64,000 bases of DNA, taken from positions 7,998,001 through 8,062,000 of the forward strand of contig CM102287.1 of the NCBI GenBank assembly GCA_046563655.1, read 5' to 3'. The notes beneath the pieces were generated by a model. It saw only the letters and a list, made by a program, of their open reading frames with translations. It was not told where the DNA came from and searched no databases. Below, one piece after another: positions 1-64,000 of the stretch (positions are counted from its first letter, which is position 1; each line of letters begins with the position of its first letter). The position numbers were made by a program, and so were the translations under genes. The DNA comes from Yuukianura sp. NJ FZ-2021. Taxonomy: Eukaryota.

Positions 1-3000
1 GACAAAAGTTGTATGAAACTAATAGTGGGGGGAGCGGTGGAGCAGGAGACACAAGCTCGGCAGTAAGTTTTTAACCATTTTAGCTTTTCCTTCTTTTAAC
101 AATTACTGCTTAGTTAGTCTGAGATTGATGAGTGATAAGTTTCTGCTAAGTGAGTAAGTTGTTGGCGTACAAAGATTATCACGGTTTCCTTATTCATCAA
201 GTCTGTCTAAAAGCCTAGCCTAATGAGAAAATGGTTTTGTAAGGAAAACATGAATTTATGGCCATGTTATTTTCGGATCTAAAAGGGTGTAGCTTCATGT
301 CTCCAAAAGTTTCGTGAGAACCGTTATATTATTTTCATAAACAAAAACGTCAAGTGATATTAGATGGATGAGTTCGACTTGACTGTGAGTTGTTTGAAAA
401 GGATGGAGTCATCCATGGAGAAACTAGATACGGTTTGTATAACACATGTAGAATTAAGGTCTTCCTTCTTTTGTCTATTGAAAATGCGATACTAAAATTG
501 AAACGGAAATGGCTAATTCTCATTATAATTTTTATTGTGTAGTTACAGAGCAAACGAGAGCTGTTTTTCAAGAACGACACACTACCAGCACCGGCCCTCA
601 GTACTTCCATAACAGCAAATACACCACCAGTGATGAAAGTTGAACTGACATCAACAACGACAACCCCAGCAATTAAGCCGGATATCATTCTCAAGAGTCA
701 TTCCCATTCATACCAAAACCAAGCCAATGGACTGGAGGATAACAAAGAAAAACAAGACAGGGACAAGAAACCGGCGGGAGATGAAAGTAAAATGAAGAAA
801 TTAGACGGATATGTCGGATTTGCGAATCTTCCAAATCAAGTCTACCGAAAGGCTGTGAAGAGAGGCTTTGATTTTACCCTAATGGTTGTTGGTAAGCTTC
901 ATTGCAATTGATTGATTAACTTCTTATGTGGTTTGTTATCTAATACGTGATACGTGATTTTTGAATTCTAGGCGGATCTGGACTTGGGAAATCAACGTTA
1001 GTGAATTCCATGTTTCTAACTGACATTTACTCGACAGAATTTCCAGGTCCTTCACTGCGAGTCAAGAAAACTGTTCAGGTTGAAGCCAGCAGAGTTCTAC
1101 TTAAAGAGAATGGAGTTAATTTAACTCTAACTATTGTCGACACTCCTGGATATGGAGACGCAGTAGACAACAGCAACTGGTACGTGTTTGCAAATTCAAT
1201 TTCGGAAAATGAGGTTGTTGAATGCTGAGTCTGACTCATATGATTTTGTTTCAGCTGGCAACCGGTAATGGACTTTATTGAGTCACGTTACGAAGATTAT
1301 CTCAATTCCGAGTCTCGTGTTGACAGAACCAAGAAACCTCAAATTGATCCTCGAGTCCATGTTTGCCTATACTTTATCGCTCCATCTGGACACGGCCTCA
1401 AACCGTTGGATGTGGAGCTCATGAGGAAGTTGGCGGACAAAGTCAATCTCATTCCGGTAATTGGCAAGGCGGATACAATGACTCCAGAAGAGTGTTCGGC
1501 CTTCAAGAAACAGGTAAGAATAAGAAAGAATTCATGCGTTTTACGTTAATAAAGTTTTTGTGGAGGAGGTGGAGTTGTTTTATTTTTGACTTTTTTGCTC
1601 TTAGATTCTGAACGAGTTGACGCAACAAAAAATAAAGATTTACTCATTCCCGGATATTGACGACGACGAGGAAAATAAACTAAACAAGCAATTGAAGGAT
1701 CGTGTTCCCTTTGCGGTGGTGGGCTCCAATACGATTCTGGAAGTCGATGGAAAGAAAGTGCGAGGGCGGAAGTATCCCTGGGGAACAGTTATCGGTAAGG
1801 CTAATGTACCCATTTTACTTTTTTCAACTTTCAACTTGGTGCTTCGCCGAGAAAGTTTAAACTAATTTGAGAACTTTGTTTATTCTCCATTTGTCCATAA
1901 ACAGTCGAAGACATGAACCATTCCGATTTTGTTCCACTACGAAACATGGTTTTGCGGACGCATCTTCAAGATCTGCTTCTGGTGAGGGATCTTGTTGCAA
2001 TGCAAATATTTGTTTTTTGTTTTTAGGAAAGATAATTGAATCTTCTCATTTTTTGTTTGTAGGTGACAAATAATGTCCATTATGAAAACTATCGTGTTCG
2101 AAAATTGGCAGGCCTTGGAACAGATGGAAAACCCATCAAAGGTGGAATCGAGAAGTAAGTAACTTTTTAGCTCTGTGAAAGTTATGTTGCTTTCTTTGTA
2201 TTGTAAAAGATGGAGATTGTTTGTTAAAGTGATGATTGGTGATGAGTTCATTTCCTTTGACTTTCTTTCTTTGTTTTCACTTTCTGCTACTACACGTTAA
2301 AGTGCACAGTCCCCAGGAATATCCAATTGTTTTATAACAATTTGGTAAGAGTCAACTTTCCTCAACTCGCCGTTTGGCTTCAGTTTGAAACTTTTCTTCT
2401 TTCTCCATTAAGATTTCCATTCTAATCTGTGTTAATCTGTCATCTGTTGTGTCACTTTACTTAATTGAGACAGTTTTTTTATATTCTGTGTTTTGTACCT
2501 TTTGTATAAATTCCTTGTGAACATCTCCAGCACGTTAAAATATTTTTTGCAAACCGCAATTTTAGCATGATTTGATCAGAATTTTGTTGGTATTTGGTCA
2601 TTTGCTAATGATTACTTGTTGTTTGTGTCGCAGGAATCCCCTTGCCCAAATGGAAGAAGAAAAGAAGAACCATGATCAAAAGATGAAGCGAATGGAACAA
2701 GAGATGGAAGTTGTCTTTGAAATGAAAGTAAAAGAGAGGAATCAACGTCTCATCGATTCGGAAGCAGACGTAAGGCCTTTGACCTTTGCCAAACAAATAT
2801 ACATTTGTAAAGGTCCGCACAAATGGACCGAGAGAACTTTGAAAGATTAATTTGTTTTCTCTTTTGTCAAAAGTTGAAGAAGCGTGAGGAGAGTATGAAG
2901 AAATCCTTTGAGAAATTAGAACGCGAAATTGAAGAAAGGAAGAAGTGGTTTGAAGCTGAAAAGGCCGCGTGGGAACAACAGAACGGAATGACCTTTGAGG

Positions 3001-4303
3001 AACTAAAACGCAAAGATACTCTGACAAAAGAGTAAGTTAATTTTTTCGAGCATTTATGAACTTTTATCGTTTGTCCGTTTCATTGACTTGAAATTAACTA
3101 ACTTCTTTTCACGGTAACAATTTAATTAACGGGAGGGTTCGTTAATTTGCAACTCGAAAAATGGTTCTTGGTTTCGATTCTGCTAAAAAACAGTTGGAAA
3201 TCTTTCTTGAGTCTTTGGAATGTGAAACGTTTGGAGTATTGTCTTGTGCAGAGTGTCCCAATTGGTTTCTGGTGGTGGTCGGCATGAGAGGCAGGTTGAA
3301 TTTAAGTGCTTACCGAGCATGGATCTTCTGGAAGAAATGGAATTTGAAGTGGATTATGACAACTAATCAGCAGTCTTCGCTTCGATCTCGATTCGAAATG
3401 TAGTTTGTGTAGCTTTGTCTACTTCAGGCTTTTCGCGACTTTCTGTGCACTTACATAATAAATTTGGAAGTGGATCTCTGAAATGTAATGCTTCCGCTTT
3501 GTTTAAAGAAATTTGAATGCTTTCAGGCGAGAATGCTGCGGAATTGCTTTTGTAGTTGTAATTAACTTTTGGCATTCTTTATGTACGCTTGCTTTTGTGA
3601 TTGTGATCTAATTCCCTTGGGAGATTTTAACATTTTAGGGATGAGTGACTGTGACCTACTAAAACTCTGCGAAATGTCACGTCTGTGCTATTTGCTTTGC
3701 CTTTTATGCATCTTCTTTTGTTCTATTTCAAAACAACGAAGAGGTGTCCGGTTTCAAATTCATGAAAAAACGCTTGTTTTTGTTATTTTAATTTAAGATT
3801 CTAAAAGTTTATTTGTGTTGCGGTGCATTTGAGCTTCATCTGATTTTTTGTTCGCATTGAATTTTTTGTTTTAGAGCTTGTAGAAGTGATGGTGCCTTAG
3901 TTCTGGAAAAAGAATCACCGTCGCCAAATAAGAAGAAAATCACCGTCAAAAGAAGTAAATCGCTGCGTCAGTCCAATGGTTCAAGCTCCGGAAGCGATTG
4001 TCGGACAAGCTAAAAAATTGTTCCCTGATCGTCACTTAATGTATTGGCAGTACTATTGACAGTGTCACCAGAATCGAAACCATGAACTATTTATAGAGTT
4101 ACCTCTACCAGTATATTGAAATAGAGTTGTTACGGAAGGGTGTTTATCATCACAAACCATAATTTATGATTTTGTACTTTTTGTATATAAAGTAATTTAG
4201 AAATTGTTATTATGAAATAATTTGGTATTAACATGTGATTTATTACTTTAATTGATTTAGCGGTGTTGATGGGAAAAAGGCGAAGAAGAAGGGGATTTTC
4301 TAG
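1..4303 (+). CDS. pnut: Septin-7/peanut-type septin GTPase, multi-exon, 5' end outside the window
   Basis: Exons ~<1-62, 543-891, 972-1179, 1255-1513, 1605-1794, 1905-1981, 2063-2154, (2303-2344 cassette), 2634-2769, 2874-3031, 4261-4303, joined by GT-AG introns in frame. Motifs: [16 protein letters not shown]-loop [35 protein letters not shown], coiled-coil C-terminus and terminal KKKGIF*, typical of the SEPT7 group. Confidence 0.95.
2303..2344 (+). other. 42-nt in-frame cassette micro-exon of the septin gene
   Basis: Pyrimidine-rich tract + AG at 2301-2302 and GTAAG donor at 2345. Length is 42 nt with phase 2/2, adding (N)[14 protein letters not shown] before NPLAQ with no stop. Confidence 0.7.
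3875..4013 (+). other. Putative alternative last coding exon of the septin gene
   Basis: TTTTTTGTTTTAG acceptor ending 3874. Phase matches the 3031 donor and the exon reads [46 protein letters not shown]. Confidence 0.5.
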
Positions 4304-5329
4304 AAGACGGTTTCTAGAACACGGAGATACTGAAACTGAACATCCAACGAAATCCAAATGAGACACACGAAGTATCTGCAAAATGCAATTTCAAAGACTA
4401 ACAAGCCAACACTAACTAACTCAACAATACTTTATCATCTAGAAGATTTAGTTCGTTTTGTAACATTTTAGCAATACTTTTCCTTCATCTTTTACCCCTG
4501 TTGAATGTTCGTCCCCGTTTCTTCTACCGTTACACATATTTTTAACGTCCTTCAGACTCTGAACTACACTGGAAATTAATTTTGTGATGTTACTCGTCCT
4601 GTTAATTATAATTTACATTTTACACTGATTTCAGAGTCTATTAATTAATGTACAAAGTAAATTAACTTAAAGCCATAACTTCTGAACTTCTGAGGAGAGC
4701 TCTTGAAATTCATTTGACTGTAAACAATAATGTTTCACTTTGTGCTAAAATATGCTAGTTTTGTGTACTTGCTACAAGTAGAGGTTAGGCTAATTGATTA
4801 ATTAACTAAACTACGCTTTCTATCCCACTATCACGCCTGCTCAAATGTGGAAACAATGAGACACGGAACAACTAAAAACCTAAGGATTACAACATAAACA
4901 CCTTCATCCCCATTTTCGCCAGTAATGCATTTATATTCTTATATAGTTTTTTGTAAAAATTTACAAAATGAACTAATTTGTTTAATTTGTTAAGTGTAGA
5001 GAAATTACTGTAATGTAGGACGACACATTAATAACATTATCATGATCATGGAGTCTGCATGTTGTCGATTTCTAATTGATCCACATCCATTTTATATTAT
5101 GTATTCACGTAATAAATTTTGGAATCAACTCAGGAGTTAAAGTGATACTAAAAGTAGGGTTAACAAGGTAATTATTGTAATTAATCAAGGTGATTACTTG
5201 TAATTACGATGATCTCTGACACCCCTGACCTAGTTAATTAGTAATTATATGGAGATCATTGTAATTGCAAAACTAGAGATTTAGCAGAAATAGCGGTGTG
5301 AAGGTCACAGTGTCTGCAAAACCGTAACG

Positions 5330-5337
5330 TATAAATA
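5330..5337 (+). promoter_or_regulatory. Candidate TATA box of the Cys-rich secreted gene
   Basis: TATAAATA about 45 nt upstream of the ATG at 5378; AATAAA at ~5896 after the stop. Confidence 0.45.
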
Positions 5338-5377
5338 CTTTAGTCACTTGTTTTTTTTTGTACTTGTCACACAGAAC

Positions 5378-5848
5378 ATGGAACAGTCGGCGTTCAAGTG
5401 CATTTTGATGCTGCTACTTGTGGCAGCACTTGTTGGGCGGAGTCTGTCAGATACTGCAAGTGACGACAATGAGCGCGGACGAGCAAAAATTTTACGCTGT
5501 ACAAAGAAGAACGAAGACACGATTTGCAAGCAGTTTTGCGAAAATGGAAATTGTCAAAAAGGACACTGCTTCTGCGCTGTTCCTCCGACGTTAGCTGTTT
5601 GCGATGAGAAAACTAACGGGAAATGTCGCAAAATCGCTGAAAAGGTTAACGCTGAAGGAACATCGTGTAAAGATCCTTCTGGAACTGTAAAGCGCGGAAA
5701 GTACTGCGTCCTTTCACCATTGAAAGATGAAGTGTCACCGTTGCCTCCAATTTCGGCTAATACTAACGACACTGTAGCGACAGAACCAACGGATACGGTG
5801 GTAGGCAACATTACAACAGTACCTGCGCTTAATGATTCAGTCCTATAG
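5378..5848 (+). CDS. Intronless small secreted cysteine-rich protein with a CSab/defensin-like Cys pattern and a Pro/Thr-rich tail
   Basis: Hydrophobic signal-like N-terminus (MEQSAFKCILMLLLVAALVGRSLS), then C-x8-CxxxC-x2-GxC-x4-CxC (CTKKNEDTICKQFCENGNCQKGHCFC), a second 4-Cys module and a T/P-rich tail. TATA and polyA signals flank it. Confidence 0.7.
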   Translation: MEQSAFKCILMLLLVAALVGRSLSDTASDDNERGRAKILRCTKKNEDTICKQFCENGNCQKGHCFCAVPPTLAVCDEKTNGKCRKIAEKVNAEGTSCKDPSGTVKRGKYCVLSPLKDEVSPLPPISANTNDTVATEPTDTVVGNITTVPALNDSVL

Positions 5849-5966
5849 AATATACGACTGTAACTTACAAATAAGTTGGATTGTTTTTTTAACTGAATAA
5901 AATCATAAAAAATCACTAACTATACTCTTTTTTTACCGGAAAAGTGGGCACGGGGCTTAGCATTTT

Positions 5967-6395
5967 ATGAAATTTTGGAAACTATTGGAGATTTGTTGTT
6001 TTTTGTTTGTTTTTTGCCAAATCGAATCACTGATGATAAACGACTACTTACTACAAGGAATGATTGTTTCTGCAAAAGAAAAAATAACCACACCTACCAG
6101 AGACCAGAAGAGTGCGTCGTCCATCGACAAACAACTAAAACTGCAAAAGATGTGTCTTCTGGTCATTCTTGCCTTTCTATTGTGTTTTCTCATATTCTTG
6201 TTTTGCTTTCTGATCGTGTTCATTTGTATGATTTTCGCACTGTGCGTATTTTTGGTCGCGGGGACGAGTGCTATCACCTTCTCCTTCACTTTCGGTGATT
6301 ATCTTCTGGAACTGGAATACGACGACATCACTTTGGAATCGAAAGTGTTGGTGTTGGTCATCCTTTTGATGATCTTTTTGTTGATCGTCCGGTAG
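5967..6395 (+). CDS. Small hydrophobic putative membrane protein, copy 1 (unknown function)
   Basis: 142-aa ORF starting MKFWKL with about three hydrophobic segments. The paralog at 8979-9362 shares the start context and the same hydrophobic layout. Confidence 0.5.
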   Translation: MKFWKLLEICCFLFVFCQIESLMINDYLLQGMIVSAKEKITTPTRDQKSASSIDKQLKLQKMCLLVILAFLLCFLIFLFCFLIVFICMIFALCVFLVAGTSAITFSFTFGDYLLELEYDDITLESKVLVLVILLMIFLLIVR

Positions 6396-6678
6396 GCGAA
6401 AAGTTACGGTAAAAGATTGTTTGGATGATTTCACAAAAAAACTGTTTTTTTAACTCGTTTTAAAGGTTGTGCCGATAACTCCACCAATTGGCAAGTGAGA
6501 AGTGACGACAACATGATGACAACGAACTGAATCCAATTCAACTTAATGTTTTGTATCCAAATTTATGTTGGCGTTTTACTTGAAAATCATCTAAACTCTT
6601 GAAGCTTCTCAGAATCCAAAATTGACTTTAACAAAATTTACCAAATTCCGAAATTAAAGTGACGCTATGATTTGAAAA

Positions 6679-8437
6679 TTAATCGACTGCTCTTCTCGAG
6701 ACGTTCAACTTAATTCCTGATTTGGCAACATAACTTGTGTATATTTTCATGTAACGCGGTGACGGATTTCTCGAACCTGTATAACCTGTTTGGACGTAGG
6801 TTTTGTAAATGTTCCTGGATATCTAAAAAGATTCACATGTTAAGAATTGTAATAAACGCCAGAGCGAGAACGAAAAATCTAAGAAAATATCGAAATGAAC
6901 TTGACGCACCTTCGACACTGTTGGAGGCGTGACCACGTAAGCACTATCCTTAGAGAATCCGCTTAGTGGAATGATCGAGTGAGAGCTCTTCAACGGTAAA
7001 CTAGCCAATGTCAATGGTTTTGCTGGTGGATGGATTTGCTGAAGGTTTACAAATCTTCAAAATGTAAAACAAAACGTTTTTGTTTAAAAAAGATATACAC
7101 GCTTTTTGGTAAGTCTACCTTACTTACTTTTCGTACATGGAAATATCAGATTTGCGTGGGGCCTTAAGCTCAACCCCATAGGACTCTTTCATTGTTGGAA
7201 AAAATTTGGCAAAGACAATATCATGACCTCGTATCAATCCTCCACCTCCATTATACCAGGAACTGGCCATGCTGGAATTGACTTCATCGCTGCTTGAGTA
7301 CTCAGATTCAGAGCTATAGAAAAGTACAGGTTCAATCCTCCTTTTTTGAAAACATTAGTCCAAATTCTGACCTTGTGCTGGTGACACTGGAAGTACTGAT
7401 GCTCATGATTGTAGGATTCTTGAGCGTTAGTGTCTTGGACTTCTTGCTGATGATAGTTTCTTCCTGTCGTTTCCCTGGTCGCGCTCTGACGACGAATGGG
7501 CTAAAATCTATTGTCGAATTCGGCATGAAATCTCGTACGGAATGACTAATTTTGAAGGCAAACACTTCCGACAATGGAACCAATTCTCGTGGACGATAAA
7601 AGTCCTCATAAGTGTCAACGTCTTCAGGGTCACAATTGATTAGGCGACAAGTTTTGTTGAGTTCGTGGCAACTCAGAGGCAGGGCTCGCATCACATCATC
7701 GGAGTACCACTCTGTTAACCTGAAAATTAACACGTTTTTAAGTTTCCACAAACATTGATTCATGTTGCATATAAAATATTCCAACGTACGGCTGTATGTC
7801 TGATTTCTCCTTGTCAAGGAATCGAAAGTTTGGTTTCAGATGAAGATGAAGATCATTTTCAAGCGTCCAGAGAGGAAACGGTTCCAGAGATGGAACGTAT
7901 TTCCCAAGGAACAAGTTTATTGCATTCTGTTTCTCAGCATCTTGGTCAGTCCAACAAAAAAAAAACAATTATTCTTCAGACACAACAGATCTTCAGAGGA
8001 AATTATTCAGAAAATACTTTACCTGAAAAAGTGTTGGAGTAATATCGGGACAGGGTTTGCATGATATCGTTTCCCTGAGATGTCCACGGTGCTGTTTTCC
8101 TGTAGGTGTTAATGCGATGAACTAATTGCGATCCTCCATACTGAAGTGCCAGCGTGTCGCCATGATCTTCATACAGTTCTTCTAACATCCGAATAACATC
8201 AGACTCAAATTGCAAATCAACGTTATCTCCCAGCAAGCCAAGTGCTCGGAACTAAAAAGAAACAATTAGGCATACAGAATTAACGATCTTTTTCAGAAAA
8301 AGAACTTCAGAAAGTTTTTGACATAACTTGGTGAGCTAAGGCACATTTTCCAATTGCAAATTGTGCAGTATTTGTTCGGTCCAAACAATCCACACAATTG
8401 ACCCGCAGGAGTCCGGTCTGAGTCTGACGACGTCCAA
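6679..8437 (-). pseudogene. FIG4: 5'-truncated duplicate of the FIG4 3' half (catalytic exon to stop), reading frame and downstream splice sites intact
   Basis: Encodes [52 protein letters not shown] and the remaining exons to a TAA at 6679-6681. It has no upstream exons and no acceptor in front of its first exon. Confidence 0.8.
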
Positions 8438-8446
8438 GTAAATACC

Positions 8447-8854
8447 GACAATGAGCGCGGACGAGCAAGAATTTTACGCTGTACAAAGAAGAACGACGAC
8501 GACGCGATTTGCAAACAGTTTTGCGAAACTGGAAATCGGCAAAAAGGACACTGCTTCTGCGCTGTTCCTCCGACGTTAGCCGTTTGCGATGAGAAAACTA
8601 ACGGGAAATGTCGCAAAATCGCTGAAAAGGTTAACGCTGAAGGAACATCGTGTAAAGATCCTTCTGGAACAGTAAAGCGGGGAAAGTACTGCGTCCTTTC
8701 ACCTTTGAAGGATGAAGTGTCGCCGTTGCCTCCATTTTCGCCTAATACTAACGAAACTGCAGCGACAGAAGCAACCGCGACGGTAGTAGGCGACACTGCA
8801 CCAGTCTCTGTACTTCCAGATTCTGTAGAGTCGACGACTAAAGCTTACCAATAA
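8447..8854 (+). pseudogene. 5'-truncated copy of the Cys-rich secreted gene
   Basis: Open frame [12 protein letters not shown]...TTKAYQ* lacking an ATG and signal peptide (in-frame TGA at 8399). The fourth Cys (GNC) is changed to Arg (GNR). Confidence 0.8.
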
Positions 8855-8978
8855 GTTGGATTGTTTAACTGAATAAAAAGGAATGCATTGTGTTTAGCGG
8901 AAATAGTGGTTAGTTAAAATCGTTAAAGCTATTCCTTTTTTACCACTAAAACAAAGTGGGCACAGAGCTTAAGGTTTT

Positions 8979-9362
8979 ATGAAATTTTGGAAACTATGGG
9001 AGACTTTCTTTTCTTTGTTTGTTTTTCTCTTTTTGCCAAATCAACATCAAACGTCACTGCACTACTGCGCACTGATACGACTTTTTCGAATCGTTTTTCG
9101 GAAAGAGAAATTAACTACAGCGCAGCAGCATAGCAGAGCGTCCCATAAAAATTTGACAATAATGTGTCTATGTATTCTTCTCTCGTTTGCTTCGCTTGTA
9201 TTTATGCAAGCCACCATCATACTCTTCAACGTTATCCTGAAGGTAAAGCGGACTACGAGCAACAGTTTAGACTACGGAGAGGACGAAGACGTCAGCGTTA
9301 TACGAGCAATTATCGTTTGGTTGCTGTCCTTTTGCATCCTCCTCTTTTTTCTTCGGTGGTAG
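8979..9362 (+). CDS. Small hydrophobic putative membrane protein, copy 2 (unknown function)
   Basis: 127-aa ORF starting MKFWKLW. It has hydrophobic segments and an acidic patch before the last one, as in 5967-6395. Confidence 0.5.
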   Translation: MKFWKLWETFFSLFVFLFLPNQHQTSLHYCALIRLFRIVFRKEKLTTAQQHSRASHKNLTIMCLCILLSFASLVFMQATIILFNVILKVKRTTSNSLDYGEDEDVSVIRAIIVWLLSFCILLFFLRW

Positions 9363-9605
9363 GCAAAAAATTACGGTGAAACATTTGCTTTAGAAAATTT
9401 CATAACAAAAAACTTTTTTTTAAACTCATTTTAAAGGTGCTGATCTAAATTGATCCGGTGTGTGACCTCTGTGAAGTATGGACTTGGAAATGTATAAATT
9501 CAAATTTCTTGACGAAGTTGTTGAACCGTTTACTTAGAATCATTCACATCAAAATCCCAAATTCCTCTTGCGTACTCAATGAATAAATAATGTGAAACTT
9601 GATGA

Positions 9606-12600
9606 TTAATCAACTGCTGTTCTCGATGCGTTCAACTTAATTCCAGATTTAGCAACATAGCTTGTGTATATTTTCATGTCACGCGGTGACGGATTTCTGG
9701 ACCCTGTATAACCTGTTTGAACGTACGTTTTGTAAATGTTCCTGGATACCTAAAGATTCAATATTCACACAAGTTAAGAATTGTTATTAACGCCAGAACG
9801 AGAACGACATTTCTCAGAAATTTTAAAATAAATATTGAGATGAAGTGACGCACCTTCGAAACAGTTGGAGGCGTGACCACGTAAGCACTATCTTTAGAGA
9901 ATCCGCTTAATGGAATGATCGCGTGAGAGCTCTTGAGCGGTAGACCAGCCAATGTCATTGGTTTTGCTGGTGGATGTATTTGTTGAAGGTTTACAAATCT
10001 TCAAAACGTGAAAAAAAATGATTAATAAGAAACGTAAACATCTCCATTTGACTAGAAGTTGTAGTCAATTTACTCACTTCTTGTACATTGAAATGTCAGA
10101 CTTCCGTGGGGCCTTAAGCTCAACACCATACGACTCCTTCATCGTTGGAAAAAATTTGGCAAAGACAATTTCCTGACCTCGTATCAATCCTCCTCCGCCG
10201 TTATAGCAGGAACTTGCCATACTGGAATTGACTTCATCGCTGCTGGAGTATTCAGATTCAGAGCTAAAGAAAAGTATAACTTCAATTATTTTCACTTATT
10301 CCTCATCTTTTGAAAACATTATTACTCCCATTCTGACCTTGTGCTGGTTACACTGGAAGTACTGATGCTCATAATCGTAGGATTCTTGAGTGTTAGCGTC
10401 TTGGACTTCTTACTGATGATAGTTTCTTCCTGTCGTTTCCCCGGTCGCGCTCTGACGACGAAAGGACTAAAATCTATTGTTGAATTCGGCATGAAATCTC
10501 TTACGGAATGACTAATTTTGAAGGCAAACACTTCCGAAAGAGGAACCAATTCTCGTGGACGATAAAAGTCCTCATAAGTGTCAACATCCTCAGGGTCACA
10601 ATTGATTAGGTGACATGTTTTGTTGAGTTCGTGGCAACTCAGAGGCAGAGCTCGCATCACATCATCTGAGTACCACTCTGTTAATCTGAAAATTAACAAG
10701 TTTTTTTTGAAAATAGAAGTTGATTTATGGACTTTCGAATAATATATTCAAACGTACGGCTGTATGTCGGATTTCTCCTTGTCAAGGAATCGGAAGTTAG
10801 GTTTCAGGTGAAGATGAAGATCATTTTCAAGCGTCCAGAGTGGAAATGGCTCCGCAGATGGAACGTATTTCCCAAGGAACAAGTTAATAGCATTCTGTTT
10901 CTCAGCATCTTGGACAATCCAACAAAAAATTATTTCAATTAAACAACTCTTCAAAGGAAATTAAGAAAATACTTACCTGAAAAAGTATTGGAGTAATATC
11001 GAGACAGGGTTTGCATGATATCGTTTCCCTGAGATGTCCACGGTGCAGTTTTTCTGTAAGTGTTGATACGATGAACTAATTGCGATCCTCCATATTGAAG
11101 TGCCAGCGTGTCGCCATGATCTTCATACAGTTCTTCTAACATCCGAATCACATCCGACTCAAATTGCAAATCAACGTTATCTCCTAGCAAGCCAAGTGCG
11201 CGGAACTGTTCCAGAAACGAACCAAAATATAGAATATAAGTTAGTAAACAACAGATTAATCTGTTGGTTTCTGACATACTTGGTGAGCTAAGGCACATTT
11301 CCCAATTGCAAATTGTGCAGTATTTGTTCGGTCCAAGCAATCGACACAATTGACCCGCACGAGTCCGGTCTGACGACGTCCAAACGAACTCTTCTTCTAA
11401 AAAACATATCAAACTGCATGAATCCAGTCTTCGACTGAAAATCGGACATGAAAATTCAAATTTTAGCATTCCAAAGCCTACCTCATAGTCGTGGACGCGA
11501 TCAATTTTGGTATCCAGCTTTTGATGCGTCTGAAAGAATCCAGTTTTCCTAATCACGTCTTCTGAGATTTTGGCAAGCTTAGCCATAACATCTTTCTCCT
11601 TCCTGAAAGTAACAAACTCTGTAGAAGCAGTACAAAAGCATAAACAAAAGTTAAAAAAGTCCACTAACGTCTTATTCGTCCGTGCCATATCAAATCCAAT
11701 GTAGTGAATCTGATGTTTCGGATGAAGAAATTGGTTCAGGGTTGTAATTGCAGTTAAGAATTCATGAGCCAAAATACTTTCATGCTTCCGCCGCTCCTTC
11801 TTTTTCACCAAGTTCAGAATGACTAGTGGACTTCCAAAACGATTCAACAAGTATCCAAAGTGTTTTCCCGCCGTCTCAGCGAAGGGATCCGGAATGTCGA
11901 GGCCAATCGGCGGTTTTGGAACCATTTTGGAAATGTCTTGAGACCAATGAGCTGGAATCGAACCACGCATTTGCACGAAAGAGGTGAACCGGCCTCGCTT
12001 GAATGATGAAACGCTGGAATCGAACACGATTTGTTCCGTTTCGACTTCGTTTGCCACATTACCCTAACACAGAAAATTCAAAGAACTTTACCTCGACACA
12101 ACTGGATAATAACGATTACCTCAGAATCTGCTCCACGTTTCAAAAATCTGGTTCCGGCGTATTGGCTTGACCGTCGTGCAATTAGACACATATATAACGG
12201 TTTCCCGTAAATTGATACATTCGATTGGCCGATAAATCCGTGAGTTACATGCAGAATCCAATCCGGGTGAAGCATATTTTCAATTGGCTCTAACAATTTT
12301 GAGTTCCAGACGAATTTTCGATTAGCAAGATTCCGAATACCCTGAGCCCTGCAAAAAAGTGTTTGTATTGACGTCATATTTTCTATGCTAGTAACATATG
12401 AAAACTAAGAATTTACATGTGAGTTGGATTTTTCGATTTTGGTTCGTCCAATATGAGATTTTTCGGAGGACAAGCATTGAATTGCAACGTGTTAGTCAAA
12501 TCATAGCTGTACCTGTTGGAAAAACAAAATATTTTTAGTACTTCAAGTGCTGAAAGGAAACAAATTCATTTCATTCACTGATTGTGTAATAACTTTGTTC

Positions 12601-13244
12601 TCACGTAAAATAGAAATTACTTGACAAGTCAATGCTCTGGAAAAGTTTCAGATAACGCAGTTCGTCTGGATTTTTGGATAAACCTCCAGAGGGAATGTAA
12701 ATAGAAGCAGTGTCTTCAACTTTATAAACAGCATGATGTCCAATGGTGGCAATTTTTCGACGACGGGTAATCAGAACTATGTAGTACCCTTCCAGAAACT
12801 GTATGAACCCAAGAATCCCGAACGCAGAGATAGTTTTGGACAGACTCCCTGTGCTAGATTTTGAGTAAATTGATCCAGCAGCTAATGTTGACAGTAGTTC
12901 CTTGATTTCTTTGACGTTGTATTGAACTGGGTCTTCTACGACGACAAGGTCTTTGGGCTCCATTCGATCAATTTTGAGAACCCGGAATTTCGTTTCTCCT
13001 TGATTTGACCCGACAATGAAGAATCTCTAAAAACACAATTCAAAGTATGAATTACATCTAGAATTGCCAAAGAAAATCTCGACTATGCACTAAATCAGCC
13101 ATGTCAGAGGAGAGATTAAATTGAACATACCGATCTCGTTTCGTATAAAACGACTTTTTGAATTGTAAGGCAGTAAGGTCTAAGCATTTCCGCTTCTGTT
13201 TCATTAACTTTTATTTTCTTTGGTCCCTGTCTATTGGCTTCCAT
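9606..13244 (-). CDS. FIG4: Polyphosphoinositide 5-phosphatase FIG4/Sac3, multi-exon
   Basis: Sac-domain motifs [37 protein letters not shown], catalytic [12 protein letters not shown] (CX5RT) and [11 protein letters not shown]4-type N-terminus ([19 protein letters not shown]...[11 protein letters not shown]). Stop at 9606-9608. The start codon (13244) is tentative. Confidence 0.95.
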
Positions 13245-13945
13245 CTTGCGCAGTTTTTCAACGTCCTCTGCTGTTTCAATTTTAATTGATCTGCAAATGA
13301 AAAACAACAATAATTATTATTTATCCGATTTATATAAGAATGCAAGGGCTTTCTGTGGAAATTCTTCGGGGATACCGTCAAAATAATTAGCCATACGCCA
13401 TACCACGTCACTAATCTTGTAATCTTCCTTTACAGTCCGTTTCAATCGTTTAAACAAAACAAACAATTTAATTTTTAAAACAAATCTCTGAATTTAATAT
13501 GTAAGTTTGTGGGTTTCACCCGACATTGCTGTCCTCCATTTGCACCAAATGCGGACATCGGAATACAAGGATTGATGGTACACGTTATAGTCCCCAAATA
13601 TTGATTTCTATTGGAAAGATAAACGTGATCGTTTTTAATATATTAATTAATTTATTAAATAGAATTACTTGCTTACATATGTCATTATTGGAGCTTATTT
13701 AGCGTCATCTTTAATCATAACTTTTTCAGTATCCTTCCCAGAAGTGTAGAGTGCGGGGCGTGTGCGTGTCATTTTCAAGATTCACCTAAGATTTAACAGC
13801 TGTTCTCTTGTTGTCTATCATTGATTACCATTACTGACTAGGTGGTCGTCACTGGACAGCTTGGCAATCAATTAATCAGCTGTTTTACCGTTACTATTTT
13901 AGATTAAAGCCTGTTCATTGATTTGTGTAGACATTTTTGGAGAAA
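13245..13945. promoter_or_regulatory. Divergent (head-to-head) promoter region between FIG4 and zeta-COP
   Basis: About 700 bp separate the two oppositely oriented start codons. Confidence 0.5.
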
Positions 13946-14837
13946 ATGGAGAGTTCACTCTTGGTAAGTTAACATCAAAACTTTACAAAACAGTGTTTTG
14001 AACCTTTCATAGCGAAAATGTGTTTAAAAAATCTTACTTTTACTTTTGATCGTATGATCTCGGAAAATTCATACTAATTGAATGACGATGTCGTTTTTCA
14101 GGATCCTACGTTGTACATCGTGAAGGGGATGATCATTATGGACAATGATGGAAACCGGATTCTGGCCAAGTATTTTGATTCAGCTACATTCCCATCGGTG
14201 AAGGAACAAAAAGCATTTGAGAAGAGTCTGTTTTCTAAAACACATCGAGCCAACTCTGAAATCATTATGCTGGATGGTCTCACTTGCTTGTACAAAAGCA
14301 ATGTTGACCTTTTCTTCTATGTCATGGGATCTTCCAATGACAATGAGGTAGTACACATAATAGCTTCAATAAAATTGGATCAATCCATTATTATACTGTT
14401 TGGAATTGCAGTTGCTGCTGTTGACTGTGTTGCATTGCCTCTACGACTCCATTAGCCAAATATTGAGGAAGAACGTCGAAAAGAGAAACTTGATGGAGAA
14501 TTTGGATGTTGTTATGCTAGCTATGGACGAAATTTGCGACGAAGGGTACGCTTCTTCTACAACCGTCGCTAGAAATGAAAGAATATAAGTATCGGTTATA
14601 AACTTGGATCTTAAATCACCTAATTTTTTCAGTATCATCCTAGAAGCTGATCCTACTCAAGTGTGTCAACGAGTAGCTCTTCGTGCTGACGACATTCCAA
14701 TTGGTGAACAAACAGTTGCGCAGGTAAGTGTCCTTCTTTTAATGCTTGCCAAAATACAGTCCAGGAATTTCATTTGTTCCTTTTTGTAGGTGATTCAGTC
14801 TGCAAAGGAACAATTTAGATGGAGTTTGCTGAAGTAA
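13946..14837 (+). CDS. COPZ1: Coatomer subunit zeta
   Basis: Exons 13946-13963, 14102-14347, 14412-14545, 14633-14723, 14790-14837. Protein [15 protein letters not shown]...[11 protein letters not shown]...[12 protein letters not shown]...LRKNVEKR...DEICDEGIILEAD...[13 protein letters not shown]. Confidence 0.96.
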
Positions 14838-15407
14838 ATCTTTTTTTATCTTGATGTAAATTATTAATTTTGCCAATTCATTTTTTTGGAAGAATTAAAA
14901 GTTGATCATCCATCAATCAATCGCAGAATCTTGCATTATAGGAATTGCACGGAAGCGTTTCACTTCTTTTCATAGCAAAATAATTAATAACTTAAGTTTT
15001 TCCAGAATCAAGAGGTAGTTCAGTATCAAGTTCGCAACAATCATTCTTTGTCAAATCTGGATTCACGATTTTGATCAATCGATTAATTCGCTTTTATGTC
15101 CAAAAATCATGTACATTTTCAATTGATTCGGCTTATTCTTCTGACGCTTGAAGTTCCCACCTCAGGTATGTTTTGGTATTGGCCGGCTTCATTCGTTCTA
15201 CGTGGACTTTTTGCCCTGTCAAAAAAATTTGTTTTTTTCCCCTTGTCTGCGTGTCCACCTTCCACCTGCTCTGCTCCACTCCAGCATAGGCTGTCTCTCT
15301 TCGTCGGCTTTTTGAGTTGTGTCAATCATCGTTTGTTGTTTGTTAGCAGTTGACACCTACCTGGATACCGGGTAATTTTGACCTTAGGAAGGAATTAACG
15401 TGACATC

Positions 15408-18400
15408 ATGGTGGGGTCAACTGGAGGGACCTCTGCCTCTTCAGCCAAGAACAATCATGGCACTACAAGTAAGTCCAAGTCAGCGGCTGCTGCCAACAAT
15501 TCTTCAAATAACCATAAATCAGCTGCTGCAACAGTCACTAGCAAGGGGGATGCTACCAAATATGTTGGGTCACTGAGCCTCATTACATTCGCTGTACTTA
15601 CCATTGCCTGGCTAACTGGATTCCTTTCCCGTCTCTTCTCTGTCATTCGATTTGAATCGATTATCCATGAATTTGATCCCTGGTAAGTTACAATTTTGTC
15701 CAAAGTTTATTGTACTTGTAATTTGCCAGTTCTTCGAGCTAATGATGAACGTTTGTTTTATAGGTTCAATTATCGAGCCACAGCGTACATGGTGGAGCAT
15801 GACTTTTACAAGTTCCTGAATTGGTTCGACGACAGGTAAAGATCGATATTTCGAACAAGTAATTGATAAGCTGCTTAACTTCCAAAATAACATATAATTT
15901 CATTGTAATAGGGCGTGGTACCCGTTGGGAAGAATTGTCGGTGGAACGGTGTACCCGGGTCTTATGATCACCTCCGGATCAATTCACTACGTCCTTTCAT
16001 TGCTCAACATTCCTGTCCACATTAGGGACATTTGCGTATTCCTTGCACCAGTGTTTAGGTATTCTTGTCCACAAAGCAATTTCATTTGTATTTTCATCTT
16101 TAAGACTTTGCTAACTTGTTTCTGTTTGTGTTTTCAGTGGCCTAACGGCAATCGCTACTTATTTTCTAACAAAAGAAATCTGGTCACCAGGTACGATTCT
16201 CAAGGAATAATCGACTAATCATCTTGACCGTGAGGTTGAATTTAACATTTCGTGTTTCAGGGGCTGGGCTTTTTGCTGCTGGTTTCATTGCCATCGTCCC
16301 TGGGTACATCAGTCGGTCCGTCGCAGGATCCTACGACAATGAGGGGATTGCTATCTTTGCCTTACAACTTACCTACTACTTTTGGGTTCGCTCGGTCAAG
16401 TCTGGATCAGTATTTTGGGCAGTTGCTACTGCCTTGTCGTATTTCTACATGGTATCTGCGTGGGGAGGCTATGGTAAATGCTCTTCCTTAACGTTACGAA
16501 GTCATTAGATCAACTATATTTGCTTTAAATTGATTATTTGTCATATTTGCAGTGTTCATCATCAACTTGATTCCACTACATGTCTTTGTTCTGCTGTTGA
16601 TGGGACGGTTCTCATATCGCATCTACACTGCTTACACCACCTTCTTCATTCTCGGACTGTTGATGAGCATGCAGATTCCATTCGTAGGATTTCAACCGGT
16701 TAGAACCAGTGAGCACATGGCATCTGCCGGTAAGCATAACTTTACTCAAAAGTAATCATATTGTTTTATTCTAATCCAGAACTAATTGTTTTCTACACTT
16801 CCTAGGAGTCTTTGCCCTTCTGAATGCCGTCGCGCTTTTGAAATATCTACAACGGTTCTTGAGCAAATCCGAATTTCGACACTTCTTTCTCCTCGCCAGT
16901 GGGGTGGCAGCGGGTGCTGTATTTGTCACAGTCGTTGGACTGACATACGCTGGAGTCATTGCTCCATGGAGTGGACGATTCTACTCGCTCTGGGATACTG
17001 GATATGCCAAAATTCACATCCCGATCATTGCCTCTGTCTCTGAACATCAACCGACGACATGGTTCTCCCTCTTCTTTGATCTCCATATCCTTGTCACTGT
17101 TTTCCCAGTGGGGATTTGGTACTGCATCAAGAAAGTCAACGATGAGAGAGTTTTCAGTAAGTTTTATACTTTAACAACTGACGATTGAGAACTAACTTTT
17201 GGATTCGTGATTTTATTTTTTTTTACAGTTATCTTGTACGCTCTATTTGCGGCCTATTTTGCTGGTGTTATGGTCCGACTGATTCTTACTCTCACACCAG
17301 TTGTCTGCGTCCTCGCCGCCATTGCTTTCTCATCTCTCTTTGAAATCTACTTGAAGGATGAAGAAAGTCCGGAAGGGGACCAGGCTGGGAAGAATGACAA
17401 TCTCTACGATGAGGTTTGAATTCGTATTTGTCTCTTTTTTTGTCTAAGCTTATTGAATCTTATTGGCTCTCCTTTCACAGGCAGGAAAAGTTAGAAAAAT
17501 GCCTCACGAACAAACCAAAGATGAAAATTCGGTCGGTGGAAATTTGCGAATAATAGTCTTGATTGCGGTGCTCTTCATTCTGCTTCTCTTTGCTGTTCAC
17601 TGTACTTGGGTCACTTCGAACGCTTACTCTAGTCCAAGGTAACGGAATTACATTAAATATTTGCTAAAAGTAACAAGACAAAGGAATCGAAACTTACGCA
17701 GTTTTTTTTAACTTTCAGTGTCGTTCTTGCTACTTACGATCAGAGTGGGAGACAAATCCTCGACGATTTCCGAGAAGCTTATTTTTGGTTATGGCAAAAT
17801 ACGGATGAGAATGCTCGCATAATGTCATGGTGGGATTATGGATACCAAATAGGTAATTAATTGGATTTTGGAAGAAATGTTTTCACATGCAGTGTGGAAT
17901 TCTTGTTTCTAAGTTGGCCATGGCCAGTTCAAAGTAGGAACTAAATATTAATAACTATTGATAGCTGGAATGGGGAACCGAACGACTCTTGTGGACAATA
18001 ACACTTGGAATAACAGCCACATTGCCCTTGTAAGTTTCTTCATGCAGCACAACAATTTTTAAAATATATTACATTTAAGTTCTGTTTAGGTTGGAAAAGC
18101 AATGTCGAGTACTGAACCGAAGGCCTACGAAATTATGACAAGTCTGGATGTCGACTACGTTCTAGTTATTTTTGGAGGTCTCATTGGCTACTCTGGTGAT
18201 GACATCAACAAGTTTCTCTGGATGGTTCGTATTGCCGAAGGAGAGCACCCACAGGACATTCGTGTACGTATCCAAACCACTTTTGGTGATTTCATCAGTG
18301 CTTTAATTAATGAGGAGTAGGACTGTAGAAGTCGAATTTAATGAATGCTAACCTTATATTGATTTTTATCCTTCAGGAAACTGATTACTTTACTGCCAAA

Positions 18401-18914
18401 GGAGAATACCGTGTCGATGAAGAGGCTTCTCAAACCATGTTGAATTGTCTCATGTATAAACTTTCTTATTATCGCTTCGGGGACGTCAGGGTAAGAAAAT
18501 ACGAATTAGTTGACCTTATGGCTTATTTATTACGATTTGGAAGCAATTTGTCTTTGATGCAGATTGGAGGTTACACCGGATTCGATAGGACACGTAACTC
18601 AGTAATTGGAAATAAGAACATTGAATTGACTTACTTGGAAGAGGCATATACGTCCGAGCATTGGTTAGTCAGAATTTACCGTGTCAAGAAACCACACGAA
18701 TTCAATCGACCCAGAATTCCACGAACAGCAAGAAAAGTGAAGACAAAGGCAACTATTACCAAAAAGGTAAAGCAACTTCTGCGAATATTGTTTTTCTCAC
18801 CATTTAAGACTGGCTTCATTAATTTTTGTTAATTAATTTTCATTGAATTTCAATTTTTAGACAAGCAAAAAGAGGAAGGGGACTATCCGTACCACAACTG
18901 CTAAAGCCCAATAA
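15408..18914 (+). CDS. STT3B: Oligosaccharyltransferase catalytic subunit STT3B, multi-exon
   Basis: [24 protein letters not shown] (B-type), [25 protein letters not shown] (~17828), [34 protein letters not shown]. Last exon 18861-18914. Confidence 0.96.
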
Positions 18915-19777
18915 TGACAGCAGTTCTCACGGAGAAGAACGCAGGCGACCAATTTACTTTAATTTACTACGGAAAACCAAAAAAGAAGAGTTAAAATTAA
19001 GATTACTAGAATCCATGGAGAGAAAGGTAAAAATGTTATGGAAGATGAGAATGCAATATGGATTTCAAATATGAGCAATTTAACTTATTGTGATCACTTC
19101 TTCTGCTGCAAATTGTTCACACCTTATTTTCTGGGCAAAGTTAAAACATTTCCACGTTAATTTTCAAGATGAATTGGACTTGCCACTTCTTGACAAATTC
19201 CTAACTTTTAATTTTCTGTTTCTCTCCCCCCTGCAGAAGCATTGTCCACTTCCTAAAGATTATACTGGGCTGCTAATCATTACTTTCTTAGTAACTGTTT
19301 AACGACTTACTTTTAATAGGTTCTTAGTTTAGTACTCAACTTATTGGCAAATCCTTGTTTGTTGTCTTTTCTAAGTGAATGTTGCCGTTCTGAAGAGAGG
19401 AAGGGCTTTGTTTAGTCATTTTCATTTGTTTTCTTGTTATGGGATTCAGAAGCAGTGATTTTGAAGTAAAATTGCTTCAATAAAACTGAAATTTGAAGGT
19501 GGACAAGCATTTTCAGTTTCAAAGCGAAGCTGTCTTTGGCTTACTATTGAAACCTACATTCGAAAGTCTTAGTATCAGTTAAATTAATGACTCTGGTTAA
19601 TCGTGTAAACAATTAATTTCCTGAGTGAATGACACATTACCTTTTTATACTGTCCAACAAAACTGTGGAGTACGCAGCTTTGATGGCAGTGTTAAATTTT
19701 AGTTTAAGGTTTTAACATCGATTCCGTTTAAGGTCAAAGTGCAACAGAAATCTTAAAATGAAATTGTTGTTTGAACA

Positions 19778-22588
19778 ATGTTTTCGTGTTCTGTGGTACT
19801 TTATGTATGGACGCTTAGTTCCTTCATAGCCAGCGCCATCAAAATTCACAGTCGCGAGTATTCAGAGAAATCCAAATTGGTTTTGTTCCAAGGAACGAAG
19901 CGATTTGTGCTGGATGGAAAGGACTGTCCAGTTGGAATCACTTTCACCAAGCCAGAACGCTTCTCATGCGCCTGCGTTACTGGAGTGTAAGATCTTATGA
20001 TATTAAATTAAAATTTTACTTGATTAGTTTGTCTTTGTTGACTAATTTTTAACAACTACTTTCAGATGGGCATTCTATGACGAGTGGTGTGCTCCGCCAG
20101 TAAAAGTTGTCGGAGGTGTAGATCATTGTTTCTTGATGCCACCATTATGGGTAAGGTATTACAAGTTTTTGGATGATTTTGGATTGAAGTTTAATAAAAG
20201 TTTAATTTTTGTTTAAGTTTCAGCAAGTTATGAGTTGGTCAAATCCGTTGAGAGTCCTGGACAAGACGCTCACCGCCTTCGACGGAGACGAAGCTTACGT
20301 CAAGGTCAAAGTTTACCGAAATACTCACATGGACCTTGCCAACACCTCTTCCTTTGTTACCAATAATTCTTCATGGACGCTTCTGGGACCAGACGGACAA
20401 AAACTTTGCCTCAACGCTCGTCCAGAAAATAAAATATTTGCGCACAGTCTGAGTCATACGGAATCGCTGCGCGCGTCGCTCTTTTGTCACTTTAGTCAAG
20501 TGGATCAACACATTCCAGAAGTTAAAACGTTCAAACCAGGATGCAAAGGAAAATTCCGCGAGGTCAAACCTTATAGATGTGACAACTTTGAAGATCCAAT
20601 TGGTACGACAGTCCAAGTCCAAAAATTATTAAATTAATTTGGTTTTGTCTGAACATATTATTCATTTTCAGGTGAATTCATTTGCACTCAACCTCAAGTT
20701 GTTACAGATTTTGACCGATTCAGTATGGCATCAATCGTTGTGCCAGAATTCAGAACAAGAGCCAAGCCAATTGCTTCAGATCCAGACCGCGAACGCGAGA
20801 AGTACCCTGCCGACACTTTCAGTATGGTAGAACCAATGCTAACTGAAAAGATTGACAACTTGGAGTCAAGACCGAAACAAAACTGGGATTATCCTGGGCA
20901 AGAGTGGAAGCGTGACAAAAAATCATCCGAAACTGTAACAGTGCTGGAAACGGAACAACCAGAAATAATGAATCCCGTGAAGAGTTCAGAGAAGAATGTC
21001 GCAAATGAAAGATTCGTTTTGGACATGGAACGAGTTGCTGAAGCAGAAGTCCAACCGGACCAAATTTTTGTAGATTTTCCTCCGGAAAATTCCGAACCCG
21101 AAATCCAGCCTGACAATGCTGAAGACGGCGTCTCTTACACTATACCTCTTCTGCAACCCATCGATTCATACGCTGCTGACGTCAACACTGACACAACTCT
21201 GCGTCGCAAGAACCCAGAAGAAGAATCAGTAGACGACGGAAACCATGGAACTGGTTTGAAAAATCTTGCTGTTATGGCCATCTTCCTTCAAGTGTTCTTT
21301 ACACGGAGTTTAAATTGCAATTACTAATTAATTGAATTTTGTTTCAGATTTAACCGAAGAGAATTTCCTGGACTTCAATCCACAAAGTTCAGAGTCCAGT
21401 TCCGTAGTACTGACACAGTTATTGGCTTATCACGAAGAAAAGATTTTGACTATCCTGAACTTAAACCGACAAGATGACCTTGACCCTGTGCCGCCCACTC
21501 AAATCTTCCAGCTCCTCAACATCTCTACACAAATAATGCAGCGGACATGCAGCATCGTTCCGCCAGAATTTGTCAACATGAGTCTCCAAATATTTCTCAA
21601 CGTCCAGCACAAACACATCAACTGGAACCCGCCGTTTATTAACAACTTCCAGTTCCAGCGAATTCGACATTCACTGCTAAAGTGTCTCAGAAGAGCTCAG
21701 CCATTCTTTTCTGAGCAAGGATCTTCGAACTGTAAAATCCAACAGCACCCAACTACTGTTTTCTTGGACGAAGTGGAACTTGGATTGACTCTTGACCCAG
21801 TTTTTAATTCAGATGGATTTGAGCCCATAATTGAATCTGTTTGGAAAACTGTTGTGAACGCTCACTCTTACTGCTACGCCGATTTCAGCCACTTTTACAA
21901 CGATCACCATCAGTACACCGTCTTCTTAGCCGCCATTTTTACAAACAAAATTTATCAACTCTGGTGAGCTCTTGAGTTTCACAGATAGAGAAATTTTGAA
22001 TTTGAATTAATTTGTTCCTTTTATTTTCGCTTTGGCCTTTACTAGGTTTCGCAATTTGACTCTGCGAACAGAATACAACGGAATCGCTGGAAATGTGCGA
22101 GATCTTTTGGAGAGAATGGAGCGATGTATCGCTGTGAGTCGTCTTGTATCCGCGTATCCTTGGAGTCTAAGTCGGCCTAGTCTGCACCAAAGTTTCCAAA
22201 AACAATCCAACATGTAAGCTGGCTTACTGCATCACACAAAGCAACTACAATAACTTATTTTAAAGTATTTTTAAAACAAATCAATTTACAATTTCTTAGG
22301 TTTAGCACTGATAGACGAAAACGACGCGACTTGCGATCCAAGAAGATTCGAGTTCAGCTTCCAGCAAACCTGGAACCACTGAAGCACAAGAGTAAAGCTG
22401 AAAGCTCTGACAAGATCCAGTTGCACAAAACTTCCAGTGCTGATGACACCGCTGCAACAAGCACTATTGCACATGAGCGAACCAAAAACTTCGAGTGGGA
22501 GACAAGTCGAAGAACTTTTAATGGTTTGGGCGTTTGTCTCAAAAAATTCGATGAGCCAAAGGTCAAGTTGGGTCAAATGTGCGAATAA
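19778..22588 (+). CDS. Unrecognised multi-exon gene, probably a secreted protein
   Basis: Seven segments (~19778-19986, 20067-20150, 20224-20602, 20672-21253, 21349-21963, 22047-22213, 22300-22588) join in frame via GT-AG introns. Signal-like N-terminus, Cys-containing N-terminal region, acidic linker and an RRKRR polybasic site. Confidence 0.7.
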
Positions 22589-25500
22589 AGTGGGAGAAAA
22601 TTATGTTAAAACTTAATTAACTGAAAAATGCCATTATAGGAATGCTTCTAATAACTCTACAAAAAATTATCAATTTTTTTTTGGAAAATATATGAGAGAG
22701 ATTTGAGAGCTTTTTTTCAGTTTGTGCTTTTCTTTTCAAAAATTGCGTGATTGACAAGTAGGCTGAACTGAAAAGGAGAATGGAATATCCCTTTCCTGTT
22801 CTCTTGAAAGCATCTGCCATCATGGTTTCAACCACTTTCAGCCCCCATTGGCCATCTCGAATGGATTCCATTGCAATGACTTGCAAAACAACGCCATCAT
22901 CTGCCTTCACCATCCCTTTGGTCAACCGCTAAACCACAAATTCACAACAACATACTTCAAAACCTACCTTAACAAAGTAAAGTTAGCATTTTGATTCAAA
23001 ATATTTTTAAAGGCTGATAGTTTAGGTTTGGCTTGTTTCGCTTAAACTTCAGTTCAAGAGTTTGTCCGAAAACCGTAGACATTTCGTGTGTTCTCTGCTT
23101 GGTTGATTTGGCCTCGTCGAACTGTGTTTGAAATTGCGGATTCTCCAGGATCTAAAACGGGAAGTGATCAATAATCAATTTATCAAAGGAAAATCAACTC
23201 CGACTGGCGGTTGGCTGTCACTCAAGTTGGTTTTGTCCCTGTCTTCCCAACGCCTTTTCCAACTTTCTCCAAAGTGAAAGTCAAATAGGAAAGTTTCCAA
23301 GGAAAAGCTACGCAGAGGGGCCTAACTTTCATTAGTTGAAGTTAGCCTATAGTTAGGGTAGGGGAGCAAGAGAGTGAAAGTGGAAAGTGAATTGGATTGA
23401 CTTTTCCTCACTTTTCTAATTAATCCAACAATCTGCATTTATTCCTTCCACCACTACTCATTAGAGTCTCTTGTAATAAGTTTTTATAACTCTGCGGCAT
23501 GGAGAACAATGACCTGTTTCGATGAAATGTAAAACTTGGTCTAATATTGACTGTTTGGTTTGTAGGTTGGTTTGAGAACAGAGAATTTATATCCATGACC
23601 TTTGACCTCGATCCAACGCCATTGGTTAATTTCGAGTGAAGCCGCCAGGATGTTGGTTTTTTATTTCAGGTACGACGCCGAATTTTGCCAAAATATGTCG
23701 GAGATTTTTAAAATTTCGGTATGTTGACGTTTTTTTGCTGTGTCATTTGATACTTTCAAATTCAAGTGAACTGTAAAGTGTAGCATTAGGGTAGCAAATG
23801 TTATGTTGATCAAAGCCGACAAAGATGACTTTGATCCCACGGTTGGACGATACCCGAAACCGGGAGTTGCAATGATTATAATATTATAATAAATTTTAAC
23901 ACTACTATTTTATTATTAAAGTTTGCGTAACCAATCAAAAAGCATTGGTAGGCTGGGTATTTTGAATAACTTAAAACCACTAATGACAACAACGCAACTG
24001 GTGACTTTTTGACCTGGAAACGGCCGAATCTTGTGCCATTTTAAGCATGGCGATTAAGCTTGGCTTTCCGTTAGGTTGGCCTAACATGATTTCAACTGGT
24101 TAGGTTTAGCTTCAGTAGCTTTCCGGATACTGTTGGGCTAGAATGAAATTGAATACGAATTCCCTTCCTGTGACTGGATCTTCCTTGACACTTCGGATAT
24201 CCCATCCGCCTCTTCCTCTCTTCCGTGTCAATCTTCCTTCTGTGTCGATTGGCATTTGGGAAAAGTAAAGCCCAGCTTCCGAATCGCTTGAATTCCGATC
24301 CCCTATCTTCCCAAACTTTCTTCACAAGTTACACAAGAGTCGTGGTGAACAAACAAGCGTTTGGAGCCGTCAGTTGGTTCTAGAATTTCTAGAGATTGGT
24401 TGGCAGCTCAGCAGTGGTATTAGCACTCCTAGTACTGCCTAGTTTTTAAATGTTTTGGACCACTACTGCCAATATCCCCTTTGACTTGACTGATCGTCTC
24501 CCTCCTCCTGATGCTTCAGCCTTGGTGAAAGAGGAAGAAGGGGAAAGGCAATTTTATTCCGTCCTAAATTTGTTTTTGAGACGCAAGAGTGTGTAGAATT
24601 TTCCGTTCAATTTCGTCAGGACTTCAGACGCCGTGAGGCCTGTCAGAAAAGTTGAAAAAAGAAAACAATCCAAACGTCTTCCCCCTTCCACTGCTTGGGC
24701 TTTGTAGTTTTTAGATTCCTAAGGAGAAAGGGGAACTTGATAATATTATTTTCACTTTTAGAAAATTCATTCATCTTGTATGTGGTCTAAGGTTTACATT
24801 TTAGGTTTCTGGAAGGTTGAAAAAAATCAGCCATTTGGAGACAAGCTGTGATTTACACTTGTTTTTAAAGGGGAAAGTGAAAGTGAAAAAAAATGAATTT
24901 ACATAATTGTTTTCTGAAACACTACTCACTCTACCATCCACAACTTTCTCTTTTACTTTTTTCAAGTTTTTAAAATTCTCAAAAATCTGTTTCAAAAATT
25001 TCAACAAATTTTGTAGGAGCAAAACACTTCAAAATTTGAAAAAACTTTCACTTCCGATGTTTACCTTTCTCCAACTCAATACAACAAATGCTTTTTCAGA
25101 ACGCTTGTAAATAGAGTTTGACTGCTGTTTGTGCTAGATACGTTTAATAAAAATTTTGAAATAGTTCATTTTGAAAAAGGAAAAACATTTTTGAAAAAGA
25201 TTTGGTGCTTTTCTGTGACTAATTTGTCAAAAATTTCAAACAAGTAATTAATTTTCGCTCGAAGGGAAGGTTGAGCCTACCACTTTGTTCTTTTTCTGTA
25301 AATTCATTTACGAACTTCGCTTTTCAGTGGAAGTGTTTTCTATTTTTAGTGGGGAAAACTTAGGAGCGTTGTTCAGACCTTGGTGCGGACTCATGACATG
25401 CAATGTGATCATTAAGATCTGATTGAATTGCGAATTAAAGTTGTCCACTTAGGCAGGATTAGCGGTTAGGTTAGGCTGAAAAGCGGGTAGTTTGGTTATG

Positions 25501-28500
25501 TTATGTTGTGGATGGAATGGATTTGTTAAGGCGGAGGCTGTCAGTCTCTCTTCATGAGGAAGGAAGGCGAAGGCCTTCATCCATCATTTAATTTTTGAAC
25601 GGGAGAGTGACACACCGAGGCTTCCACTTTCTACTACCCGCTTTTCTGCATTTGAGTTTTAGACAAACTTAGAATCTACGTCTAGGAAGGACCTATATTC
25701 TCCCGGGTTTTCATTTCCATGCTTTCTGATCTTGTCATGTTCCCCTTCATTCCTCAGTGGAACTTTCAGAGTAACGCTGGAGCAGTAGCGCTGAATCACC
25801 GCAGCGCCTCTTAACTCGCTTCCAGCGCTAGTGCTTCGCCTGTTTGCTTTATTCCTTCCACCCCACCGGCGTTTAGTCTAAAATACCCGCGTCTCGGGAG
25901 ATTACAATACAATCCGATCGATCAAAATTTGACGCTTTCTGGCGAGGTTTCGTTTCAGCTTGGCTCTTCCTTCTCTTTTGGATGTTAGGTTGAACCTTCT
26001 CACAAAGGAAGTCTTTGGTCTTAATGGATTCTCAATCGAATCTGTCCATCAACTGACATGCTACAATTCGGACAGTCCCACCTCCACGGCCCCACCCACT
26101 TCCAAATGATGACCTGACCTAGAAAAAAAAGAAACAGAAGATGATTAATGTAGAGGAAGGAGGAAGTTAGCTTCTAATTCCCACTAATTCACGCTCTCTT
26201 CCGCTTTCAATCAGGATCCACGAGCCAAAATGAAGACAGCAGCAGTCAGACGGGTGACCTCTTCACTAACTTCTATACAATCGTGGTTACAGAAACTATA
26301 GACTCTATGTGTTAGCACATAATTAGTGTCAGCGTGACCTTTGACATTTGCTAAGATAAATTTTCGGTGATTTGTTGCTTTGTTTTGATACCCGGGAAAG
26401 TCAAGCTTGACCTGTACAAAGCGCAATTCGTATCAGGCAGGACAAGACATGTTCTTTTGTTTATGGATTTTTCTCTGCTGTTGCTTTGTTCAAACAATTT
26501 GAACATTCGCTCACATCGTTTTTGTTGAAAATCGAAATTTTAAATTTTGAAACCGTTAAACCTAACCAAAAAAATGTTTTGAAGAGCAATCTTTTTTTCT
26601 TTCGTTTATACTGAGCCTGAATGTTTTGAACGAGTAATTGGTCAGACTAATGATAAATGAAAAAATATTTGACAATGATCAAAGCAGTAAACTCTAATTC
26701 ATATTCTAAAGTACAGCGAAGTAATGATTTTGATTACTGAAGTAAATTGTAAATTCTTACAATTTTTTGAAATGCAAAAAAAAATTCTAAGTTTGTCAAC
26801 ATGTTTGGAATTTACACTACGAAAATTTAAACTAGAATTGAAATGATGAAGGTAACTAAAAGAAACTTGCCAAATTTTGAACGGCATAAAGTGAAATTGT
26901 GTCAGAATGCTCTCAAATCAAGTCTAAAAGTGCTCAATTTTGGATTGAGTTGGAAACGCAATAAAATGAATGAAAATGGTTGGGTAATGGGACTGAAATC
27001 TGGATAATGTTTTGGAAGTGTCACTTTATGTGGCTGTCTTTTTAAAGTACTTTTCTAAAAAAGTTGTAGTATTTGAAAAGTGAATTTAAAACGTGTCTTT
27101 TAAATTTCAAAAGAGAGTGCCTTATGATTTTCGTCTTGGATTAAGGGACGTTGAAGGGCACGTCGTCAGACCCTTAAAAGGGTTCCATTACCAAGGGACT
27201 CTATTCTAAAATTGGACATTTCTTTTACATAACTTGGTGACCTCTAAAACTCTTAAACATAACCTTGAGTTGCATCAATACCCGAAATTTTAAAAATTTA
27301 CAAAATTTTGTCAAAATCAAAAGCAATAAATTTTGAAAACAAGTCGTTAGGCTTAGGTTTTGCGTAATTTGACGGAGAATGACAGATTACTTGTCTCTCT
27401 TCCCCTCATAATGACGTGTTAACAACTTAAAAAGCTACCAACTTTCCCTTTCCTGCAATCAAACTTTCGTTTATTCTCGCAACACACACACACTTTAGTA
27501 TATCAGTTTAAAAATTATGGGTTTATAAACAGAAGCTATGTTTGAATTTTTAACAAATTGGACTGCACGGTAAGCCAGTTTGAACAGAGGCGATTTTTTA
27601 AATTCCAAAATAAAAAATTGGCACCCATTTTCATTCTTTTTCTGCTTGCAAATGTTTCCTATCTCTAAAACTTTTTTGAACAAGCTGGTTCGTTCAAACA
27701 GGTTTTATAAAGTGAGTTTTCATTTTGAATTGAAAGAGGCTTAGAAAATTTTTAGATCTTGAAAATCTACGCCCAGACGTTTAAGATGAAGAGGACCCAA
27801 CATTTATTTATAGATGAATGAGCGCTTCCTCTGAACAGTAGCGGCACAAGTGATGAAGTACAGGAAGCTTTTTTTAAAAAAGAAAAAAACTTGTTTTAAA
27901 ATTAGTTTGCAATTGGAACAGATCTCACTTTGAACAGGAATCTTTTTTACTCCTATGGTTCTTGATTCTGAATTGAATCCAAAGATCTCCCAAGTTCTCT
28001 TTTTAATTGGCCAAATTCTTATTCGAAAAAACATACAGTGTCAACTAGAAAATTCGAACAACGTGTTCTGCTACATCTCAATTTGGACTTTTTATAGTTT
28101 ATTTTATTTTTCAAATTAAAATTATATCTGTAAACTACGAAGAATGAAATTTTAATCTCAATTATCTTGTAATCCCAAGTTTTAGATTTTCAGAAACTAG
28201 ATTTTAAAAAATCGAAATTGGTTTTCGGAAATTCGGGTTGACTAGAAACTTAAGAAGAGTTTAGAATTTTCAAAATCAAAAATTGTTTGAAAATTTTTGG
28301 AACACTGTTATGCAAGTTTCTGAAATTGGCTATTTTTGAAATTTTAAAAAGTTAATGCTAGATGAAACCTTTATGAAAAAGGAAAAGTAAAAGTTAATTT
28401 AATAAATTAAGGTTTAGAGCTGTTAATGGTAACTAACTCGTGAACTAACTTGACCTTTGACCTTTTAACCTCCTCTAACCTTAGCATTTAAGAATCTGTA

Positions 28501-29360
28501 CAACGTCCGCATTAACTTTTTAAGCCTACTGAACATAAAACGTATACTCAATTACATCACATCACTCGAGAACTTAGAAATTTCCTTAGCAATTAATAAT
28601 CGTAATTAACTAAATTGTAATTAGCACAGTATAATTATTCTCTTTCCTTGTCGCTTTAACCACTTTTGGCGTTAAAATAATATTAAAAAAGAATTCCCCA
28701 ACTAAAAATCGTCCTTATGTTAAACTACATCGCTACAACTCTAAAACTTTGTTCTAAAATTTCTAAAAACTATTTGAATGAGATTCTTTGAATGTTGAGA
28801 CAAATGGATTTCTCCTAATACTTGTCCGTATACTGTTTCGTATATCGTATATTACAGCGCCCTAACTGATTCGGCAGCATTTTGCAGTGTTTTTGCCAAA
28901 ACTTGTTTTAAAAACTGAAATAAACTTGTGTTTTCTTTTTCTAAAAAATCTCAATGCCAATTCCATTTTCTAGGAGTGTTAGTTTTCTACTTTATCCATC
29001 AGAGTTAGTGAGTATTATAAACAGGTAAATTCTGGCCTTAGATTGACGAATGACGACGCAAGCGCAGAAGTGTGTGTTCCATCTTGCCGATTCGACTTGT
29101 GCGTTTGAAATGTCGTGGTGGTTCGCTGATGGCTTCAGTTTTGGAATGGGACTCCATTGTTGGAGGAGGGAAAAGTGGAGCTGAGGAGTGGCGTTTAGAG
29201 AGGCTCAAAATGGAGTCAAGGCCAACTACCGTCGCCTCTTTTTTTGAAATTTGAAAATGGGACAAACGTTAACTTAAAATTCGTATACACATTTTAATGA
29301 GGGGAGCACCAGGGCTGAAACTTAAAAGAATGGTGGGTTTTGGTGGGGCTAAAGTGGGTT

Positions 29361-36811
<7,451 letters not shown>

Positions 36812-39800
36812 TTTTTAGAAACTGTTTTGCATTCAAATTACTTTTTCAAAATATTGTTCAAAAAGTTCATTTGAACATGAAACGTCCTGCACAAAGTACA
36901 AACACTTCTGATTTTCTTTACGTCAACTCCCAACTTTCTCCACTTTTCACCCACGCCATTGTTCTTGGTTTTTTGAATTTTCTCCTTTTTGTAAAATTTC
37001 AAATTTCCACCAAAAAATTTTTTCTGAAAACTTAGAAATTTTGAAATTGGTGAAAGTGAAAGGAGTGAAAGCTTGAGCAGAGGGTGAATTGATCTGGTTG
37101 GACCTCAGGAGGAGAACTGGTTGGACTTGATGTAATTTCGTATGAATTATAGGCCTCCACCGAGGAGTGACTCTGACGAACTAGTCGTGAGTCTGAGCCT
37201 TGAGCGCACTTTTAATAGTACCACCACCACACACTATTTTTTGGTAATAGTTTTTTTGGAAATGTTTCAGAACGGAGTCCGTGGGTTTTAGTTCTAAGAA
37301 GACGACGACAAGAGCTTCAGTTTCCAAAGCACTGAAAAGGGATGAGACGAGTGAGAACCATGTGATCTCAACCCTCCAACCAGCCCAAACCTCCTTGCGC
37401 AACCAAAGAACAGCCAAAACCTCACATCAAGTCGCCTATTTGTAAGTCACTTACAAACTAACAGTCAGTCACTAACACACTCCCTCTAAGAAGTACTTTT
37501 TAAAAAAAATAGCACGAAAAAAAACTAATTTGGTCAAAAATTTACAAAAATTTACGGGTTAGTTGCAATTGAATCCATTTGGGGGTTGCTTCATCGTTGG
37601 AAACTGACAAAACTGTTTTTAGAAAATGATTTTGACAAAAACCCAAAACGGAGAAAGCACCGATTTGATTTGCCTGAATTGTTTTGTGCACAATCAAAAT
37701 CATATAAAATTTGAAATCAAAATTTCAAAAAAAATAGATTTCTCTTTTCCTTATGCTCAGGTTGGTTGAACTCAAAGTGAACTACGGGACTTGTTGCAAA
37801 ATTTGCTGCTGGAGTAATTCGAAGAAGAGTTATATGGCACAGAACCATGAAAAACTGACGGGTTTTTAATAGATACTTTTGGAACAGAGTTTAGCTTCCA
37901 ATTTGTCTGATTTGAAAAATTGTAAAATTGCACATGAAAAAGTGAAGATGCAATTGGAGTTTCACCCCTTTGAGCGTGAGGGGGTTGGTTTTTGGTGTGA
38001 GATTAGTATGGAGAGACGTATGTCTTGACTTTGGCAGTTCATAAATTTCATGGTGGTGTTTCTTGGAGGTTGGGGACGAGGGGGATGAGAAGATGTACAC
38101 TCAAGATCCCATGAATTTATTCCTCACCTAAACTTGTTTTTTTTAATAAAAACTCAAAGAAGCAAATAACACAAAGGATTACATTTTGGCGTAGATTTTC
38201 GTTAGGACATGACTCAAAATCTCATGTCATTTGCCAGGAAAACTCCAATATTCTCACCCTCATGACGCGATTCCAAACCGTGCGAACTTTTGCGAAAACT
38301 CGTCAAGGGAAATTCATTAATACTGAAAGTTTACAGGTAGTATACGTACATATATAGCCAAGATACTCCAAAAATAAATAATTTGCGTCCAGAAGCGATA
38401 CGAATTGGTCGTCCTTTGACCTCTGGTGACCTGGCGAGAACACTTCGCTATCCTGCCCTGAGGTCAAAGTTGAAACAAGAAATTAATGGTTAGAGGTAGG
38501 GTTTGGTTTTTGGAAAAGCGGGAAGGGTTGAAAAAGTCTGATCGAATTATGACGCGAGGAAGAAAGTGAAAGCGTCTTCCCGTGCAGTCGGAAGTGGAGG
38601 AACGATTCCCTGAACGAGCAATAATTTTTGGTAATAATTGTAATGGGTCTGAGCTTTCCCCTCACCCTTCACAGAACCAAGATCCACGATCATCTTGATT
38701 CAAGTTGACAAGGTCTCTTGCAATTTCTCAAATTCAGATCAAATCTTACAAAAAAGAATTCCACAAAACAAAATTCAAAAAACTCACAACTTAGAAAAAA
38801 CCCACAAGATATTCTGAATCGTGAATCATCCATTTTAAAACAGTATGATGTGGATGTCTAAACGAATTTTTAAACTTTTGATGAGATGAAGTGAAAGTTG
38901 TATTTGGATTTAAAATCAAGAGATTCTGGTTGTTTTCATCTTAGTTTTTGTACGTTTAGTTTGTTCCATCTTGTTTTATTTGAGTTTTTAGTACTCACCA
39001 TAACATAATCTTTGTAAGTTTTAGTGAAAGTGGATGGAAAGTGAAATGGAAGAAATCTGAATCTAAATTCAGCCTTCCATTAGTCATTCATTTGGAGTTC
39101 TTTCTCTGCTTTTCTCCTGTCTGTGGAATCTGTCAGAATTCCTCTTTGGATTTGGAAGGAAGCAGCCCCATCCTCCATTGTAATCGACAGAACTCTTCCA
39201 CTTTCCCTCCTACATAACCTAACCAGAAGGGCTCTTAATGCATTTCCATTCACTTTCCCCACTCTACCAGAGACTAATCTTTGTTTCTGAATTCTCAACT
39301 ACATTCTGAATGCTACTATAACATAGTAGTACTATGCCATAGGTTGGTGGGTGAGTGTCTCGGGACAGCGTAAAAGTGAAAGTGAAAAGTCCATTGTTGA
39401 CGAACTGTCGAGATAGGTAATTAATGGATTCCAGATGCCTCTGTCAACTGTTTGGCCCAAGGTGATTGATGAGGCTGGAGAAAGGAGGGGAACTTTGCTT
39501 TTCCTATCAAAGTTTCTTTTACCAAAAGCCATAATGTTGTATCGACAGAATTGATCTTTCGAAAAACTGGTACAATTGAAATTGAACGGCTCAGAGGAAA
39601 CAAAACAACTTCAAAATACTACATGCTATCAAACCAAGACTCCATAACCTCTTCTTCCAAAAAGTTCACCAAAATTCAAAAACATTAAATAATTGTTGTT
39701 GTTGCTTTGAAAAATTTAACACTTACCATATTCAATTTAGCCATGTTGGTCCAAAATACTAGGTATACACCATTTTAGGCGAATTCACGTGCAAGAGGGA

Positions 39801-40843
39801 ACTTGAAACTGAAAAAAAAATAACTTTCTCCAACTTTGCTCATACTATTTTCCAATCGGCGTTTTACCGATACTTTTTCAGCTCAAGAATTTGAAAATTT
39901 GAAAGTTCTTTTATCACTGCAGTGTTGAAAACGTATTTCAAAAGAGACAAATTTTTAGAAATTCGCAAGACCTCGGCTGTTTGAAGTTATTGTTGCGTGC
40001 TCGCCAATTCCTTTAGTTTAGCTAAAATTGATCCAGTTGCTGGTTGTGACGGACGTCTGGTTGAGACTGAACCAGAATTTTTAGAATTTTGAAAAGTGTT
40101 CGAAGGGTGCTTGTTGTTGTTTTGATTTGTTAGGTTTTATTGGTCTCATCCGCTTTTAGTCCGGATACTCACAAGGATCCACTTTGCCTAAATTCTACTA
40201 TATGGCCTTCTTGTGATCATAAACAAGAAAAACATTCACAGAATACGAAAGGTCAATCACTTCGCTTATCCTTCACAAATTATCGTTAAGCTTTAACGCA
40301 TCTCACTTTTGCGTTATACTTATAAGCGGATATAATTAAGAAGGATACAACCCGGATTGTGCAACTGGAGGAGCCTGTCGTCGTTTTCATAACTTTGGGC
40401 AGAATTTATTTTAAATGACGTTGAACTCAAGGCGCTGAAATCTGAAATGTGTTTTTGCTGAATACGACTTTATTGAAAAAAAAACAGCGAATAAGAACGA
40501 GGACTTTGGGCTTAAGTTAGGCTTACTTACGTTTAAGCATTGAGTGTAACTTCTAAATTTAGATTTTACAATGCAATGAAAGTAAAAGGTTTGAAATTGA
40601 CTTCAAGGTAAAAACAAACCAATAAATTAAAGTACCCATCCCTTTGTGAAGTCACCTGCTATGGGACTGCGGCCCTTTGCCCCTTCCAGGTCAATAAGAA
40701 TCATAAAACTAATTCAATTGTTCTCCGACTACACCCGATTTCACTGCAAGCTACTTACTTACTTAAATACTATTTGAAGCCAAGTTCTGGATCTGTGCAA
40801 CTGATGGATTTAGACTAGATTCTGTGTGTTCCAATTGTCATTG

Positions 40844-43179
<2,336 letters not shown>

Positions 43180-46100
43180 TGTCCAACCAGACTCAATCCA
43201 CGGTGATTTTGATTAGTTTTTTTTTAAAACTTTCTAAGAATTTTGAAAATTACTTTGAAATTTTAAAAATCAAGCTCCTCTATTTCGAGCAAAAGTTTTT
43301 CCGGGTAGTTCCGCCTGTCCCGACCTCATTGACACAAATGAAAGTGGCCAATGGACGTCCACATGCTTTTCACAAGTGAGTACTGCTAGGGCTGAAGGTG
43401 ACGTCAGTATTTTTGGGTCCAAATCCAAGGGATCCAAGGGCCGTTTTTCGGAGTGTTAGAATTGAATGAGGGTTTTTGGCATAAGGATTAAGTCCTGAAA
43501 TCATCATCCCTCAGCCTTTGGTTTTGCTCATATTGGATGGATGGTTGATCCCATTGTGAATCTTTCCGTCGTCGAGTCAATAGAAATCGGACCCTGCACT
43601 GGGCCCTGCTCTTCCTGTTTTCCTCCTAAGCACAACTGGCACAGTTTGTCACCAAAAGATATGCGGGAGTTAGGCCAGGGGTTGGTCATGGGCCCTTCGA
43701 CTCCATCTGGGGACGCTATGCAGGGGAAAACAAGGGCCTAAAACGCTCCGGGGGTTCGAATCTCCGTTCATTTGATCTGCCTACGCAGGATGTTTACTTT
43801 CTTCCTCTCGCTTTAACGCTGCACGTTTCAAATTCATTCTACTAATTCTAACTAGGCAGAATTCAACTTTAAACCAAGTTTCAGCTCGGAAAAACACTGA
43901 AGAGAAGTTTTCAGTAGTCAAATTTCAAATTTCAATCTCAAATTTTGATTTTTTTGTTGATTTTTTTCAAAATTTGGATTTGAATGGACTCTTAATTTTT
44001 CCCTGTTCACTATCAGATTACGATGAAGGTTCAAATCCAGTGGGGAAAGTCCTAGCCGCTTTCAATTTCCAATGAAACTTGGGGAGAAAAAGTTTTTCAT
44101 TAGCAAGAAAAATTAAACCATTTTTTTTCTTTTTGTAAGGGAAAGCATTTTTTTTTGTATTTTGATAAATGGAAATTTTTTCTCATCCGAAAAATGAATC
44201 TGAATTATCCACTTTTCACCCCAAAAAAATTATGAAATTGGGTTCGTTTCCATTTCAAATGCCTTCGCCATTGTAAATTGTCAAAGGCCGGAATCATTTA
44301 TTTGTCATTGACACTCCGAGTCACACCCTCATTCATCTCTGCATTATGCTTTTGCCCAGGAAATGTCTGATATCATTATTAAGTAATGGATGAAAAAAAC
44401 CAAATGCATATTACGCTTTGTGCAGTGCGTTGTGCATTAATTTTCAACTATTATGCTTCATTGAAGGCAGTCTAAACGTCTGCGGTCCAGCTGATAATTT
44501 TCCCTGTCGATTTTACATCAATTGAGCCATTTTCCCCCTGGAAAGGGAGCTAGATCGCTGTAAATTAATTTTGGAAGTGTAAAATTAACACTTAGAGGTG
44601 TGAAGTGGTTTAAGTAGATTTTAAGTGTTTTGCCACTTGTTAGATCCTAATCTTGTGCCTATGGCTTAAGAACCAAGGCAAAGGAGGTTGGGGAAGACTT
44701 TGGTGTGGTAGAGCTAAAGGCCCCACTATGAGAAAATATATGAGGCAATTGAATTTGACGTAATGGCCCCATAACCATCCAGAAAGTAAACTATGAACTC
44801 CCAGAAAGGGATACACCACCACTCTCTTCCAAAGCAAAACGAAAAGCGTCAGGTCATAAAGGGTAACAAACACGTTTCAAGCGTTTAGTGTAACGGATTT
44901 AGAAATAGGAACGGATTTGGTACTTGTGCTAACAAATAATTACTTTTACGCAACTCAATTACTTTCACCAATGTGGAATTATTTTCATCAAAACAAGTTA
45001 GAACGAGAATCCAGAAGCAAGGAAGCAACTAAAAATTTTAAATGTAAAAGATTCTGCTTTCCTTGCAAGAAAGATTTCACCGGAACCAAAAATATTCCAC
45101 TAAAAAAGTTACTAATTTTGAAAAACTTTTTATTTTATTACTTTGTTTGTTTGTTTTTTTTTTGAAATTTTGAGAAGTAACGTTTTCGTTGTTCGAAGGC
45201 GTTGCAAATCAAACTTTCACTTTTTCACATTACGGAACATTTACCTAACGTAACTTAGCATCTCTTACGCAACATTCCTCAAAACAAGCGCCTCTTACGC
45301 AACTTTTCATGTTATTTTGTAACTTTTTTTTTCTCGTTTTGAGTTGAATTTTGAATAGGAGATGAGGAGGATGAAAGTCATCAATCATGGCGGATATTGG
45401 CGGGTTCGGATCCCTTTAGATGTTAGAGATGGGAGAGTAGAGTGTGGCCCTAAGCTTAAGTGTGGCCTAGGTTAGGTTAGCCTACTCTCCAAGGTTCTGT
45501 GTAGATTAGAAGGTTGTTTGGGTGCCATTGGAGAAAGGCTTTCTTCATTCTGAGGCTGTGTCGGAGGATACGGCCATTTAATGATGGAAGGAACTTGAAT
45601 AGAAAAAGAGGGGGCCATGGACCCCTTAAAAAGTTTCCATTGAGGCCTTTGGCCGATGACGATTAACCATTTTGGTGAGGACCCCCAGATCAATTCAAAT
45701 CCCACTCTGACAGCTTTTATGTTTTAATGATGTTCGACGAGGTTTCGGTGTTCACTGAAACCGCAGTGCTAAAGTAAGGTTTAGGTTAGGCTGTCAATCC
45801 CAGGATAAATGGAACTCCTAAGGCTTGGACAAAAGAAACTGATTTTTGGAGGAATCGTGACCACTTTCAGGTCACACGCGTAACAAAAGCGGTCAAGGAA
45901 ATGCAAAATGGTTTCCAGAATTTTGTTTTCTGGTTGAACGAGCTAAAGTGAGTGAAGTGATTTGAATTTGGAAAAAGAAGAGGGTAGAAGTAGATGGGTT
46001 CTCATGCAGAAGATGCATCTGAGATCCAATTGAACCGAGGTCGTGATTAATGGATAGGAGCTGCCCTGGCCTTCACAAACTGTGGTCCATGGTGACAGGC

Positions 46101-49100
46101 CACAGAATTTGAATCTGAATCAAATGACTAGCATTGTCAAATTCAGTAGTGAGGAGAGCAGGGACATTGGGGATGACTGACAGGTTCAACTAGTCTGGTT
46201 TTTAAAAAATATCAACATCAAACAAGGATTTGAAACCAGTCATCTCATTACTCAAAATAGGAGTAAAAAAAATTTCCAGCAGCTTCATTTCAATTTTGAA
46301 ACAACGTTCAAAATTGAAATTTTGAACAAACTAGCTAGCCTAGCCTAACATTACAGCAGAACTAGACAAATTTGACCTTGCTCGTTTGTTTTGAAAACTT
46401 GACTTTGAGGCGTCACTGACCTAACCCTAGGCCTCCGCCGTTAATTTATGAGCCCTTACACCTTGGTAGAAGTCAATTGCTCCGTAGGCCATTCTAAGGG
46501 CCCCACCAGTTTCAAAGTTATGACTAACATGCCTTCCCTATGGAACTCTTTGAGGTCAAAGGGACCCTCAGAGTTAGAGTTATTGGGCCATTTACAAAAT
46601 TTCCAAGGAGGGCCACTGGTATCAAATGGGTTAAGGGTCATTTAGTTCCCTCATTTGTAACAACACCAGTCAGGAATGCTCCTATGCCGCCTTTTGTCTC
46701 CCTGGCTTCGGTTACAATTCAATTCGTCTTCTTGCAAGAGATGAACAACTACCGCACAAGGCTCAAATGCAAAAACAGTGGCCAATTGCCAACAGGAATT
46801 CCTGTTGGCATCAACAGAATTTCCAAATGTGTGTGATTTTTGAATTGACGGAAGGTGTTAGAGTCCATTTGGAGCTTAGAAGTTGGTTTGTTTGTGGTAC
46901 GAGGAGATTGGGACATGGTGAAGATCAAAGGAGAAGAAAAGACAACAGGGAAATGTCATTCGGATCAGATCTTGTGGTATACGACGTGTTATTATTTTCC
47001 TCTTAAAAATCTTTTGCTTCTTTCTTCCCGCTTCTTCCGTTAATCCAGAACTGAAGCGGCGTAACAGGAAAAGAGCATTTCGGAATGCCACATAAATTTA
47101 ATCTCTCTGACAAGATTCCTCCCTTGTTCTTCGTCTGCCTCTCCCTCTCCTTCTGCTTTCAGATTCACTGATTTCTGTTTCTAAAAATGAAATTAAGTCA
47201 CTCCAGATGAACTGAAGAAATTCAGAGTATCAGAATGCAGGATTTGGCACAACGTAAACAAACGATGACGAAAGAAGCGTCTTGTGGCGTCTCTCGCCAG
47301 TTTAAGACGAATTTTCAGAAAACGAGGACAAAAACTACAAATTTGTTCTGCAAATTCCTAGTTTCGAGAGATGAGTTTAACAAAAGTAAGATAGAACTGC
47401 AGATTTTTTGAAAATTTGAACATGAAATTTCAATGGAAGGAATTTGGCAAATATGACCTTGGAAAAACTTCAGGAAGAGACTAAAACGAAGCTAGTTCTG
47501 GTTTTTTCACAGGCTGGTAGTGGTTTGTGTTAATAATTTTATAGAAATGAAATGAATGAAGGAGATAATTGTTGTGTTTTGATTGTGATTTAGACTTGGG
47601 ATATGGCACGACAGGGTTTTGCCATTAGGAGTGATGGACAATTCATTTTTCATGCCTTTCTCCCTGTGTCTGGAATGACAGGGACTCTCCCCTGGTTGGA
47701 TGTCCCTCCAGAACCTAAAAAGCAACTGCTTACACTTCCGAGTGCTGGAGAAAGTCAGGGTTTGAAGCCAAGTACTTACGAAGAAATGGCACATACAAGT
47801 CACACCTAGTCTAAGGCAATTCATCTCACTTGGACCAATTCCCACACGCAGTTCAATGGAATGAGTTTAATGAAAGAAAAACTTAGCCCAATTTACTAAT
47901 TCAACTTTCTCTTTTACTTTAATGTTCATAAATTTAAATCCAATTTTAACTGCACAAAAATTATTTTTATGAGACAATATCTCAACCTATTTTCAATACG
48001 AAATTGAACAGAAAAGAACTAGCAAACCATGTTCACGGCTCACAATTAGTACTTAAATAGTTGATAATTTACAGGAATTTTAATTGAAAACATGAAATGC
48101 TCAAACCCTTAAAATGCATTAAATTTTTGTAGTCGTGCACAGAATCCAAGTCTAATATTTTCAAATAACATGTTGGGCATAGTAGCGGTAGCGGTATTCG
48201 ATCGTCGCTGGTAGGGGCTTAGCACCACCTCTCGGTCTAAACTGAAACTGAGAAGAATCACTTTCGCTGAGCTGGCGCTTCCACTTTCTCCGAATTCGTC
48301 AAATTTAAAATGTATTGTTAATAAATGATCTTACAATCAACATTTTCACAAAACACGTAATAAAATTAGGACTATGCGTATTACTAAATACTTATTATTA
48401 ACTTCTGTTATAATCATTAGTAGCATAATTTTAAATCAATTACACTTAAACTCTACGTTTTAACTCATTAGTTAACCCTACTCAACTTTGGATCTAAATT
48501 ATACAAATAATAAAATACGTGTATTGAAAACGGGAAAATATTGCGTGACGTCTAACCGTGTCTTGATGTTAAAATTTTAGAAAAATGTCGGTTGACCTTT
48601 GGATTTTTAACAGTCATGAATAAATGTAAACCGTATGTCCCTGCATGAGAAATGCAACTTTTGAAATTTGCTGCCTTGTAGCAGCTCCTGTGTGATCTAA
48701 AAATTGTTCAGAGCCAAGGAATTTGCACGGAACGATGACTGAGCATCACAAATGGGCTGGAAGGTGTTCAAACGGAGTTTCAAAAAATTGGGGCCGAATT
48801 TGTTTTAGTTTTTGAGCGACTGGAACAGCCCGGCGAATCGGATTCAAAACAGCATTAGTGATTTATGGATAATCGTGTTACACGTTTTACAAAAAAAAAT
48901 TGAAAAATTCGAACTAAGTTTTAGGTAAAACTGAAGAATTTTTTTTCAAAAATTTAAAATTTCACCTATCAGTCGGAACCAGGAACTTTGAGCATAAGTT
49001 CTACTATTCGGTTGGATGAACTTGTTTTCAGTGGAGTTTAAATTCAAAATTGAGAATGAGAATTATTAGAGAAAGTTTTTTAATTTTTTTAAGTTTAACT

Positions 49101-52100
49101 AAAAAATTCTACCAACTTTTTTTTAACGTGGTTGAATAGCGTTTTTTGAGGTTGGACTCATGTTGGCAGTTGATTTTTTTTCTTGAAGGTAGAATGACTA
49201 ATGAATTCACAGTGCGAGATCCCATTAGATCTAATGCCTCCCTGCTCCTTCGGTTGACACACAATAGGACATGACTGCCTACGATCTTAATTACAATTTC
49301 ATTATTATTGCACAACGGAACACCTTTCCCCACACCTCCCATCCCATTGTTCTCAGCCATTGTCATCTCCATTGTTATGCAACAACAACAATTCACAAAC
49401 AACAGAATCCAAATTCACAATGCGTTCCCTCCCAACACTTAATTCAAAACAAGACAGAAATAGAGGAAGACGCAGCAGGATATTTTCCAATTCCATTTCC
49501 AAAATTAAAATTCAAAATTTCAAATTTTGGCTAAAAATAACTTTGACTTTCACTCAGCTCAACACAATTCCTCTTTTGGTTTTTGGTTGTACAGATTCTG
49601 TACTATTTTTTACTTTTTTAAATCAGTTTTTGAAAATCACGAGACTTATAAATACAAAAGACATGTTTTAGGTACATTTTTTTTGTTAAAACTGATTTTG
49701 TTCCAACCCGGTGTGAAAATAATGGGATGCGGGGATGGTTTTGGTAGAAACGTAAGTCAGATACGTCAGATACATTCCATATTCCCATACCGAGCTCGGA
49801 GAGAAATTTAGAATTTCTGCGTAGTGAAAATTCAGATTTTGAGTGGATTTGTGCGGTTTTTAATAAAAATTGGACTGCGTTTGAGCCGGGCGTGTTGAAG
49901 GCTGTGGCTTGTGCTAGTATGTAAGGTGGTGGGGATGAGTTTGACATATGAGGCTGACAGTGGACTCATTATTCAGGCGATGATATGTTCAGAGCCTCAT
50001 TTAACAAAAGCATGGGAACTGGATTCGCCTTCTTCCAACGGGTATTAATGCCTCTCCTTCATCAAAGTCAACAGACTCCGTCTTCCGACTTCCTTTTCAC
50101 CACTTTCATCCCCACCAACCAATATCCATCCACCACCAAACTAAACCTAGCATAACTCCAAATAACATAACATAACTAAACCAGTTTCAACTGAGCAGCA
50201 TCGCAAACACAAAACAAATATGGCACCTAAGTCTTTGTTAAGTTCGATCCAAATCGAACCCAAAGTTAGCCTAATGTGAACCTAACAACATTCGAAATTA
50301 ACCTGAATTCACTTTAACTTATGCAAACGTTGCCGAATCTTTTGTCCTTCATGCAGAACAATAAAGTTGCAAAACTTGATCGAAATTTTTGAAATATTTA
50401 TAGTATTTAGTAGCACAGCATAAACAAAAGTTTTCTCAGAAAAATACAAAGAAAAAACAATAAACTGTCCTAACCTATAAATAATTTGCAGAAAGTTTTA
50501 TTGAACTTTTTTTTTTGCAAATTGAGCACTGAAATATTGAGTAACTTTTTGGCAAAATTTGTGAAAACAGGCAGAAAAGAACATTGTTTTTCTGAGAATT
50601 TTTTTTCTTGTTCAATATTTTTAAAACCTTTTCCTTTTTAGTTTCATTTGTTTCAAAAACTTGGACATAAATCATGAGGTAGCTCCTCCTGAATTGGAGA
50701 GAAAGGAAATGAAAATTGGAATTGAGACATTTTACGGAATCGTGGCTTTTTAAAAAATGAAGAAAGAACTGCGAACAACATTTTCCACTTAAGTAAGAAA
50801 GGGAAAAAATACTTTCTCCATTTTTTTCATTTTTCTCTTTTTTTTTCAGAGAAGATTGAATTGGATTTTTCACTCACTTTCTTCCTAAAGTTGCTTTCTC
50901 CAATTTTTTTTCAGAATTTCGAAATCCGTAAGATGATTTTGGAGAAGACGTGAAAAAATAGAGTCTGGAGTTTTCGTAATCTGCTCATGCGCAAAACGGA
51001 ACAAACTTCCGGTGGCTCCGTTTTTTCTAAAGCTTTAAGCCCAGTTTCCGGTGGTCATTTTTCATTAAATTTTGACTTTTTGTTGAAGAGATGAGAGAAA
51101 AACCCACCCCCGCCCCCTAAAAAGCTCACTCCCTCCCCCCAGACGCTCATGGATGTTTATTCAGCATCTTCCAGAAACATCACTCTGCAGCTCCACCCTA
51201 CCGAGAAAGTTATGACCAAGAACCACTCCCTGCTGCCATTGGAGATCTACTATGCTCGAAACTGAAGGCGATCATTCCAGAAACACTGAAATTTTTTCGA
51301 AAAAATCCACAAAGTCCAGAAAATTCTCCAGCATCTGAGAAATGACCATCTGAAGCCTCTTCATTCACAAGAGGGAGGCTGATGATCTTCCTCTTAAAAA
51401 GCAAAAAAAGAGAAAGCAGCAGCAGCAGATCTGTTGCCGCGTGAGGATCTTCCCTAATGATGATGATCCTTGGCAATGAAGCCTAAAACCTAAAGCCTAC
51501 AGCAGTTAGCACAGTTTTTCTACAACTTTTTTGAAATTCTTCTGGATTCAAAAACATACGGGCTGTTTAGTTTTTCTAAAGTCTCAAACTTTGTTGAGAG
51601 AGATAAAGCTTTTCACGGTCTTCCGAATTTTTTAAGCCTTGAGAAATTCCGTGTTGAGTGAAATTGGATTTCAGTTCCAGAAGCGTCTGTTTGTTATCCA
51701 TTGTTGGCGCTTGAGCGACTTTTGCTTTAGAAGTTTTTGGTAAAATTGTTAAATGAATTGGAAAGACATGAGATAGAGAAAGGAAGTGAAGTGAATGAAA
51801 GAAATAATGGCAATCGATCATTAGACTTTTAGAAGAAAGTAGAAACGTAGAAGCATTGGATTCAGATTCGCAGTTTGGTTAGGGATAAGCTTCCAGAACG
51901 TAAACCTAAAATGTTAGGTTAGGTTTAAGGTCTGCGTTGGTCTCTTGAGGAATAATGGCGGCGGGTGACAGGGACTAATGACCTCAGAATCCGTGGACTT
52001 GGTTCTATCAAAGTCCTCTGCCCTCAATTCTTCACCAGTGACAGGCCCCCTGCTCCATGAATGGAGTGAATAATCTGTCCGTAGGCCACATCTTCCAATC

Positions 52101-55100
52101 CTATTATTACCCGCTTCCTAGTTTGTATTGCAGAACATGTTCCTAGGTTAGGCTTACGTTAGGTATGTCCCACAACCCAGAGGAGACAAACCCAGTGCTT
52201 TCAAAGAAGAAAAAAGTAGAGGCTTCGCCTTCTTCAATCTTCTCAAATTTAGCATCAATCAAAATCAAGCTCAAGCTCCAACCAAATCCTTTTGCAAATG
52301 GGGCTTCAGCGCACAAAGTGCAAATAAAGAAGCTAAAACCTGCGCACAGCTTATGCTAAGGTTTGTGTGATGTTGTGTTTAAAATTTTGGAGCTTCATTT
52401 ACTGCGTGATTCAATTTATAAAAACTTTCACATTGTGTGAACCTCAAAATGATAATCCCTATTTGAAATTTTCAAAATCTAATTTCAAAATTTCGTTTAC
52501 ACTGATTCAGAAACTTTTGCTTGCACATCTTCAATGCTTATGAAAACTTTTAGACAATTTCGGATGCAGAAAAGAATTATCTCAAGTTCCTCCTTCAATT
52601 TTTCAGACGTGTCCAACTTTCTCTGTACTCGACATTCTGAACATTTTCTAAAAAAAATTCACTGTTCCATCATGTCCAGTAGCATCTAGATTTACACAAA
52701 ATCTTCCGGGATTTGGATTTTGGAAGTGTTTTTGAAATATGGCGGACTGGACACTACATGGATAAGCCGAGTGACAATGTCCAGGAAAAAGTAAATCCTG
52801 GATTGAATTTAATAACGTTTCGAAAGTCATTTCTTGGAAGAAAGTTGTGAGACTTCCCGTGGAGCCCTGGACTCTAGCCTATTGCTGCTTGGGATTACTC
52901 AAGTATGGGAAGCAGTCTGAAGAGGAGCTTATGAAGCTGTGAGCTGAACAGGAAGATGATGCTGAAGGGGGATGATGATGAATTTATGTTGGCGAAGATG
53001 GTTGATGGATGCTGCGTGAGGGGTGATGGCGTTGGAGTCGATGATGGATGGCCAATAGAAACCAAACAAAGACATCAACGTTAGTGATGGATGGAGCTCA
53101 GGGAGTGAGATGCTGTCGAGTCGCCGCAATACCTCATCAACCAAAATCTTAATCACAATTTTCAAATCTCGCGGGAAACGACATGAAGTGTCCAAGGCTT
53201 CCGACACCTCCTTGACTCCTCGAGGCCAAATTCATCAGAATTGTCTAACCATAAGCCTAACTTGACCAATCGTATGTGCGTCTGCGTGTGCGTGAAAACT
53301 TAGAAAAGTCAAAACTAAGGTAGCTTAGCACGGGATGTGCGTTGTTAACCTAACCAGTTTTACCTTAACATAGCTTAACGTAATGTTCAACGTAAGAATT
53401 GGATTTCCAGCTGAAGCGACAGTTCCAAGAGACAGCTGGACTTGACATGAAGTGACAGTTTTTGTTGCATTATGGGGGGAGAAGTGTGACAATGGGAAGT
53501 CGGATGTCAACAATGGTGGACTGGGGAATGTTTTGTGCAGTATGTTTGCATCTTGGATATTGGAATCCATTGTGCCATTTTCATTTGCTTGTGAAAGTGA
53601 CAGCTTGGGATCCCCCTCTTCCATGTCGCCAATCACGAGGAGAGAAGCATAGAGAGAGATCCATTTGTCACTTGTCATGCAACACGACGTCCTGCTCAAG
53701 AAAACGTGCTGCGCTCTAATATTTTGCTCCTCAAAATTATAAAAAGACGAACCTGTCACATCAATATGCACTTTGTGTTTTTTAATATGAAAATTTAGTG
53801 AATTTCCATTTCAGAAAAAAAAATTAGCAATCGATTACCGTACACTGCTTCTACGAAATGAAATGAAAGTTTCAAAATTTTCAAAAATGAAATCAGGAAG
53901 ATAGTTTGAAGTCACCTTTTATATTTCAAAACTTCATTTCTGAAATTTCGAATTTTGAAGTCGATTGACATTTTTTGAGTTTGTAGTGTCTCATAATTTT
54001 ATGATTTTATGTAGGTGAAATAGCTTTCCCAGCTGCTAGTGATCCATTAATTTCCGTGTTGGGATCACTGGGAATTAACGTTGAAACAAAGATGCAATTT
54101 GTGTGAGATTTGAATTGCGGAGGGTGTGCTGTGTGTACATTAGGTTAAAGTTAGGTTTGTGCGTTAGGTTGTCATCCTAAAATAGAAGGAACAAGGTAAG
54201 GGCATTTCCTATTAGGCTTCAGGAACAAAGGGAACGTAGGCATTCAGAGCCCATGTAAACATCCCATAAATTTTCTAAATCACCCTCCAATAAAATCGTC
54301 ACTTTCCAGAGCTCCCTCTTCAGCGTCGTCCTTACCCAACACTTAACGTTCGCCCTTCCACCTTTAAATGAAACACTTCTGAATTACGCTACAACCAATT
54401 CATGACTTTTTAGGACACAAATACAACTTCCTGCAAGGGTCCTTAAACAATACCAACATCAGTACAATTTGTTTCAAAAGTGGCCTAACTTCTGTATTTT
54501 TGATCAACAATCAACCCGGAACTTGACTTTGATCCATCAAATTCACAATTTTGTGGAACCGGAACAAAATAACTCATCGGAAATTTTCAACGCCAGAGAG
54601 TAAAATTTTGCATTTTCTGCAAGACGTAAAATTTGAATTTTTCAAGATTGTAGAATATTTGATTTCAGAGAGAATCTCTCAATTTTCAGAGTATGTAATT
54701 TCTTCACAAAAATTGAATTTGAAATTTTTGCAGAAAAGTAAATTTTGAAACGGAACAACAAAAATTTGCAAAAACATCAACAACAGAAATGCTGGAACAC
54801 AAATAATGTTGAGCTCTGGAACGGCATGGACAAGAATGCTTTGGAATTCAAAATTTGCTGAAATTTGGAAATACATTCGATTGAATTCAAAATTGCCAAA
54901 ATTCGAATCGAAATTGATTTGAGCTGGATTTAGGACTGTGACTACGGCAGAACCGGTGGGAGGGGGAGTTGTAAGATTCGTTCCAAGGAAAGTGTTCATT
55001 TCCGCTACGAAGGCTACACCATGCATATCAATCCTCATAAGCATGTTTCCGTTTTTTTCAAGTGAGCAAGATGCGTTCTGTTGTGCTTTCCATTGTCTTG

Positions 55101-58100
55101 GAAGGTTGGATTGTGGTAGAGGGGACGCAGCAAGGGGCAAGAAGATGTCATTGGCAGTAGTTGGCTTTTGGTTGAGTCATCTCCACATGAGAGCTAAGGA
55201 TAACAATAGAATTTGGGATATCTGAGAGAACAATACAATTCGGATCTGCATCTCCAATTCTATTGTCAATACGTGAGAAATGTAAAACAAACGGAGAGAT
55301 GAGGGAGGCTTATTATTAAATTCCAAAGGATCCCGCTTTGACGCAGAAATGAAAAAAGAAGGGAACCCACCCGCCGATTCACGGAGATCCCAAAGTCCCA
55401 TCATGGAATCCCGGGCTTCTCTACTCCCATTGGACTTGGTCTTGACAGGTTCAAAATGGCCGCCAGAACTCTTTGTACTTCGTCCGGAAGTACCCGAGCT
55501 TCATGCGCTCTCGGAATTTGTCAGTACTTTCTCAAAAATTTGCAAGTTTTCAATTTTCTCCAACTCATTCTCTCCCCTCATGCATAGGTTTAATGTAAAA
55601 ACTAAAATTTAGTTGAATTTTTGTAAAAACTCACGATCTTGTTTCCGCCTCTCCAAGATGTGTACCTCAAGCAATCAAATTCAAAATTCCAAAACTTGCA
55701 CAAATTTGACGTGATGATCCAACAACTAATTTGTCCACCACTATAACTGCCAAATTCCAGTGAAGTGCTGACGTTAATTCAACTTTCTCCTCAATATCCG
55801 CTCACGACGAGAAAGAAATTTTCTTCCTGAACAGTATTGAAGTATGCCAATTTTTCTCTGAATTCACCCACTTCTGTTTTAGAACTAAATACAGAAGTGA
55901 TTCTTAAGTGCAAGCTGATTTTGAACTGAAGTTGACCTGAAGAAAAGTCACGGTCACTTGAACACTTCCTGGAGTAATAAAATCATAAATCCCAGTTGTA
56001 AGGAAGTGTTTACGTAAAATGTTACAAAACAGAAGGAAAGTGGGAGTAGCAGATCCACTTTTATTGCACTTTGACTTTGAAAGTCTTGAATTCCAACACT
56101 GTTTTTCCTTGATCCTTCGGCTAAAAAGGGCGCCTCTCCAAAAGGTTCTCAAGGGCCCTCTCCATTGTTGTCAGTCATAAAATCAGAATCTGACGCAATT
56201 GAACAAAAAAGAGACTTGGGTGGGTTATTTTCTTGTTTTTGGTTTTAAAGTAGAGCCCTTAAGGTGCGGTCCAGTGGTTCCTTACTGGTTTACTGATTTT
56301 GGTGAGAAAGGGTACTTAGACACCCTTAGGAATTCGGATTATTCTAGACAAATCTTAAGATAGCATTCAGTTCCGTGTTGTCTGTGATTCAAACTTGTTC
56401 TACTAATTTTGAACTCAAATATCGAATGGACAAGATCGGTTTCTTTTAATCGGAATCATCCAAACCAGACCATCAACAGAATCTTAATTTTCCAAAATTT
56501 TAAGGTAAAAACATACTAGTATTGTCCACATCCAATATTCTACCGATATTAGACGAAACATGATCTTTTCATAAAAACTTCTGCATGTACCAAGCTGAGT
56601 GGAGATTTTTAACTGGGTTAAAAGATCAGCAAATTTTTGTATCAAAGTCAAAGGTTAGTAAATTGAGATTTAAAAAAGAAGTGCTGGAATTGCTTCTTCT
56701 AAGTGAGCCATTAGCCCAGTGACCTTGGGTTGGAGGTTAAGGACTGGTAAATAGCCTAATAAAGAAGAATGGAGCTATAAATAAGGGCTGTGGAGGAAGT
56801 GTGTGTTTGTGTATGTGTTTAATAAGGGTCATTGGTTCCATAATAGGCCATAAACATCTCATAAATAGCCCTTTATTAGCCCTCCTCCGAAACCACTTGA
56901 CTCTCATAAGCACTTGCTACACACTTACAACCACTTAACACTACTGGCATACAGAAGGAGTAGAGTTACACATTCACCAGTCACATCTAATGCAAAGGGA
57001 GGAGACTCTAGAAAAAATTGCAGAAAAAATTTCTGGAAATACTGGACTTATAGTTTGAAAGTGTCAATCTTGCTTCTGATCTTATAGCTTTCACTTTTTA
57101 ACCCTGCAGGTTACATGCAGTGAACTGTTGTGAAAAACTTTCACCGTTCTGATTTCAGTGTGTTTAAGTTTTTTCGATCTGATTCGCAACATTTCAAACG
57201 TTTTGAGTAAAAAAAAATTTGTTTGTAGTCGCAAAATAATGCAATTTCTTTCAAATTTCTGTCTTCTAAAATTCAAAATTTTAAACCAAGTCGGAATCTT
57301 TTGTGTTTAGTATTTTTTTTAGAATTCTTCTGATTTGTGTAGATTTTCAAATTCGAAAATTCATTTTCGCTTTTCACTCGTTTCGTACTAAATTTGTTGG
57401 ATTCGAAGTCAAATATTTATCCTGGATTGGAGTCTTTCTCTGTCGGATTTATGATGTGGGGGATGTTGAAAGGACTTCCGCTCTCATCCATATATTTGAC
57501 TATGCTATACATATTATGGAATCCACATTTATATTTCAACCCTCTCAAAATATTTTGGTACACTTGGACTTGGTGTCTAAAGCCATGTTCATTGTATCTC
57601 CTCGTTATAAGTATGCAAAGGATGATGTTGTTTCTCGTTTCCTTTCTGACACGAATCCCATCAGCCCAAAAAGCAGCTAGCAGACAGACAGACAGAGCAG
57701 GGAATGGGTTTTGGCTGCTAGAAAGAGGAAGAAAGACGGACGGAGATGATGAAGATGATCATCATGGCTGTCCGTCCATCCAAAAAGCAAAAGGACTGCG
57801 CTGGGTTGCCAAGGCAACGCAACGCAGTTCCTGGCTTTTTTTGCTGCTTTGAAATGAGAAATGGGCTTGCAGAGAGAATATTCAGAAGAGAGATCTATTT
57901 CCGTGCTTTCTCCGTACTATCGCATCTTCCTTCCTTCCTCTGAACTGAAACTGACATTTCAACATTTCACTTTTTGCAATTTACATTGTGTAAGAGAAAA
58001 AAAAAGTTGAAAAAACTCTTTTTCATTAGAAATTTTTTAAATGGAGAAAGTAGGACCTCGTTCGTCACCAGCGTTTTGCTTGTCATCACTTTGCTTTTTT

Positions 58101-58993
58101 CCACTTTAGTTTAGGCCTACGTTCCAAGTTCCATCCAGAAGCATCTGAACCACTCCAAAGTCCAATGTATCATTCTCCAAATCTAAATTCTGAATCTTGG
58201 GAAAGTGGAGGAGAGGAGGAGGGAAATCATTTATTTACTTTTGTCTGAAAAGGGAGAAAGGCCTGGAAAAATCACTTTCTCTGCTTTCACTCGTCTTATG
58301 AAATGAAGACTTATTTAATGTTTTAGAAAAAGAAAGTTCTCTCTTTTCTTCCAAGTCCTTTCATGCTTGGCGTAATTCATCTCGTCTGCCTCTTCTGAGA
58401 AATGATCACTCCATTCACGAACCCATTTCCAATTTACATTCCCAACTGAACACAATGAAGAACCACTCAGGGGAAATGGAGTCCCACTTCATCTCACTCA
58501 CCAACAGAAATCCCATCAAACTCCGCCTTCTTCCGCTCTGCCAAATCACAAATCCACGGAAATACCCGCATTCCAAGTCCGCGACATCGACAATGTCAAA
58601 ATTGTACAATGCTGAAGTATATGTACTTCAAATTGCAATTCCGGAATACTGTTGTGCTTTCATAATCTACGGAAAATTTTTTGACGGTACAAAAAAAATG
58701 AGATCTTCGCAAGAATTTTTTCTTCTTCCATTTTAGACTGGGCATGCAAATCAAATTTTTCAAATGAACTTAAACTTTCTCTTTTCAATGCATAGTCAAA
58801 AAAATTCCAATGTTAGTTGACAACTGAATGGTATTTCCTACAACAGGTTGTCTAATAACTCTGGGTTTGCAAAAATTTTGCTTCAAATAAGTTTTTCCCC
58901 AATTCCAATAATTATTACTTTACATGAAAATAATTACAGTGGGAAAAAAGTTTTTTCAAACTTTTTAACAAAATGAAAAAATGAAGAAATTCA

Positions 58994-59575
58994 CACAAAT
59001 GTGTTTGCGGAGCTCAAGTTTCTAGCGACGGACTTCACGGCCTAAGCTGTTTAAAAAGCGCTGGACGCCACTCCAGACATAACTCTGTCAACGACTTAAT
59101 CTTTCGAGCGCTTCGCTCAGCAGGAATTCCAAGCATCAAGGAACCGCCCGGTTGTTCGAGATCTGACGGAAAACGACCAGATGGCATCACATTAATTCCT
59201 TGGAAGTCTGGTCGTTCCTTAGCGTGGGATTTTACATGTCGGGATACGTTTGCATCATCCTATGTCCACTCATGTTCAAACGTCTGCGGACATGCCGCTG
59301 CTCTCGCCGAAACACACAAACATAACGTCTACGCAGAACTTGAAGATCGTTTCATCGTATCAATCATCGCAATCGAATCATCCGGGGTCATTGGAGACGA
59401 AGGTTTGAAGATACTGAAGTCTATTGGCCAACGGATTGCTGACTACACTGGGGAACAGAAAGCCACGTCATTCCTTTTCCAGAGAATTAGCCTTGAAATG
59501 CAACGTGGCAACTGTGCCTCAATCTTAGGAACGCTTCCTCCCGGAAGAGAATTATTGGAAATATTTTATCTCTAG
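58994..59575 (+). mobile_element. 3' fragment of an RLE-type non-LTR retrotransposon (CRE-like): zinc knuckle + restriction-like endonuclease
   Basis: Stop-free frame absent from the ORF track: HKCVCG...DGLHGLSC...GRHSRHNSVND...EPPG...DGKRPDGITLIPWKSGRSLAWDFTCRDT...AIESSG...FLFQRISLEMQRGN...IFYL*. Shows the CCHC knuckle, RHN and RPD...D signatures. No RT domain upstream. Confidence 0.88.
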
Positions 59576-61084
59576 TATTTAAGTTTCATCCAAGTGTTTT
59601 TAAATTAAGGTTCAGAAAGAGTGTAAACTTTTTAATTATTTTATTTTTCCAATTAAAACGAAGAGGAACACAAAATAAAACTGGAAATGAAAAAATATCG
59701 AGTTGTTGGACAACCTGGTGTAGAAAAAAAATTTTTTTTTGTTTAATAACCTTAGAAAAATTAACTTGTTTGTTAATTTGTTAAAAACATGTACTGGTAT
59801 TTGATTGCTTTTAAAGGCACCTTACCCTGTTCCGTGGTCCTCAATTTGCAAAGTTTAAACATGTTCGAGAATTTTTCATTTTTTACTAAATTTTCAATGT
59901 GTTTTTTAAATTCAGTTCTTCCTTTGTTCGAATGGGCTTGCTTAGTTGGATGGAGGATGTTTGACATGACAGATGAGGAATTGGGTAGGTTCTTTTAGCT
60001 GATTGAATGCCCAGAATAATGGAATTGTTTCTTTGGGAGGGACTCCAAGGTTGACGTTGAAACTCAAAAGAACAGAGATGGAATCAATAAGTGTCCCAAG
60101 GGCCCTTGGAATTTCAGTTTTTGATCTTGAGATTGTATTTTTATTGTGGAAGAAGACAAGACAGGAGGGCTCATCTGCTGCTTGGGTTCATCGCTTCCTT
60201 CCTTCTTTTGAATCTCTTTTGAAAAGATGAAAAAGCCAACAGATCTTCCCATAGGTTAGCCTAGGTCTCTACCTTGTTCTACTTTGAATAAAATGGATGA
60301 TGGCCGCTGGGGTGAGAAATGAAATGAATTTCTTAAGTCCCATTATGATGATGAGACTTACATTGTGTTCGGTCATCTTCCTAATGGAACCTCAACGAAC
60401 AATACCACATCAATTTCGGTGACAATCAAATACTACCAGCACCACCAACACCAGCGTTTCTACTTCTTCCCACCACGGGATTAGCATGCCAAGTCGTGAT
60501 TATCCTCCTTTTGTCATCTTCAGTCACGAAAGATCTTTCTTTTGCCTCAAAAGAATTAGAGCCTTATTCTTTCAACGGGTGAAATTTTGGCAATATTTCA
60601 TATTCCTCTGAACATTTTCTCTGTTCTTTCAGGAAATAATTTTGGAGGAGCAGAGAGAATCTTCTGATTTGCGGAAGTCACATTTTCAATAATTAAAGTT
60701 AATTTTAAATTGGATTTGGATTAAGTCCAACTTGGTTTCAAATGGAGTCGAGAGTTATTGAGGGATTGGAGTCGTGAGGGTCGTGAATTGAGATCTGGAG
60801 GGAGTAACTATAAGTTGGTCTGTGAATCATCATTAGGTTGTGATTCAGAACATGAGGGAGGGTGGGTCTCTCTTTCTTATCCTTTGACAAGTGACATTTC
60901 TCCTCGTCAACTTAAGGGAGGTAAGAAGTGGCTCAGCGTGGGGCCAACTCAAGATACACTTCACAATGGAACAAAATTCGATTGGATTTGACAGCGTCTG
61001 AGTACTACTACAGGGGACTTGAATTTACATTGAACAATTTCCGATTGGAATCGGACAGGTTTTGAAAAGTTCAAAATTCGAACA

Positions 61085-62007
61085 GAATTCGTTCAAAAAA
61101 TTCTCCTTGCATCACCCACAATTTTTCATTTTTGCTGTGCAATTAGTGAATGTGAGATTCAGGATTCTCTGTAATTTATTAAATTTTGGTTTTGAAAAGG
61201 ATTTCTGAATGAATTTTTTTCTAGTAAATGTTTTAGCTGATACTCTCGCACATGAAACTGGCGCTTAACGTTTGAAATCGAATGGAAATTTCACGAAAGA
61301 AATAGCCCGGCGTTGAATTTGAAAATGTAATTTTACAAATTGCAAATGAAAGTTTTAAAAATTTAACATTTCACCGCCAAAATGACTTTTAGGTATAATC
61401 AGCAGCACATCAATTCTGTGGCATTACTTTCACTTTCACAATTAATGTAAACATCAAATTAGGGACGAAAAAATGACATTGATAATCAGCAAAACATCCA
61501 TTCCAGCGTTACTCTCACTTTCACAATTAATGTAAACTTTAAATTAAACAAGAGTATCAACATCATCACGTTAAAGCACAAAATTTGGCCGGAATTCGTT
61601 CGAAAATGCATGCAATTTTCGAATTGCATCACAATTTTTTATTTTTCATTTGCAATTTGTGAATGTGAGTGTGATAGGCAGGATTCATTTCAAAAACAAA
61701 ATTTCTTAAATTTTGATTTTCGAACGAATAGGAATAATATATTTCTGAAACTTGAATTTTTTTCTGAATGTTTTAGCAGATACTGTCGGGCATAACTGGC
61801 GTTTAAAGTTTGAGTTCTATTGGAAATTTCATGAAAGAAATCGCCCGGCGTTGAATTTAAGAAGTAATTTTACAAATTGCTGATGAAAGTTTTAAAAATT
61901 TCAGAGCAACTGAAATGGTAGAACTCAACTCTTTTAGCGTTACTTTCACCATTAAAGTTATGTAAACATCAGATTAAACAAAAGTATCAACATAATCAAG
62001 TTACAGT
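61085..62007. repeat. Imperfect tandem duplication (~490 + ~415 bp) with an internal ~65-bp sub-repeat
   Basis: Units ~61085-61575 and ~61592-62007 share GAATTCGTTC, GTGAATGTGAG, GGAAATTTCAyGAAAGAAATmGCCCGGCGTTGAATTT and GTAATTTTACAAATTGC. Sub-repeats at ~61396-61461 and ~61482-61546. Confidence 0.8.
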
Positions 62008-64000
62008 GATGCACTGTGTGTGTAAGTGGTGTTCAAAGGTTCAGTTAATCTGTTTACAGTTTATAATTTGCAGAAAGCAGGAAAGTGGATACGGTTAAGA
62101 GATGCTGTTGTGGTTTTGATAGGCCTCAAGCGACTAGTGTTCTGCAACTGGTAGTAAATCTGTCCTCGCTTATGACCTTCCCATGATTTACGAAGTCACT
62201 TTAACAATAAAACTCTAAAGTGTAAACACTCCTACCTTTTCCTTTCTTCCTGAATCTTCTCTTTTGATTTCAAAATGAAATTTGAACCTTAGACAGGAAA
62301 TTTGAAACTCAGAAATGAAATTTTGACAAAACGGGAGAAAGTTCATGCTCATTGTTCTTTCTCCTAAGTTACAAAATTTTCTATTATTTTGTTCCACAAG
62401 TTCCTTTTTTGTTCTTCTGAGTGAGTCCATTAATATACTTCTCAGCTTCCCACTGAATTGTTTTCTCTTTCTCTTTCTTCGTATGCTAGGGAAGATGCTT
62501 GTGTGGGAAGAGTAAGGGATGGAAGAATCTGCGTTAGTTTATTTATTGTGCTGTGGGACGGAGAGAGGTTGGTGGTTGTGGGCTAATGGACTTTCTCCTG
62601 CAGAAGAAAGGGACATTAGGAGAGTGGAGAAAGGAGAAGGTAGCAAATAGAAAATAGTTCTTTTCTGCAATGATTTATCAGGCAAGGAGGCAGAGGCTGA
62701 GGGAAGGGCTCGCTTTGACCCTTGACCTCTTCTTTTTACATTAGTACGTTTTGGAGGGACGTCATTTATCCTCTCCCGGGTTTTCTTTGTTTCTGCTCAA
62801 ACTTTCTCTTTTGTCTTCCACTTTCTCGGGGAATTGAAAGAATTCTTGTTATCTTCCATCCGATAGGAACCAAAAACTAAATGGCTCACTCAGGAACATC
62901 ATGACGTCTTCCTCACAATTTGCTCTTCAGTGAGCATCAGATTCTCTACTGAAACAATTGATTTGCACTTGTACTTCTGCATTTTCTTGTCAAGAAATCT
63001 ACAAAAAAAAAAAAGTTAGCTATACCTTAACAAGAAAAAAAAACGAAATTCGACGAACATTAAATTGGCATAAGCAAAATTAGTTAAAAATTTCGGTTTT
63101 TGAGTATGAAAAAGGAAATTTTTGGAAGTTTTGCTTTTCCACTTTAAATTTTTCTGTTGTAGCTACGGGTATTCCTTGGAGATAAAAACTGAAACCTTGA
63201 GCTCAGCGTTTGTCTTTAGTCAAAGTAATTTGTTTTTTGTGTTTATAGACAAGTGGAAGGAGGTTTTCTTTTGGATTTTTTTTTCGCGTGTCCTTGTGCC
63301 TGGGTGACATTCGACATGAACTTATGTGGCGACATTTCATTCCATTAGAGCGAAAGCCGAGTCCTGATGACGTCATCATTCGCTCAAGGAAGCGAAGCGA
63401 GCGAGCCGAGAGGAAAGTTACAAACGACCAAAACTGAAGCAAAGAAGAAAAAAGGCTCCGAAAAAAAAACCGGGAAAGGTTCCGAAAAGAAAAAAAACCG
63501 GGAGAAGAAGAAGGGAGATTCATCAGTGTCAGCTGAATGGAATGAGATGGAAGGGAAAAGGAATGGGGAACTGCCAAGTCAAAAGCGTGAGCAACACGAG
63601 TGTGAAAAAATAAATCAAATCAAAGGAATCCTTTTCCAAAAAGAAAAAAAAAGTTGAAGGAACAAGACGAGGGGAAAATGGAACTCAAATCCAAAAGAAA
63701 AACCCGTGTTTGTTATTTTCCCGGTTTTTTCTTTCGGAAGGGAGGGTGAGGGGGAGAAAGTGTCGGTTCTTTCTTCCCGGATTCCAAAGATGGATGGATT
63801 CACTTTGGGGGATGATGAGTAACTCCTCGAAAACAGTCCGAAAAAAAGCCTAACCTCACAAGGAATTTTAATCTCACGAAAAACCGAATTTTGAAAACGC
63901 GGAAAGACTCGGATAATTTTGGTATTTAGAAAAAGTAGCTACAAACAAATCTATCCTGGTCGTGTATAATTTCCATCCAAAATTTTATACTTACAGCTCG

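Follow-up and report, generated by a model that had tools for sequence, protein, structure and literature searches.

A 3' half of FIG4 that lacks a 5' half of its own (copy A) belongs to a side-by-side tandem duplication of about 3 kb in Yuukianura sp. NJ FZ-2021, and its protein sequence has been constrained over some nine tenths or more of the time since its divergence from the full gene. With a probability of about one half, we read copy A as a non-functional passenger of an allele-capturing duplication around a predicted gene, Y, its silent bias being inherited from a long-diverged intact FIG4. Throughout, the window is the whole stretch of 64,000 nucleotides that was analyzed.

Self-comparison of the window, which contains no N, paired 6672-8437 with 9599-11383 (85.3% over 1816 columns) and 5464-6014 with 8446-9026 (81.2%), giving two adjacent units (Table 1). 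The initial annotation had placed the duplicate at 6679-8437. This holds for its FIG4 part, but the unit begins at 5464 and not at 6679; a neighboring gene, X, is beheaded at the same junction, and Y is copied whole. As the unit starts inside X, the second copy (X') is left without a start codon, and as it ends inside FIG4 exon 7, copy A is left headless. Since both units start in X and end in exon 7, only the predicted gene Y is complete in both. The 6-nt duplication and the filler at the junction are found in neither parent. Microhomology together with filler is a mark of end-joining.

Table 1. Features of the duplicated FIG4 locus (positions in the window)
Feature	Position	Strand	Description
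Tandem unit A	5464..8437		X 3' part, Y, FIG4 3' half
Tandem unit B	8446..11383		X', Y', FIG4 3' half continuous with 5' half
Unit junction	8426..8446		6-nt in-frame duplication within exon-7 remnant; filler of about 8 nt; short microhomology with each parent
Full FIG4 gene, copy B	9606..13187	-	13 exons, 879 aa
Headless FIG4, copy A	6679..8437	-	Counterparts of copy B exons 7 (in part) to 13
Copy A exon-7 remnant	8328-8437	-	Contains CX5R motif
Copy A exons 8-13	8023-8251, 7790-7940, 7372-7719, 7128-7313, 6910-7054, 6679-6822	-	Stop at 6679-6681
Predicted chimeric exon	8328..8528	-	201 nt, 67 codons, stop-free; X' antisense, junction and exon-7 remnant
Gene X	5378..5848	+	156-aa ORF: signal-peptide-like start, 10-Cys domain, T/P-rich tail
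X'	8447..8854	+	Copy lacking start codon and signal peptide, with one Cys fewer
Near-identical X/X' tract	5556..5686	+	2 differences in 131 nt
Predicted gene Y	6150..6658	+	ATG 6150, hydrophobic ORF with two hydrophobic stretches, predicted intron 6392-6465, ATTAAA at 6653
Predicted gene Y'	9162..9587	+	ATG 9162, hydrophobic ORF, predicted intron 9359-9436, AATAAA at 9582

The window is animal DNA with short introns, and the duplicated locus lies between a septin gene on its left and a clathrin-adaptor small chain (COP-zeta) gene on its right. Exon 5 of the full FIG4 gene (copy B) carries the Sac1-type domain (Pfam Syja_N, E=7.9e-33, 114.5 bits against a cut-off of 27) and is 79% identical to FIG4 of Orchesella cincta (P0004), the best named close match. 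A homologue search returned 471 proteins at E<=1e-10, and the named ones among the 120 listed were mostly polyphosphoinositide phosphatase/FIG4. The catalytic CX5R motif, as defined for FIG4 in the available text of PMC7525815, is located in exon 7, and the FIG4-specific C-terminal region aligns with the homologues. Measured against the FIG4/Sac3 phosphoinositide 5-phosphatase (human 7k1w_F, and yeast Fig4 as far as described in the available text of PMC7525815), copy B is an ordinary full-length member. Copy A retains the CX5R motif and the entire C-terminal region, and its exon at 8023-8251 matches the human Fig4 model 7k1w_F (E=4.7e-31), but it begins at residue 445, lacks residues 1-444 with most of the Sac domain, including the N-terminal Sac half, and has a two-residue duplication immediately before the motif. 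No in-frame ATG occurs in the 54 open codons upstream of it, which speaks against a stand-alone gene.

A few features of the surroundings were recorded as well. About 45 codons 5' of the chosen FIG4 start (13188-13400, minus strand) form an open frame, with a coding-looking stretch beyond; FIG4 may begin further upstream than modeled, and the N-terminus is longer in the related locus L001. The septin gene (3032-4270) has a long 3' region and, around 3876-4011 and 4260-4303, small exons that appear to be alternative. Two homeodomain exons (Pfam Homeodomain; 29844-29974 and 41290-41420, minus strand) have YPWM-motif exons upstream (36047-36814 and 42435-42851) and belong to genes that we take to be Scr and ftz. 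The septin-FIG4-COP-zeta block lies about 15 kb from these Hox-type genes, on the side where a further Hox gene is expected. Degenerate local direct repeats (73-80% over 70-340 nt) occupy 61066-62006.

The case for constraint comes from the comparison of copies A and B over 431 codons (Sd 76, Nd 17; binomial P=1e-33), with dS 0.323, dN 0.0172 and omega 0.053. The open frame, GT-AG sites and homologous stop described in the initial annotation were all found: six of six introns of copy A are GT-AG, internal stops are absent and the TAA is retained. Its count by eye for one exon (7372-7719 versus 10338-10685) proved exact, with 21 nucleotide differences and a single amino-acid change (H631R), and the introns are indeed strongly diverged (54-73% identical). 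In all, the two proteins differ by 14 amino acids and by a QT duplication of two residues ahead of the catalytic motif. If copy A had been dead since the split, about 145 replacement changes would be expected, while 17 were seen; it therefore cannot have been dead since it parted from the full gene, as had been proposed. Any dead period would fill no more than 10.7% of its branch, or about 0.017 substitutions per site (16.9% with the upper Poisson bound).

The exon-7 remnant is particularly well preserved. It is identical at 100 of 104 nt, with 4 differences (1 replacement, 3 silent) versus 15 expected under neutrality (P=4e-4), and the adjacent intron is 54% identical between the copies. Because the remnant is conserved, it must have been read as protein for most of its history, either in an intact gene or via another acceptor. 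Silent divergence at fourfold sites showed no trend with proximity to Y (Spearman P=0.49 when FIG4 is taken by itself and 0.80 when X is included). Gene conversion from B to A limited to exons was considered and rejected, since conversion would reduce dS and dN jointly, which does not fit a dS of 0.32 with a dN of 0.017.

Changes in the two copies were polarized by L001, a locus saturated at silent sites. On this basis, 27 silent and 7 replacement changes were assigned to copy A and 30 and 4 to copy B, with 25 unassigned, and the replacement excess in copy A was not significant at the nucleotide level (Fisher P=0.51). The same was true for amino acids, with 7 A-derived and 3 B-derived changes (P=0.17). 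Two of the A-derived changes, K783E and D856Y, affect sites conserved among the closest homologues. Together with the QT duplication, the A-derived changes fit early decay or mild relaxation, and are proof of neither. L001 (1-5389) has the same head-to-head COP-zeta/FIG4 order and the same intron positions as the locus described here. An AATAAA follows its FIG4 stop, and a Pro/Lys-rich convergent ORF ends about 250 nt past this stop. A Y-like ORF was not found in the 400 nt that L001 offers behind FIG4, a stretch too short for a conclusion.

In addition to the assembly, we analyzed public DNA contigs. Five contig sets from two studies contain the stretch, and four were compared (X1-X4), three of them from one sample and X4 from the second study; the best-matching set may be the source of the assembly. 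The four sets contain 0.65, 0.53, 0.49 and 0.47 of the sampled words; the fifth, X5, which contains 0.22, was left out of the comparison. The contigs cannot be phased, and the results cover 40 of 686 variant rows, 24 of 65 loose ends, 32 of 699 pieces and all 15 joints. Joints found in X2 only were set aside, as most of its listed loose ends have GATC at their start or end, a pattern seen in ligation products.

The unit junction at 8437/8446, for which the initial annotation had looked to long genomic reads, is spanned by none of the 32 listed pieces (of 699). One X3 contig joins 7964 to 8474, i.e. FIG4 intron 8 to X', in the same tail-to-head order as the assembly (depth 39.8, 30 letters on the short side, one run). 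This second junction is without the catalytic remnant and exon 8, which means that these parts can be lost.

The contigs also contain mosaics. Joints that switch between A-like and B-like FIG4 sequence were found from 10292 to 7344 in all four runs, from 6662 to 9593 in three, and from 6898 to 9846 and from 9787 to 6906 in two each. Record 20 of X3 differs from copy B by 21 letters and 3 gaps over a stretch where A and B differ by 53 mismatches and 23 gap columns, and it is closer to A on both sides. For Y, a version unlike that of unit A at the listed sites was present in four of four runs (in X4, with 34 other letters and 11 gaps in 6017-6451), and Y' was replaced by 205 other letters in two of the four (X3 and X4). 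Among the 24 of 65 loose ends listed, two from X1 start with ATG-TG like Y and Y', and X4 contains one A-like and one B-like Y contig. The single-copy flanks differ much less from the window (0.9% on the left, 1-2.3% in the FIG4 5' half, 3.8-5.5% at 13000-14900) than the units do from each other (about 15%). As contigs of the FIG4 5' half are only 1-2.3% from the window, the deep divergence ends at the duplication edge. An intact FIG4 allele with an A-type 3' half was not seen among the contig pieces listed (32 of 699).

Contig depths hint at a varying number of units (in X4, 11.8 on the tract shared by X and X' versus 8.25 on the left flank; in X3, about 40-45 for several unit contigs versus 103-107), but depth does not equal copy number, and these values were left out of the evidence. 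At three loose ends, at 8611 (starting with a TAAG repeat), 6632 and 11925, the contigs continue into unrelated sequence, which suggests that X', the 3' untranslated overlap and FIG4 exon 5, respectively, carry insertions that are polymorphic. The X3 loose end at 11925 had no match within the window.

For X, neither Pfam nor Atlas nor a homologue search covering 85-273 aa revealed a family or relative, and none of the seven ORFs checked against the protein collection was present there. In the Cys domain, all five replacements between X and X' fall in the first 30 codons and none in the next 58 (Fisher P=0.015-0.028). This part of X', next to the junction, looks older than the decay of copy A would allow: its roughly 70 sites hold 5 replacements, more than 0.017-0.027 substitutions per site would give (P=0.007-0.04). 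Because all five replacements lie within those first 30 codons, the comparison suggests that the junction-side edge of X' lost its function as X before any death of copy A. The near-identical tract further inside (Table 1) is likely an exchange tract. At position 5589, both X and X' have a C, and all compared contigs of X1 and X4 have a T; a minority variant common to both copies is as expected from recent exchange between X and X'.

The predicted gene Y has a start, an open frame, a predicted intron and a poly(A) hexamer in both units, with the hexamers at matching places and the predicted intron acceptors scoring 6.5 and 5.8 bits. An open frame of this kind has a chance probability of about 0.05 in each copy. 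The exons of Y and Y' are only 51% identical (shuffled sequences: mean 46%, maximum 50%), whereas their introns are 79% identical (shuffled maximum 55%) and the DNA upstream 78%. No relative of Y was found in Pfam (matches below the cut-off), in Atlas or in a homologue search in which Y' was the only query. The 19 variants of Y among the 40 of 686 variant rows listed comprise 11 replacement and 4 silent codons, about the neutral ratio. A longer alternative frame from ATG 5967/8979 is also open in both copies, but a 4-nt length variant at 6045 in X1 and X2 led us to choose the later ATG (6150/9162). This predicted orphan micro-gene is possibly the more interesting object of the locus.

To the observed unit anatomy, constraint, mosaics and second junction, the passenger reading adds an allelic origin, selection on Y and a dead state of copy A. 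A break-and-join of the microhomology type between two diverged haplotypes would have created a heterogeneous duplication, with two versions of Y on the same chromosome. Conversion and unequal crossing-over within X and the FIG4 exons would then alter the unit number and move FIG4 3' segments between the last slot, which is live, and the first, which is dead, and by such movement the dead slot would receive sequence that was until recently under selection. Selection on Y, diversifying or balancing, would hold the linked haplotypes deeply diverged. Of the origins considered in the initial annotation, the joining of two long-diverged functional versions is thus the one we favor, in view of the mosaics and of an omega of 0.053; the A-type intact allele that it calls for was not among the pieces seen. 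Also against it are the missing divergence gradient and the older-looking X' edge, and it has to accept the in-frame acceptor at 8529, discussed below, as a 4% coincidence.

There is a precedent in the ace-1 D alleles of Culex pipiens and Anopheles gambiae, as far as the available text of PMC6121789 and bioRxiv 10.1101/2023.05.10.539957 describes them. As in those alleles, two versions of a locus here appear to stand in tandem on one chromosome, and many sequence versions share one architecture. For ace-1 this variety is put down to later exchange with single-copy alleles, and the scenario preferred in the bioRxiv text is an initial duplication with such secondary recombination after it. The unit here measures 3 kb instead of 203 kb and cuts two flanking genes, its versions stand at a dS of 0.32 with a nearly unalignable orphan ORF at the center, and a second junction exists. 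On the assembly and the unphased contigs, the locus is a candidate heterogeneous duplication. In the open-licence literature, no paper was found that brings FIG4, duplication and Collembola together.

A serious though less likely competitor makes copy A a live alternative 3' cassette. The duplication would be old, and in transcripts running past the weak 3' end of copy B the donor of exon 6 (11482) would be joined to a new acceptor at 8529, on the antisense strand of X'. Splicing through a chimeric exon, which would bring the catalytic motif back in frame, and on through exons 8A-13A would give a second full-length FIG4. In its most striking form, to which we give the same low credence, a second selected FIG4 3' half would be entered via an exon from the beheaded neighbor's antisense strand, with one substitution making the acceptor and the duplication junction lying inside the exon, and an intron of 2.95 kb would hold the whole first 3' half together with a convergent, hypervariable predicted gene. 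The initial annotation had suggested splicing from 11280 to 8252. The phases agree as it stated (donor 11280 and acceptor 8251/8252 are both phase 0), but as written this route would skip the conserved exon-7 remnant (100/104), which the modified route via 8529 would explain. The predicted AG ends at 8529, 93 nt before the frame of the remnant, and is in phase 0, like donor 11482. It is exclusive to X' (X has CAT), the change that destroys a Cys lies within its pyrimidine tract, and three of the seven early X/X' differences lie within 10 nt of it. The acceptor scores 3.3 bits, compared with a leave-one-out median of 2.8 for the 24 annotated acceptors of the window, and ranks in the top 3.2% of 7321 AGs; a comparable in-frame, stop-free acceptor was available to 4.4% of 5000 random points. 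This test was post hoc. The 67-codon exon is open and indels of 3 and 6 nt inside it preserve the frame, but the antisense of the parent X is likewise stop-free in that frame, and openness is therefore no sign of selection. The exon would lengthen a loop from 25 to 53 aa, and this loop measures 10-97 aa in 98 of the 120 parsed homologues. The constrained remnant would be accounted for (P=0.012 if it were neutral at 8% like the X' edge), although its contrast with the X' edge is not significant (P=0.05-0.10 per site, 0.24 for N:S) and homology edges are naturally spared by conversion tracts. On the FIG4 strand between 5300 and 9700, AATAAA or ATTAAA occurs only at 7916, inside an exon, and both copies have only AGTAAA (6575 and 9529), a weak poly(A) signal. 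A cassette would further require an intron that passes over seven exons and through a convergent predicted gene, while the other introns in the 3' half of FIG4 measure 58-104 nt. The X3 contig deletes the remnant, i.e. the catalytic part of the chimeric exon, and exon 8A, and no pairing between intron 6 and the acceptor region stands out among the 25 of 31 inverted repeats listed. It is also hard to see what would motivate strong long-term constraint on a 97%-identical isoform that shares a promoter and adds no dose. Multi-exon 3' cassette clusters are known, and the available text of PMC6191721 describes them for Drosophila PGRP-LC, CG42235 (five to eight exons) and Pip. Copy A resembles them as a multi-exon 3' half on the same strand, downstream, with its own stop and intact splice sites, and compatible entry pairs are present at the level of sequence (8529 with donor 11482, 8251 with donor 11280). 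Unlike the Drosophila cassettes, it begins inside an exon, needs an acceptor newly made from a neighbor's antisense and is separated from the other cassette by a different predicted gene.

The other explanations are less probable still. An old, larger tandem duplication could have produced two complete FIG4 and X genes, both selected, with a recent deletion of the middle part (from exon 7 of copy A to about codon 30 of X'); we regard this as improbable. It would explain the uniform dS along the 3' half without a gradient, the sharp edge between 15% (units) and 1-2% (FIG4 5' half), and a copy A dead for at most about one tenth of its branch without deep allelic polymorphism. Yet no trace of a second FIG4 5' half or a second COP-zeta was found in the window or among the contig pieces listed, L001 has one FIG4 (its contig ends 400 nt past the stop), and the many Y versions and the older-looking X' edge would be left unexplained. 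That two haplotypes were assembled in tandem, as the initial annotation had also considered, is very unlikely. The shares of sampled words in the contig sets are near a half, as such an artefact would predict, and the listed pieces do not span the unit junction. Against it, the window has no N, the duplication and filler at the junction occur in neither parent, the 15 joints include neither 8437 to 11384 nor 5463 to 8446, and the junction coincides with none of the 24 loose ends listed (of 65). Moreover, the X3 contig with FIG4 intron 8 joined to X' has the same tail-to-head order, the single-copy flanks (0.9-5.5%), including the FIG4 5' half (1-2%), differ far less than the units (15%), and A-like and B-like Y contigs occur together in X4, from the second study. 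Least credible is the expression of copy A from an internal start as a C-terminal fragment that binds Vac14. According to the available text of PMC7525815, the C-terminus of yeast Fig4 alone binds Vac14 and retains some function, and copy A has an in-frame ATG at codon 52. However, the 51 codons ahead of this first ATG are equally constrained (7 silent changes, 1 replacement; P=2e-4), which rules out an internal start as the explanation of the constraint; in addition, the open frame upstream of the junction has no ATG, and the junction leaves no space for a promoter.

Each of the two leading readings has known parallels, and the more striking one is the less likely. If copy A were a live cassette, the locus would be a rescue of a partial duplicate, caught in the act, by exonization of a neighbor's antisense strand. 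If instead the passenger reading is true, a dead fragment can carry an omega of 0.05, and caution is due when dN/dS is taken as proof of function. The locus would then also point to Y as a hypervariable micro-gene not described before, with its versions being stacked on a single chromosome, as Haldane predicted for heterozygote advantage; until now, insecticide resistance has given the best-known cases.
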